A stretch of 64,000 nucleotides of DNA, taken from the IMG/VR virus record IMGVR_UViG_3300042558_004148, positions 248,001-312,000 of that record; one strand, 5' to 3'. The notes beneath the pieces are model-generated. The model made no database searches. It worked only from the letters and a program-made list of their open reading frames with translations, and was not told where the DNA came from. Below, piece after piece: positions 1 through 64,000 of the stretch (positions are counted from its first letter, which is position 1; every line of letters begins with the position of its first letter). The translations under genes were made by a program, and so were the position numbers.

Positions 1-79
1 AAATGGACATCTCGGAACCAAAAAACACGCAAGAATATATTTACTATTCTTCGTTGATCAATCTGCTTTAGCAGCTAAT

Positions 80-487
80 ATGCAGGAAGCATACTGGGAC
101 GGCGGAAATGATAATGAGTTAGTTGTTTGTATAGGTCTTAATAGTAAAACCAGAAAGATCCAATGGACCAGACCATTTACATGGTCACCGGAAAGAAGGA
201 TCATACCAGATGTCAGAGAGGATATAATGTCAAGAGATAATTTCGACGTCGATAATATAGCAAATTCAATATTGGTTAATGTTGGGAAAGAGTACAAAAG
301 AAAGAACTTTGAGGAATTCTCATACATCACAGTTGAACCACCTACATGGGCTAAATGGGTAACATTTATAGTAACCTTAATGATAACTGTAGCACTATGC
401 TGGTGGGCAGTTACGAATCAAATAGATTCAGCATATGATCCTTTAAAGGAATTATTTAATAAAAGAAATAATGGATATAGATATTAA
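80..487 (+). CDS. C-terminal part of a membrane-anchored hypothetical protein (start probably upstream of window)
   Basis: ORF with one hydrophobic segment (WVTFIVTLMITVALCWWAV); stop overlaps next gene. Confidence 0.6.
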   Translation: MQEAYWDGGNDNELVVCIGLNSKTRKIQWTRPFTWSPERRIIPDVREDIMSRDNFDVDNIANSILVNVGKEYKRKNFEEFSYITVEPPTWAKWVTFIVTLMITVALCWWAVTNQIDSAYDPLKELFNKRNNGYRY

Positions 488-803
488 TAAGGTTGTTGAA
501 TTCACGAACAGATATGGAACTGTTCTTGAATTCAAAAGAACTTCAATCTCTGAATTTTTGGTGTCTAATATACCAAATTTTTTCGCCAGAAGATCCATGA
601 CTGAATCGGGTGAAACGGTAATGTATGATCCATCAGGTGGTCCTTATATAGGAGCTGAGATAGATGGGCATCCTGGTACAGATATGGGATATTATGACAA
701 AGCATGGAAGGGGCTGATAGTTAATAATATAGAAATCCTGGAAGGTGATCAAATAATACTAAGATGCCACGGAGGTCCGGTGGAATGGGATCAGATTAAA
801 TAA
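471..803 (+). CDS. hypothetical protein
   Basis: 110 aa ORF coupled to the upstream gene. Confidence 0.6.
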   Translation: MDIDINKVVEFTNRYGTVLEFKRTSISEFLVSNIPNFFARRSMTESGETVMYDPSGGPYIGAEIDGHPGTDMGYYDKAWKGLIVNNIEILEGDQIILRCHGGPVEWDQIK

Positions 804-1404
804 GAGGTAACTTGTTTTTGAATGATTTATATCTGTCAATAATTTTATCAAATTCATCAGATTCTAGATTGATGGAGGAAAGGAATAATTCTTTCTCTTC
901 CTTCTTCAATATAGGATAGATCATAAGGAAATTATCAATATCACCTTTATAAGCTGATACTAGGTATTCGCCAAGTTTATCCTTGGGTACTCTGTCGAAA
1001 TGACCAAGATCTATGCTTTTATACCTCTTATATCTCTTCTTAGCCCATGATAGAATGTAGAGAAATCTTGAATTCCAATCATTTAGATTTTGTATTGGTG
1101 CATCGAATTCTTTTAATATATGAGGATTACCCTTATTGATTCCCCTCACGTTTCTATAAAAACTTGCGGTAGACTTTCTTATTGGTCCATTCTGATATAT
1201 CGTGATAGCTGTGTCCGGTGCATCCATATCAAGCTCGTTGTTATATAATCTCATGTTACCATGACTCCATATTGCATTGGTAGTGGAATCAGTAAACCCT
1301 AATGTTTCCAATACCTTAAAAGTAGGAAGAGCCTTAACATCATCAATTGTATATGAATAATTAGCAGATTCAAATAGATCGGAGAATTTTAGAAGATTTA
1401 TCAC
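796..1404 (-). CDS. hypothetical protein with CTS-like N-terminus (INLLKFSDLFES)
   Basis: GATATATAGA motif upstream; N-terminal peptide family. Confidence 0.65.
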   Translation of the reverse strand: MINLLKFSDLFESANYSYTIDDVKALPTFKVLETLGFTDSTTNAIWSHGNMRLYNNELDMDAPDTAITIYQNGPIRKSTASFYRNVRGINKGNPHILKEFDAPIQNLNDWNSRFLYILSWAKKRYKRYKSIDLGHFDRVPKDKLGEYLVSAYKGDIDNFLMIYPILKKEEKELFLSSINLESDEFDKIIDRYKSFKNKLPLI

Positions 1405-1482
1405 TATTAGCTTATATTTAATTTAATCTATATATCATTTTTTATACCCGTAACATTTTAATACATTTACAAAAAATCAAAT

Positions 1483-2232
1483 ATGAATAAGATATTAGAA
1501 TCTTTAAGACCTTTCTGCTCTGTTAAAAATGCAGGACCAGCATACCTAAATGGAGCTGAGCCAACACCAAGAGTTAGATTTATCATTGATCTTTTAGATG
1601 AGATGAAAATACCTTATGAAATTGACAGCTTCCTGTTCAATGATATAAATCTATATAATGTGATATTGAGAGGAACCAGCAAAAGAATGGTGGTAGCACA
1701 TCATGATATAGTTAATCCAGATTCTGAGAATGCGAATGACAATTCAGCATCAGTCCTTAATGCGATATATTTAAAATCGATACTTCCTGAGATCAATGTA
1801 GTTCTGACAGATGCCGAGGAGGTTGGTCTTAGAGGTGCATCACATTTGGCAGAACAAATATTGGCTGGAGAATTTGGAGAAATTGAATGGGTATTAAATT
1901 TGGAATTAAGTGGAGCTGGCGGTAAGAATTTTATGATAGGATCACATAAGGGTAAACTTACAGACAGGATTGTCGAGATGTTTAATGCACCAGTAGTTCA
2001 AACTCCTCCTAGCGATTCTTATGCATTTGAAAGATATGGCATAGATACCAATGTAATAAACCCATTATCGCTATTGAATGAAGGAGAATCTAGTATATTG
2101 AGTGAGTCAGGATATTTAGATAACTCATCATGGTGGTTGTGTCATACCATGGAGGACACTGCGGATAAGTTATCAACAAAAGATATGTATGATTTTGTCA
2201 ACGAGGTTCTTGTACCCATAGTTTCGGAATAA
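1483..2232 (+). CDS. M28-family Zn peptidase
   Basis: AHHD, ANDNSASV, DAEEVG, LELSG and terminal CHT motifs. Confidence 0.8.
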   Translation: MNKILESLRPFCSVKNAGPAYLNGAEPTPRVRFIIDLLDEMKIPYEIDSFLFNDINLYNVILRGTSKRMVVAHHDIVNPDSENANDNSASVLNAIYLKSILPEINVVLTDAEEVGLRGASHLAEQILAGEFGEIEWVLNLELSGAGGKNFMIGSHKGKLTDRIVEMFNAPVVQTPPSDSYAFERYGIDTNVINPLSLLNEGESSILSESGYLDNSSWWLCHTMEDTADKLSTKDMYDFVNEVLVPIVSE

Positions 2233-2447
2233 TGAATTATTTGATATATAAATCTATGTTTGGTGCCATTATAATAAAATCTAGGGATGTTCAGGAAGCT
2301 AAAGAAAAATGGGGCTCAGAAATGGTCGACTCATTATTTAAGTTGTTAAATGGAAATCATCCGGATCACATTATAAAAAACCTAGAATCAGAGGATAAAT
2401 TTGAAGAAGCTAAATGCTTGATGTTTATACTTAGAAATAGAAAATAA
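2232..2447 (+). CDS. hypothetical protein
   Basis: TAATG overlap with the peptidase gene. Confidence 0.55.
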   Translation: MNYLIYKSMFGAIIIKSRDVQEAKEKWGSEMVDSLFKLLNGNHPDHIIKNLESEDKFEEAKCLMFILRNRK

Positions 2448-2535
2448 TTTTGAAACATAACATCAAATAGGTGATATAAAAATAGAACACTAAGAGGTTT
2501 AGTAATAGACAATCATAGATGTTTGTTTTGGTTCA

Positions 2536-2565
2536 CCAGAGTCTTTTTAAGACTCTGGTTTTTTA
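2536..2565 (+). terminator. intrinsic terminator
   Basis: ACCAGAGTC-TTTTTAA-GACTCTGGT followed by a T-run. Confidence 0.7.
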
Positions 2566-2587
2566 TTAAAAATAATTTTAAATAACT

Positions 2588-2767
2588 ATGACAAATTCAG
2601 AGCAAATTGAAGAGATTATGTACGAGGCATATAATCTTAAAATACACAGAAAGGTGTTCGATCTTGCAAAAAAACATATAGACGAAGGTTCACTTGCTGT
2701 TGATGCTTATGAGAAAGCATTAAGAACAGTGAAAGAGAATAGAAGAAGAGAGATCGCTGCTAGATAG
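2588..2767 (+). CDS. 59 aa hypothetical protein (not in ORF track)
   Basis: manual translation MTNSEQIEEIMYEAYNLKIH...EIAAR*. Confidence 0.5.
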   Translation: MTNSEQIEEIMYEAYNLKIHRKVFDLAKKHIDEGSLAVDAYEKALRTVKENRRREIAAR

Positions 2768-3068
2768 TGATCTCTTTTTCATTTAAGTCGACTTTATTTT
2801 CTGGCTTCAATAAATAATACAATCCAAAAAACAATGCCGATATGGAATAGAAAATTATATCGGTTACCCAATATGATCCAGTCCACTTCATCACAAGAGC
2901 GAATAGTGCGTCGAATCCCAATGGATTGAAGAAAGTTGCTAGGATAAGAATTAGTGTTCTTATTTTTTTCTTTTTGTTCACGTTTAAAACTATCGGGGTC
3001 CATAGAGGAATTAATTTTCTAAACATATGATATACAATATAATATGTTACGGGATTCAAGTTATCCAT
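2760..3068 (-). CDS. small membrane protein
   Basis: hydrophobic segments; AATATATAGAG immediately upstream. Confidence 0.5.
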   Translation of the reverse strand: MDNLNPVTYYIVYHMFRKLIPLWTPIVLNVNKKKKIRTLILILATFFNPLGFDALFALVMKWTGSYWVTDIIFYSISALFFGLYYLLKPENKVDLNEKEITI

Positions 3069-3293
3069 CTCTATATATTTATTTCCGAAATTTTTTTATA
3101 TTCCCGCATATAATACTTATATTTACAAATTATTAACTAGTTTAAATTAATATGTCGGTAATTTCAAACAATAAGTATGACATGTTTAATTGGGTTGAGA
3201 AAATAATTGGCTCTTATAAAACTTTAGATCATACTAATGGTTCTGATAGATTATAAGAGAGGTTTAAGATTAAATCAATGAAAAAAAGAAAAT

Positions 3294-4013
3294 ATGAACT
3301 TTGATATAAATAATTTCAACAAACTAGGTTATGTAATAGTAAAAGATTTTTTATCTGAAGATGAACTAAAAACTTTATTAGAAACATCACAAAAGCATTA
3401 TGAGTATTCTCTTAACTTAAGGGAACATGAAGGCAACTACAGACTAAACAGTCCAACTAATTTAAACAAAATAGAGGGTGCCTGCGATTACGAACCTGAG
3501 TTTTTGAAGATAGCAAAAAATAAAATTTTAGTAGATACTGCCAAGAAATTAATTAATACCGAGGAAACATTGGATGTTTATATATCTAAATTTTTCCCTA
3601 TGAAACCTAAAGTGGGAATATCAACATTTTTCCACCAAGACAATTTCTATTTTGGAGGCGATCCCAATACCATAATTAGTTGTGCTCTATATTTTCAAGA
3701 TACGAATAAAGAAAATGGTTGCTTAAGAATCATTCCGGGGTCCCATAATATAGGAATAATAAGACATGATATATCTTCTCATATAGGAGGTATAAGGTGG
3801 ATAGATGAAAAAATACTAAATCCTAATGCGATATTAGATTTAGAACTGGATGCTCCATATGCTGTGTTTTTTAATATTAATATGATACATGGGTGTTATC
3901 CAAACACATCAAACGGGACTCGATTTAGCTTAGCATGGGAATACATAGAATCTAGTAATAGTAAAGTAGCACACTCACCAGATAATTGGTGTGATAGAAA
4001 CTTAGTAGGATAA
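3294..4013 (+). CDS. phytanoyl-CoA dioxygenase (PhyH)-family 2OG-Fe(II) oxygenase
   Basis: HQD facial-triad motif, NGCLRIIPGSH, HG...N.S...R. Confidence 0.85.
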   Translation: MNFDINNFNKLGYVIVKDFLSEDELKTLLETSQKHYEYSLNLREHEGNYRLNSPTNLNKIEGACDYEPEFLKIAKNKILVDTAKKLINTEETLDVYISKFFPMKPKVGISTFFHQDNFYFGGDPNTIISCALYFQDTNKENGCLRIIPGSHNIGIIRHDISSHIGGIRWIDEKILNPNAILDLELDAPYAVFFNINMIHGCYPNTSNGTRFSLAWEYIESSNSKVAHSPDNWCDRNLVG

Positions 4014-4014
4014 T

Positions 4015-4584
4015 ATGAGTTCTCTAAGATTTAATCCTCCGAAACAATGGAATAATAATTTTGGTAATAGATACTTTTTGGGACTTACTGACTTGATGTA
4101 TGACTTATACGGTACCTTATTAAACCGACCTAATTTAAAGATGCTGGAAATTGGGTCTTATAAAGGAGAATCAGCTTTTATGTTTGCTTCTCTAGGTATA
4201 TTTACAGAGATACATTGCATTGATCCCTTAGAAGGTGTGGAAGAGTCAAATGATATTTTTACTGAGAATTGGGACAATGTTAAGAATGAATTTAAACTAA
4301 ATACTCGTTACTTCGATAATGTAACCCTGCATCAAGGATTTAGTTATAATTTGGTTAATAATTTTGAAGACAATTATTTTGACTTTATATACATTGATGG
4401 TAATCACTCATACGAGGATGCAAAAAAAGACATTGAATTATACCTTCCAAAAACTAAACATTTAATGGGTGGACATGATTATCAAAAAGAATGGCCTGGA
4501 GTAATCAAGGCAGTAGATGAAATCTTTGGTAAACCTCATAAAACATATTCCGACGGAAGTTGGATAAAATCAATTAAGTCATGA
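4015..4584 (+). CDS. class I SAM-dependent methyltransferase (Methyltransf_24-like)
   Basis: LEIGSYKGES, DFIYIDGNHSYE, GGHDY. Confidence 0.85.
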   Translation: MSSLRFNPPKQWNNNFGNRYFLGLTDLMYDLYGTLLNRPNLKMLEIGSYKGESAFMFASLGIFTEIHCIDPLEGVEESNDIFTENWDNVKNEFKLNTRYFDNVTLHQGFSYNLVNNFEDNYFDFIYIDGNHSYEDAKKDIELYLPKTKHLMGGHDYQKEWPGVIKAVDEIFGKPHKTYSDGSWIKSIKS

Positions 4585-4910
4585 AAGACCCTAAAATAAA
4601 AATAAATAAAATAGTTAAAGAATATAAAGATGCCACTGCTAAAGAAATCTGGGAGGGAGTTAGAGATAACTTTACCTTTGGGTTTCTTGGGGCTGTATTA
4701 GTTGTATTCATATCAACAAAACTTGATACTGCCGTATTCCTAGGATATTTAGTATACTATTTCTATATGGGTAGAATAGTGAATAGACCAAAGTATGTTA
4801 CATCATTAGGAAAACTAATAGTATTTCCGATACCATCCGCTCTAGGAGCATTTAGCGGATATAAATTAGCTTATTTACTATCAAATTTAATTAACAATAT
4901 AAACTTTTAA
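4581..4910 (+). CDS. membrane hypothetical protein
   Basis: ATGA overlap, three hydrophobic segments. Confidence 0.6.
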   Translation: MKDPKIKINKIVKEYKDATAKEIWEGVRDNFTFGFLGAVLVVFISTKLDTAVFLGYLVYYFYMGRIVNRPKYVTSLGKLIVFPIPSALGAFSGYKLAYLLSNLINNINF

Positions 4911-4912
4911 TT

Positions 4913-5227
4913 ATGCCAAATTTCGAAACGTACGTCGACGTTGATGCTGATGATTTCTATAAGGAATGTAACAGGAGAGAGAAAAAAGAATTAATAGATC
5001 TAATATCAAGCGAATGTGAAGACGATCCAGATCTAAAAGAATATCTTATCGAATCAATCGAATATGAATCAGATAACGGGATGGGATCGATCTCATCGAA
5101 TGGTAGAGAAACATTCGATCAGCTACTTTTCAAAAAATCATTGCTTGCATTAGATAAGCAATATCATTGTCTTCCTAATGAATTAGTTGAGCAGGTTAAT
5201 AAACTTGCAGAAAAATTTAGAATTTAA
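4913..5227 (+). CDS. hypothetical protein
   Basis: acidic 104 aa ORF within the operon. Confidence 0.6.
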   Translation: MPNFETYVDVDADDFYKECNRREKKELIDLISSECEDDPDLKEYLIESIEYESDNGMGSISSNGRETFDQLLFKKSLLALDKQYHCLPNELVEQVNKLAEKFRI

Positions 5228-5493
5228 AAAAAATCTAAAATAATACCCATGGGCAATAAATGTATATGCGGAAAGAAAGCTGATAGAAGGATTTCTATCG
5301 AGACCGGTGAGGTTTTTATAGAATGCTGTTCTAAATGTTCAAACAAGATAAAAGCGGAAATGCTGGAAGTGAAGGAGAATCAAATTTACAGACAGGGTAA
5401 AAGCAGAAGACAATATAAGACATCACTAATGATAGCTATGTGGGCATTATTATCCATTTTAGCAATTGGAGTATTATTTTTAATAAAAAGTAT

Positions 5494-5910
5494 ATGGAAT
5501 TATTAAACACCCATCCTATCAAAAAATCTGATTTGGGATTTCATGGTAACCTATTTGGTGGGAAATTATTAGCATGGATAGATGCTGCAGCTGCTGGATA
5601 TTCTATGCAGCTTTGTGATACACCAAGAATGGTAACAGTATCCATCGATAAGTGTTATTTTGAAAAACCAGCTAGAGAGGGTCAGCTTCTTAAGATATAT
5701 GGTACACCTAGTAAATTGGGAACTACCTCAGTTACTCTTTATATGGAAGCTAGAGCTCATAATGTATATACCGGTAATCAGGTGATAGTTCTAAGAACAA
5801 ACATAAGATTTGTTTCTATAGACGAAGGAGGTAACCCTATACCAATCGGGGATAAAGGAAGAAACAGAATAAGCTCCATGATAGAAGATAACAAGGAATC
5901 GAATATCTGA
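5494..5910 (+). CDS. acyl-CoA thioesterase (HotDog fold)
   Basis: HGNLFGGKLLAWID motif; start adjusted to ATG 5494. Confidence 0.85.
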   Translation: MELLNTHPIKKSDLGFHGNLFGGKLLAWIDAAAAGYSMQLCDTPRMVTVSIDKCYFEKPAREGQLLKIYGTPSKLGTTSVTLYMEARAHNVYTGNQVIVLRTNIRFVSIDEGGNPIPIGDKGRNRISSMIEDNKESNI

Positions 5911-6193
5911 AGCCCAAAATAAATCAAAAAATAAAGCCTGGAATTTTTTTATTCCGGGCTTTATTTTTATATTTGCATTATAAAATTAATAAGATCCGAT
6001 ATGGAGAAAGATACAAATAAAAATCCATTAATATTTCCACTGATAGGTGCTTCGATGTCATTTATAATGTACATGTTTGCATTTCATGCAGAAAGAAACG
6101 AAAACAAGGAGCTGAAAATCCAAATTGAATCTTATAAACATCAGATAGATTCACTGAAAATTATAAATAACATTAATCCAAAATCAAATATAA

Positions 6194-6580
6194 ATGATAA
6201 CAATAAACAATAACAGTTACTCAGGTAGAAGCATAGTGATCAAAGATGGTAAAGTTATCGTAGACGGTAAGGATGTCACACCTGATTCCAAGGAAGTAAA
6301 CATCTCTGTTATCGGAGATCTGGAAAATCTTGAAGTTGATTATGCTAAAAGTATAGAGATAACAGGAAATGTCAATAAGGTCAGATCCGGAAGCGGCGAT
6401 GTTAATTGTGAGAGAGTTGGCGGTGATGTCCAGACAGGTTCTGGTGATGTTGAATGTTCATATATCAATGGTGACGTTAATACCGGTTCCGGTGATGTTA
6501 AATCGAATACCATTATGGGATCGGTAAAAACTGGATCAGGTGATATCAAATATAAAAAACAAGATGGAAACAGTATTTAA
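6194..6580 (+). CDS. beta-solenoid (GSGDV repeat, DUF4097-like) protein
   Basis: five T/S-GSGD-V/I repeats. Confidence 0.65.
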   Translation: MITINNNSYSGRSIVIKDGKVIVDGKDVTPDSKEVNISVIGDLENLEVDYAKSIEITGNVNKVRSGSGDVNCERVGGDVQTGSGDVECSYINGDVNTGSGDVKSNTIMGSVKTGSGDIKYKKQDGNSI

Positions 6581-6947
6581 AGTTGCTAAGTACGAAAAGA
6601 CCGATGTTGGGTTTAATCATCTTGGATATGATGAGTATCTAATCACATACATCAAAGGTAAGAAACCCCACCAAATCAGAATTGTTGTTAACGGAATATT
6701 ATCAACTAAGGTTATTAATTTGGTAGACGGAAAATCCGGATATAAGAATCAAATACTAGCTGCAATTAGTGAAATTAAAAACGGTAAGATTAGCATGAAT
6801 AATATCGTTTCTGCAAAGAAAAAAGTAACACTAGCATATATTGATACTTTCTACAGTAAGTTAATAGTTCGCAACGTTAAGAACTATTTAATAGGAATTA
6901 ATAAGGAGGAAGGAAGAGACTCGTTAACCAAATTTGAATTAATTTAA
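6564..6947 (+). CDS. hypothetical protein
   Basis: ORF overlapping upstream stop; start adjusted. Confidence 0.55.
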   Translation: METVFKVAKYEKTDVGFNHLGYDEYLITYIKGKKPHQIRIVVNGILSTKVINLVDGKSGYKNQILAAISEIKNGKISMNNIVSAKKKVTLAYIDTFYSKLIVRNVKNYLIGINKEEGRDSLTKFELI

Positions 6948-6960
6948 TCACAATTTAAAG

Positions 6961-7779
6961 ATGCCAGAATTACCAGAAGTAGCTAGAGCAGCACTATCAT
7001 TAAATACTGCAATACAGGGTAAAACATTAAGTGATGTTATCGTACACTCGGGAAGATATTCCAGACATGGGGATCCAGTCGGGTTAGCTAATTTTAGTGA
7101 GGAACTTCCTGCACATGTTGATAATGTTACCTTCTGTGGAAAACTTATCTTATTTGAATTTACCGGTAAGAGCGGGAAAAAATGGTGGCTTTGGAATACA
7201 CTCGGCATGGGAGGTGGATGGAGACATGAGAGAACAAAACACGGACATGTTGAGTTTGTAACAAATGACGGTTCAGTTTTCTTCACAGATATACGTAATT
7301 TCGGTACATTGAAATTTGTAGATAGCGAGAATGAAACAAATAAGAAAAAATCATCCATTGGACCTAATCATTTAGCAGATACAATTTCCGACGAGTTATT
7401 CAAGACCCGATTACTTAAAAGACCGAACCGTACTATGCCAGAGGTCTTAATGGACCAATCACTAATAGGTGGGATAGGCAATTACATTAAAGCTGAGATC
7501 CTTTATATTGCAGGGATTTCACCGCACCGAATTGTAAATACACTATCCGACGAGGAATTTGCAAAACTTAATGCAGCAACCAAGGATGTGGTTAATAAAT
7601 CATTCGCCAGTCAGGGAGCATCCATAAGTACATATAAGGGAATGGATGGCGAAGAAGGAGACTTTGTATTTTATTTCAAAGTATACGGTAGAAAAGAATG
7701 CGAGAGTGGATTCACGGTAATAAGAGAAACTACGAAGGAAGGAAGAACAACTCATTGGGTTCCACAAATACAAAAATAA
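6961..7779 (+). CDS. mutM: Fpg/Nei-family DNA glycosylase
   Basis: MPELPEV N-terminus, D.RNFG, LMDQSLIGGIGNY, C-terminal GRTTHWVPQIQ. Confidence 0.9.
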   Translation: MPELPEVARAALSLNTAIQGKTLSDVIVHSGRYSRHGDPVGLANFSEELPAHVDNVTFCGKLILFEFTGKSGKKWWLWNTLGMGGGWRHERTKHGHVEFVTNDGSVFFTDIRNFGTLKFVDSENETNKKKSSIGPNHLADTISDELFKTRLLKRPNRTMPEVLMDQSLIGGIGNYIKAEILYIAGISPHRIVNTLSDEEFAKLNAATKDVVNKSFASQGASISTYKGMDGEEGDFVFYFKVYGRKECESGFTVIRETTKEGRTTHWVPQIQK

Positions 7780-8177
7780 TGAAAGATAAAAAACCTGATC
7801 TGGTTGTTTGGAGTGAGGATGAAGGGTATGATGCTAAATCTAAAGCATATCCAACAACTGTTTCCGGACAAGGTTTTGATTTACCTAACGTTCCCCTATT
7901 TAGGGAATTATCATCGAAAAAAATGATGGACGTTTTTAATAGAGAGAAAGAAGAAATTAGAGAACGAATAGAAAAGCTTTACGAAGAATATAACACTTCA
8001 ATTATGGTTTGGGAATCTAAAATTTCATTTGAACCAATCATAGGAAAAATCTATCACTTATACAATTTCAACGGACAGAGAACTCTATCTTTAATCAGTC
8101 CTCAAGAATGGAATAAAGAAACCGATTTTATCGGATCATATATGTTAAATTCAGAAAACAAATGGATAAAAAAATAG
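7779..8177 (+). CDS. hypothetical protein (DUF2452-like)
   Basis: TAATG coupling; FEPIIGKIYHLY...LSLISPQEW resembles a Bacteroidota family as recalled. Confidence 0.5.
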   Translation: MKDKKPDLVVWSEDEGYDAKSKAYPTTVSGQGFDLPNVPLFRELSSKKMMDVFNREKEEIRERIEKLYEEYNTSIMVWESKISFEPIIGKIYHLYNFNGQRTLSLISPQEWNKETDFIGSYMLNSENKWIKK

Positions 8178-8600
8178 GTATAAAAGATAGGATTAAGGCA
8201 TTTTTTGATGCAGCCGGAGCATTTTTTCGATGGATGTGGATGTATCCAACAACTCCAATTGAGAATTTTCAGGATGCAAGGTTTCGCTACAGTTCTCAAT
8301 TGGATCCGGAGATTATAAAAGCATTTGATGACATACAAAAATCAATAGAAGAGCATCAGCGTGGTAATAAAAAAATTAATTCATGAGAAGTTTTAATAAT
8401 CTCTTTGATGTAATCGATATGAAAGCATCTATTAAACAACCAGATACTTACCACCGTATAGAAGAGGAAATAGCATCATTACACAGGCTCCTAGATAAAT
8501 TAGCACCTAATACAATGGGTGAGGGTGATCTTATAGGTAATAGGATAGAGAAATTATTATCATCAGATGCAGATTGGGATAAAATAAAATAGCAAATTAT

Positions 8601-8640
8601 TTTTTTATCTCGTATAAATTGATTAAATTTGTATAACAAT
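8601..8640 (+). promoter_or_regulatory. promoter driving the ncRNA cluster
   Basis: TTTTTTTTATCTCG...TAAATTTG, same family as the other promoters, a few nt upstream of the tRNA-CUA. Confidence 0.6.
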
Positions 8641-8646
8641 TAAAAA

Positions 8647-8726
8647 GGTCCTGGAGCTTAATCTGACGTGGAAGTCAGGTCTGCCTCTAAAACAGATAGC
8701 ATCGGGTTCGAATCCTGCTAGGATCA
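8647..8726 (+). tRNA. non-canonical amber-suppressor tRNA (anticodon CUA)
   Basis: acceptor GGTCCTG(G)/(C)TAGGATC-A; anticodon arm TCTGC-CTCTAAA-ACAGA with CTA at 8687-8689; T-loop TTCGAAT; atypical D region. Confidence 0.75.
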
Positions 8727-8741
8727 CAAAAGAGTTCTTTG

Positions 8742-8972
8742 AAATAGTAAGATAGCAGATAGACCTATATCAGCAGAATCCCACAGGGAGTCAGAAATGA
8801 CGAGCAAGACGGAGCTCCTATCAGATTAACGCGTTGAGGAGGCACTCAAAGTTTTCCGAGAGGTTAACAGGTGTATAAACGATGGTTTGGGTAGAACGGA
8901 TGTTAAAGGCGAGATATAGGTAGAAAGGATGGGGTAACCCACGAATGTGTAAATCTTAAGGTCTTACTATTT
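8742..8972 (+). ncRNA. ~230 nt structured RNA candidate
   Basis: 11 bp closing helix 8742-8752/8962-8972 and 9 bp helix 8763-8771/8913-8921; no ORF. Confidence 0.55.
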
Positions 8973-9012
8973 TAATTATTCTTGATTGATAATTAACACT
9001 TAAAAAATATTT

Positions 9013-9558
9013 ATGGCAACATTATTTGCATTTGGAACAATTTGGTTTTGGTTCCTAATTACGGCGGTTCTAGTAACCATTATTTCCATCACTGAATTGG
9101 AGGAGTCGTCATCCTGGCATTGGCCAATATTACTAGGAATCCCAACACTGCTATACTTTACTGGATGTGCAGATGAGATCAATTCCATTATAAACTATGC
9201 TAAGGATAATCCATTAGCAATAATTCTGATCTTAGGTGGATATTTATTAGTAGGTACCCTCTGGTCTTTCATTAAATGGTTTCTATATCTTACAAATTTA
9301 ACGGAATATTACAGAAAATATCCATATAATTTCAGTTCAGCTAAGGATAAATTTAATGCTAGGGAAAATAAGGAGAGAATCATTAATTGGATGATGTATT
9401 GGCCGTTGTCAGGAATTTGGACATTGATCGACGATCCAGTTAAGAAAGCATTCCAAAAGATATTCTCCGGATTAGAAAACAGATTCCAAAAGATATCAGA
9501 TAATTTAACAGAGGAATTTACCGAAAAGGAATCTGAAGAATTTGACAAGAGAGGTTAA
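9013..9558 (+). CDS. membrane protein
   Basis: three or more TM segments; sits between the ncRNAs. Confidence 0.7.
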   Translation: MATLFAFGTIWFWFLITAVLVTIISITELEESSSWHWPILLGIPTLLYFTGCADEINSIINYAKDNPLAIILILGGYLLVGTLWSFIKWFLYLTNLTEYYRKYPYNFSSAKDKFNARENKERIINWMMYWPLSGIWTLIDDPVKKAFQKIFSGLENRFQKISDNLTEEFTEKESEEFDKRG

Positions 9559-9584
9559 AAATAGTTCTTTGAAATTATAAAAAA

Positions 9585-16870: not shown

Positions 16871-17929
16871 TTAGATTATACCTATATCAAGTCCTGATGC
16901 GATCTTGCTATAATCTCTTATTCCAGTTCTTTTAAGAACCTCCGCTTTCATTTCAGGATTACCATTTAGCTTAATTATATCCAGCGGATTCTTTTTAATG
17001 TACTCATCCAGGATTTCCTGCCATGAACCATCATTATCAGATAAAGCGATATCGTGATATAGGTTAGTAAGTATATCCGATTTTTTTGATCCATTTTTAT
17101 CAGTTATAAATATTTCAACCTTCTTAATGTATTTAGTTAAAATTTCATCAATCTTCTGTATCATCGGATAACTATTCTGATAGCCGAGCTTCATTTTAAT
17201 TCTTATATAACGATCTCTATATTTGGATGTTTTCACTTCGCTTCCTGGTTTACCAGGAGAAATGTTGACAGTGTCAATACCATTCTTAAAGACAACCATT
17301 CCGCTACCTTTAAGGAGGGAAGCTATAATATGGAATGGCCACGATTTATTATGCTCTCCGTATACTTGATGAGAAAAATTCATGGTGATAGAATCATCCT
17401 TATTAACACTAGATGTACTTAATCCATTAAGAAGAAGTCTGTCCATTAAAGGGGTTCTTATTTTACTAAAGTCATTTAGAACACCAGGATTAAAGCTTTC
17501 CCTATATTTCTTATAAATATCACCTCCAGAAAGAGAATCCATACTGGCATTAGCCAATATCCATTTCTTATCCGAAACCATCTTATCAACTTCGTTTCTA
17601 GTAAAACCGCTTGGAGCCACCTTCTTAATACAGTCAATAACCATTTCTTCGAACAGTTTAGAAAGATCGGATGATGTTTGTTTTCCGTAATCTCTTCCCG
17701 ATGAGCTGTAGGTATAATTCCAATTGGATCCTGTTTTCCAGAAGTAGGTCATAACAGGAAGGAATCGGCTGGTTACATATACTCTTCCAGTCTTTACTGG
17801 TTTGGTTTTAATAAGTGATTCTAGTTTTTTACCCCACTCCGTAGAATTTAATGCTTTCATAAACTCCTCAGCTTCTGGATGTAAAGCTTTTTCAGCCTCA
17901 AATAATCTGAATGTTCTTAGGTTTTTCAT
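16871..17929 (-). CDS. CTS-like N-terminus protein, 352 aa
   Basis: MKNLRTFRLFEA; GGATATATAC upstream. Confidence 0.7.
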   Translation of the reverse strand: MKNLRTFRLFEAEKALHPEAEEFMKALNSTEWGKKLESLIKTKPVKTGRVYVTSRFLPVMTYFWKTGSNWNYTYSSSGRDYGKQTSSDLSKLFEEMVIDCIKKVAPSGFTRNEVDKMVSDKKWILANASMDSLSGGDIYKKYRESFNPGVLNDFSKIRTPLMDRLLLNGLSTSSVNKDDSITMNFSHQVYGEHNKSWPFHIIASLLKGSGMVVFKNGIDTVNISPGKPGSEVKTSKYRDRYIRIKMKLGYQNSYPMIQKIDEILTKYIKKVEIFITDKNGSKKSDILTNLYHDIALSDNDGSWQEILDEYIKKNPLDIIKLNGNPEMKAEVLKRTGIRDYSKIASGLDIGII

Positions 17930-17943
17930 GATGTATATATCCG

Positions 17944-18936
17944 CTATATTACATCCTTTATCGACATAAAGTTTCTGAATGCCTCATACTTTCTAACATC
18001 CTCTTCCGTTACTGTCGGAAGGTCATTGTACATGTGGATCTGATCTTCTAATGGTATTTTCTTCCATATCTTAAGCAAACCTTTACTGTAGTCACCACCA
18101 GCAGCCTTCATAGCATTAAAAGCCAGCTTAAGAGATTTGCTACTAACCACGTTACCCTCCAGATCTATATCTCTAAGAGTTAGATTAATAGGTGCACCTT
18201 TCATAGAAACAAGTTCATTATGGGACACTACCAGCCTTCTTCGTATTTCCGGACATCCTACAAGGTCACGCAATTTATTATCGGCGCAATTTAATGTAGC
18301 CAGCGATAGATTTTTTAACGGTTCCAATGATGTTATTTCATTATATGAGCATTTTAGATCTCCGTCTATATATTTGGAAATGTATTTTAGAGAGGTCAAT
18401 TTATTATTGGAACAGTCGTATTCGCTCACCCAATCCGGTCCATTCTTAAGGGATGTCAGTTCATTATGAGAGCAATCAAAATGGTAGGAAACCTTTCTTG
18501 GTAGGGCTGACCAAAGCTGCTTGAGCCCGGAATGTCTAATGCTAAAATATCTACAATTACCAAACTTTACGTCCTTCATCGTTTTAAATATTGCCAGCCT
18601 TAATTTTTTATCTTTTTTCGATTCTTCTCTATACCATCTACTCTTGGATTCAAGACCAAGATCAACTGATGCTAAAGTTCCATCAATATTAACAGATTCT
18701 GTAGAATAGTCAAAATTCCACGAGCTACTAAACCCATTTAGTATTTTTTTGACATCTTCACTAAGATGTGGAGGATCATTGTACTTTTTTAATAACCTAT
18801 GAGATGCATCAAATATTGCTCTGAATTCCTCCGAATCGGTTTCATTAAGACCCTCGATGGCTCCGATCACTTTCTTATGTAATTCAGCATTCCATGATGG
18901 TTTTTTCACTACTCTTTTTGCCATAATATTATCCAA
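17944..18936 (-). CDS. leucine-rich repeat protein
   Basis: repeated xxCSxNxLTSLxxxP units. Confidence 0.8.
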   Translation of the reverse strand: MDNIMAKRVVKKPSWNAELHKKVIGAIEGLNETDSEEFRAIFDASHRLLKKYNDPPHLSEDVKKILNGFSSSWNFDYSTESVNIDGTLASVDLGLESKSRWYREESKKDKKLRLAIFKTMKDVKFGNCRYFSIRHSGLKQLWSALPRKVSYHFDCSHNELTSLKNGPDWVSEYDCSNNKLTSLKYISKYIDGDLKCSYNEITSLEPLKNLSLATLNCADNKLRDLVGCPEIRRRLVVSHNELVSMKGAPINLTLRDIDLEGNVVSSKSLKLAFNAMKAAGGDYSKGLLKIWKKIPLEDQIHMYNDLPTVTEEDVRKYEAFRNFMSIKDVI

Positions 18937-19036
18937 GATATCGATATTATATGTGATGATCGATATTAGGTTCCAAAATGGTGATGACTAAATACCACAA
19001 AAAAGGCTCAGTATTTTAATTTCTGAGCCTTTTTTA

Positions 19037-19543
19037 TTATTCTAATGCGTGATTTTCCCAATGTCCTTCCGGATAACTAGGATTTATATAACATGTAAAC
19101 TTTGTCCAGTCCTTTCTTTTATCTTCGTTCCAATGATTCCATCTAGCATCCTCGTCCATAAATGGTTGATAACCTGATTTCTTTATTAGCTCAACAAGCC
19201 AATTAAGTAATTCTTTAATTAATGAATCATCCTTCTCACCCTCAATCTCAATGGAACATGCAATCCATGGTGTTCTTTGGACTTTACCTGATCTATCAGA
19301 GCTACCATATGTTAAAAGCTCGGGATAAAAAACCATACCAGTTTTGTTTATCCATTCCTTATTAGGAACATCCGGATTTAATTCAAACGGGGTTTCTATT
19401 TCAATATACCCGGTATCTACTTGATTACATTCTTTGTTTTTAAGAATGGCCGCAATAGCATCCTCTATCTCAGTATCAAGTTCTGGAGAAATGTCTATGA
19501 GTGATTCATTTATATGCGAGCTGAAAGATTTTATATACTTCAT
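19037..19543 (-). CDS. CTS-like N-terminus protein
   Basis: MKYIKSFSSHINES (internal ATG taken as start). Confidence 0.65.
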   Translation of the reverse strand: MKYIKSFSSHINESLIDISPELDTEIEDAIAAILKNKECNQVDTGYIEIETPFELNPDVPNKEWINKTGMVFYPELLTYGSSDRSGKVQRTPWIACSIEIEGEKDDSLIKELLNWLVELIKKSGYQPFMDEDARWNHWNEDKRKDWTKFTCYINPSYPEGHWENHALE

Positions 19544-19547
19544 CTTA

Positions 19548-19799
19548 TTATGCATTTTCGTTCGCCCAATCCTGTGCAATCTCTGGATGCATCGAATTAA
19601 GTTCGTCTAGTTCAACTTCAGTAAGTGGTGTTCCGTCCGTGTATTCAGCATAGGAAACGTATGAGTCAACGAAGTCTGGTCTATCATTAGTATCTATACC
19701 ATCAACCTCAATTGTGCTAAGGTCCAAACCTTTATCCTTGAATAGGAATATAAATTCAGGCTTCCCTGCAAAATCCTCAAATAATCTAATATGTTTCAT
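19548..19799 (-). CDS. CTS-like N-terminus protein
   Basis: MKHIRLFEDF; GATATATAGA upstream. Confidence 0.7.
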   Translation of the reverse strand: MKHIRLFEDFAGKPEFIFLFKDKGLDLSTIEVDGIDTNDRPDFVDSYVSYAEYTDGTPLTEVELDELNSMHPEIAQDWANENA

Positions 19800-19957
19800 A
19801 ATTTATTTATTATATTAATCTATATATCAATTTAAAATAGTTATAAATTCTTCATAACTAAAAACATAAAATACAAATTTATTTTTTTATACCGGGGAAT
19901 TCTCAGATATTTGCATAATAAATCGATGAAATCAATTAATTCAAAATAAAAAAACAT

Positions 19958-20992
19958 ATGGGAAGTTGGTCAGTAAGCTGTGGAATTAGCAATATCGCAA
20001 TCACATCAGGAAATGAATGTTGCATCATTCCGCTAAATGAATCAGGTCAAGACTATGGTGGGTATTTACCTACTACATTACCAATTTTTGGTAAGTATGA
20101 TGACTATGGCGGTATGGAAGACATAGTTGAGGATGAGAACACTAAACTCATAGAGGACTTTTTCGGTATCACAATTGCTGAATTTATTGAATTTTTGGTT
20201 GATGGAGAATATACTTTCGATAGACGTGAGGTTAAACCAATCAGACAAAAGCTAGAAGACAATGGAAAACTAGAGCACATCGAGAAATGGCGTTTTATGT
20301 GGGTGGATAAACAGGTTTATGATGTTATGGCACAATCATATGACGAACATGAGAAGGGACATCATGACTTTGGTACACCAGAAATGTTATCATTGTTAGG
20401 CTTCACACTTATTGATGGTGAAATCACAAACTACGATCCAAAACGTTTCAATAAGAAATATAAAAAAGGTGATTTGATTGTATATTCTGATGATAGAACA
20501 ATGTTATCAGAAGCTAATCGATACATTTTTTATACCGATAAAGGTTGCGAGAGTAGTCTTACCACATACACAGAATTACCAGAAGAATTAGCGTACATTA
20601 AGGATAAAACCAGTAGTGAAATTTGGCGATTAATGTCCAAAGTAAAGCAGAAGGAAAAGCTGGGTTATATCTTTGGGAATCGTTATGATCTGGATATCGA
20701 CGAGGGACTATTAGCTAACTTAAAAGATGCAATAGAAAAAACAGGTGATGTACTTGGTATTAAAATCAACAAAAAATCAATCTATAAACAATACTTCGAC
20801 AATATGGAGGAATTTGGTGATAAAATCGTTGGATTACTTAATGTTCGTGGTAATATGCATCCTATGTCCAGCAGATTTTTTCCACACGTATTGTATCTAA
20901 CCCCACAATGTGGTGAACATGAACAACACCAAATATTGCTTGAAGCATTTGCAAAGATTAATAAATCATACATCGAAGAATATGAAGACTAA
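19958..20992 (+). CDS. hypothetical early protein
   Basis: behind a promoter at ~19885; LPIFGKYDDYG motif. Confidence 0.7.
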   Translation: MGSWSVSCGISNIAITSGNECCIIPLNESGQDYGGYLPTTLPIFGKYDDYGGMEDIVEDENTKLIEDFFGITIAEFIEFLVDGEYTFDRREVKPIRQKLEDNGKLEHIEKWRFMWVDKQVYDVMAQSYDEHEKGHHDFGTPEMLSLLGFTLIDGEITNYDPKRFNKKYKKGDLIVYSDDRTMLSEANRYIFYTDKGCESSLTTYTELPEELAYIKDKTSSEIWRLMSKVKQKEKLGYIFGNRYDLDIDEGLLANLKDAIEKTGDVLGIKINKKSIYKQYFDNMEEFGDKIVGLLNVRGNMHPMSSRFFPHVLYLTPQCGEHEQHQILLEAFAKINKSYIEEYED

Positions 20993-23236
20993 TAACGAAA
21001 CGACGCTTAAAGCATCAAAAAAAGGAAATTATTTCCAGATCGATTATGTTAATGGGCTGGACCATGTTCCATCACACTACAATAAATACGTATGGGCTTT
21101 GAGCAAGAAGCATGCTAGAGAATTTATCAAACGTGTAGCTGAGATTGAAACCAGCATCAAGGAAATTCTTATCAGAGACGGTTTACCTTATGATTACCGT
21201 TTGATTGTTTATTTGTATTTGAATGCGATTGATAATATATCATCTGGGTTAGATATTAGAAGCAATATGAGTAGTTCAGAATTGGCTGATCGTTTTGTAT
21301 ATGGTTATGACCACAAATACAAAGAAGCGTATACGTTTTGTAAAGATACGCTAGATCATGTTGAAACTACTGGCAAGTTCGATAGCTACATGAAAGATTG
21401 GAGAAGACACGATAAACACAATGAACTTGTTCGTGAATTTAACCTACCATTAAAACGACTGGAACTGGAAGACTTCCATGTTGATGAATTAAAGAATATG
21501 AGTGAAGCATTGGATATGCTGCACAAATTGATTGACGAACAAAAAGAGTTAGTAGATGGGAAATAATGAAGCAGATCAAATCAAGTGCTATTGCGGACAT
21601 ACAGATTACTGTGATTGCGGTCCAGATGTTGTTGGTGATGCCAATGAAATTGAGAAGCTGGTGGAGTCATGGAGACAAAGACAGCTGAAATATGAGGACC
21701 TTGCTCAAAAGCACTCGGATAACGAGCACAATTTTAAAAAATTTACATATAAAGCAATGGCTACTAGAGATTGCTGGAAGGAACTATTAGAATTAGTAAA
21801 CAAATCAAAAAATTAAATTAAAATGACTCAAGAAGAATTAAAGCAAAAGTTTGCACAGAAAATGTTGGATGAGAATCTAGATTTCTTACCATTGGAAGAA
21901 TCCCTACAATTAGTGGATTGCGATATTAACCTAGACACCCGATTTTCATGGGTTATAAATGTGGAGGAACTTGGTACCGAGGATAGAGATTATGACGAAA
22001 TGACCACGGAGGAACTTCTGGGAAATTACAGAGAAGTTTTTGGTGATTCTGATTGTGGCTTAAAAGTTGGTAATAGTGATCAAGAATTTTCTGAATTCAC
22101 TATGGAATTAGCTCCGGCACCAACTTATATCGATTTAATCAAATAAGTTATGTCGAATCGGGTAAGATCTGGATGGAAAGACTTTTTAAATTGGCTGATA
22201 GGCTTACCCAAATGTAAAAAAGGTGGTCGATGCAATATGGATTCTGAAATTGAATATACCATGAAATCTGGAAAATTCTTTCGAAAAAGTAACAGATGGG
22301 CATGTTCTAAATGTCATACAGAGACAACCAAATATGGAGAAATTTAAAACCTCGCTTGGGTAGGTAAAAGCTAATTAATAATATGAAAAATTTAATCATC
22401 ACCGTGTCTGGTGAAACTAACTCAGGAAAGTCTCGTATAATGCTATTACTAAAGGATTTTCTAAGAGAAAATGATTTTATAGTCGAATTTGACGGTGGAA
22501 TCGATTATGAAAACGAGAATCAATTCAACGAACACGTGAGCAAAAATTTCGATCATGTAATTGAGCATGTGAAAAATACAAAAACTATAACGTTGAAAGA
22601 AGAACAACTAAACCTCGCTTGAATAGGTAAAAGCTAACACGTAATATGAAAATATCAGTAAATCAAGATGACTCATTCCAATTAGAGGAAGTTTATCTGC
22701 CGATAGTTCTAGTATCCGACGATAAGGAGGAAATGTCTATCGTAATGAGAGACAGCGGATTTGAGTTCAAGTATCAAGGGGATTGGTACATTGCAAAGAA
22801 TGGAGTAGTTGAGCTTCTAAGAAAACAGGATCTGTCCGGTGCATTAAAAGAAGCACCAGATACGGCAACAGCACAGTACGAAACACCAAATGCCGTTGAT
22901 TTTATGGATCTAGCTCCACAAACAACATTACAAACAACAAGAGGTGATGTAGTACCAGATGTGGATACGACGGGGAATGGAAAGCTGGTTGAAGCCATAT
23001 TGAGAGAATATATTTCTGAAAATCTATTTAATGGTTCAGAAGGATTAAAGGAATTACTTCAGAAAGAAATGGATAATCGTTTAGAATTCACTGTGATAGT
23101 ATTTGACGTGGAGAGTGGTGATGGATTCATTCACGGATCTGCTGGTTATCACTCGGATGGAAAGATGAGAATAGCTAACTTTACGGTGACGTCATACTTA
23201 GGTGATGTTATTTCTTCCGAAAATAAAGCGGATTAG
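20982..23236 (+). other. run of six hypothetical genes (20982-21566, 21556-21816, 21823-22146, 22150-22347, 22383-22622, 22646-23236)
   Basis: tightly packed co-oriented ORFs ending at a terminator ~23270-23305. Confidence 0.6.
22347..22637 (+). repeat. 28 bp direct repeat (26/28 identical) flanking one gene
   Basis: AAACCTCGCTTG(GG/AA)TAGGTAAAAGCTAA at 22347 and 22610. Confidence 0.8.
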
Positions 23237-23364
23237 TCAGCCTAATAGGCTACTCAAAAATATAATATGGATAGGAATGTCTTAATTAAGGCATTCCTAT
23301 TTTTTTTACCCGCAATGTGGTATTACATTTACACCATTAATAGATTCTTAATTTTAGGAAGAAC

Positions 23365-26300
23365 ATGAAGAAAAATCTATACCTATTACCAACTGATAAA
23401 CCAAGCAGATTAATAATCTATTCAACATTGTTAAATGAATTTAGATTATTAGCTGAGCCCATCGAAGATTGGAAACATAAAAGAAACGTCTATGTCACTT
23501 CTGATGAAGAACCAAAAGCTGGAGATTATGTATTAGATGATGAGCAAGATGTATTTCAAGTTTTAGAGATAAACCATACGCAAGGAATATTAAGAAGTGA
23601 TGGATTTACTCATGTAATAGCTATTTGTAAAAAAATAATACTAACAACAGATGACGAACTTATTAAGGATGGTGTACAAGCTATTGATGACGAGTTCTTA
23701 GAATGGTTTGTTAGGAATCCAAGTTGTGAGAAAGTTGAGGTCAATTCAATACCAAGATGCTGCGGAAGATGTAATGGAATAGACGATTTATGTTTTACTG
23801 ATATGACGTGCGATGATCATAAGGAAAGAGGCTGTGAAATTTGTTATGGAAAGATGGTTGAATATTTCATAATCATTCCAAAAGAAGAACCCAACCGGGA
23901 AATAACTTTTGAAAAAGTCTTTGGTGAAGAAAAAAAGAAAGATCTTAAAGAGTTTATTGACAAACATAAAAAAGAAACACTCGACGAAGCTGTTGAAAGA
24001 TTATTTAATTACCATTCAAATAATACATCATTGGCTGAAGGTCATTATGATTATATGATGGACAAGGAGGATTTTAAACAAGCATCATATGAATTGGTTA
24101 AATGGCAACATGAGCAAGATAAGAATAAGTTTAGCGCGGAGGAGGTCAGAAGAATAGCGGAATGGTCATTTCACTTCTATAAGACTAACGAATTTGATGA
24201 TGATGAGCTAGAAGCAGAATGGAGCAGAATACTAGATAATAATTTAAAAAAGAAATAAAACCATGAAAAATTTAGCAAACGTTGAGGTATTTCACATAGA
24301 AATCACAGAAAAAGGAGATTTTGCACACATTTCATTTCAAGATTTAGACAATTGGAGGGATATTAATAATGGATTTAACCACATTCGCGTTCCTATGAAT
24401 TTAAGACCAATTCAAAAATCTGTTAGAGATAATGTATTAGTCGACCAATCGGTTAAATTAGAATCGGAAGTTCTAAATAAACAATTTTAAAGAAATAAGA
24501 TCATGGAACAATCAGCAGTAGAATGGTTAGAGCTTCAATTAAATTCAAAGTCCATTATTACGAAAAGCTTATTTAAGCAAGCCAAAGAAATGGGGAATCA
24601 ACAACAAGACAAATTTGCTATTGACTTCTTTAACTGGTGTAACTCTGAAGATGCAGAAGATCTATTACACGATTTAATAATGGTTGGGGAAGTAGACAAA
24701 AATGTAACAATAGAACAAATATTAGAAATTTATAAAAACAAATAGGATATGGAACCAAAGCAAACACCTTTAGAAGAACTTAGACAATCCGATTTAAAAC
24801 ACTATGATGAATTATCAACAGAATGCCATCATTGGTCAAGTGGTGTACCAAGAGCAATAAATTTTTATTACGATTATAAAAAAATGAATTTAATTCAAAG
24901 AATTAAATTAGCATTTAAAAACAAATAAGATCATGGAACAATCAGCAGTAGAATGGTTAGTAGAACAATTTGAAAAAATAGTATTTTACAGTGAAGAAGC
25001 TAAAGAAAATACTATTAAACAAGCCAAAGAAATGCAAGAAAAACAATTATTAGAAATGCTTCACAAGTTTGGATTTGATTACACATACAATTACAGAGGA
25101 GAAAAAACTATTTATGAGTGGATCCCTGAATGGTTTGAAGAACAAAAAAGATTAGAACAATTAAAAAATAAATAAGATATGAAAGCATTTTACCTGAAAA
25201 GCTCAGTAACAAAAGACTTAACTCGTTCTTTTGAAGACATTATTAAAGATAGTGAAAATAATCCAGAATCATTTATCCCGGAAACTATGGAGATGAAGAT
25301 GGGATTGGAATCTATTGATATCCCTGAACATTTAGTTGAAAAATTCAAAGAACATTTCCACGATACTAAATCTCCTATAATGGAGGAAGAGATAATGGGG
25401 TTTTTAGAAAAAAACAAATAGGATCATGAAGGTAACGGAAACAGCACAAAGCAAAAGAAAACACCACACAGTAGAGGTAGATGGTATTCCTTATTTTAGA
25501 AATGAATATTTTGAGTTTAATTTCGAAAAGAATAAATGGGTGAGAGAAAAACTAGGCTGGAGTATCGGAGATGAGAAAGGCGAAGGACCTTATGTAGAAC
25601 CTAAAGGTGCTCTCGACAGTCTAAGTAAGTACACCTCTCAGGAATTGGAAGAAATGTTTAAAAAACTAAATAAGTAAAATTGTGATAGCGGTAACAGTAA
25701 CAGTGATTGTAGCCTTTGCAATTAGTTTTAAAGATAGATTTCTAGATTATTTGAATAACAGAAAATAATTAAACAGGGAAGCTGAAAACTGTATAGAGTA
25801 AGCAACATACATAAATTTATACATAAATGTACACATTAAGAACAATTGAAACAGATGGAAGAGAAGTAAATCTGTATTTAGGAAGTCATTACACGATCCA
25901 TAAAAAAGGAAGTGTAAGCGGAGAAGAATTCAAGCATAAAATTGACCAATTCTTTGGTGAGTCTTGTAGTGAAAACGAACATCCAGAACAAGTGAAATCT
26001 TTTATTGATGCAGAGAATTTACCAAACTCCCTACCTTTATATTGGGATAAAAACCACTACATCGTAAATGAATCAGGTAAAACATTTCAAAAACTTTAAA
26101 AAAAGAATCAAGATGACATCAGAAAGAATCAAAGAGATACAAGACCAAACGGCTTATCCGGAGAGTAGAAGTGTTATGCTAGCATTAAAGCAGGTATGGA
26201 ATGAGTGCGAACAGGATAAGTCCAAATACACGCTAGACGATCTAAAAGAAGCCTATTCGATGGGTAGAACGGGTAAGAGCATTAGGGATTTTAATCAAAC

Positions 26301-27432
26301 GTTTGAGAGAAAGTAGGTTATGGCAAATGCAAAACTTCACATCATCTGCGGTAACTGTGGACAGAACGACATGTTCGAACACCACATAAGTATCGAAATT
26401 GATGATGACACAGACGAGGAAAGACAAGTGGTGTATATTGCTTGTAATAACTGTGGCACTTTACACGATTTAGAGAACAATTCAGAATTTATAAAAAAAT
26501 AACACATGTCACATTCATCACCGGAAGGAATAATTTTAGGTAAAGGATCCAGATTGATATCATTTGATGCATCCATCAATGAAGAGAAAGTTATAAGCAT
26601 AAAACAGGAACCCAAGTACAATGATCTGGCAGTAAAAAGATTATTGGTGGAATTAAGACACGACATCCTTATTAAGGGGGATGTTGACTTGGAAGAATGG
26701 TGGAATCAAAAAGAAAATAAGAATTTATTATGAAAAAATTAAATTGGTCAGGCTTCGGAATAACATTCCTCCTGTGCATGTTAGCAGGATTTGCAAGAGA
26801 GCAGGAAGGGGAAACACTATTACAAAGCGCAATCATAGGAGGAGTCTTTGGTGTGGTGTTTGGTGTAATGATCCTGATAATGGGAAGAAAAGATTAGTAA
26901 TCAGCAATTAAAGAAAAAAGAATATGAAAAGAGTAGCAATTACAGCATTATTATTTGGTGTACTATCATCATGTAACTTAGACAACCAAAACGAAAACAA
27001 TGTTGTTGAATCTATAGATTCACATAAACCACTTCATGTAAGCAAGATGCAGATTGAAACGTTGTCGGATGAGGTTGGTCACGGTCTGCACAAGGTAACA
27101 TTAACTTCAGACAAAGACACGATCAACGTTCTAATCTATCGTGGAGTTGAGAGTGTGACCATGATACAGATTGATAAATAACGATGTGCATAAAAACATT
27201 TCTTTCCCTATTCAAAAAAACCAGAATAGAATACGAAAATAGGAATAGTCAATGGAACAGCGGACATATAATGGTTTATGTTAAAGGTGAGTTGATGGAA
27301 CATATATTTGTCGACGAGTACCTAGAGAACAATAAACATGAAGATGTGGTTGGTGTGGATGACATTATAGATCTGATGAAGATCAAATATGGTATAAGGA
27401 AGGTTGTGGAGGATGTTCACGATTGGAGATAA
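23365..27432 (+). other. operon of ~15 small hypothetical genes including MEQSAVEWL paralogs (24503, 24933)
   Basis: promoter ~23300, bidirectional terminator ~27445-27472. Confidence 0.65.
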
Positions 27433-27495
27433 ACAGCAGTAACTAAAAAAGCAGACCTAAGTCTGCTTTTTTTATATACGGTGATATCGAATCAC

Positions 27496-28194
27496 TTATT
27501 GCTTTCCCTTGCTTTGAAGTTCCTTACTGTACTCAGCAACTGGAACTGGTGTTCCTACAGGATAAGGAAATCCTACTTTAGCTGCAGTTACAGAAGTCTG
27601 TCCATTCTTAACAGGAACTGCTATTCGTAATGGAACTGCTGCTTCATTAAGTGGACCATAAACTTTAGCCAACACGATACCTGTTGATGTTGTATCAACG
27701 ATAACACCCGGCATTGCAAACATGTTGCTCTCACTTGTAGCTGGTGAATCTAAGTCGATGACGAATGCTCTATTCACAGGAGCCATCATTTCCCATTCCT
27801 TTGTTGTTGGATTGAATTGAGGAATTGTTGTTGATGCATCGTAGTACCAGAATAATGACCACACAGTATTAGCTGTTCCATCTGGGCTTTGAAAGTTTTT
27901 CTTTACATTGAAATCTCCGTAGGTTCCACTAACACCTTCCATTGCTAGATTGGATAGCGATGGTCCTGATAGCACTGGACATATTGCACACCCTTCAGCA
28001 TACTCAACCCCCTGTACAACAATCTTTCTTCCTGTAGGAACTGCTGCTGATGCACCACAAAAAGCAAAAGCTCCTTGGTGAACTTTCACTATGGTGTCCT
28101 TGTCCTTCTTGATGTCTTCAACAGTTTCTGGTTTTGTACTTGTGTTGCAGCTGAATAGCAGAGCAACCACAGCACCTAAAATAATCTTTTTCAT
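27496..28194 (-). CDS. lipoprotein
   Basis: MKKIILGAVVALLFS-C lipobox; GGATATATAGA upstream. Confidence 0.7.
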   Translation of the reverse strand: MKKIILGAVVALLFSCNTSTKPETVEDIKKDKDTIVKVHQGAFAFCGASAAVPTGRKIVVQGVEYAEGCAICPVLSGPSLSNLAMEGVSGTYGDFNVKKNFQSPDGTANTVWSLFWYYDASTTIPQFNPTTKEWEMMAPVNRAFVIDLDSPATSESNMFAMPGVIVDTTSTGIVLAKVYGPLNEAAVPLRIAVPVKNGQTSVTAAKVGFPYPVGTPVPVAEYSKELQSKGKQ

Positions 28195-28283
28195 AATTTG
28201 ATTTTGTTTATGTTATTAATGACTCTATATATCCGCACAAAAAAAGCAGACGTTTATCTGCTTTCATATTATTATTTCAATAT

Positions 28284-28856
28284 TTAGAATTTCATTCCGA
28301 ATTTCTTAATGATGCTATTAACCTTTGCAAGTTCTTCTTCGTCTAGCTCCTCTTTCAACCAGTAACTAAGAGCTGTTGATTTCATATTTGGATTTTTCTT
28401 ATAGTAATCCTCTCTTGCTTTATAATAAGCATTAACGTTCTTATGTTCATTCTTGTCCCAGCTTGAGAATATGTCCTTTATTGTTAGTGGATAAAGTTTC
28501 CATTGATTACTAACGTGTTTAGTGAAAGCATCTGGAGTTCCTATTAGTGCAGGTATCAGTGATCCTATTCCTTGGTATTTATCATATTCCAGTCCAAGTA
28601 AATCCCAAATTGAAGACAGTTCAATTAGCTCTTCCTTTGTTTTAATCTTGGAAAAAACTGCATATACTGCATCCTCGTCAGTTCCTGTACCTCTCATTGC
28701 TTTTAGCAGAGCCTTACAATTTCCAGCTGCTTGTTTTGCTTTTGGATTCTTCTTAAAAAAATCAACTATCACTTTAGGATCGGACTCCTTGCTAGCCAGT
28801 TCATTAAGTACGCCATGCTCGTCGCTAAATGCTTCGAATAATTTAATGTGTTTCAT
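28284..28856 (-). CDS. annexin-repeat-like protein with CTS-like N-terminus
   Basis: MKHIKLFEAF; ALLKAMRGTGTDEDAVYAVF matches the annexin repeat. Confidence 0.65.
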   Translation of the reverse strand: MKHIKLFEAFSDEHGVLNELASKESDPKVIVDFFKKNPKAKQAAGNCKALLKAMRGTGTDEDAVYAVFSKIKTKEELIELSSIWDLLGLEYDKYQGIGSLIPALIGTPDAFTKHVSNQWKLYPLTIKDIFSSWDKNEHKNVNAYYKAREDYYKKNPNMKSTALSYWLKEELDEEELAKVNSIIKKFGMKF

Positions 28857-28891
28857 ATTACTTATTGTTTTTTGATACTCTATATATTCTT

Positions 28892-29293
28892 CTATAACGT
28901 GGAATCGCCGGCACCTTTATGAATTAATTCGATTGATGCGGGCGGGATCTTTTCAAATGTGATAACTCTCTTGTCTTCAGGTTCAAAGTTGGGATCAACG
29001 TACCACGTGTTACTTAGACCACCTGTATCTATTCTATAGATGTCATCATCGTATGTGGAATCCCACCAATCCTTCTTATCATCACTGTTAACTGCAAAGA
29101 TGACTTCACCATCAATGTCGGTATCAGATAGCCAGCTTTCACCCTTTCCCTTTGGCACCAGACCCTCTCTTGAGATTGTGTCTCTAAATATGGGATTGGA
29201 CGTGTGATACAGATATTGGTTTGGTGACACCTGTACTAAATGAGTATTAGATGATTCGGATATAAACTTCTCGAATAGTTCAATGTGTTTCAT
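28892..29293 (-). CDS. putative ADP-ribosyltransferase/Tpt1-like fold protein with CTS-like N-terminus
   Basis: MKHIELFEKFISE; YLYHTS...REGLVPK...VIFAV. Confidence 0.5.
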   Translation of the reverse strand: MKHIELFEKFISESSNTHLVQVSPNQYLYHTSNPIFRDTISREGLVPKGKGESWLSDTDIDGEVIFAVNSDDKKDWWDSTYDDDIYRIDTGGLSNTWYVDPNFEPEDKRVITFEKIPPASIELIHKGAGDSTL

Positions 29294-29299
29294 GTTCTA

Positions 29300-30300
29300 T
29301 ATATCACGGTTGTCATTGGGCCTTTTCGGGGTAGATCTCCCAGAGGGCCCGGCCTCCAAATAGATTATACCAATAACAATACTAATACTAACAACCATGC
29401 CAATACCAATACTCATAGTACTACTAGAGAGAGTCCTAGAGAGAGTCATAGAGAGAGAAGAAGTACTAGATAGACTAGAGAGAAGAACCAATAACATATT
29501 CCGTATCACAGTAGACAAGTACATGAGCATAGACAAGTACATAGACATAGACACAAGCTTAGACATCATGTCCAACCTCATCCTATACTAGATAGAAACG
29601 ACCAGTAGCATAGACACGTACATACACATAGTAACAGACCCAAACCAAGACTTATACTAGAGAGGCATAGAGTGGTTCATAGAGAGAGAAGACAGAGAGA
29701 GAAAGGTCAACCAAACCCCTAGCCAATAGGCTTCATTAGAGAAGACCTTATAGATCCAACCGGATAGGCCCATTAACATAGTATGGTAGTAAGATACTAT
29801 GTGGGATAGTCCCCTGTCATTCGCGTTAAAAGGGCCCGTTTGCAAGCCCCTCTCCAGGGCTGAGCTACCACCCAGGGTGTATATACACGGATTTCTCGGA
29901 TGCCTCGTTTTCCCATCCACATACCCACGGTTTCCATGTGTCCAAGCCAATCTGGAAAAATGTGGTATATTGTGGTAAAAAGTGTGATTTTGGGCCGAGT
30001 TCACCCTGCCCCGGTTGGATCCCAAAAGACCCGCCTCGAAAACCGCCCCGTATGGTCCATTGAGCGGCCTTATTTCCTTGCCCCGCCTCAGCTTGGTCAG
30101 GATACCAAGGATTCCCAGATCCACCCGCCTATCTCTATGTGATTCCGTATGTGATTCCAGTCTTCATTCTCTCTCTATACACCTCGGACTATCTCTCTCT
30201 AGTATCCTCTTTAGTTCTCTCTCTTCTCTCTATAGTACTAGGAGACGGAACAGTATTAGATTTATTTATTTGGGGCCGGATTTTTCTGAGGGTTGGGGTT
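29300..30300. repeat. non-coding, quasi-symmetric low-complexity island (AG-rich arm / GC-rich core / TC-rich arm)
   Basis: TAGAGAGAG repeats on the left, CTCTCTCTA on the right, CCCGCCT repeats in the core. Confidence 0.7.
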
Positions 30301-30370
30301 AAGGTTAAGCTTCTGTTGCCCGCGGTGTTTCTCCCGTAGAGACGTGGATAATCCTGACGATATATAGAAC

Positions 30371-31150
30371 ATGAAACACATCAAACTATTCGAAGAACAT
30401 ATCCCAGGTGGCAGAGCCTCCGGGATGACCATAGACCAACTTGCTGCATCCCACGGTGTAGAAGTTGAAGACATCCATAAACAACTGGCGGTGGGCATTG
30501 AAGTTGAAATGGAACACACCACAGATAGAGAGAAGGCCGAGGAGATTGCGATGGATCACGTATCTGAAGATCCCCAGTACTACACCAAGCTAATCCAGAA
30601 AGGGATAGCGGACGAACCCTCAGCGATCAAGAAGTTCAAAGAGCTTTATGAGGGAGACTGGTTCGATTCACATCCAGACCATCCAGCTAACCAAGAGGAC
30701 GCTAGAACTAAGATGGAGGTTGACTACCCATCTGCTAAGACCAAGTTTACAGGGTTCGCTAACCTACACATATCGGATCAGCTTGGTATCCTAGTAGGTA
30801 AGCCCGAGGTAGGCGGCGGGGTATGGGTAGTTAACACAGATGACCTACCCGAGGAATACCAATACTGTGTGGAGATCGGGGATGACGAATGGGAATGCGA
30901 GATAGCATCGGAATCGTTGGTTAACTACGCCACTGACCTATATGACGAGGGTGATAAGGGTGAAGGGTTAGCAGACTGGGAAGACGGGGTTAAGTTGGTT
31001 AAGGTTGACGAGGAGTTAAGGAACGAGTTGCTTGAATCATTCGAAAGATCTCTTAGACCTTCACACCGTTGGCAAGCCAGAACCAGAAGTAATGCAGTGA
31101 TCTCTTCTCTTAAACAAGTCATATGGGAGTTACCAAAGCTTCAATTATAA
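30371..31150 (+). CDS. CTS-like N-terminus protein (DUF5661-like domain)
   Basis: MKHIKLFEE; GIEVEMEHT...IAMDH..EDPQYYTKL. Confidence 0.65.
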   Translation: MKHIKLFEEHIPGGRASGMTIDQLAASHGVEVEDIHKQLAVGIEVEMEHTTDREKAEEIAMDHVSEDPQYYTKLIQKGIADEPSAIKKFKELYEGDWFDSHPDHPANQEDARTKMEVDYPSAKTKFTGFANLHISDQLGILVGKPEVGGGVWVVNTDDLPEEYQYCVEIGDDEWECEIASESLVNYATDLYDEGDKGEGLADWEDGVKLVKVDEELRNELLESFERSLRPSHRWQARTRSNAVISSLKQVIWELPKLQL

Positions 31151-31957
31151 TATCTGTTGTTAATAACATTTCAAACACCTCGGATTTCTCTTAGGTGTTT
31201 TTTTGTATCCCAACCTTTCCCCAATATAAAATTACGATATTTTCTCGAGATAAAAAAATAAAACGCCAATTATTTTTTATACCCATATACATACTATGGT
31301 CGTAACATACTATGTGCGGGCGTGTAATTTTTTTATCCCGGGATTTTTTATTATATTTGCTCTGATGAAATAAAATAATTTAATTTATTTCATATATAGA
31401 ACTATAACAAAAACTTTTTGATTTATGAAAAAACCCAACTGTTGTAAAAGAATATGTAATAGATCATTTAAAGAAGAAGGAAAGATATTGGTTGTTAGTC
31501 TTCTTCTGGTTTGGTTTCTATTAGCAATTCTAACCGAAGAACTTAATCCAGCCAAATGGCCATCGTTATTAAAGCCTCTACTCCTTATCCTAACTTCAGC
31601 GGTGTTCGGATACCTATCAGGTTCCAAACAACCAACCAATAAGTTACACACCAAAAAAGAAGACGAATAATTTTTTTATCTGAATCGGATTCGTTATCTT
31701 TGCCATGTAACCAAAAAAAGGCAAAGACATGAACTCAGTAGAATCATCAATCAAATCACAGTTAGCAACCCTTAAGTCTAACAAGAGCTATATTGCTCTC
31801 TCGCTACACCCACCCGTGGGATCATCTATTATTATGGCGGAAGGAAATCGTATGTTCATCAATGAAGGCCGTCAAGGTAAGTTTGATAATGTATCCGAAT
31901 CTTTTTACGATCAAATGGTAGATAAATATGATAGCAGAAACAAAAAAAGATAATCCA

Positions 31958-32575
31958 ATGAAAACAATTAAAACATTCGAATCATTCAAACAGGGCATAA
32001 GCTTTGAAGACCTATCGGATTCGGCCAAGGCTAACGCTATAGATAATGCTCGTAATATCAACGTGGATTATGACAGTTGGGCAGATCCTTATATAGAAGG
32101 CTTTGTCGAGGATATGGAAAAGGCTGGGGTTAGTGATGTTGAGGTTGAGTATTCAGGATTTTGGAGTCAAGGTGATGGAGCTTCTTTTACCGGGGTGGTT
32201 AGAGGAGACGAGGACAAATCAATATTGGTTAACAAAGAAATTGGTATGGCAGTTCCTAAAGAGGTCTTGGAGAACATTTATATCTCAATTAAAAAAACCG
32301 ATAGCAGATACTCACACAGTAATACTATGGTAGCCGAGGTGGAAGTTGATGGAGACGATGAGGTTGAGATTTATATCGGTCCGGATGTTAATGTGACTTT
32401 GGATGTTGAACAACAATGTGAATTGATACAACCTAAAGTAGAAGAATGGGCTAAAGGAAAAGCTGATGAGTTATACCGCAAATTAGAAAAGGCATACGAG
32501 GATCTATCTTCTGATGAATCTGTAACAGCAACCTTAATAGATTATGAATTTGATGCGGATGGTAATATCATATAA
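31958..32575 (+). CDS. CTS-like N-terminus protein, paralog of 33440-34039
   Basis: MKTIKTFESF; FEDLSDSAKANAI ... YEFDADG. Confidence 0.65.
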   Translation: MKTIKTFESFKQGISFEDLSDSAKANAIDNARNINVDYDSWADPYIEGFVEDMEKAGVSDVEVEYSGFWSQGDGASFTGVVRGDEDKSILVNKEIGMAVPKEVLENIYISIKKTDSRYSHSNTMVAEVEVDGDDEVEIYIGPDVNVTLDVEQQCELIQPKVEEWAKGKADELYRKLEKAYEDLSSDESVTATLIDYEFDADGNII

Positions 32576-32690
32576 CTAATCTCCCAACCCGAACATAATG
32601 TATTAAGAATCACGTCTCTCCGGCGTGATTTTTTTTATCCGCGGAGTTTGCATACATTTGTAGGAAGTTGAATACAAAAATAATTAGACG

Positions 32691-33365
32691 ATGGAAGACG
32701 AAGACAGCTTAGACGGATCAGCATATGCTAACTATCTCAGATATACCGATAAATGGGGACCTTCATTGAGCACAAATAACGATAACCGAGGCAGATCGAT
32801 GCTGGCTGATATTCGGCGATATACAGATCCTTATGAAGCTGCTGTAAGAGCTCAAGAAGAAATCGATGAGGTTGCTCGTACAGCACAAAGACCAGATCAT
32901 TTATATACAGATGGTAGGGTGTATACCTTGGAAGGATTGGGATATGCTATTCAGGAAATGGAACGAAACAGTACCTCCAAATATTACGAGAAAGAAAAGG
33001 AACCCGAGGTGGAACCGGATTCTAAATCATTAGAGATCGTTCTCAGAAGAATGAAACTCGGATTAAAGCCGTATGTATATGAGTACGAATTAGTTTCGGC
33101 TACTAATGATTTTATTTGTTGTGATATCGATGAATTTGATCCAGATAATGGTCGACATAAAATGGCTGAAACTGTACATTGGTTACACCCAAGAATATAC
33201 GAAAAGATAAAAGCCAAGTGTAAGGATATTCAGGAAGCAATGGATCTAATGGATAAGACAGAGCAAGAATATGCGGATAAGCGTGATGAAATTAAAACAA
33301 CAATAGCCTCACTTGTCGAGTCCACAAAAAATCTAGAAACAAAAGGCCACGACTTTATATTATAA
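32691..33365 (+). CDS. hypothetical early protein
   Basis: own promoter at ~32630. Confidence 0.6.
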   Translation: MEDEDSLDGSAYANYLRYTDKWGPSLSTNNDNRGRSMLADIRRYTDPYEAAVRAQEEIDEVARTAQRPDHLYTDGRVYTLEGLGYAIQEMERNSTSKYYEKEKEPEVEPDSKSLEIVLRRMKLGLKPYVYEYELVSATNDFICCDIDEFDPDNGRHKMAETVHWLHPRIYEKIKAKCKDIQEAMDLMDKTEQEYADKRDEIKTTIASLVESTKNLETKGHDFIL

Positions 33366-33439
33366 AAATTATTTTCGTTTTTATTTTTTTATCTGAAACT
33401 GAATGATTACCTTTACTTCATAATCAAACAACGGATATT

Positions 33440-34039
33440 ATGAGATCATTAAACCTTTACAATTTTTCAGAGCTATCAGAGGAGGCTAAGAAAAGAGCAA
33501 TTCTAGATTATAAAGAGGAGATGGAGGAGAACGAACAACAAGAGGCATTCAGATGGGCTATTGATGATTGTGCCTTATTCGAACCCGAACATAATGAACT
33601 TGTTGCTGTGGTTGGTGACGACTACTACGATAGAAATGGCGGATTCATTATGGAGAATGGAAGAAAGGGTATAGAGATATCGGATTATTCTTGTATCAAT
33701 ATTAAAGATGCACTTACCATAACAAACTCCACGATGTTTCTTAAATGGTTAGGCGTACCAGATATGTTCATTAATAAGGTTGAGTATGAAATATCAGATA
33801 CAACCACAACCACAGAAATTGAAATGGTTCACAATAGGCTAATGGGTGATCCACTTGCAGATGCTCTAACAGGTATTCTTACTCAAGCCGAATCTAAATT
33901 TGCAAATCATATCAATGTGATTAAACGCCGAATAGATTCTGGAATAGAGGAATACTTCTCAGATGATAATATCATAGATAGGCTGGCAGAGGATGAAGAG
34001 GTAGAATTCACAGAGGACGGAATTCTTTGGAATAGTTAA
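33440..34039 (+). CDS. hypothetical early protein
   Basis: FSELSEEAKKRAI ... VEFTEDG; own promoter. Confidence 0.65.
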   Translation: MRSLNLYNFSELSEEAKKRAILDYKEEMEENEQQEAFRWAIDDCALFEPEHNELVAVVGDDYYDRNGGFIMENGRKGIEISDYSCINIKDALTITNSTMFLKWLGVPDMFINKVEYEISDTTTTTEIEMVHNRLMGDPLADALTGILTQAESKFANHINVIKRRIDSGIEEYFSDDNIIDRLAEDEEVEFTEDGILWNS

Positions 34040-35849
34040 AAGGTTAAAGGTAAATAAAAACAAAAATCAAACAATTTAAAATTTAGAAATCATGACAGTA
34101 GAAAACACAAATCGTACATTGGAGCAATTAGTAGCGGACTTCAAAGCTTCAGAAGGCAACTTCACAGCATTCAACGAAGGTATGAATGAAGAGGAGAGAG
34201 CGATCTTCAAAGATTGGTTAGCAGATATGAGAGCTCCAATGGTGTAAAAAGAGGTTGACATGATGGAATTTTTCCTTATTTCTGAACTAGAATAAATACA
34301 TTGTAAACATTCAATTATGGGAGCTATTAGATTTATTTGTAAAACAGACACAAAAGCAAATCACAATGAGATCAAGAACATGACCTACATTGCGGGAGGA
34401 GCTATAGTAAGGGAGAAGATCTATAGAGATACGAGCACTAACTTTGAGAGTGAAATGGAAATCGTTTCTGAGGGAGGTACATTATACCGTCAAGTAAAGG
34501 AACTGGAGCTGGGAAAGAGTGTTTATATTTTAGAATAATTAAATATTATGTACGAGGACGACGAAGAAGAAGAATTTGGTCTAGGTGAGCAATTAAGAAA
34601 TCAAGCCAACGAGTTTGCTAAGAAACTTGCTGCACAATCCAAAAAGGAATTTATCGATGGATGTTATACCGCATACGATATGCTTGTTGCTAAAGGTGGA
34701 AGTGCATTGGACGACGGTGATATGGAAGCAATAGGAAAGGCAATAAATAGAATGACAACTCTCTTCATTCACCGTGAGGAGTATGAAAGATGTAAATTTC
34801 TAGCCGACTTTGTTGCTAACTATATGCCAGAACATGTTATAACTCAAGAGGAGGAAATCATAAATAATCTATAACCACTTATTATGGCCATAGGAAAGAA
34901 ATCATCAAGAGGAGAATTTAAAGGATCAAGAACAATCAAATCCATGGGATGTAAGTACTGTGGTGAAAAGGTCCATAACGTAGACGAAAAAGTCGATGCA
35001 GTTACCTGTTATAAATGTGTAATGAAATTATGTGCAGGTATACAATTAAAAATTAAACAACAATAATGGATCCAAGAACCGAACAACTACTACAGGACTA
35101 CAGAAAATCAGTAGAGAAGTTAGCCCGAGGTGCTTACCTTCAAGCATTAGCTCTGAAGAAGGAGTTAGATAATAGTGCAATTAATCCGGAAGACAAACAC
35201 AAGTTACTTCTACATTGCATTAATCTGCTTATAACAGAACAACCACAGAAATGAAAAATTCAGAATGGGACAGAGATCTAGTTGCTAGTATAATCACGGA
35301 CTATATTAGGAAACATGGGGAAGCTAATATCGAAGAGATAAGAAAGATCTTAATGGAATCAGGAATAGAGGCCTCGACTGCGGTTATCGAATCTAGGGTT
35401 AAAATGTACTTAGATAAGAATGAGGTTAAAGGAAATGGTTAGAACCATAACTAAAAGGTATGTGGTGTGGTCCAGAACGAGAAGTGTTGGAGGACGTATC
35501 TACAGAGACGAAGCAAGAGATTCGAGAAGAGGTTATCAGAGAAGGATGAAGACCGAGGTGTTAGACGATCTGATTCGTAGCTGGGAGATCGGAGAGATAA
35601 AGCCTCCGACCGAACAGGAAAGATTTGATATACTTAATATCGGCGGAAGACTTAGCTGGAAATTTTTAGAAACACTCCAAAAAAAATATAGAGCAGAGAA
35701 TATATAGATTCATAAGCCCAATTAAAAGATTAGAAGCAGCATCGTTTATTCGTACTGCTTCTTTTTTTGTAAATAGTTTTCGTTTTATTTTTTTATCTGT
35801 AGGTAATGCATTACTTTAGCGTTATACAAAAACATAAACCAATAAACAT

Positions 35850-36641
35850 ATGGAAATAGCAGTAGTAATTTTATTAGTATTAGTATTAGCTCTATTATTA
35901 TTCATAGCGAATATTATCGGTAAGCTGGGTTCTGAAAGAGAAATAGGGTATTCAACCCCATTTTGGATTAGTCTTCTATTTACACCACTGATAGGTATTC
36001 TTATAGTTATAGCATCCAGACCACTTACGATGGTTGATAAGAAAGTAATAACTGTTAAGAATATTGAAAGAGGTCCTCTCCTAAGTAACCTTAGATCATC
36101 GCTAAAGATTACAGCTGGAGTTTTAGTACTTAGCATTATCGCATTCATCATATCAGCAATACTGATATTGGCGTTGGGAGAATCATCAAGTGGGTTCATC
36201 ATGTACAACCCTTTCGTTAACGGATTCATGCATTCATCATTCGGTCACTTGGGTAGCAATATACTAAATGTTTTCCTACTATGCTTAGCGGACATTAATG
36301 CAATATACACACTAAAGAGATTCTATTGGACGGCGGTCATATTATCCGCAGTATACCTACCATTAGCATTATTGGGAATTGCATCACCCGTAGTTGGAAT
36401 CTCAGGAGTGGTTTACTTTTTAGCCTCCAGGTTCTTTATAACTAATAGTGCAACAGCAGCATGGATAAGATGGGTTGGATACATATTATATGGTCTTGTT
36501 ATCTTGGGAGAGATGAGTATGCTGGGTAACTCAGATAACGTTGCACATCTTTTCCACCTATTCGGTGCGGCATTAGGAGCAGTAACGGTATTGCCGATAA
36601 ATAGATGTATTCCAAATAAAATAAACAAAATAATTAACTAA
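35850..36641 (+). CDS. rhomboid-family intramembrane serine protease
   Basis: FMHSSFGHLGSN, GISG, HLFGAALG and multiple TM segments. Confidence 0.75.
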   Translation: MEIAVVILLVLVLALLLFIANIIGKLGSEREIGYSTPFWISLLFTPLIGILIVIASRPLTMVDKKVITVKNIERGPLLSNLRSSLKITAGVLVLSIIAFIISAILILALGESSSGFIMYNPFVNGFMHSSFGHLGSNILNVFLLCLADINAIYTLKRFYWTAVILSAVYLPLALLGIASPVVGISGVVYFLASRFFITNSATAAWIRWVGYILYGLVILGEMSMLGNSDNVAHLFHLFGAALGAVTVLPINRCIPNKINKIIN

Positions 36642-36642
36642 T

Positions 36643-37798
36643 ATGAAATTCTACGGTATAGCAGATTCACATGGATTGGAATCATTTAATCCAGAAACAT
36701 ACAATTCGGATACAGAAAGATTCGAAAGTGATACGAGAGCTCTTTCCATCATGGGATTAAGAGCAAATGCAAACAGACATCGACATGCGGTTGTCTATCA
36801 GGCAGACCTAGATCCAGAAGGGGTTAAGGAGATTAATGCACTCTTAAAGGCCGGTGAATATTCAGAGGCTCTAGTGAAACTAAAGGAGGTTGCAAAGAGT
36901 ATAAGTTTAATGAGATCACCTGGAGCGGAAAAGAGCTGGAAGCTTATTCCTAACGAGGACTTGGATCCATACAGTTAATCATCAATCATCAATCAGTAAC
37001 AACAAACAATATGAGTCTACACGTAACAGACAATTTCAGAACAAACCCTCTTAGCTTAAAACCAGGTGGCTATGAGGTAACGGTTAACCACGAAGGTGGT
37101 AAGTCATTCATATATGACAAGATTAAAAAACCAGGTAGTTACATCAAACGTATATCTAATGATAACGGACACGGAAGAATCATGGAGATTCTAATCGACG
37201 GTAAAACTGTATGGCAACTTGGCGTGCATGATTATGAACCCTGGGATAATCTAGATTAATATGAAGAAGTTCACATCAGTGCTTAAGTCATTAAGTAAAG
37301 GTAAGATAGAAGGAAATTCTTTACCCACGGTGTTATTGCTTCTTGTATCCGGAGCATCAATCATCGTAGCAATGCCTCTTCTTCTAGTTTGGGGATTACA
37401 GTTAATCGGATTACCCGTAGAAATTAGTTTATCATCATGGTTAGGAGCAGTGTTAGTTTTCTTCTTTATTAAACTGGCATCGGCAAACAATGATAACCCA
37501 TCACAAAACAATAAATCTCAGGATAATGAAAACAACATCTCTCTATAAGAATCAGACCAAGATGGTCGAATCGATATCTCTTCGTACAAGGTTGAGTATC
37601 CTTGTGGAGGATGCTGAGACACCAGACCTAATAGCATTAGGAAATCTAATGTTAAATAAGGATTGGGACGAAAAGGATATTGAGATGGATTTGGGATCTA
37701 CCGCGATAGAAGCGCTATTAGATGAGATCGAAAATGCTGATCATCAAAAGGTTGATTCAATCTATAAGAACCTAGTAGAACAGGGTGTAAGAATTTAG
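36643..37798 (+). other. four hypothetical genes (36643, 37011, 37261, ~37526)
   Basis: co-oriented ORFs following the rhomboid gene. Confidence 0.55.
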
Positions 37799-38227
37799 CA
37801 TCAAAAACGGAACAAATTAACGTTAAGTTGATAATATATACATCTCTCATCCGACCATTTCGAGTTGGATTCTACATATATTGAAATCTTGAGGTTCCAT
37901 CATGTTACCTCAAGATTTTTTTTTGTAACCTAATCACAATTACATATGTCACCTAAGAAACCACAAAAGATTATGTGCGGATCATGCACCGAAGAATTCG
38001 AAGAATCAAAGATTCAAATGGTAACACTTCCAATTAATCCGTCGTCCGATAAGAATGGATTCTATTACCGTAACCTTTGCGATAAGTGTGAGAAAGATCC
38101 TTTCTATGCAAATCGGATCGTAGACAGACAAGCACCTCGGAAACTAGGTAGGTAAAAAAATGTTATGAATAATTTTTTTATCTGAACCGTTATATTTACT
38201 TTTACATCATAACCAAAAACAAATAAC

Positions 38228-39250
38228 ATGGGATTAGATATAAGAGCGGTAAGCAAAATCGAGATAGAACAATCGGATGAGATTAAAGCCATGAGACGTA
38301 GACTATTCATCGGTGGTGGTGAGGAGGAAGTGGTCACATTGGATCATGTTCTTAGAAAGCATGCTGAATACTCAATGCACACTCAAGATATGGAGGAAGG
38401 TACATATTACGAAACTTCAGAATCCAAGTCTGAGTCTATTAGTTTTAGTTATGGCGGATATAATGGGTTTAGAAATGAAATATCATTAGCACTTATAGGT
38501 GCACCTGCAAAAGAAGTTTGGACTAACGAACAATACTACAAAGAATCTCCAGCATATAAGTTAATTAACTTCAGTGACTGTGAGGGTTTATTTGGACCTA
38601 CAGTGTCTAAGGAGATTCACGAACAACTTGTTGCTAATAGAGATAAGTATGCTGAATATATAGGAGAGAGGGAAGAAGTTTATCCATTATCAACTTATGA
38701 TAAGTTAATCAAAATCTTTGAATTGGGAGCTGATGAGGGAATAATTATGTTTCATTAATTTTTTATCCCGATAAAATTAATTATATTTGTACTATGGAAA
38801 AATCACAAGAGCCGATGGATTATGAAAGAGCTAAAAAAATATTAGATTCTTGTAACAATTCAGTACAGATTGATGCCGCAATTGAGTATTTTAATCTGTA
38901 CATTTCTAAATGTAAAGACACAGCATCCGATGAGGCTATAAATGAGATGAACGAAGATTTTTCTCTTCTAGTGTCGGTTAAGATGCTTGAATTAAACCCA
39001 GGAATATAATATGAACATTGTTAAGATAGAAGTACAAACGGTACTTAATGAGAATGAAGACTTTGATAGGTTATTTTTCGAGTACCTTGATGAGTATTCA
39101 ATAGATCACAAAGTACTTGAATCTGAAGAGAAATATCCGATGGTTGAATTCTCCGGAGGTGTTATAGCATTAACCAATATGCTTAAGGAAAGATTCGGAT
39201 ACACAAGAAATGAAATTGAGGAAACATTCCCAGAATTGGTAATAGAATAA
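38228..39250 (+). other. three hypothetical early genes (38228, 38794, 39011)
   Basis: promoters at 38172 and 38757; terminator ~39275-39310. Confidence 0.6.
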
Positions 39251-39359
39251 TTTGTTTGGTTAGGTTGGTTATAGAAAAAAGGTCTGATGTAATGTCAGAC
39301 CTTTTTTTATGTGTGAAGTAAAATGATTAAATGCATGAAGATGCGTGTAAACACCGTGG

Positions 39360-40181
39360 TTATCTAAGGTTGGTTAGCACCTTTGCTAATTCTTCATTTG
39401 ATAGATTAAGATCCTTACCACTTACTGCTTTTGCTATACCTGATAATATACTACTAACAAATCCTCTGGCTGGTTCTGCCGAGAATCCAACCACACTATC
39501 ACTAGGTAAACTTGATGAATCAGGAACCGGGGTGTTTGGGATGGAACCAAGTCTTCCACCAATTCCCCCAGCGCTCTTTATTAAATCATCTTCAAATGCA
39601 GGTGTTCTTGATGTTTTAAAATAATCAATGAATCCGAATATGTTTTTATCCGTTATCTTTCTAACATTAACACCAACTCTATCACCTTCTCCTGATTTCT
39701 GATCACTCGTATTACCTTCTATTGTAGTAAAAGTTTTCTTAGCAGGATCCACACTAATAACTATTCCTGTATGTCCAAGTCCTTTACCACCAGCTCTACT
39801 CATCATAAATATCTGTCCTGGTCTAAGAAGATTGATGTCTTTCCTTACTTGGTCTACAGTTATCTTTAAATCTGCTGGTGCTTTATCCCAGTGATACTTT
39901 ACACCGCCGGTCTTAGGTAATGGATTGGTAGCTCCTAGTTTCTTAGAGAATTCATCAAACACATAATACACAAATGCCATGCACCATGGTAAACCTTCTT
40001 TCAATCCAACACTGGCGAGATATTTCTTTATCTCCACACCTTTATTGCTTCCGCTAGGTTCTTCCTGTACATTTCTATTCTTAGCTAGTATATCGGTTAA
40101 TGCATCACCAGCAGCTTCAGGGTTACTTAAAGGTATCTGTGCCTCTGCCAGAAATTCGGAGAATGATTTTAATTTTTCCAT
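39360..40181 (-). CDS. CHAP-domain peptidoglycan hydrolase with CTS-like N-terminus
   Basis: MEKLKSFSEFLAEA; PWCMAFV...GHTGIV...TIEGNT. Confidence 0.8.
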   Translation of the reverse strand: MEKLKSFSEFLAEAQIPLSNPEAAGDALTDILAKNRNVQEEPSGSNKGVEIKKYLASVGLKEGLPWCMAFVYYVFDEFSKKLGATNPLPKTGGVKYHWDKAPADLKITVDQVRKDINLLRPGQIFMMSRAGGKGLGHTGIVISVDPAKKTFTTIEGNTSDQKSGEGDRVGVNVRKITDKNIFGFIDYFKTSRTPAFEDDLIKSAGGIGGRLGSIPNTPVPDSSSLPSDSVVGFSAEPARGFVSSILSGIAKAVSGKDLNLSNEELAKVLTNLR

Positions 40182-40839
40182 AATTTATTAGTATTCACTA
40201 TATATCAAAAAAAATTGGGGTATTATTTTTTTATCTGAGTTGGTCTACTTATATTTGCTTAGTAATTAAAAACAAACAATCATGGCACAAAAAGAAACAC
40301 ACATACTAATAGCTACTGGAGGATCTCTCAATGATGAGGTAAGAGTGGAAATGATCGTTATTGATGAATCAAATATGGAAGAGGATGAATTTGATGACTT
40401 CGGAGAATATGCAGACTACCTAATAGATGACGCGGTAGGAGAATATGAACAAGGATTCTGTAAGGTTCTAGTCATCAATGAATCTCAATTACCCAACTTG
40501 CTAAATGCTTTGGTGAGTTAGCAAAAATGCAAAAAGTAACCGATTAAAATTTTAATATATGTTTTTACTAGTAAATTGTAATGTCGATGGAGACACCTAT
40601 CAAATGTTTAATGATGCTGATGAAGCTAAATCAGCATTCGATAAAGCATGTGATGGTATGTTCACTGAACGTGTTGTCCTAATGAAACCGAATGATGAAG
40701 GTAAAAGATTTGGCTTTGGTTCCCAAGGTGATGTCTTTGGTGCTGAAGTAGTATTCGAATTCGAAACTCATGAGATGGCAGATTAATCCAGACCTCATCA
40801 TACAAAAAACCCCAGATTCTTTATGAGTCTGGGGTTTTT

Positions 40840-41667
40840 TTATGCGATTACTTGATTAGTCCAATCACCAACATTTAATGATGCCCAATCACCACCTAAT
40901 AACTTTTTGAATCCTTTAACCTGTGAAGCTAACAACTTAATACCAGCTTCTGCATTTCTATCTGCATTTGCCCAATCTTTACCAACTGCTATTGTCTTAC
41001 CACCGTAGTTACTGTTAGGTTGGATTGCATAAAGACCTTTATATGTTGAATTACCTGCCTTAGGATTAAGACCAGATTCAATCATTGCAACGGTGACAGC
41101 AAAGTCAAAAGGTACAGAGTATTGGATACTGTATTTTTGAATTGCTTCTTTAACCGCAGCATTAGCGGGTTTTTCTATTTCCGTCATAGCCTGCTTTTGC
41201 TTAGCAAACCATTTCTCTTTCCAAGTATTCATGAATAAAGCTGATGCAGTTTTCTCATCACCGTTGTCTAGTGCTTTAATGACGTCAGCTTTAACCTGAG
41301 GCTTATCACTCGGTATGTTCTTAACAATGTTTGCGTATTTAACACCACCTTTAGTTTTAACCGTATCGGAAGCTAAGTTGCCTGTTCCGTTTAATGCCTT
41401 AACTAAACCAGCTGCACCTGCAGGTCCTTGCTGATGTTGAAGGTAGATAGCAAAGTCATCATTACCAGCAACTGGATTAAATTTCTTTGCACTGTATCCG
41501 GACACCGTCGAATCTATAGTAGCATTGGTTGCTTCAGCTCCAGCTTTTTCAGCTCTTGCTTTTTCTTCCTTAGCCCTTGCTTCCAATTCAGCCTGACCTA
41601 TTGCCATAGCAATAATACCCATGTTATTCTCGTTGATATATTCGTTGAATGATTTTATCTTTCCCAT
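40840..41667 (-). CDS. lytic transglycosylase (SLT-like) with CTS-like N-terminus
   Basis: MGKIKSFNEYINE; VAMIESGLNPKA...KGLYAI. Confidence 0.7.
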   Translation of the reverse strand: MGKIKSFNEYINENNMGIIAMAIGQAELEARAKEEKARAEKAGAEATNATIDSTVSGYSAKKFNPVAGNDDFAIYLQHQQGPAGAAGLVKALNGTGNLASDTVKTKGGVKYANIVKNIPSDKPQVKADVIKALDNGDEKTASALFMNTWKEKWFAKQKQAMTEIEKPANAAVKEAIQKYSIQYSVPFDFAVTVAMIESGLNPKAGNSTYKGLYAIQPNSNYGGKTIAVGKDWANADRNAEAGIKLLASQVKGFKKLLGGDWASLNVGDWTNQVIA

Positions 41668-41783
41668 TATTACTATACAGTTTTTATTTATATTGTATAT
41701 ATCCGAAAAAAATTCATCAATTATTTTTTTATCTAAGGAAGGTTTCTTATATTTGCTTTATAATCAAAAACAAACAAAAAGAT

Positions 41784-42791
41784 ATGGCACACACACCAGC
41801 AACAGGAACAAGAAAACCGATGTCAGACGAAGCTAGAGCTAAGATTGCAGAGTCGGTAAGAGCAGCAGCAGCAAAGAAGAGAGAGGAGCAGGGGTTACCA
41901 CCTCTTACTTCCAGTAGTACACCAGCACCAGATTTCATGGAACGCCCATTGGAATTGGTTCGTATGAGTGAACAGAATTTCCCGCCGGATCTATTCGTAC
42001 CTCTTAAAACAGGTAAGCCGGTTGATTTTCTATTCACCCCACAAGGAGGTATACCTAAGGCTTGTAACTTCATGCTTATTGGAGGACCAGGGGTTGGTAA
42101 GTCAACCGTATCGTTAGATATGCTATCCGACCTTGCACTTGAAGGTAACAAAGTTCTATTCATTTCAGCGGAGATGACGAGGATCGACCTATATGGTTAT
42201 GTCCAACGTTTCCCTAAGTTTGGTGAGGTTGATATTCTATTCACCGGTGAGTACTGTGACAGCAATCCAAAGACGGTTATCGAGCAGGCTCTGAAGCCAG
42301 GTTACGATGTGGTCTTAATTGACTCCTTCGCTGAGGTACAGGAAGATATCAAGGAAGTACTAAGATTGGGAACTTCCGGTGCTGAGAAGTGGTTGATTGA
42401 TCTAATGCTAAGTCATAACCTTGGAGGTAATGATGCTACAAAGAATACCACGTTCATAGCAATCCAACAAGTGACAAAAGGAGGCGTTTTCGTTGGTTCT
42501 AACAAGCTTAAGCACAATACCACAGGTATGCTTGAGTTACGCTTAGATAAGGACAGTGGCTCACCTTATTTGATCTTTACCAAAAACCGTAGAGGTCAGG
42601 CAGAAAAAAGAATGTTCTATTCACTATCCGAGACAGGCGATGTACACTACGACCTAAAACGTTTCAACAACGATGAGAACGCTAGAGAGGCTTTGGCTCA
42701 CGAAAGAACATTAATCGAAGGTGAAGGAAATGCTTTCGATGAAATGTTTGGCTTTAATGAAGCTAATGATGATTTTGAAGCTGGGTTATAA
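41784..42791 (+). CDS. RadA/Sms-like RecA-family ATPase
   Basis: GGPGVGKST Walker A, SAEM, VLIDSF, KNRRG; start adjusted. Confidence 0.75.
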   Translation: MAHTPATGTRKPMSDEARAKIAESVRAAAAKKREEQGLPPLTSSSTPAPDFMERPLELVRMSEQNFPPDLFVPLKTGKPVDFLFTPQGGIPKACNFMLIGGPGVGKSTVSLDMLSDLALEGNKVLFISAEMTRIDLYGYVQRFPKFGEVDILFTGEYCDSNPKTVIEQALKPGYDVVLIDSFAEVQEDIKEVLRLGTSGAEKWLIDLMLSHNLGGNDATKNTTFIAIQQVTKGGVFVGSNKLKHNTTGMLELRLDKDSGSPYLIFTKNRRGQAEKRMFYSLSETGDVHYDLKRFNNDENAREALAHERTLIEGEGNAFDEMFGFNEANDDFEAGL

Positions 42792-42861
42792 AAAACCCAG
42801 CTTTTATTTTTTTATCCGGTATTCTATTATTATATTTGCTTCATAATCAAAACAAACATCT

Positions 42862-43956
42862 ATGAAAAAATTTGAAACAATCTCACAATCTCTATTCGAC
42901 CAAAGATCAGCAGAGGCCATTTTAAAAACTCCAATCAGAAAGGAAGTCAGTCTGAAGGATATCGAAATAGTAAAACCCAACACGCTAAAGGTTGAGGATA
43001 AACTTATCCGAATGAATAGCGATGCATTCAAAGGTATCTGTAAGGTTGTTGGCCTACCGGTAGGTTTCGACAAAACATTCTCCTCAGCATTTGGGGATAA
43101 GGCTAGACAGGCTTTAGTTAACAGGTTAAAGGTGGCTGTTCAGGCTAAAGGGGCTACGAGCCTATCATTGGTAGTTAACCCTGACAGCAGAGAGATCGTT
43201 AGTGTACAGAAGGATCCAAGAGATCTTATCAGCAACCAGATCTTTATGGAGACAACCGGACGTATTATTGATAAGTACAACCTATCAGTAAACAACTTCT
43301 CAATTGGGGATAACGGAGGTGTGGTTATCAATGCATCTTCACCTAACAACTCTTGGGGTGTAAAGGGGTTAAGCGACGAAGATCATTACGGAGGTGTTAC
43401 CTTCACTAACAACCCAGAGGGTGGCTTTAGAGTTTCACCTTTCATGTATCGATTGGTTTGCGCAAATGGTATGATTGGTACAGCATTCGATGAGAGTATG
43501 GCTCTTGGTCAAATGGACAGGATGTCAATGGAAAGTTTCTGGGACAGATTAAACCTTCTAGCCGATAGAGGATTTCAACCTCTCCAATTCGAAGAGAAGC
43601 TAAGAGCAGCTATGAACACCAGAGCATCACTATTCGAGTTGGAGTCAACACACGAAGCTCTAAGAAGATTTTCAGATGCGGAGCATAAAGAGTTGGAAGC
43701 TTGGGTACCTTTGCACACAACGAGAGAACGTTTCCACGGTGCAAACATCGATACAATCTTGTTAAACCCACAGCAAAAGAAGAGTGCTAAAACAGGAACA
43801 ACAATCTGGGATCTTGTAAATGGAGTCACGCATTTCGCTACCCATGATAACGGTATCAACATCAGCGACTACGACCGTCGCAGACTTCAAGTTCAGGCAT
43901 CACAGTTACTAAGTAAAAAATATGATATGGCAAATATCATTTCGAGTCCTTATTAA
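42862..43956 (+). CDS. DUF932-like protein
   Basis: YRLVCANGMI motif. Confidence 0.55.
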   Translation: MKKFETISQSLFDQRSAEAILKTPIRKEVSLKDIEIVKPNTLKVEDKLIRMNSDAFKGICKVVGLPVGFDKTFSSAFGDKARQALVNRLKVAVQAKGATSLSLVVNPDSREIVSVQKDPRDLISNQIFMETTGRIIDKYNLSVNNFSIGDNGGVVINASSPNNSWGVKGLSDEDHYGGVTFTNNPEGGFRVSPFMYRLVCANGMIGTAFDESMALGQMDRMSMESFWDRLNLLADRGFQPLQFEEKLRAAMNTRASLFELESTHEALRRFSDAEHKELEAWVPLHTTRERFHGANIDTILLNPQQKKSAKTGTTIWDLVNGVTHFATHDNGINISDYDRRRLQVQASQLLSKKYDMANIISSPY

Positions 43957-44237
43957 TGGCTAAGAAGCCAAAGAAGATATTAAGAACAGATAACCAGGAG
44001 CAAAGAGAAGAGCTCCTGGTTATTCTGCGTAAGTACTATCCAAAGGGAAAGGATGTCTCACAGTATGAGTTTGCTTATAGCTTACCCGCGGAGAGATTGG
44101 AACACTATATACAGATGATGGATCCGGCCAATACATAGTATGGGACTAACATACTATGCGTGCGAGGCCTCGTTGCGGGATAGATTTGGTTTTATTTTTT
44201 TATCTGAAACCAATTTATTATCTTTACCAATATCAAA

Positions 44238-45765
44238 ATGAATCATATGTTAGTAATACTTAAGAGATCAGTGTTTTCAAGGTTTAGTGGATCACTACCC
44301 AAAGGAGCAGTAACAATATACAACGAAGATACCGGATCTATTATGATAAATCCAAAATCAACCAATCCAGTTTGGTTAAGTGTTGATGCAAAGAAAACGT
44401 TCACCCCAATGGAATGGGATAAAGTAAAATAACATGGTACACATTGTTAAATTTGATGATCTTGTATTTGTCCCGCACCATCTTCCTGATTCGATCAAAA
44501 CCGAGGTGGGATTTGCAGACGGCAGTAGCGTATCAATAGTTGCTGGTCCTATGTTATATGGCGACGGTGTTAACACCTTTGAGGTGTTTTTCTCAGATGA
44601 AGATAATCCCAGATGTTGGCAGACCAGAGAAGAGATTGAAGAAGAATTCACAAAGAGAGGCATTCCGTTCATTAACATGATTTAATTTTTTTATCCGATA
44701 CCAATTTATTATCTTTGCTAAACACCAAAAATATAAACAATGTACACATTAAAGACACAGTACGAAACATATGATGTTCGTTTGAAGTTCGGAAGATACA
44801 ATAACAGAAGAACCGCTATCGAACTAATTGATCTTGAGGATGGATGCCCAGTCATGATGGCGACGGTGAATCTACCAGACGTATCGCTTTCAGATGATGA
44901 AGTTATCATAAAGAACTATTCAGAGAATGAGGGCGTATTAGAATTTCTAATCGAAAATGGAATAGTAAGTGAACCAGTAAGAACTGTATCTTCAGGTTGG
45001 GTTACTTGTCCGGTTGTTAAATTACTTAAACAGGATTAATCATGGATCTGGATAAGTTAATAGATACAGCAGATGAAAACAGGAAAGAATTAGTTTGGAG
45101 AAAAGTGGTAGGATCTGATTGGGAAAAAGAAAGGGAAAAAGTAATGGGATACATTTCTGGATTATCAAATAGGGATGAACTAAAAAATGAGTTAAAAAAG
45201 CTATCTGATAAATTTAGAGATCTAAATAGAGATTTAACAAAAAGTATGGAAGCCCAGAAATTGGTTGACCTTGGGTACTTCAGAACTCTTGATGAAGCTT
45301 TACTAAGAAGAAATATCGAAGATGGTATAATAAACAAGCTTCATGAAGCAACTCCAAAACAGTTGGATGCTATCACGGACAAGTCAAAGGGATTCTTCGT
45401 ATACTACAGAGATTTCTACAATGATGTTGAATTTTTTAAAATATCTGAAAATGATAATTAATACCAGGGAAGAAGAAATTAGAATGACCCAGATCTATAT
45501 CGAGATGATCCGAACCTCCGGCAATAAAATTGAATTCGTATACGATTCTAATGTTGACCATGAGGTAAAAGAGAGACCAAAGTTTCGAATGCTTAACGGA
45601 CAAAGTTATGTTATACATCATAATGGACATACCACGGAGAGATATAACGAATTCACTATGACTGGTAAATTCGATGGTGGATTCACGTCAATCAATTTTG
45701 GTATAGATAGAATGATTTGCATGGCACCTTTCATAATTGATACTGTATTCGAAAAAATCCAGTAA
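44238..45765 (+). other. five hypothetical early genes (44238, 44434, 44740, 45042, ~45451)
   Basis: promoters at 44196 and 44687. Confidence 0.55.
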
Positions 45766-45828
45766 TTATTTTTTTATCTGAATCCAAATTTCTATATTTG
45801 CTCTATCAACAAACTAAAACAAAAAGAT

Positions 45829-46263
45829 ATGGGATTTTTTAGCTGGAAAACGTGCGATAATGGTGAATCAATTGCTAATGTGTACTCAGGGAAACCAACA
45901 TACACTGTACACATGATCACACCTGATGGTAGAGTATTTACTGAGAACGAGTATGATGGTTACGGTGAATTTGGAGGAAAGGACTTTTATGAATTACTTG
46001 CTGAACTAAATGGTCTTGGTTCAGACCGAAGTGCAGGAATCGATCTTTGCTTCAAAAATAATCCAAATGGTGATAATACACCGGGAGTGATTTATCCTAA
46101 GTTGGTAGAGGATTTGGAATCAGATGTGGTAGCTCAGTACAATAACTTACCCAATCCAGAAACATGTGAAGCTCAGGGTTACTTCTACGGTGATGAAGAG
46201 GAAGATGAAGATGAGTGGGAAGATGAGGACGAGGATGAGGATGAAGAAGATGAAGAAGAATAG
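45829..46263 (+). CDS. hypothetical early protein with acidic tail
   Basis: YDGYGEFGGKDFYELLA; ends at TAG followed by terminator. Confidence 0.7.
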   Translation: MGFFSWKTCDNGESIANVYSGKPTYTVHMITPDGRVFTENEYDGYGEFGGKDFYELLAELNGLGSDRSAGIDLCFKNNPNGDNTPGVIYPKLVEDLESDVVAQYNNLPNPETCEAQGYFYGDEEEDEDEWEDEDEDEDEEDEEE

Positions 46264-46716
46264 TTTGTTTGTTTGGTTATAAGAAATGGGCCTCGTGATG
46301 AGGTCCATTTCTGTTTGTAGCGGTTGCTAAGAATTCCTACCTGGCAGGGAGGAAACACCGTGGGTTAAAAATTATTTGATATTATTTTTTTATCTGGAAC
46401 CGATTACTTATATTTGCTCTGTAACTAAAACAAATAGCATTATGGAGATTAAAAAATTATTCTGTGTGGCTTTCACCGGTCAGGAAGATTGGGACAGTCC
46501 AACAATCTTACACGTTAGAACAACTGATAGAGATTCAGCATTAAAGATAGCTTTAAATAAAATTGGATTCACTGAAGAGGCAGCTGACTCAATGGCGGAA
46601 GAAGGACTCAATGACTATTTGGTAATTGAAGTTGACGATATAATTGAAGAATAATTTTTTTATCTGGAAATAATATATTACTTTTACTTCATAATCAAAC
46701 TAAAAACAAAAAAGAT

Positions 46717-47133
46717 ATGGCAACACGTTCAAGAATTGGAATCGAAAAAGAAGATGGTACAATACTTTCAGTATACTGTCACTGGGATGGTTACCCATCA
46801 CACAATGGAAAAATATTATTAGAGAACTACACTGACCGAGAGAAAGTTTTAGCTCTAATTGAATTGGGAGCAATCTCAATTCTGGCTAAGAACTTAACAC
46901 CGATTGATGGTGATGCTCACGATTTTGAGAAACCCGCTAAGGATGTGGTTGTGGCTTACCACAGAGACCGAGGTGAAGGACTTCAAATCCCAAGAGTTAA
47001 TGCTTCATTGGAAGCTTTCTCAAGATCTGACTTTGAACAATATGGTTACATATTCACAAAAGACAATCAATGGAAAATAACATTTGGAAGTTCCAGAATT
47101 GCAGACCTAACTCCGGAAATGTGTAAGGAGTAA
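46717..47133 (+). CDS. conserved phage early protein
   Basis: MATRSRIG...SVYCHWDGYP. Confidence 0.7.
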   Translation: MATRSRIGIEKEDGTILSVYCHWDGYPSHNGKILLENYTDREKVLALIELGAISILAKNLTPIDGDAHDFEKPAKDVVVAYHRDRGEGLQIPRVNASLEAFSRSDFEQYGYIFTKDNQWKITFGSSRIADLTPEMCKE

Positions 47134-47953
47134 TAAAGAATTTGTTTGGTTGGTTGGAAGAAGGGTTCGGATTTTGTCCGGCCCTTTTTCTTTTTTGTTT
47201 AATGTATTTGCAAATTGGTTAAACAAATGGTAAACACCCCGGAACATAGTATGGTAGTAACATACCATGCACGCACGCACATTTCCGCGGAAATATTTTT
47301 TTATCCTGAATCTTTTTATTATATTTGCTAATCAAAACCAAAGCCATGAACGAACTAGTAGAAAGAACAAAAGAACATTTTGATAACAACTATCCTCACA
47401 TTCACCTAAGACAATTGGATGATAGAGAGATTGCATCCATATTATCAACCTCTCATATGCAATTCAATATGGACGGATCACCGTTACCATTTGATAAAAA
47501 AATGTATCTGTTGTATGATTACCTTTTATCCCAATCCCTAGTAGATGTCGACGAATAATAATAACGACGGTGTTATCCGTAGACGATCAGTGTTCAGTAA
47601 GAAAGATTATTATTTCATCTTTGGACAGATGCATAAGACTGTCGACGGTGTTTCCATGAAAGACAGATGGGTTAGAGTAAGAGCAAGAAATGAACGTGAT
47701 GCAAAGATAGTATTCGAGAATGAATTCACATCTAAGTACATGCCCTCGGTGAATTCCTATAGCCGATCAGTACCCAAGAAAATAATGTATGGCAGAAAAA
47801 TTTCTAATTCATGGCTCGACCCGCTAGAAGACCCGCTATCAGTTTTTCCTGATGGAGAGTATATGTTTTTTGATCAAAAATATATTCCGTAATATTTTTT
47901 TATCTGAACCGGATTACTTATATTTGCTATGTAACCAATTAAAACAAACAAAC

Positions 47954-48202
47954 ATGCCAGTATTAAAAAACATTTCACACGAAACATTAAGAAACAGATT
48001 AAGAGAAGGAGCAGTTACCTTTTCATTTAGAAAAACTGATGGTTCGCTCAGAAGAGCATTAGGAACTTTGGATTCTTCAAGAATTCCAGAATCAGGAAAA
48101 CCAAAAGGAGGAACACCACCTCCAGGAGTAACAACATTCTTCGATTTGGAAAAATCAGCTTGGCGTTCGGTTTCATATAGACAGGAAATCTGGGTTGATT
48201 AA
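47954..48202 (+). CDS. WYL_2/SH3 beta-barrel-fold protein
   Basis: VTFSFRKTDGSLRRALGTL...FFDLEKSAWRS. Confidence 0.7.
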   Translation: MPVLKNISHETLRNRLREGAVTFSFRKTDGSLRRALGTLDSSRIPESGKPKGGTPPPGVTTFFDLEKSAWRSVSYRQEIWVD

Positions 48203-48409
48203 CCCACCACTTTCATAGTTTAGATTTAGGCGAAAAAGGTCTGGAAATTCCAGACCTTTTTTGTGTGTGGTGTTTTCTGGTGTAGCAGTAGGGAAACACC
48301 GTCGCCAACGGTGGATGTCCAGATGTGAGTAGCGAAAATTAATTCGGATACTATTTTTTTATTACCCAGAAATTTCTTATATTTGCTATGTAACTAAAAC
48401 ATTATACCT

Positions 48410-50182
48410 ATGAACAAACATGAAGTAATTGGAAAAACAAGAACCTATCTAACAACGGTGGGAATTGAGGAAGGATTGGATTACATAATAAGTCTTCAAG
48501 GACCAACGATAATCCCAACTGAATCCGGATCTGATAAATTCACGGATCCTATCAAAGATGAGGTCGGTAAGTTGAGAGCAAAGTTTTTATAAAGATTCAA
48601 ATTCATTTTAACTTAGAAAGGTCTGGTAATTCCAGACCTTTCTTGTGTGTGGTGTTTTCTGGTGTAGCAGGAGGGAATCACCGTCGCCGGAGGTGTTTCT
48701 CTCCTGCCCAACCAGCTGGTCTGGAAATAAAAAATTATTTGGAAACTTTAACGTTTGGCATCGTTGCTATCTAAAAGAGAATCGTTATATTTGCTTAACA
48801 ACCAATTAAAAGAATCGTTATGAGCAGAGACCAATTTTTAGCAATGAGAAGAGAATTCATAAATTTAATTGAAGCACTAAGAAAGGAACATCAAGCATTT
48901 CAGGTTATCCAATCTAAGAACATCGAAGTACGAATTTGTTTAAACTAACCAATACACCATACACATGACAACAACAACTGAAGCAGCAAAAACAAAGGAT
49001 GAGTTATTAGAGCAACTCAATCACATAATGGAAAGATTTGATTTCGAAAAGGTTCATGCCTATATGAAGTTAACCAATTGGAAATGGATCGATGAGGTTC
49101 CCTCGGTGAATAAGCTGAGAACAACAGCAGAAAGACTTCTATATGATGTTATAGCTTCTGATGACCCAACCACAACTTCAGGTACTGGAGGATTCACAGC
49201 ATCCAAATTCACTTGGGGAATACAATTGGCATTCTCAATAGAGGTTAGAAAAAGTTTTTAAAAATATCTGGTTTAATTTTTTTACCAGAGCAGGAATAGT
49301 TATCTTTACATCATAATCAATAATCAATAATCAATTAAAACAAAAAAGACATGAGCAGATTAAGAGACCCAAAAACAGGAAGATTTCTTCCTAAGAATGC
49401 AGGACCACAAGCTTCAGCATCAGCATTGACTTTAGGTCAAAAGATTCACAGAGTACTTACATCAGGTATGAAGGTGTTTGGAAAGAAAGACATCTCAGGT
49501 AATCCAACCTCCATGCCTCAAGGATCCTCGGTGATTTTGGAGAAGACAGCAGAAATTGGACCAACAGGTACACACGTTGTCAGAGTTAAAAAAGAAAATT
49601 CTACCAGAACTTTCTACACAACAGAAGAAGAAGTTTAGAAATAAAAACATCTATGATAAAGGAGACTTTGTAATGAAGTCTCCTTTTTTTGTGGACTAAG
49701 CTAATGCAATTCTGGATGAGCTGTATCCGAACACCGCCGGCAACGGTGCGCCAGGTATAGGTTGATCGGATTTTATAGTTTACTATCAATAGTCAATAGT
49801 CAACTGTTTATTTTTTTATCTGGAACAGATTCGTTATATTTGCTTTATAACCAATTAAAACTAATGAGCATGAAAAAGAAAGAGAAAGCAATTGCACCAA
49901 ATTCATTCTGGGCAACCCAAATGGGACACAAGGACAACGGTGGATGGGACAACGATTCGTGGGCAACTCAAAGAGGATAGGATGAAAGTTAAAGTATTTT
50001 TCGAGGAGAATAGCGCCAAACTCCAGAATCTGGTGAATGAGTGGTTGGAAGAGAATTCAGGGTTTCAGATATTACAAATTCATCCAGTAGTTTCTAGAGC
50101 ACAGGGGGGTAGCGGACTTTATATGACCATTGTTTATAGTGAAGATCCTAATAACACATTCTCAAAATTAACCGATAGATAA
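48410..50182 (+). other. monocistronic small early genes (48410, 48965, 49351, ~49863, ~49982)
   Basis: most have their own promoter and terminator. Confidence 0.55.
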
Positions 50183-50666
50183 TTTTTTTATCTGAAACGG
50201 ATTACTTACATTTGCTTTATAACCAACTAAAACAAAGAAGAATGAACACTTTCAATTTTATTTTATATTACATTTTATGTGCAATGGTAGGTATTCTAAT
50301 AGGATTATCCATATACAGTAAAACTAGAAAATAAACACTAACCAACTAAAAACAATACATTATGTCTAAAACAGAAAAAATTATCACAACAACATTCCAA
50401 GTTTGGAGCATTGGATTAGGAGTTATCACTTTCGTTGCACTCGCAGTTACAATAGTAAACCTGATAACAGGTAACTATTGCGAAACAGCTTCCTTTGAGT
50501 TTTAACCTCACACACTCATTAAATTATTAAACCTGGACTAACCTCCAGGTTTTTTTGTGGGTTGCGGAGAAATTCATTTAAGCAGAGAGAGCTGCGGAGA
50601 AACACCGTCGTCAACGGTGTTTTCCGATCTTAGTCTAGGATATATAGAATAAAAATATAGACATAA

Positions 50667-50984
50667 ATGAAACATCTTAAAATTTTCGAAGGATACTCAC
50701 CAAAGAGTAGATTCCCTAGTATCGCAGTATTCCTTGCAATACCTGCTGATAATGATAGCATGAAGACATCTTACCTTAAAGAAAAAAGCGGTAAATCAGG
50801 CGATGTTAATAATTCAATGGTTAATGCTGATTATGTTGTAAGAGGTATAGGTTCCTTACTTTCAGAAATTGAAGAAGCTGGACTGGATGCTAGATATAGT
50901 GGTGCTATTAAAAAAGCAAAAGCTGCTTTAATTCCTGCGGTTATGAAGACAAAAGAATATCAATTACCTAAGGAAATAGAATAA
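50667..50984 (+). CDS. CTS-like N-terminus protein
   Basis: MKHLKIFEGY; GGATATATAGA upstream. Confidence 0.7.
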   Translation: MKHLKIFEGYSPKSRFPSIAVFLAIPADNDSMKTSYLKEKSGKSGDVNNSMVNADYVVRGIGSLLSEIEEAGLDARYSGAIKKAKAALIPAVMKTKEYQLPKEIE

Positions 50985-51485
50985 TTAAATACATCTCAAC
51001 TGAAGACTCCTATTGGAGTCTTTTTTTGTGGACTATTGCTTAACTGCTGCTCTACTGTCAAACACCGTTGCCGACGGTGTTTCCCATCTCCACATCCAAA
51101 ACTAGTATATCCTATACATAGTATGGTAGTAACATACCACGCTCGCGGGGGAAATAAATCTCATTTTATTTTTTTATCCGAACCTAATACATTACTTTTA
51201 CTTCATAATCAAACAAACACAAAATAAGCTATGAAAAAATTATCTAAATTTCACTTTGCATTATTAAGTCTATTGGTTCCTGTTGGTTTCGCAACTCTTG
51301 GGTTCGTTATCAATCCTTCTGGTTTGGGAACTAATTTAATTTGGGCTGCATATGTTTTAATTTTTATTGGGGGAGCGTCTGTTGGAATGTTGTTGCGTAA
51401 ATAAAAAAGAAAAAAAATTATTTGATTATTTTTTTATCTGAACCTAATACATTACTTTTACTCCATAATCAAACAACATACACCT

Positions 51486-51767
51486 ATGAAAAGAATTGGA
51501 TTTGGAATATTAGCGATAGCATTATTATTAAACTTGGCATCATGCGCCGATGTTGAGGTTGTAAAGGAATGTGTAAGTGATAACACATATGGTTTCTGGG
51601 GAGGACTTTGGCACGGCATCGTAGCACCTTTCAGTTTCTTCGGTTCATTAATCTGGGACGATATTAGTATGTACGCTGTTAACAACAACGGTGGCTGGTA
51701 TGATTTTGGATTCATACTTGGAGTTGGAGGTTTAACTTTCGGTTCAGGTAGAAAATCCAGTAAATAA
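51486..51767 (+). CDS. small lipoprotein/membrane protein
   Basis: LAS-C lipobox; GFWGGLWHG. Confidence 0.7.
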   Translation: MKRIGFGILAIALLLNLASCADVEVVKECVSDNTYGFWGGLWHGIVAPFSFFGSLIWDDISMYAVNNNGGWYDFGFILGVGGLTFGSGRKSSK

Positions 51768-51825
51768 TTTTTTTATCTGATTAGGATTCATTACTTTTAC
51801 TTCATACCAAATAACACTCAATATT

Positions 51826-53228
51826 ATGAACGTAGAAAAATGTGAAAGATGCAAAAAACCGACAAATGGAACAACCATCATGTCGATGTTTAATACTCAA
51901 GTTATCTGTATGCCTTGCAAAGATGAAGAAAAAGAAAACCCAAGGTATATGGAAGCTGTAGAAGCTGATAGAAAAGCTATCGCAAAAGGCGATTATAATT
52001 TTAGAGGAATTGGTTTGGTTTAGTTTGGTTGGTTAAAAAGATCCGGAATTATTTTTTTATCCGGATCTTTTATATTACTTTTACTTCATAATCAAACAAA
52101 AACAAAAACTATGGCTAAGGAATTATCAAAAAGAGAGAAAATAGAATTAAAGGTTAATCTTGCTGTTGCGAATTACTTTCGTGAGAATATGATTTCAACC
52201 AGAGTACCTTTTCATATCATACAGGATCAGGAAGCAGTTGGTCACATCATTAATATCGGAACAAGTATAATGATGAATAAGATTGGCATTGATACTTATC
52301 CGGGGAGTTTCGTAAAGGCAATACTCGATAATGATCTTCATGGAGCATTCTCAAGAGCAGACCACATCAATTCCCAGGTCCTAGGATTCTACATCACAAT
52401 GATGTATAATCTAGGTATCGATGTTACTAACGAAGAAATTGAAGAGTTAAAAGTATAGTTTGTTTAGTTTGGTTGGTTAAATGTGGAAGAGGCCTCGTGT
52501 ATGCGAGGTCTTTTTTTGTGGGCTGATGCTAAGCAACAGTTTCCAACAGCTCTCCAGCATCTCACCGTCGCCAACGGTGTTTCTCCATCTACTCTACGGT
52601 TGGAGGAATTCTTGGAATTGATATTAACGATGAGGTCCTGATCGGATAATCCAGGTACACCGTTGAATGGAATGATTGGGGTTTTATTTTTTTATCTGAA
52701 CCTAATGTTCTATATTTGCTCTGTAACCAAATAACAAACACTATGAAAAAAGATACTACTATCAAAGCTGGAGATTTATTAAAAGTAACAACATCAGATG
52801 GTGAAGTTGGAGTTGGATTTGCTTATCATTCAGTTGAGGGTATACCTGACTCTGACCTATTAATTGACATATCCTGGAGAACCGGAGGTTCGACCGAGTG
52901 TGTCGACTTAAATGAAGTTGAAATGGAATTTGAAAAAATTTCATTTTAATATTAAATAATTTTTTTATCTGAACTTAATGTTCTATATTTGCTCTGTAAC
53001 CAAATAACAACACTCACTATGAAAAATTTATTCCACGTATTAGGATTTTTAGCTTGCATGTTAATCGCAGTAGGAACTGCAACAGGACATGTTCAATCAG
53101 TTATCAGCTTCGAAGGTGCTGCTAATGAGATGACATTTTGTTTATTATCCTTCATGGGAGCAGCTGGATTTATGTTCAGCGCATTATCAAAAGATATAAA
53201 GGCTGAGAAGAGACATGGATTTGAGTAG
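51826..53228 (+). other. four monocistronic early genes (51826 Cys-rich, 52111, 52743, 53019)
   Basis: each with own promoter. Confidence 0.6.
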
Positions 53229-53428
53229 GTTCTGCTAACTATTTCAAATTCAGAAAGGAAAGAGGCTTTGGCCTCTTTTTTTGTGGACCAAGGTTAAGCA
53301 TCAGATTCCAACAGCTCTCCAGCAACTCACCGCCGGCAACGGTGTTTATGCATGCACATGAAGATTCATGATTATACATATGATTAAGCTATTTGATATA
53401 TACATCATAAAATAAACCATATCATATA

Positions 53429-53770
53429 ATGATTATAGCTAAATTAAATCCAGGTATTTCTATTATCAAACAAGAAAGTCCATTCGAAGCGCCGGTGTCC
53501 ATCACTTATGATTGGATGACAGTATTTATACCAAGATATATCCCAGGTGCTGCCAATTTCAATGTGAATCTATCTTATGGTGATGCAGTAATGAATGATG
53601 AACCAACACCAGCACCAAAAAAATTCAGAGGAGTTAAAGCCATATCGGTGGGTCTAACTGCTGGTGAAATTTCCAATTGGGGAACTAATGATGTTGTACT
53701 TCTAGAGATATTAGCAACAAAAATGAATCTTACCATAGAAAACACCTACGAAATAGATGATGACATATAA
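53429..53770 (+). CDS. hypothetical protein behind a GATATATAC motif
   Basis: ORF with late-type motif upstream. Confidence 0.6.
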   Translation: MIIAKLNPGISIIKQESPFEAPVSITYDWMTVFIPRYIPGAANFNVNLSYGDAVMNDEPTPAPKKFRGVKAISVGLTAGEISNWGTNDVVLLEILATKMNLTIENTYEIDDDI

Positions 53771-53791
53771 TAAAATTAAGTATCGCATATC

Positions 53792-54103
53792 ATGAAACAT
53801 CTCCAACTATATGAATCTTTCCATCACGAGAAAGAGTTGGTCTTCAAGTCAAGACAAGGTAGGGTAATCACCGTGAACTTATTAGGTGGTCGTATAGAAG
53901 ACATCGATAACCAAGCAGGAGTTAGATTCCCTTTCATGAAAGGACAGCAATACACAAGAACTATAGAGACATGGGCATGTAATAATGGATTCACTATCAA
54001 CGGTGAAGACACTTGTCCTGAGAAGAAAGTATTCGGGATACGTACATCAGACATTCCACAAGGACATGAGCTAAGAAGACTTTTTCCAAATAAGTTTAGG
54101 TAA
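53792..54103 (+). CDS. CTS-like N-terminus protein
   Basis: MKHLQLYESF. Confidence 0.7.
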   Translation: MKHLQLYESFHHEKELVFKSRQGRVITVNLLGGRIEDIDNQAGVRFPFMKGQQYTRTIETWACNNGFTINGEDTCPEKKVFGIRTSDIPQGHELRRLFPNKFR

Positions 54104-54318
54104 GCGATCATCTGATCGGTAAACTCCTCGGGTCGGTTGGATCCGAGGTTTTTTGTGCTTCTACATCTTCTGACATCTACTTACATCTTCTGACATCTAC
54201 TAAACATCTGCTCTACATCTTTTTCACCGTTGGCCAAATTTTATTAAAAAAGATTCTGTTTTATTTTTTTATCCGATGCATTATACTTATATTTGCTATG
54301 TAACTAAAAATAAAACAT

Positions 54319-64000: not shown

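Follow-up and report, generated by a model that had tools for sequence, protein, structure and literature searches.

The analyzed stretch of DNA (64,000 nucleotides, hereafter the window) is part of a phage genome of about 373 kb, and it is identical over the locus described here to four IMG/VR contigs of 126–373 kb from lake-water metagenomes. The host is most likely a member of Bacteroidota, as judged from TAnnTTTG promoter boxes, a Bacteroidota-style signal peptide, and a protein with a type-IX-secretion sorting domain in the flanking DNA. The region 8647–8726 (+) encodes an 80-nt tRNA-like RNA with the anticodon CUA (8687–8689), the discriminator A8726 (A73), and no encoded CCA; A8726 is followed by CAAAAG. 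The 5' strand GGUCCUGG (8647–8654) pairs with CUAGGAUC (8718–8725) to form an 8-bp acceptor stem, in which G8654–C8718 is the eighth pair. An extra loop of 8 nt, AGCUUAAU (8655–8662), precedes the D hairpin CUGAC-GUGGAA-GUCAG (8663–8678), whose loop carries the GG expected to contact the T loop. The anticodon arm (8679–8697) comprises the G8679·U8697 pair (26–44), a stem (8680–8684/8692–8696) that ends in a C8684·A8692 mismatch (31–39), and the loop CUCUAAA (8685–8691). It is followed by a short variable region, AGCAU (8698–8702), and a T arm (8703–8717) with a 4-bp stem, CGGG/CCUG (8703–8706/8714–8717), and the canonical loop UUCGAAU.

A phage promoter motif, TTTTTTTATC-N14-TAAATTTG (8600–8631, +), which contains a Bacteroidota-type −7 box (TAnnTTTG), ends 15 nt before the first base of the tRNA. 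It is a perfect match to a motif that occurs 37 times in the window against 0.5 expected (e.g. at 8600, 31328, 40226, and 44686–55901), almost always on the + strand ahead of genes and densely in the 44–57 kb region of small genes. Downstream, at a distance of 20 nt, lies a structured RNA of about 227 nt (8747–8973, +) that is not part of the tRNA but belongs to the same transcription unit and is probably cotranscribed with it. This RNA is present in four metatranscriptome runs, and the assembled contigs from three of them start exactly at 8747. The depth is 2–54 over this RNA and zero over the tRNA and the upstream gene, with only low depth (about 2, in one run) over part of the downstream gene. 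No promoter motif was found between the tRNA and this RNA. Transcription through the tRNA gene is therefore likely, but this is an inference. No RNA contig covers the tRNA, which may only reflect size selection or base modifications.

Homologues and predicted secondary structure

The gene escapes standard annotation. ARAGORN with default settings does not call it, and the tRNA model of Rfam (RF00005) finds it only with a permissive threshold, at 25.4 bits against a gathering threshold of 29 bits, whereas the canonical tRNAs of this phage score 47–74 bits. The Rfam alignment, as well as the drawing by ARAGORN at a lowered threshold (-ps90), places the tRNA in a different register that starts at 8654. 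Two models thus compete for the same 3' strand. In the canonical 7/5 cloverleaf, the acceptor is GAGCUUA/UAGGAUC with a G·A mismatch, the T stem contains a U·C mismatch, and the connector (2 nt), D stem (4 bp), D loop (8 nt), and variable loop (5 nt) all have canonical dimensions. In this case, GGUCCUG would be a 5' leader that happens to be complementary to the 3' strand and is removed by RNase P. In the alternative 8/4 model, the acceptor starts at 8647 as described above.

To discriminate between the two models, homologous sequences were collected. Related jumbo phages share the neighboring Fpg gene at 46–75% protein identity, but a search downstream of this gene in 17 related phage loci revealed neither a homologous tRNA nor a conserved gene order. 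Megablast and blastn searches of the region and the tRNA against GenBank phages gave no match, and the Fpg protein found only relatives at about 31% identity or less. Pattern scans of viral, metagenome, and genome collections yielded nine further distinct sequences from related phage contigs and metagenome contigs; scans with looser patterns added no members, and the bacterial and archaeal genome collection gave none. Eight of the nine carry CUA and fall into two subgroups, and one (in L161, a 5-kb metagenome contig; 3720–3798, −) carries GCA with the discriminator U73. The CUA members are all preceded by a TAnnTTTG box, or a close variant ending in TTTG, 15–19 nt upstream. ARAGORN missed the tRNA in all five homologous loci that were scanned.

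In the alignment of the 10 sequences, 94.8% of the cells in the 8/4 model are paired, and 17 of 25 pairs show changes on both sides. None of 500 shuffles reached the observed values on any measure, and slid controls gave 32–42% paired. The eight acceptor pairs form in all 10 sequences, and six of them show compensatory changes. The D stem is 100% paired, with two of its five pairs compensatory (GC, AU, and UG at one; AU, CG, and GU at the other), and all five pairs of the anticodon stem show double changes. The 31–39 position is C·A in seven sequences, G–C in two, and U–A in one, and the 26–44 pair is G·U in seven and A–U in three. The four T-stem pairs are 100% paired. In contrast, the acceptor of the canonical register is only 64% paired without compensatory change; pair 3–70 never forms, pair 2–71 forms only in the window copy, and pair 49–65 (U8702 with C8718) forms in none of the 10 sequences. 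RNAalifold run without guidance returned the 8/4 model plus the 26–44 pair. The 8/4 fold is 13–20 kcal/mol more stable than the canonical register in all 10 sequences, and it is the unconstrained minimum for L161 and for another homologue, L097. A covariance model of this fold scores the window copy at 93.5 bits and the family at 79–101 bits, whereas the best canonical tRNAs in about 1 Mb of sequence score 44.5 bits or less. An alternative D stem, GCUU/AAGU (8656–8659/8672–8675) with a 12-nt loop, was rejected on inspection of the alignment: it does not pair in L097-type sequences, while the 5-bp hairpin covaries.

The preliminary description, which had proposed a possible 8/4 fold with a long linker, a 5-bp hairpin 8–9 nt after the acceptor strand, a 31–39 mismatch, and no encoded CCA, held in its observations: every listed item is found in the sequence. 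It had also set covariation in support of a standard 7/5 cloverleaf as grounds for rejection, and the covariation favors the 8/4 fold instead. We regard this architecture with high confidence. The eighth acceptor pair, however, varies on one side only (G–C in eight sequences, G·U in two), and covariation cannot distinguish 8/4 from a 7-bp stem plus a 4-bp T stem with two unpaired bases. The 8/4 composition is thus favored by pairing in 10 of 10 sequences against 0 of 10 for the canonical alternative, but it is not proven by compensation.

The extra loop is strongly conserved, with the consensus A-R-Y-U-U-A-A-W, in which A9, U12, U13, A14, and A15 are invariant. We infer from the Rfam consensus that it reads like canonical positions 8–16 of a tRNA. 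Position 11 covaries with a base of the variable loop (11–55 is C–G in five sequences, U–A in three, and unpaired in two), and the switch occurs between otherwise nearly identical sequences. The neighboring pair 10–56 is G–C in eight and A–U in two, and pair 12–53 is weak. These facts suggest a 2–3 bp contact of 8656–8657 (possibly 8658) with 8699–8700 (8698), which remains tentative because it rests on about two substitution events and fails in one subgroup.

Relation to known tRNA classes

The GG in the D loop and the T arm GGUUCGAAUCC (T-loop consensus GGUUCRANUCC) are invariant in all 10 sequences, as in canonical tRNAs, but the two-nucleotide connector (U8, N9) is replaced by eight unpaired nucleotides, and the base at position 8 is a paired G. 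The fold matches the rare (8/4) tRNAs with an extra loop (E-loop), which were found in polycistrons of irregular tRNAs from forest and peat soil metatranscriptomes (Mukai et al. 2017, PMC5389517); a 2020 review (PMC7609411) places that loop between the acceptor and D stems. Both have a 12-bp acceptor branch of 8 + 4 pairs and this loop, both lie next to other irregular tRNA-like genes in one transcription unit, and a function in translation is unproven for both. The published example has the anticodon GCU and U73, comes from soil (probably Acidobacteria), was linked to toxin–antitoxin loci, and was not charged by Escherichia coli GlyRS and ThrRS. The gene described here has CUA and A73, lies in jumbo phages of freshwater Bacteroidota, and has its own phage promoter.

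The 8/4 branch is shared with allo-tRNAs and with the (8/4) tRNA-Ser and tRNA-His of bacteria and their phages (PMC5389517), which also occur in phage tRNA clusters and some of which carry nonsense or missense anticodons and work as suppressors in E. coli. Allo-tRNAs, however, have a long variable arm and a tRNA-Sec-like D arm (long stem, tetraloop) and rely on SerRS or AlaRS identity, whereas the variable region here is 5–6 nt and the D loop is 5–7 nt with GG, in addition to the 8-nt E-loop. The tRNA-Sec features, namely a 13-bp branch (8/5 or 9/4), a long variable arm, and the anticodon UCA, are absent.

The preliminary description noted the same loop sequence in tRNA-Pyl and inferred a possibly orthogonal class rather than a simple mutated Gln, Tyr, or Ser tRNA; this interpretation is partly supported. 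The noncanonical architecture holds, and the RNA is a distinct class and not a lightly mutated copy of one of the phage's own tRNAs, because none of 22 tRNAs and tRNA-like sequences from the neighboring array (including Gln, Lys, Tyr, and Trp) resembles it or is a convincing parent, and the Cys-anticodon tRNA of L161 has the same fold. Orthogonality stays a hypothesis. The link to tRNA-Pyl is not supported. The shared features are the anticodon, the 7-nt loop sequence, and an anticodon stem that can be read as six pairs if 26–44 is counted. tRNA-Pyl has 0–1 nt between the acceptor and D stems and a tiny D loop without G18G19, and in Methanosarcina barkeri its T loop lacks the usual TΨC sequence (PMC7609411). 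Its variable loop is 3 nt. None of these features is found here, as the connector is 8 nt, the variable loop is 5–6 nt, G18G19 and a standard T loop are present, and the discriminator is A73. No aminoacyl-tRNA synthetase family appears in the gene tables covering about 119 kb of the genome, although this was not a systematic search for PylRS and pylBCD. Moreover, the loop CUCUAAA is not specific to tRNA-Pyl: a scan of viral contigs for this loop plus a standard T loop gave at least 117 loci, of which ARAGORN called 93 as ordinary CUA tRNAs, labeled "Pyl" by default.

Canonical amber suppressor tRNAs of phages (tRNA-Sup-CUA of crAss-like, Lak, and other code-15 phages) share the anticodon CUA in a CUCUAAA loop, the GGUUCGAAUCC T arm, and A73, which is present in 41 of 69 distinct viral CUA tRNAs. 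Those are 71–78 nt 7/5 cloverleaves, with U8 in 64 of 69 cases, and are called by ARAGORN, whereas the present family is 80–82 nt. The phage's own tRNA-Gln(UUG) also has A73, so that this discriminator does not exclude Gln in this system.

TAG usage and proposed role

To search for recoded genes, 118.7 kb (32%) of the genome was assembled from flanking loci. In this portion, TAG behaves as an ordinary stop, and no in-frame TAG was found. TAG ends 18 of 143 ORFs of at least 100 aa (12.6%), and the median read-through extension is six codons, similar to TAA (seven) and TGA (three). Reading TAG as sense adds no more coding coverage than the TGA control (0.818 against 0.813). Among four TAGs with coding signal on both sides (24743, 26314, 52021, and 60176), the three that were inspected (24743, 52021, and 60176) are stops followed by a new start codon. 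Capsid-like (Gp23), peptidoglycan-binding, and Laminin-G-type genes are intact in the standard code. The loci of relatives show the same behavior.

Here, we propose that this is a genuine tRNA gene kept under selection, belonging to a rare structural class, an (8/4) tRNA with an extra loop. The analysis itself shows the 12-bp branch of 8 + 4 pairs, the conserved 8-nt loop in place of the usual connector, the 5-bp D hairpin with GG, the CUA anticodon in its CUCUAAA loop, and the standard T loop. The remainder of the model is inferred: the gene would be transcribed from the promoter at 8600–8631 together with the 227-nt RNA, cleaved by RNase P 5' of G8647, supplied with CCA by host enzymes, charged by a host or phage aminoacyl-tRNA synthetase (Gln, Lys, or Tyr are the usual candidates for a CUA tRNA with A73), and delivered by EF-Tu, because the branch is still 12 bp, to read UAG. 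We consider this functional, UAG-decoding interpretation probable but not secure. It is supported by the invariance of CUCUAAA in nine CUA members that differ at many stem positions, by the coherent CysRS identity set (GCA plus U73; PMC5389517) on the same fold in L161, where an array of 11 canonical tRNAs contains no other called Cys tRNA, by the promoter and the downstream RNA, and by the precedent that 8/4 tRNAs function in translation (PMC5389517, PMC7609411). It is weakened by the lack of in-frame TAG in the examined third of the genome, by the expectation that an efficient suppressor would extend about 12% of the phage's own proteins, and by the zero depth of the tRNA itself in four metatranscriptomes. 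The gene is the only E-loop tRNA found in 119 kb, beside at least 32 canonical tRNAs, and in this view its special shape most likely marks it for separate handling, such as selective charging, modification, timing, or escape from host enzymes that act on tRNAs.

An ordinary 7/5 cloverleaf starting at 8654 is very unlikely: although its dimensions are canonical and Rfam aligns it end to end, its score is below the threshold, its acceptor and T-stem pairs fail across the homologues, it is far less stable, and the supposed leader covaries perfectly with the 3' strand. It is possible, but doubtful, that the RNA has the 8/4 E-loop fold without being a decoder. It might be a processing handle or regulatory RNA, for example giving RNase P or RNase Z a cleavage site that releases the 227-nt RNA, or it might work like the uncharged irregular tRNA polycistrons linked to toxin–antitoxin systems. 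The absence of a TAG-containing gene in 119 kb, the other tRNA-like genes in the window that can hardly decode, the detection of only the downstream RNA in metatranscriptomes, and the published E-loop tRNA, which was not chargeable in vitro and whose polycistrons were proposed to be nontranslational (PMC5389517), agree with such a role. However, U33, CUA, and A37 in the 7-nt loop are invariant across both amber subgroups while the stems change by compensation, the branch length needed by EF-Tu is preserved, and the same fold carries a coherent Cys identity set. A processing handle would not need a conserved anticodon loop or GG in the D loop.

A role as the code-change tRNA of a TAG-recoded (code 15-like) phage, made from an early or middle promoter so that late structural or lysis genes with in-frame TAG can be translated, is unlikely on present evidence. 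This is the known role of phage CUA tRNAs, and the gene has its own promoter, but TAG is not depleted in the 32% of the genome examined as expected in recoded phages or their near relatives, and the capsid-like and other genes named above are intact in the standard code. Borges et al. (10.1101/2021.08.26.457843) detected suppressor tRNAs in only 40% of TAG-recoded phages, suspected undetected noncanonical suppressor tRNAs as the reason, and reported suppressor tRNAs in standard-code relatives of recoded phages; the present gene, as a putative suppressor, is a concrete example. A more speculative possibility, which we regard as unlikely, is that the E-loop 8/4 fold is a dedicated scaffold for special decoding in Bacteroidota jumbo phages. 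In that case, the extra loop, possibly pairing with the variable loop, would act as an identity or anti-identity element that lets one tRNA be charged, modified, or timed separately from the phage's canonical tRNAs and those of the host. It would be a natural orthogonal amber-decoding tRNA invisible to standard annotation, could account for part of the missing suppressor tRNAs of recoded phages, and would offer a new chassis for genetic-code expansion. Bacterial and phage tRNAs are almost always 7/5 cloverleaves, and annotation tools assume that shape; the (8/4) E-loop architecture was already known, and the new elements are its covariation-supported combination with a stop-codon anticodon, a second habitat for this poorly understood class, and a set of natural sequence variants. 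It raises testable questions on what the extra loop does for RNase P, synthetases, EF-Tu, and the ribosome, and naturally occurring odd-fold suppressors are of practical interest as orthogonal tRNA scaffolds.

Other RNA elements in the phage genome

The 227-nt RNA, abundant in freshwater and estuary metatranscriptomes, has a closing stem (8747–8753/8961–8967) and a folding z-score of −2.6. Two runs show a back-joint from 8973/8974 to 8747 with 7–10 extra letters, indicating either a circular RNA or tandem copies in relatives. It has no Rfam match and no paralogue in the loci examined.

The window also contains a family of tRNA-like genes (10465–10643, 11150–11279, 11425–11511, 11633–11698, and 55655–55752, +) that share the acceptor AGUCAGG/CCUGACU-A and a standard T arm. 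Their anticodon regions are expanded or aberrant (25 to about 115 extra nt), and one lacks a D stem. Three pass the Rfam tRNA threshold, but ARAGORN calls none. Relatives have such a gene directly after the amber tRNA (loci L143, L163, and L166). Two further odd tRNA-like elements (55214–55421 and 55477–55550, +) lie behind a phage promoter: one of about 208 nt with the acceptor CGGCUAG/CUAGCUG, a T arm, and a long insert, and a 74-nt "tRNA-Ile(AAU)" with a malformed anticodon arm. The array of at least 32 canonical tRNAs covers nearly all amino acids and lies just beyond the end of the window (loci L176, 9128–21400, and L179, 5129–15986); it includes a 115-nt tRNA with a nested T-arm-like insert (L176, 20892–21006). 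The phage also encodes a Thg1-family protein (3'-5' nucleotide addition at tRNA 5' ends) and a YqeY/GatB-like protein (L178, 6379–7236; L176, 18792–19250), both of which could act on tRNAs.

A match to the DUF805b RNA motif just under the Rfam threshold (35.0 against 35.6 bits) was found at 25772–25804 (+). A dense cluster of TAG triplets, which may be a repeat array, lies at 29361–29751 (+) within an unusually G+C-rich stretch (42–49% against 36% overall). A recurring intergenic motif around GTTTAGTTTGGTTGG, which translates as V*FGWL, follows stop codons at 51959–52470 and 46261–46320 and is probably a terminator or regulatory site. In a related phage (locus L023, 7940–8056), a 117-nt match to the Rfam tmRNA model (54.9 bits) spans the ends of the model only.
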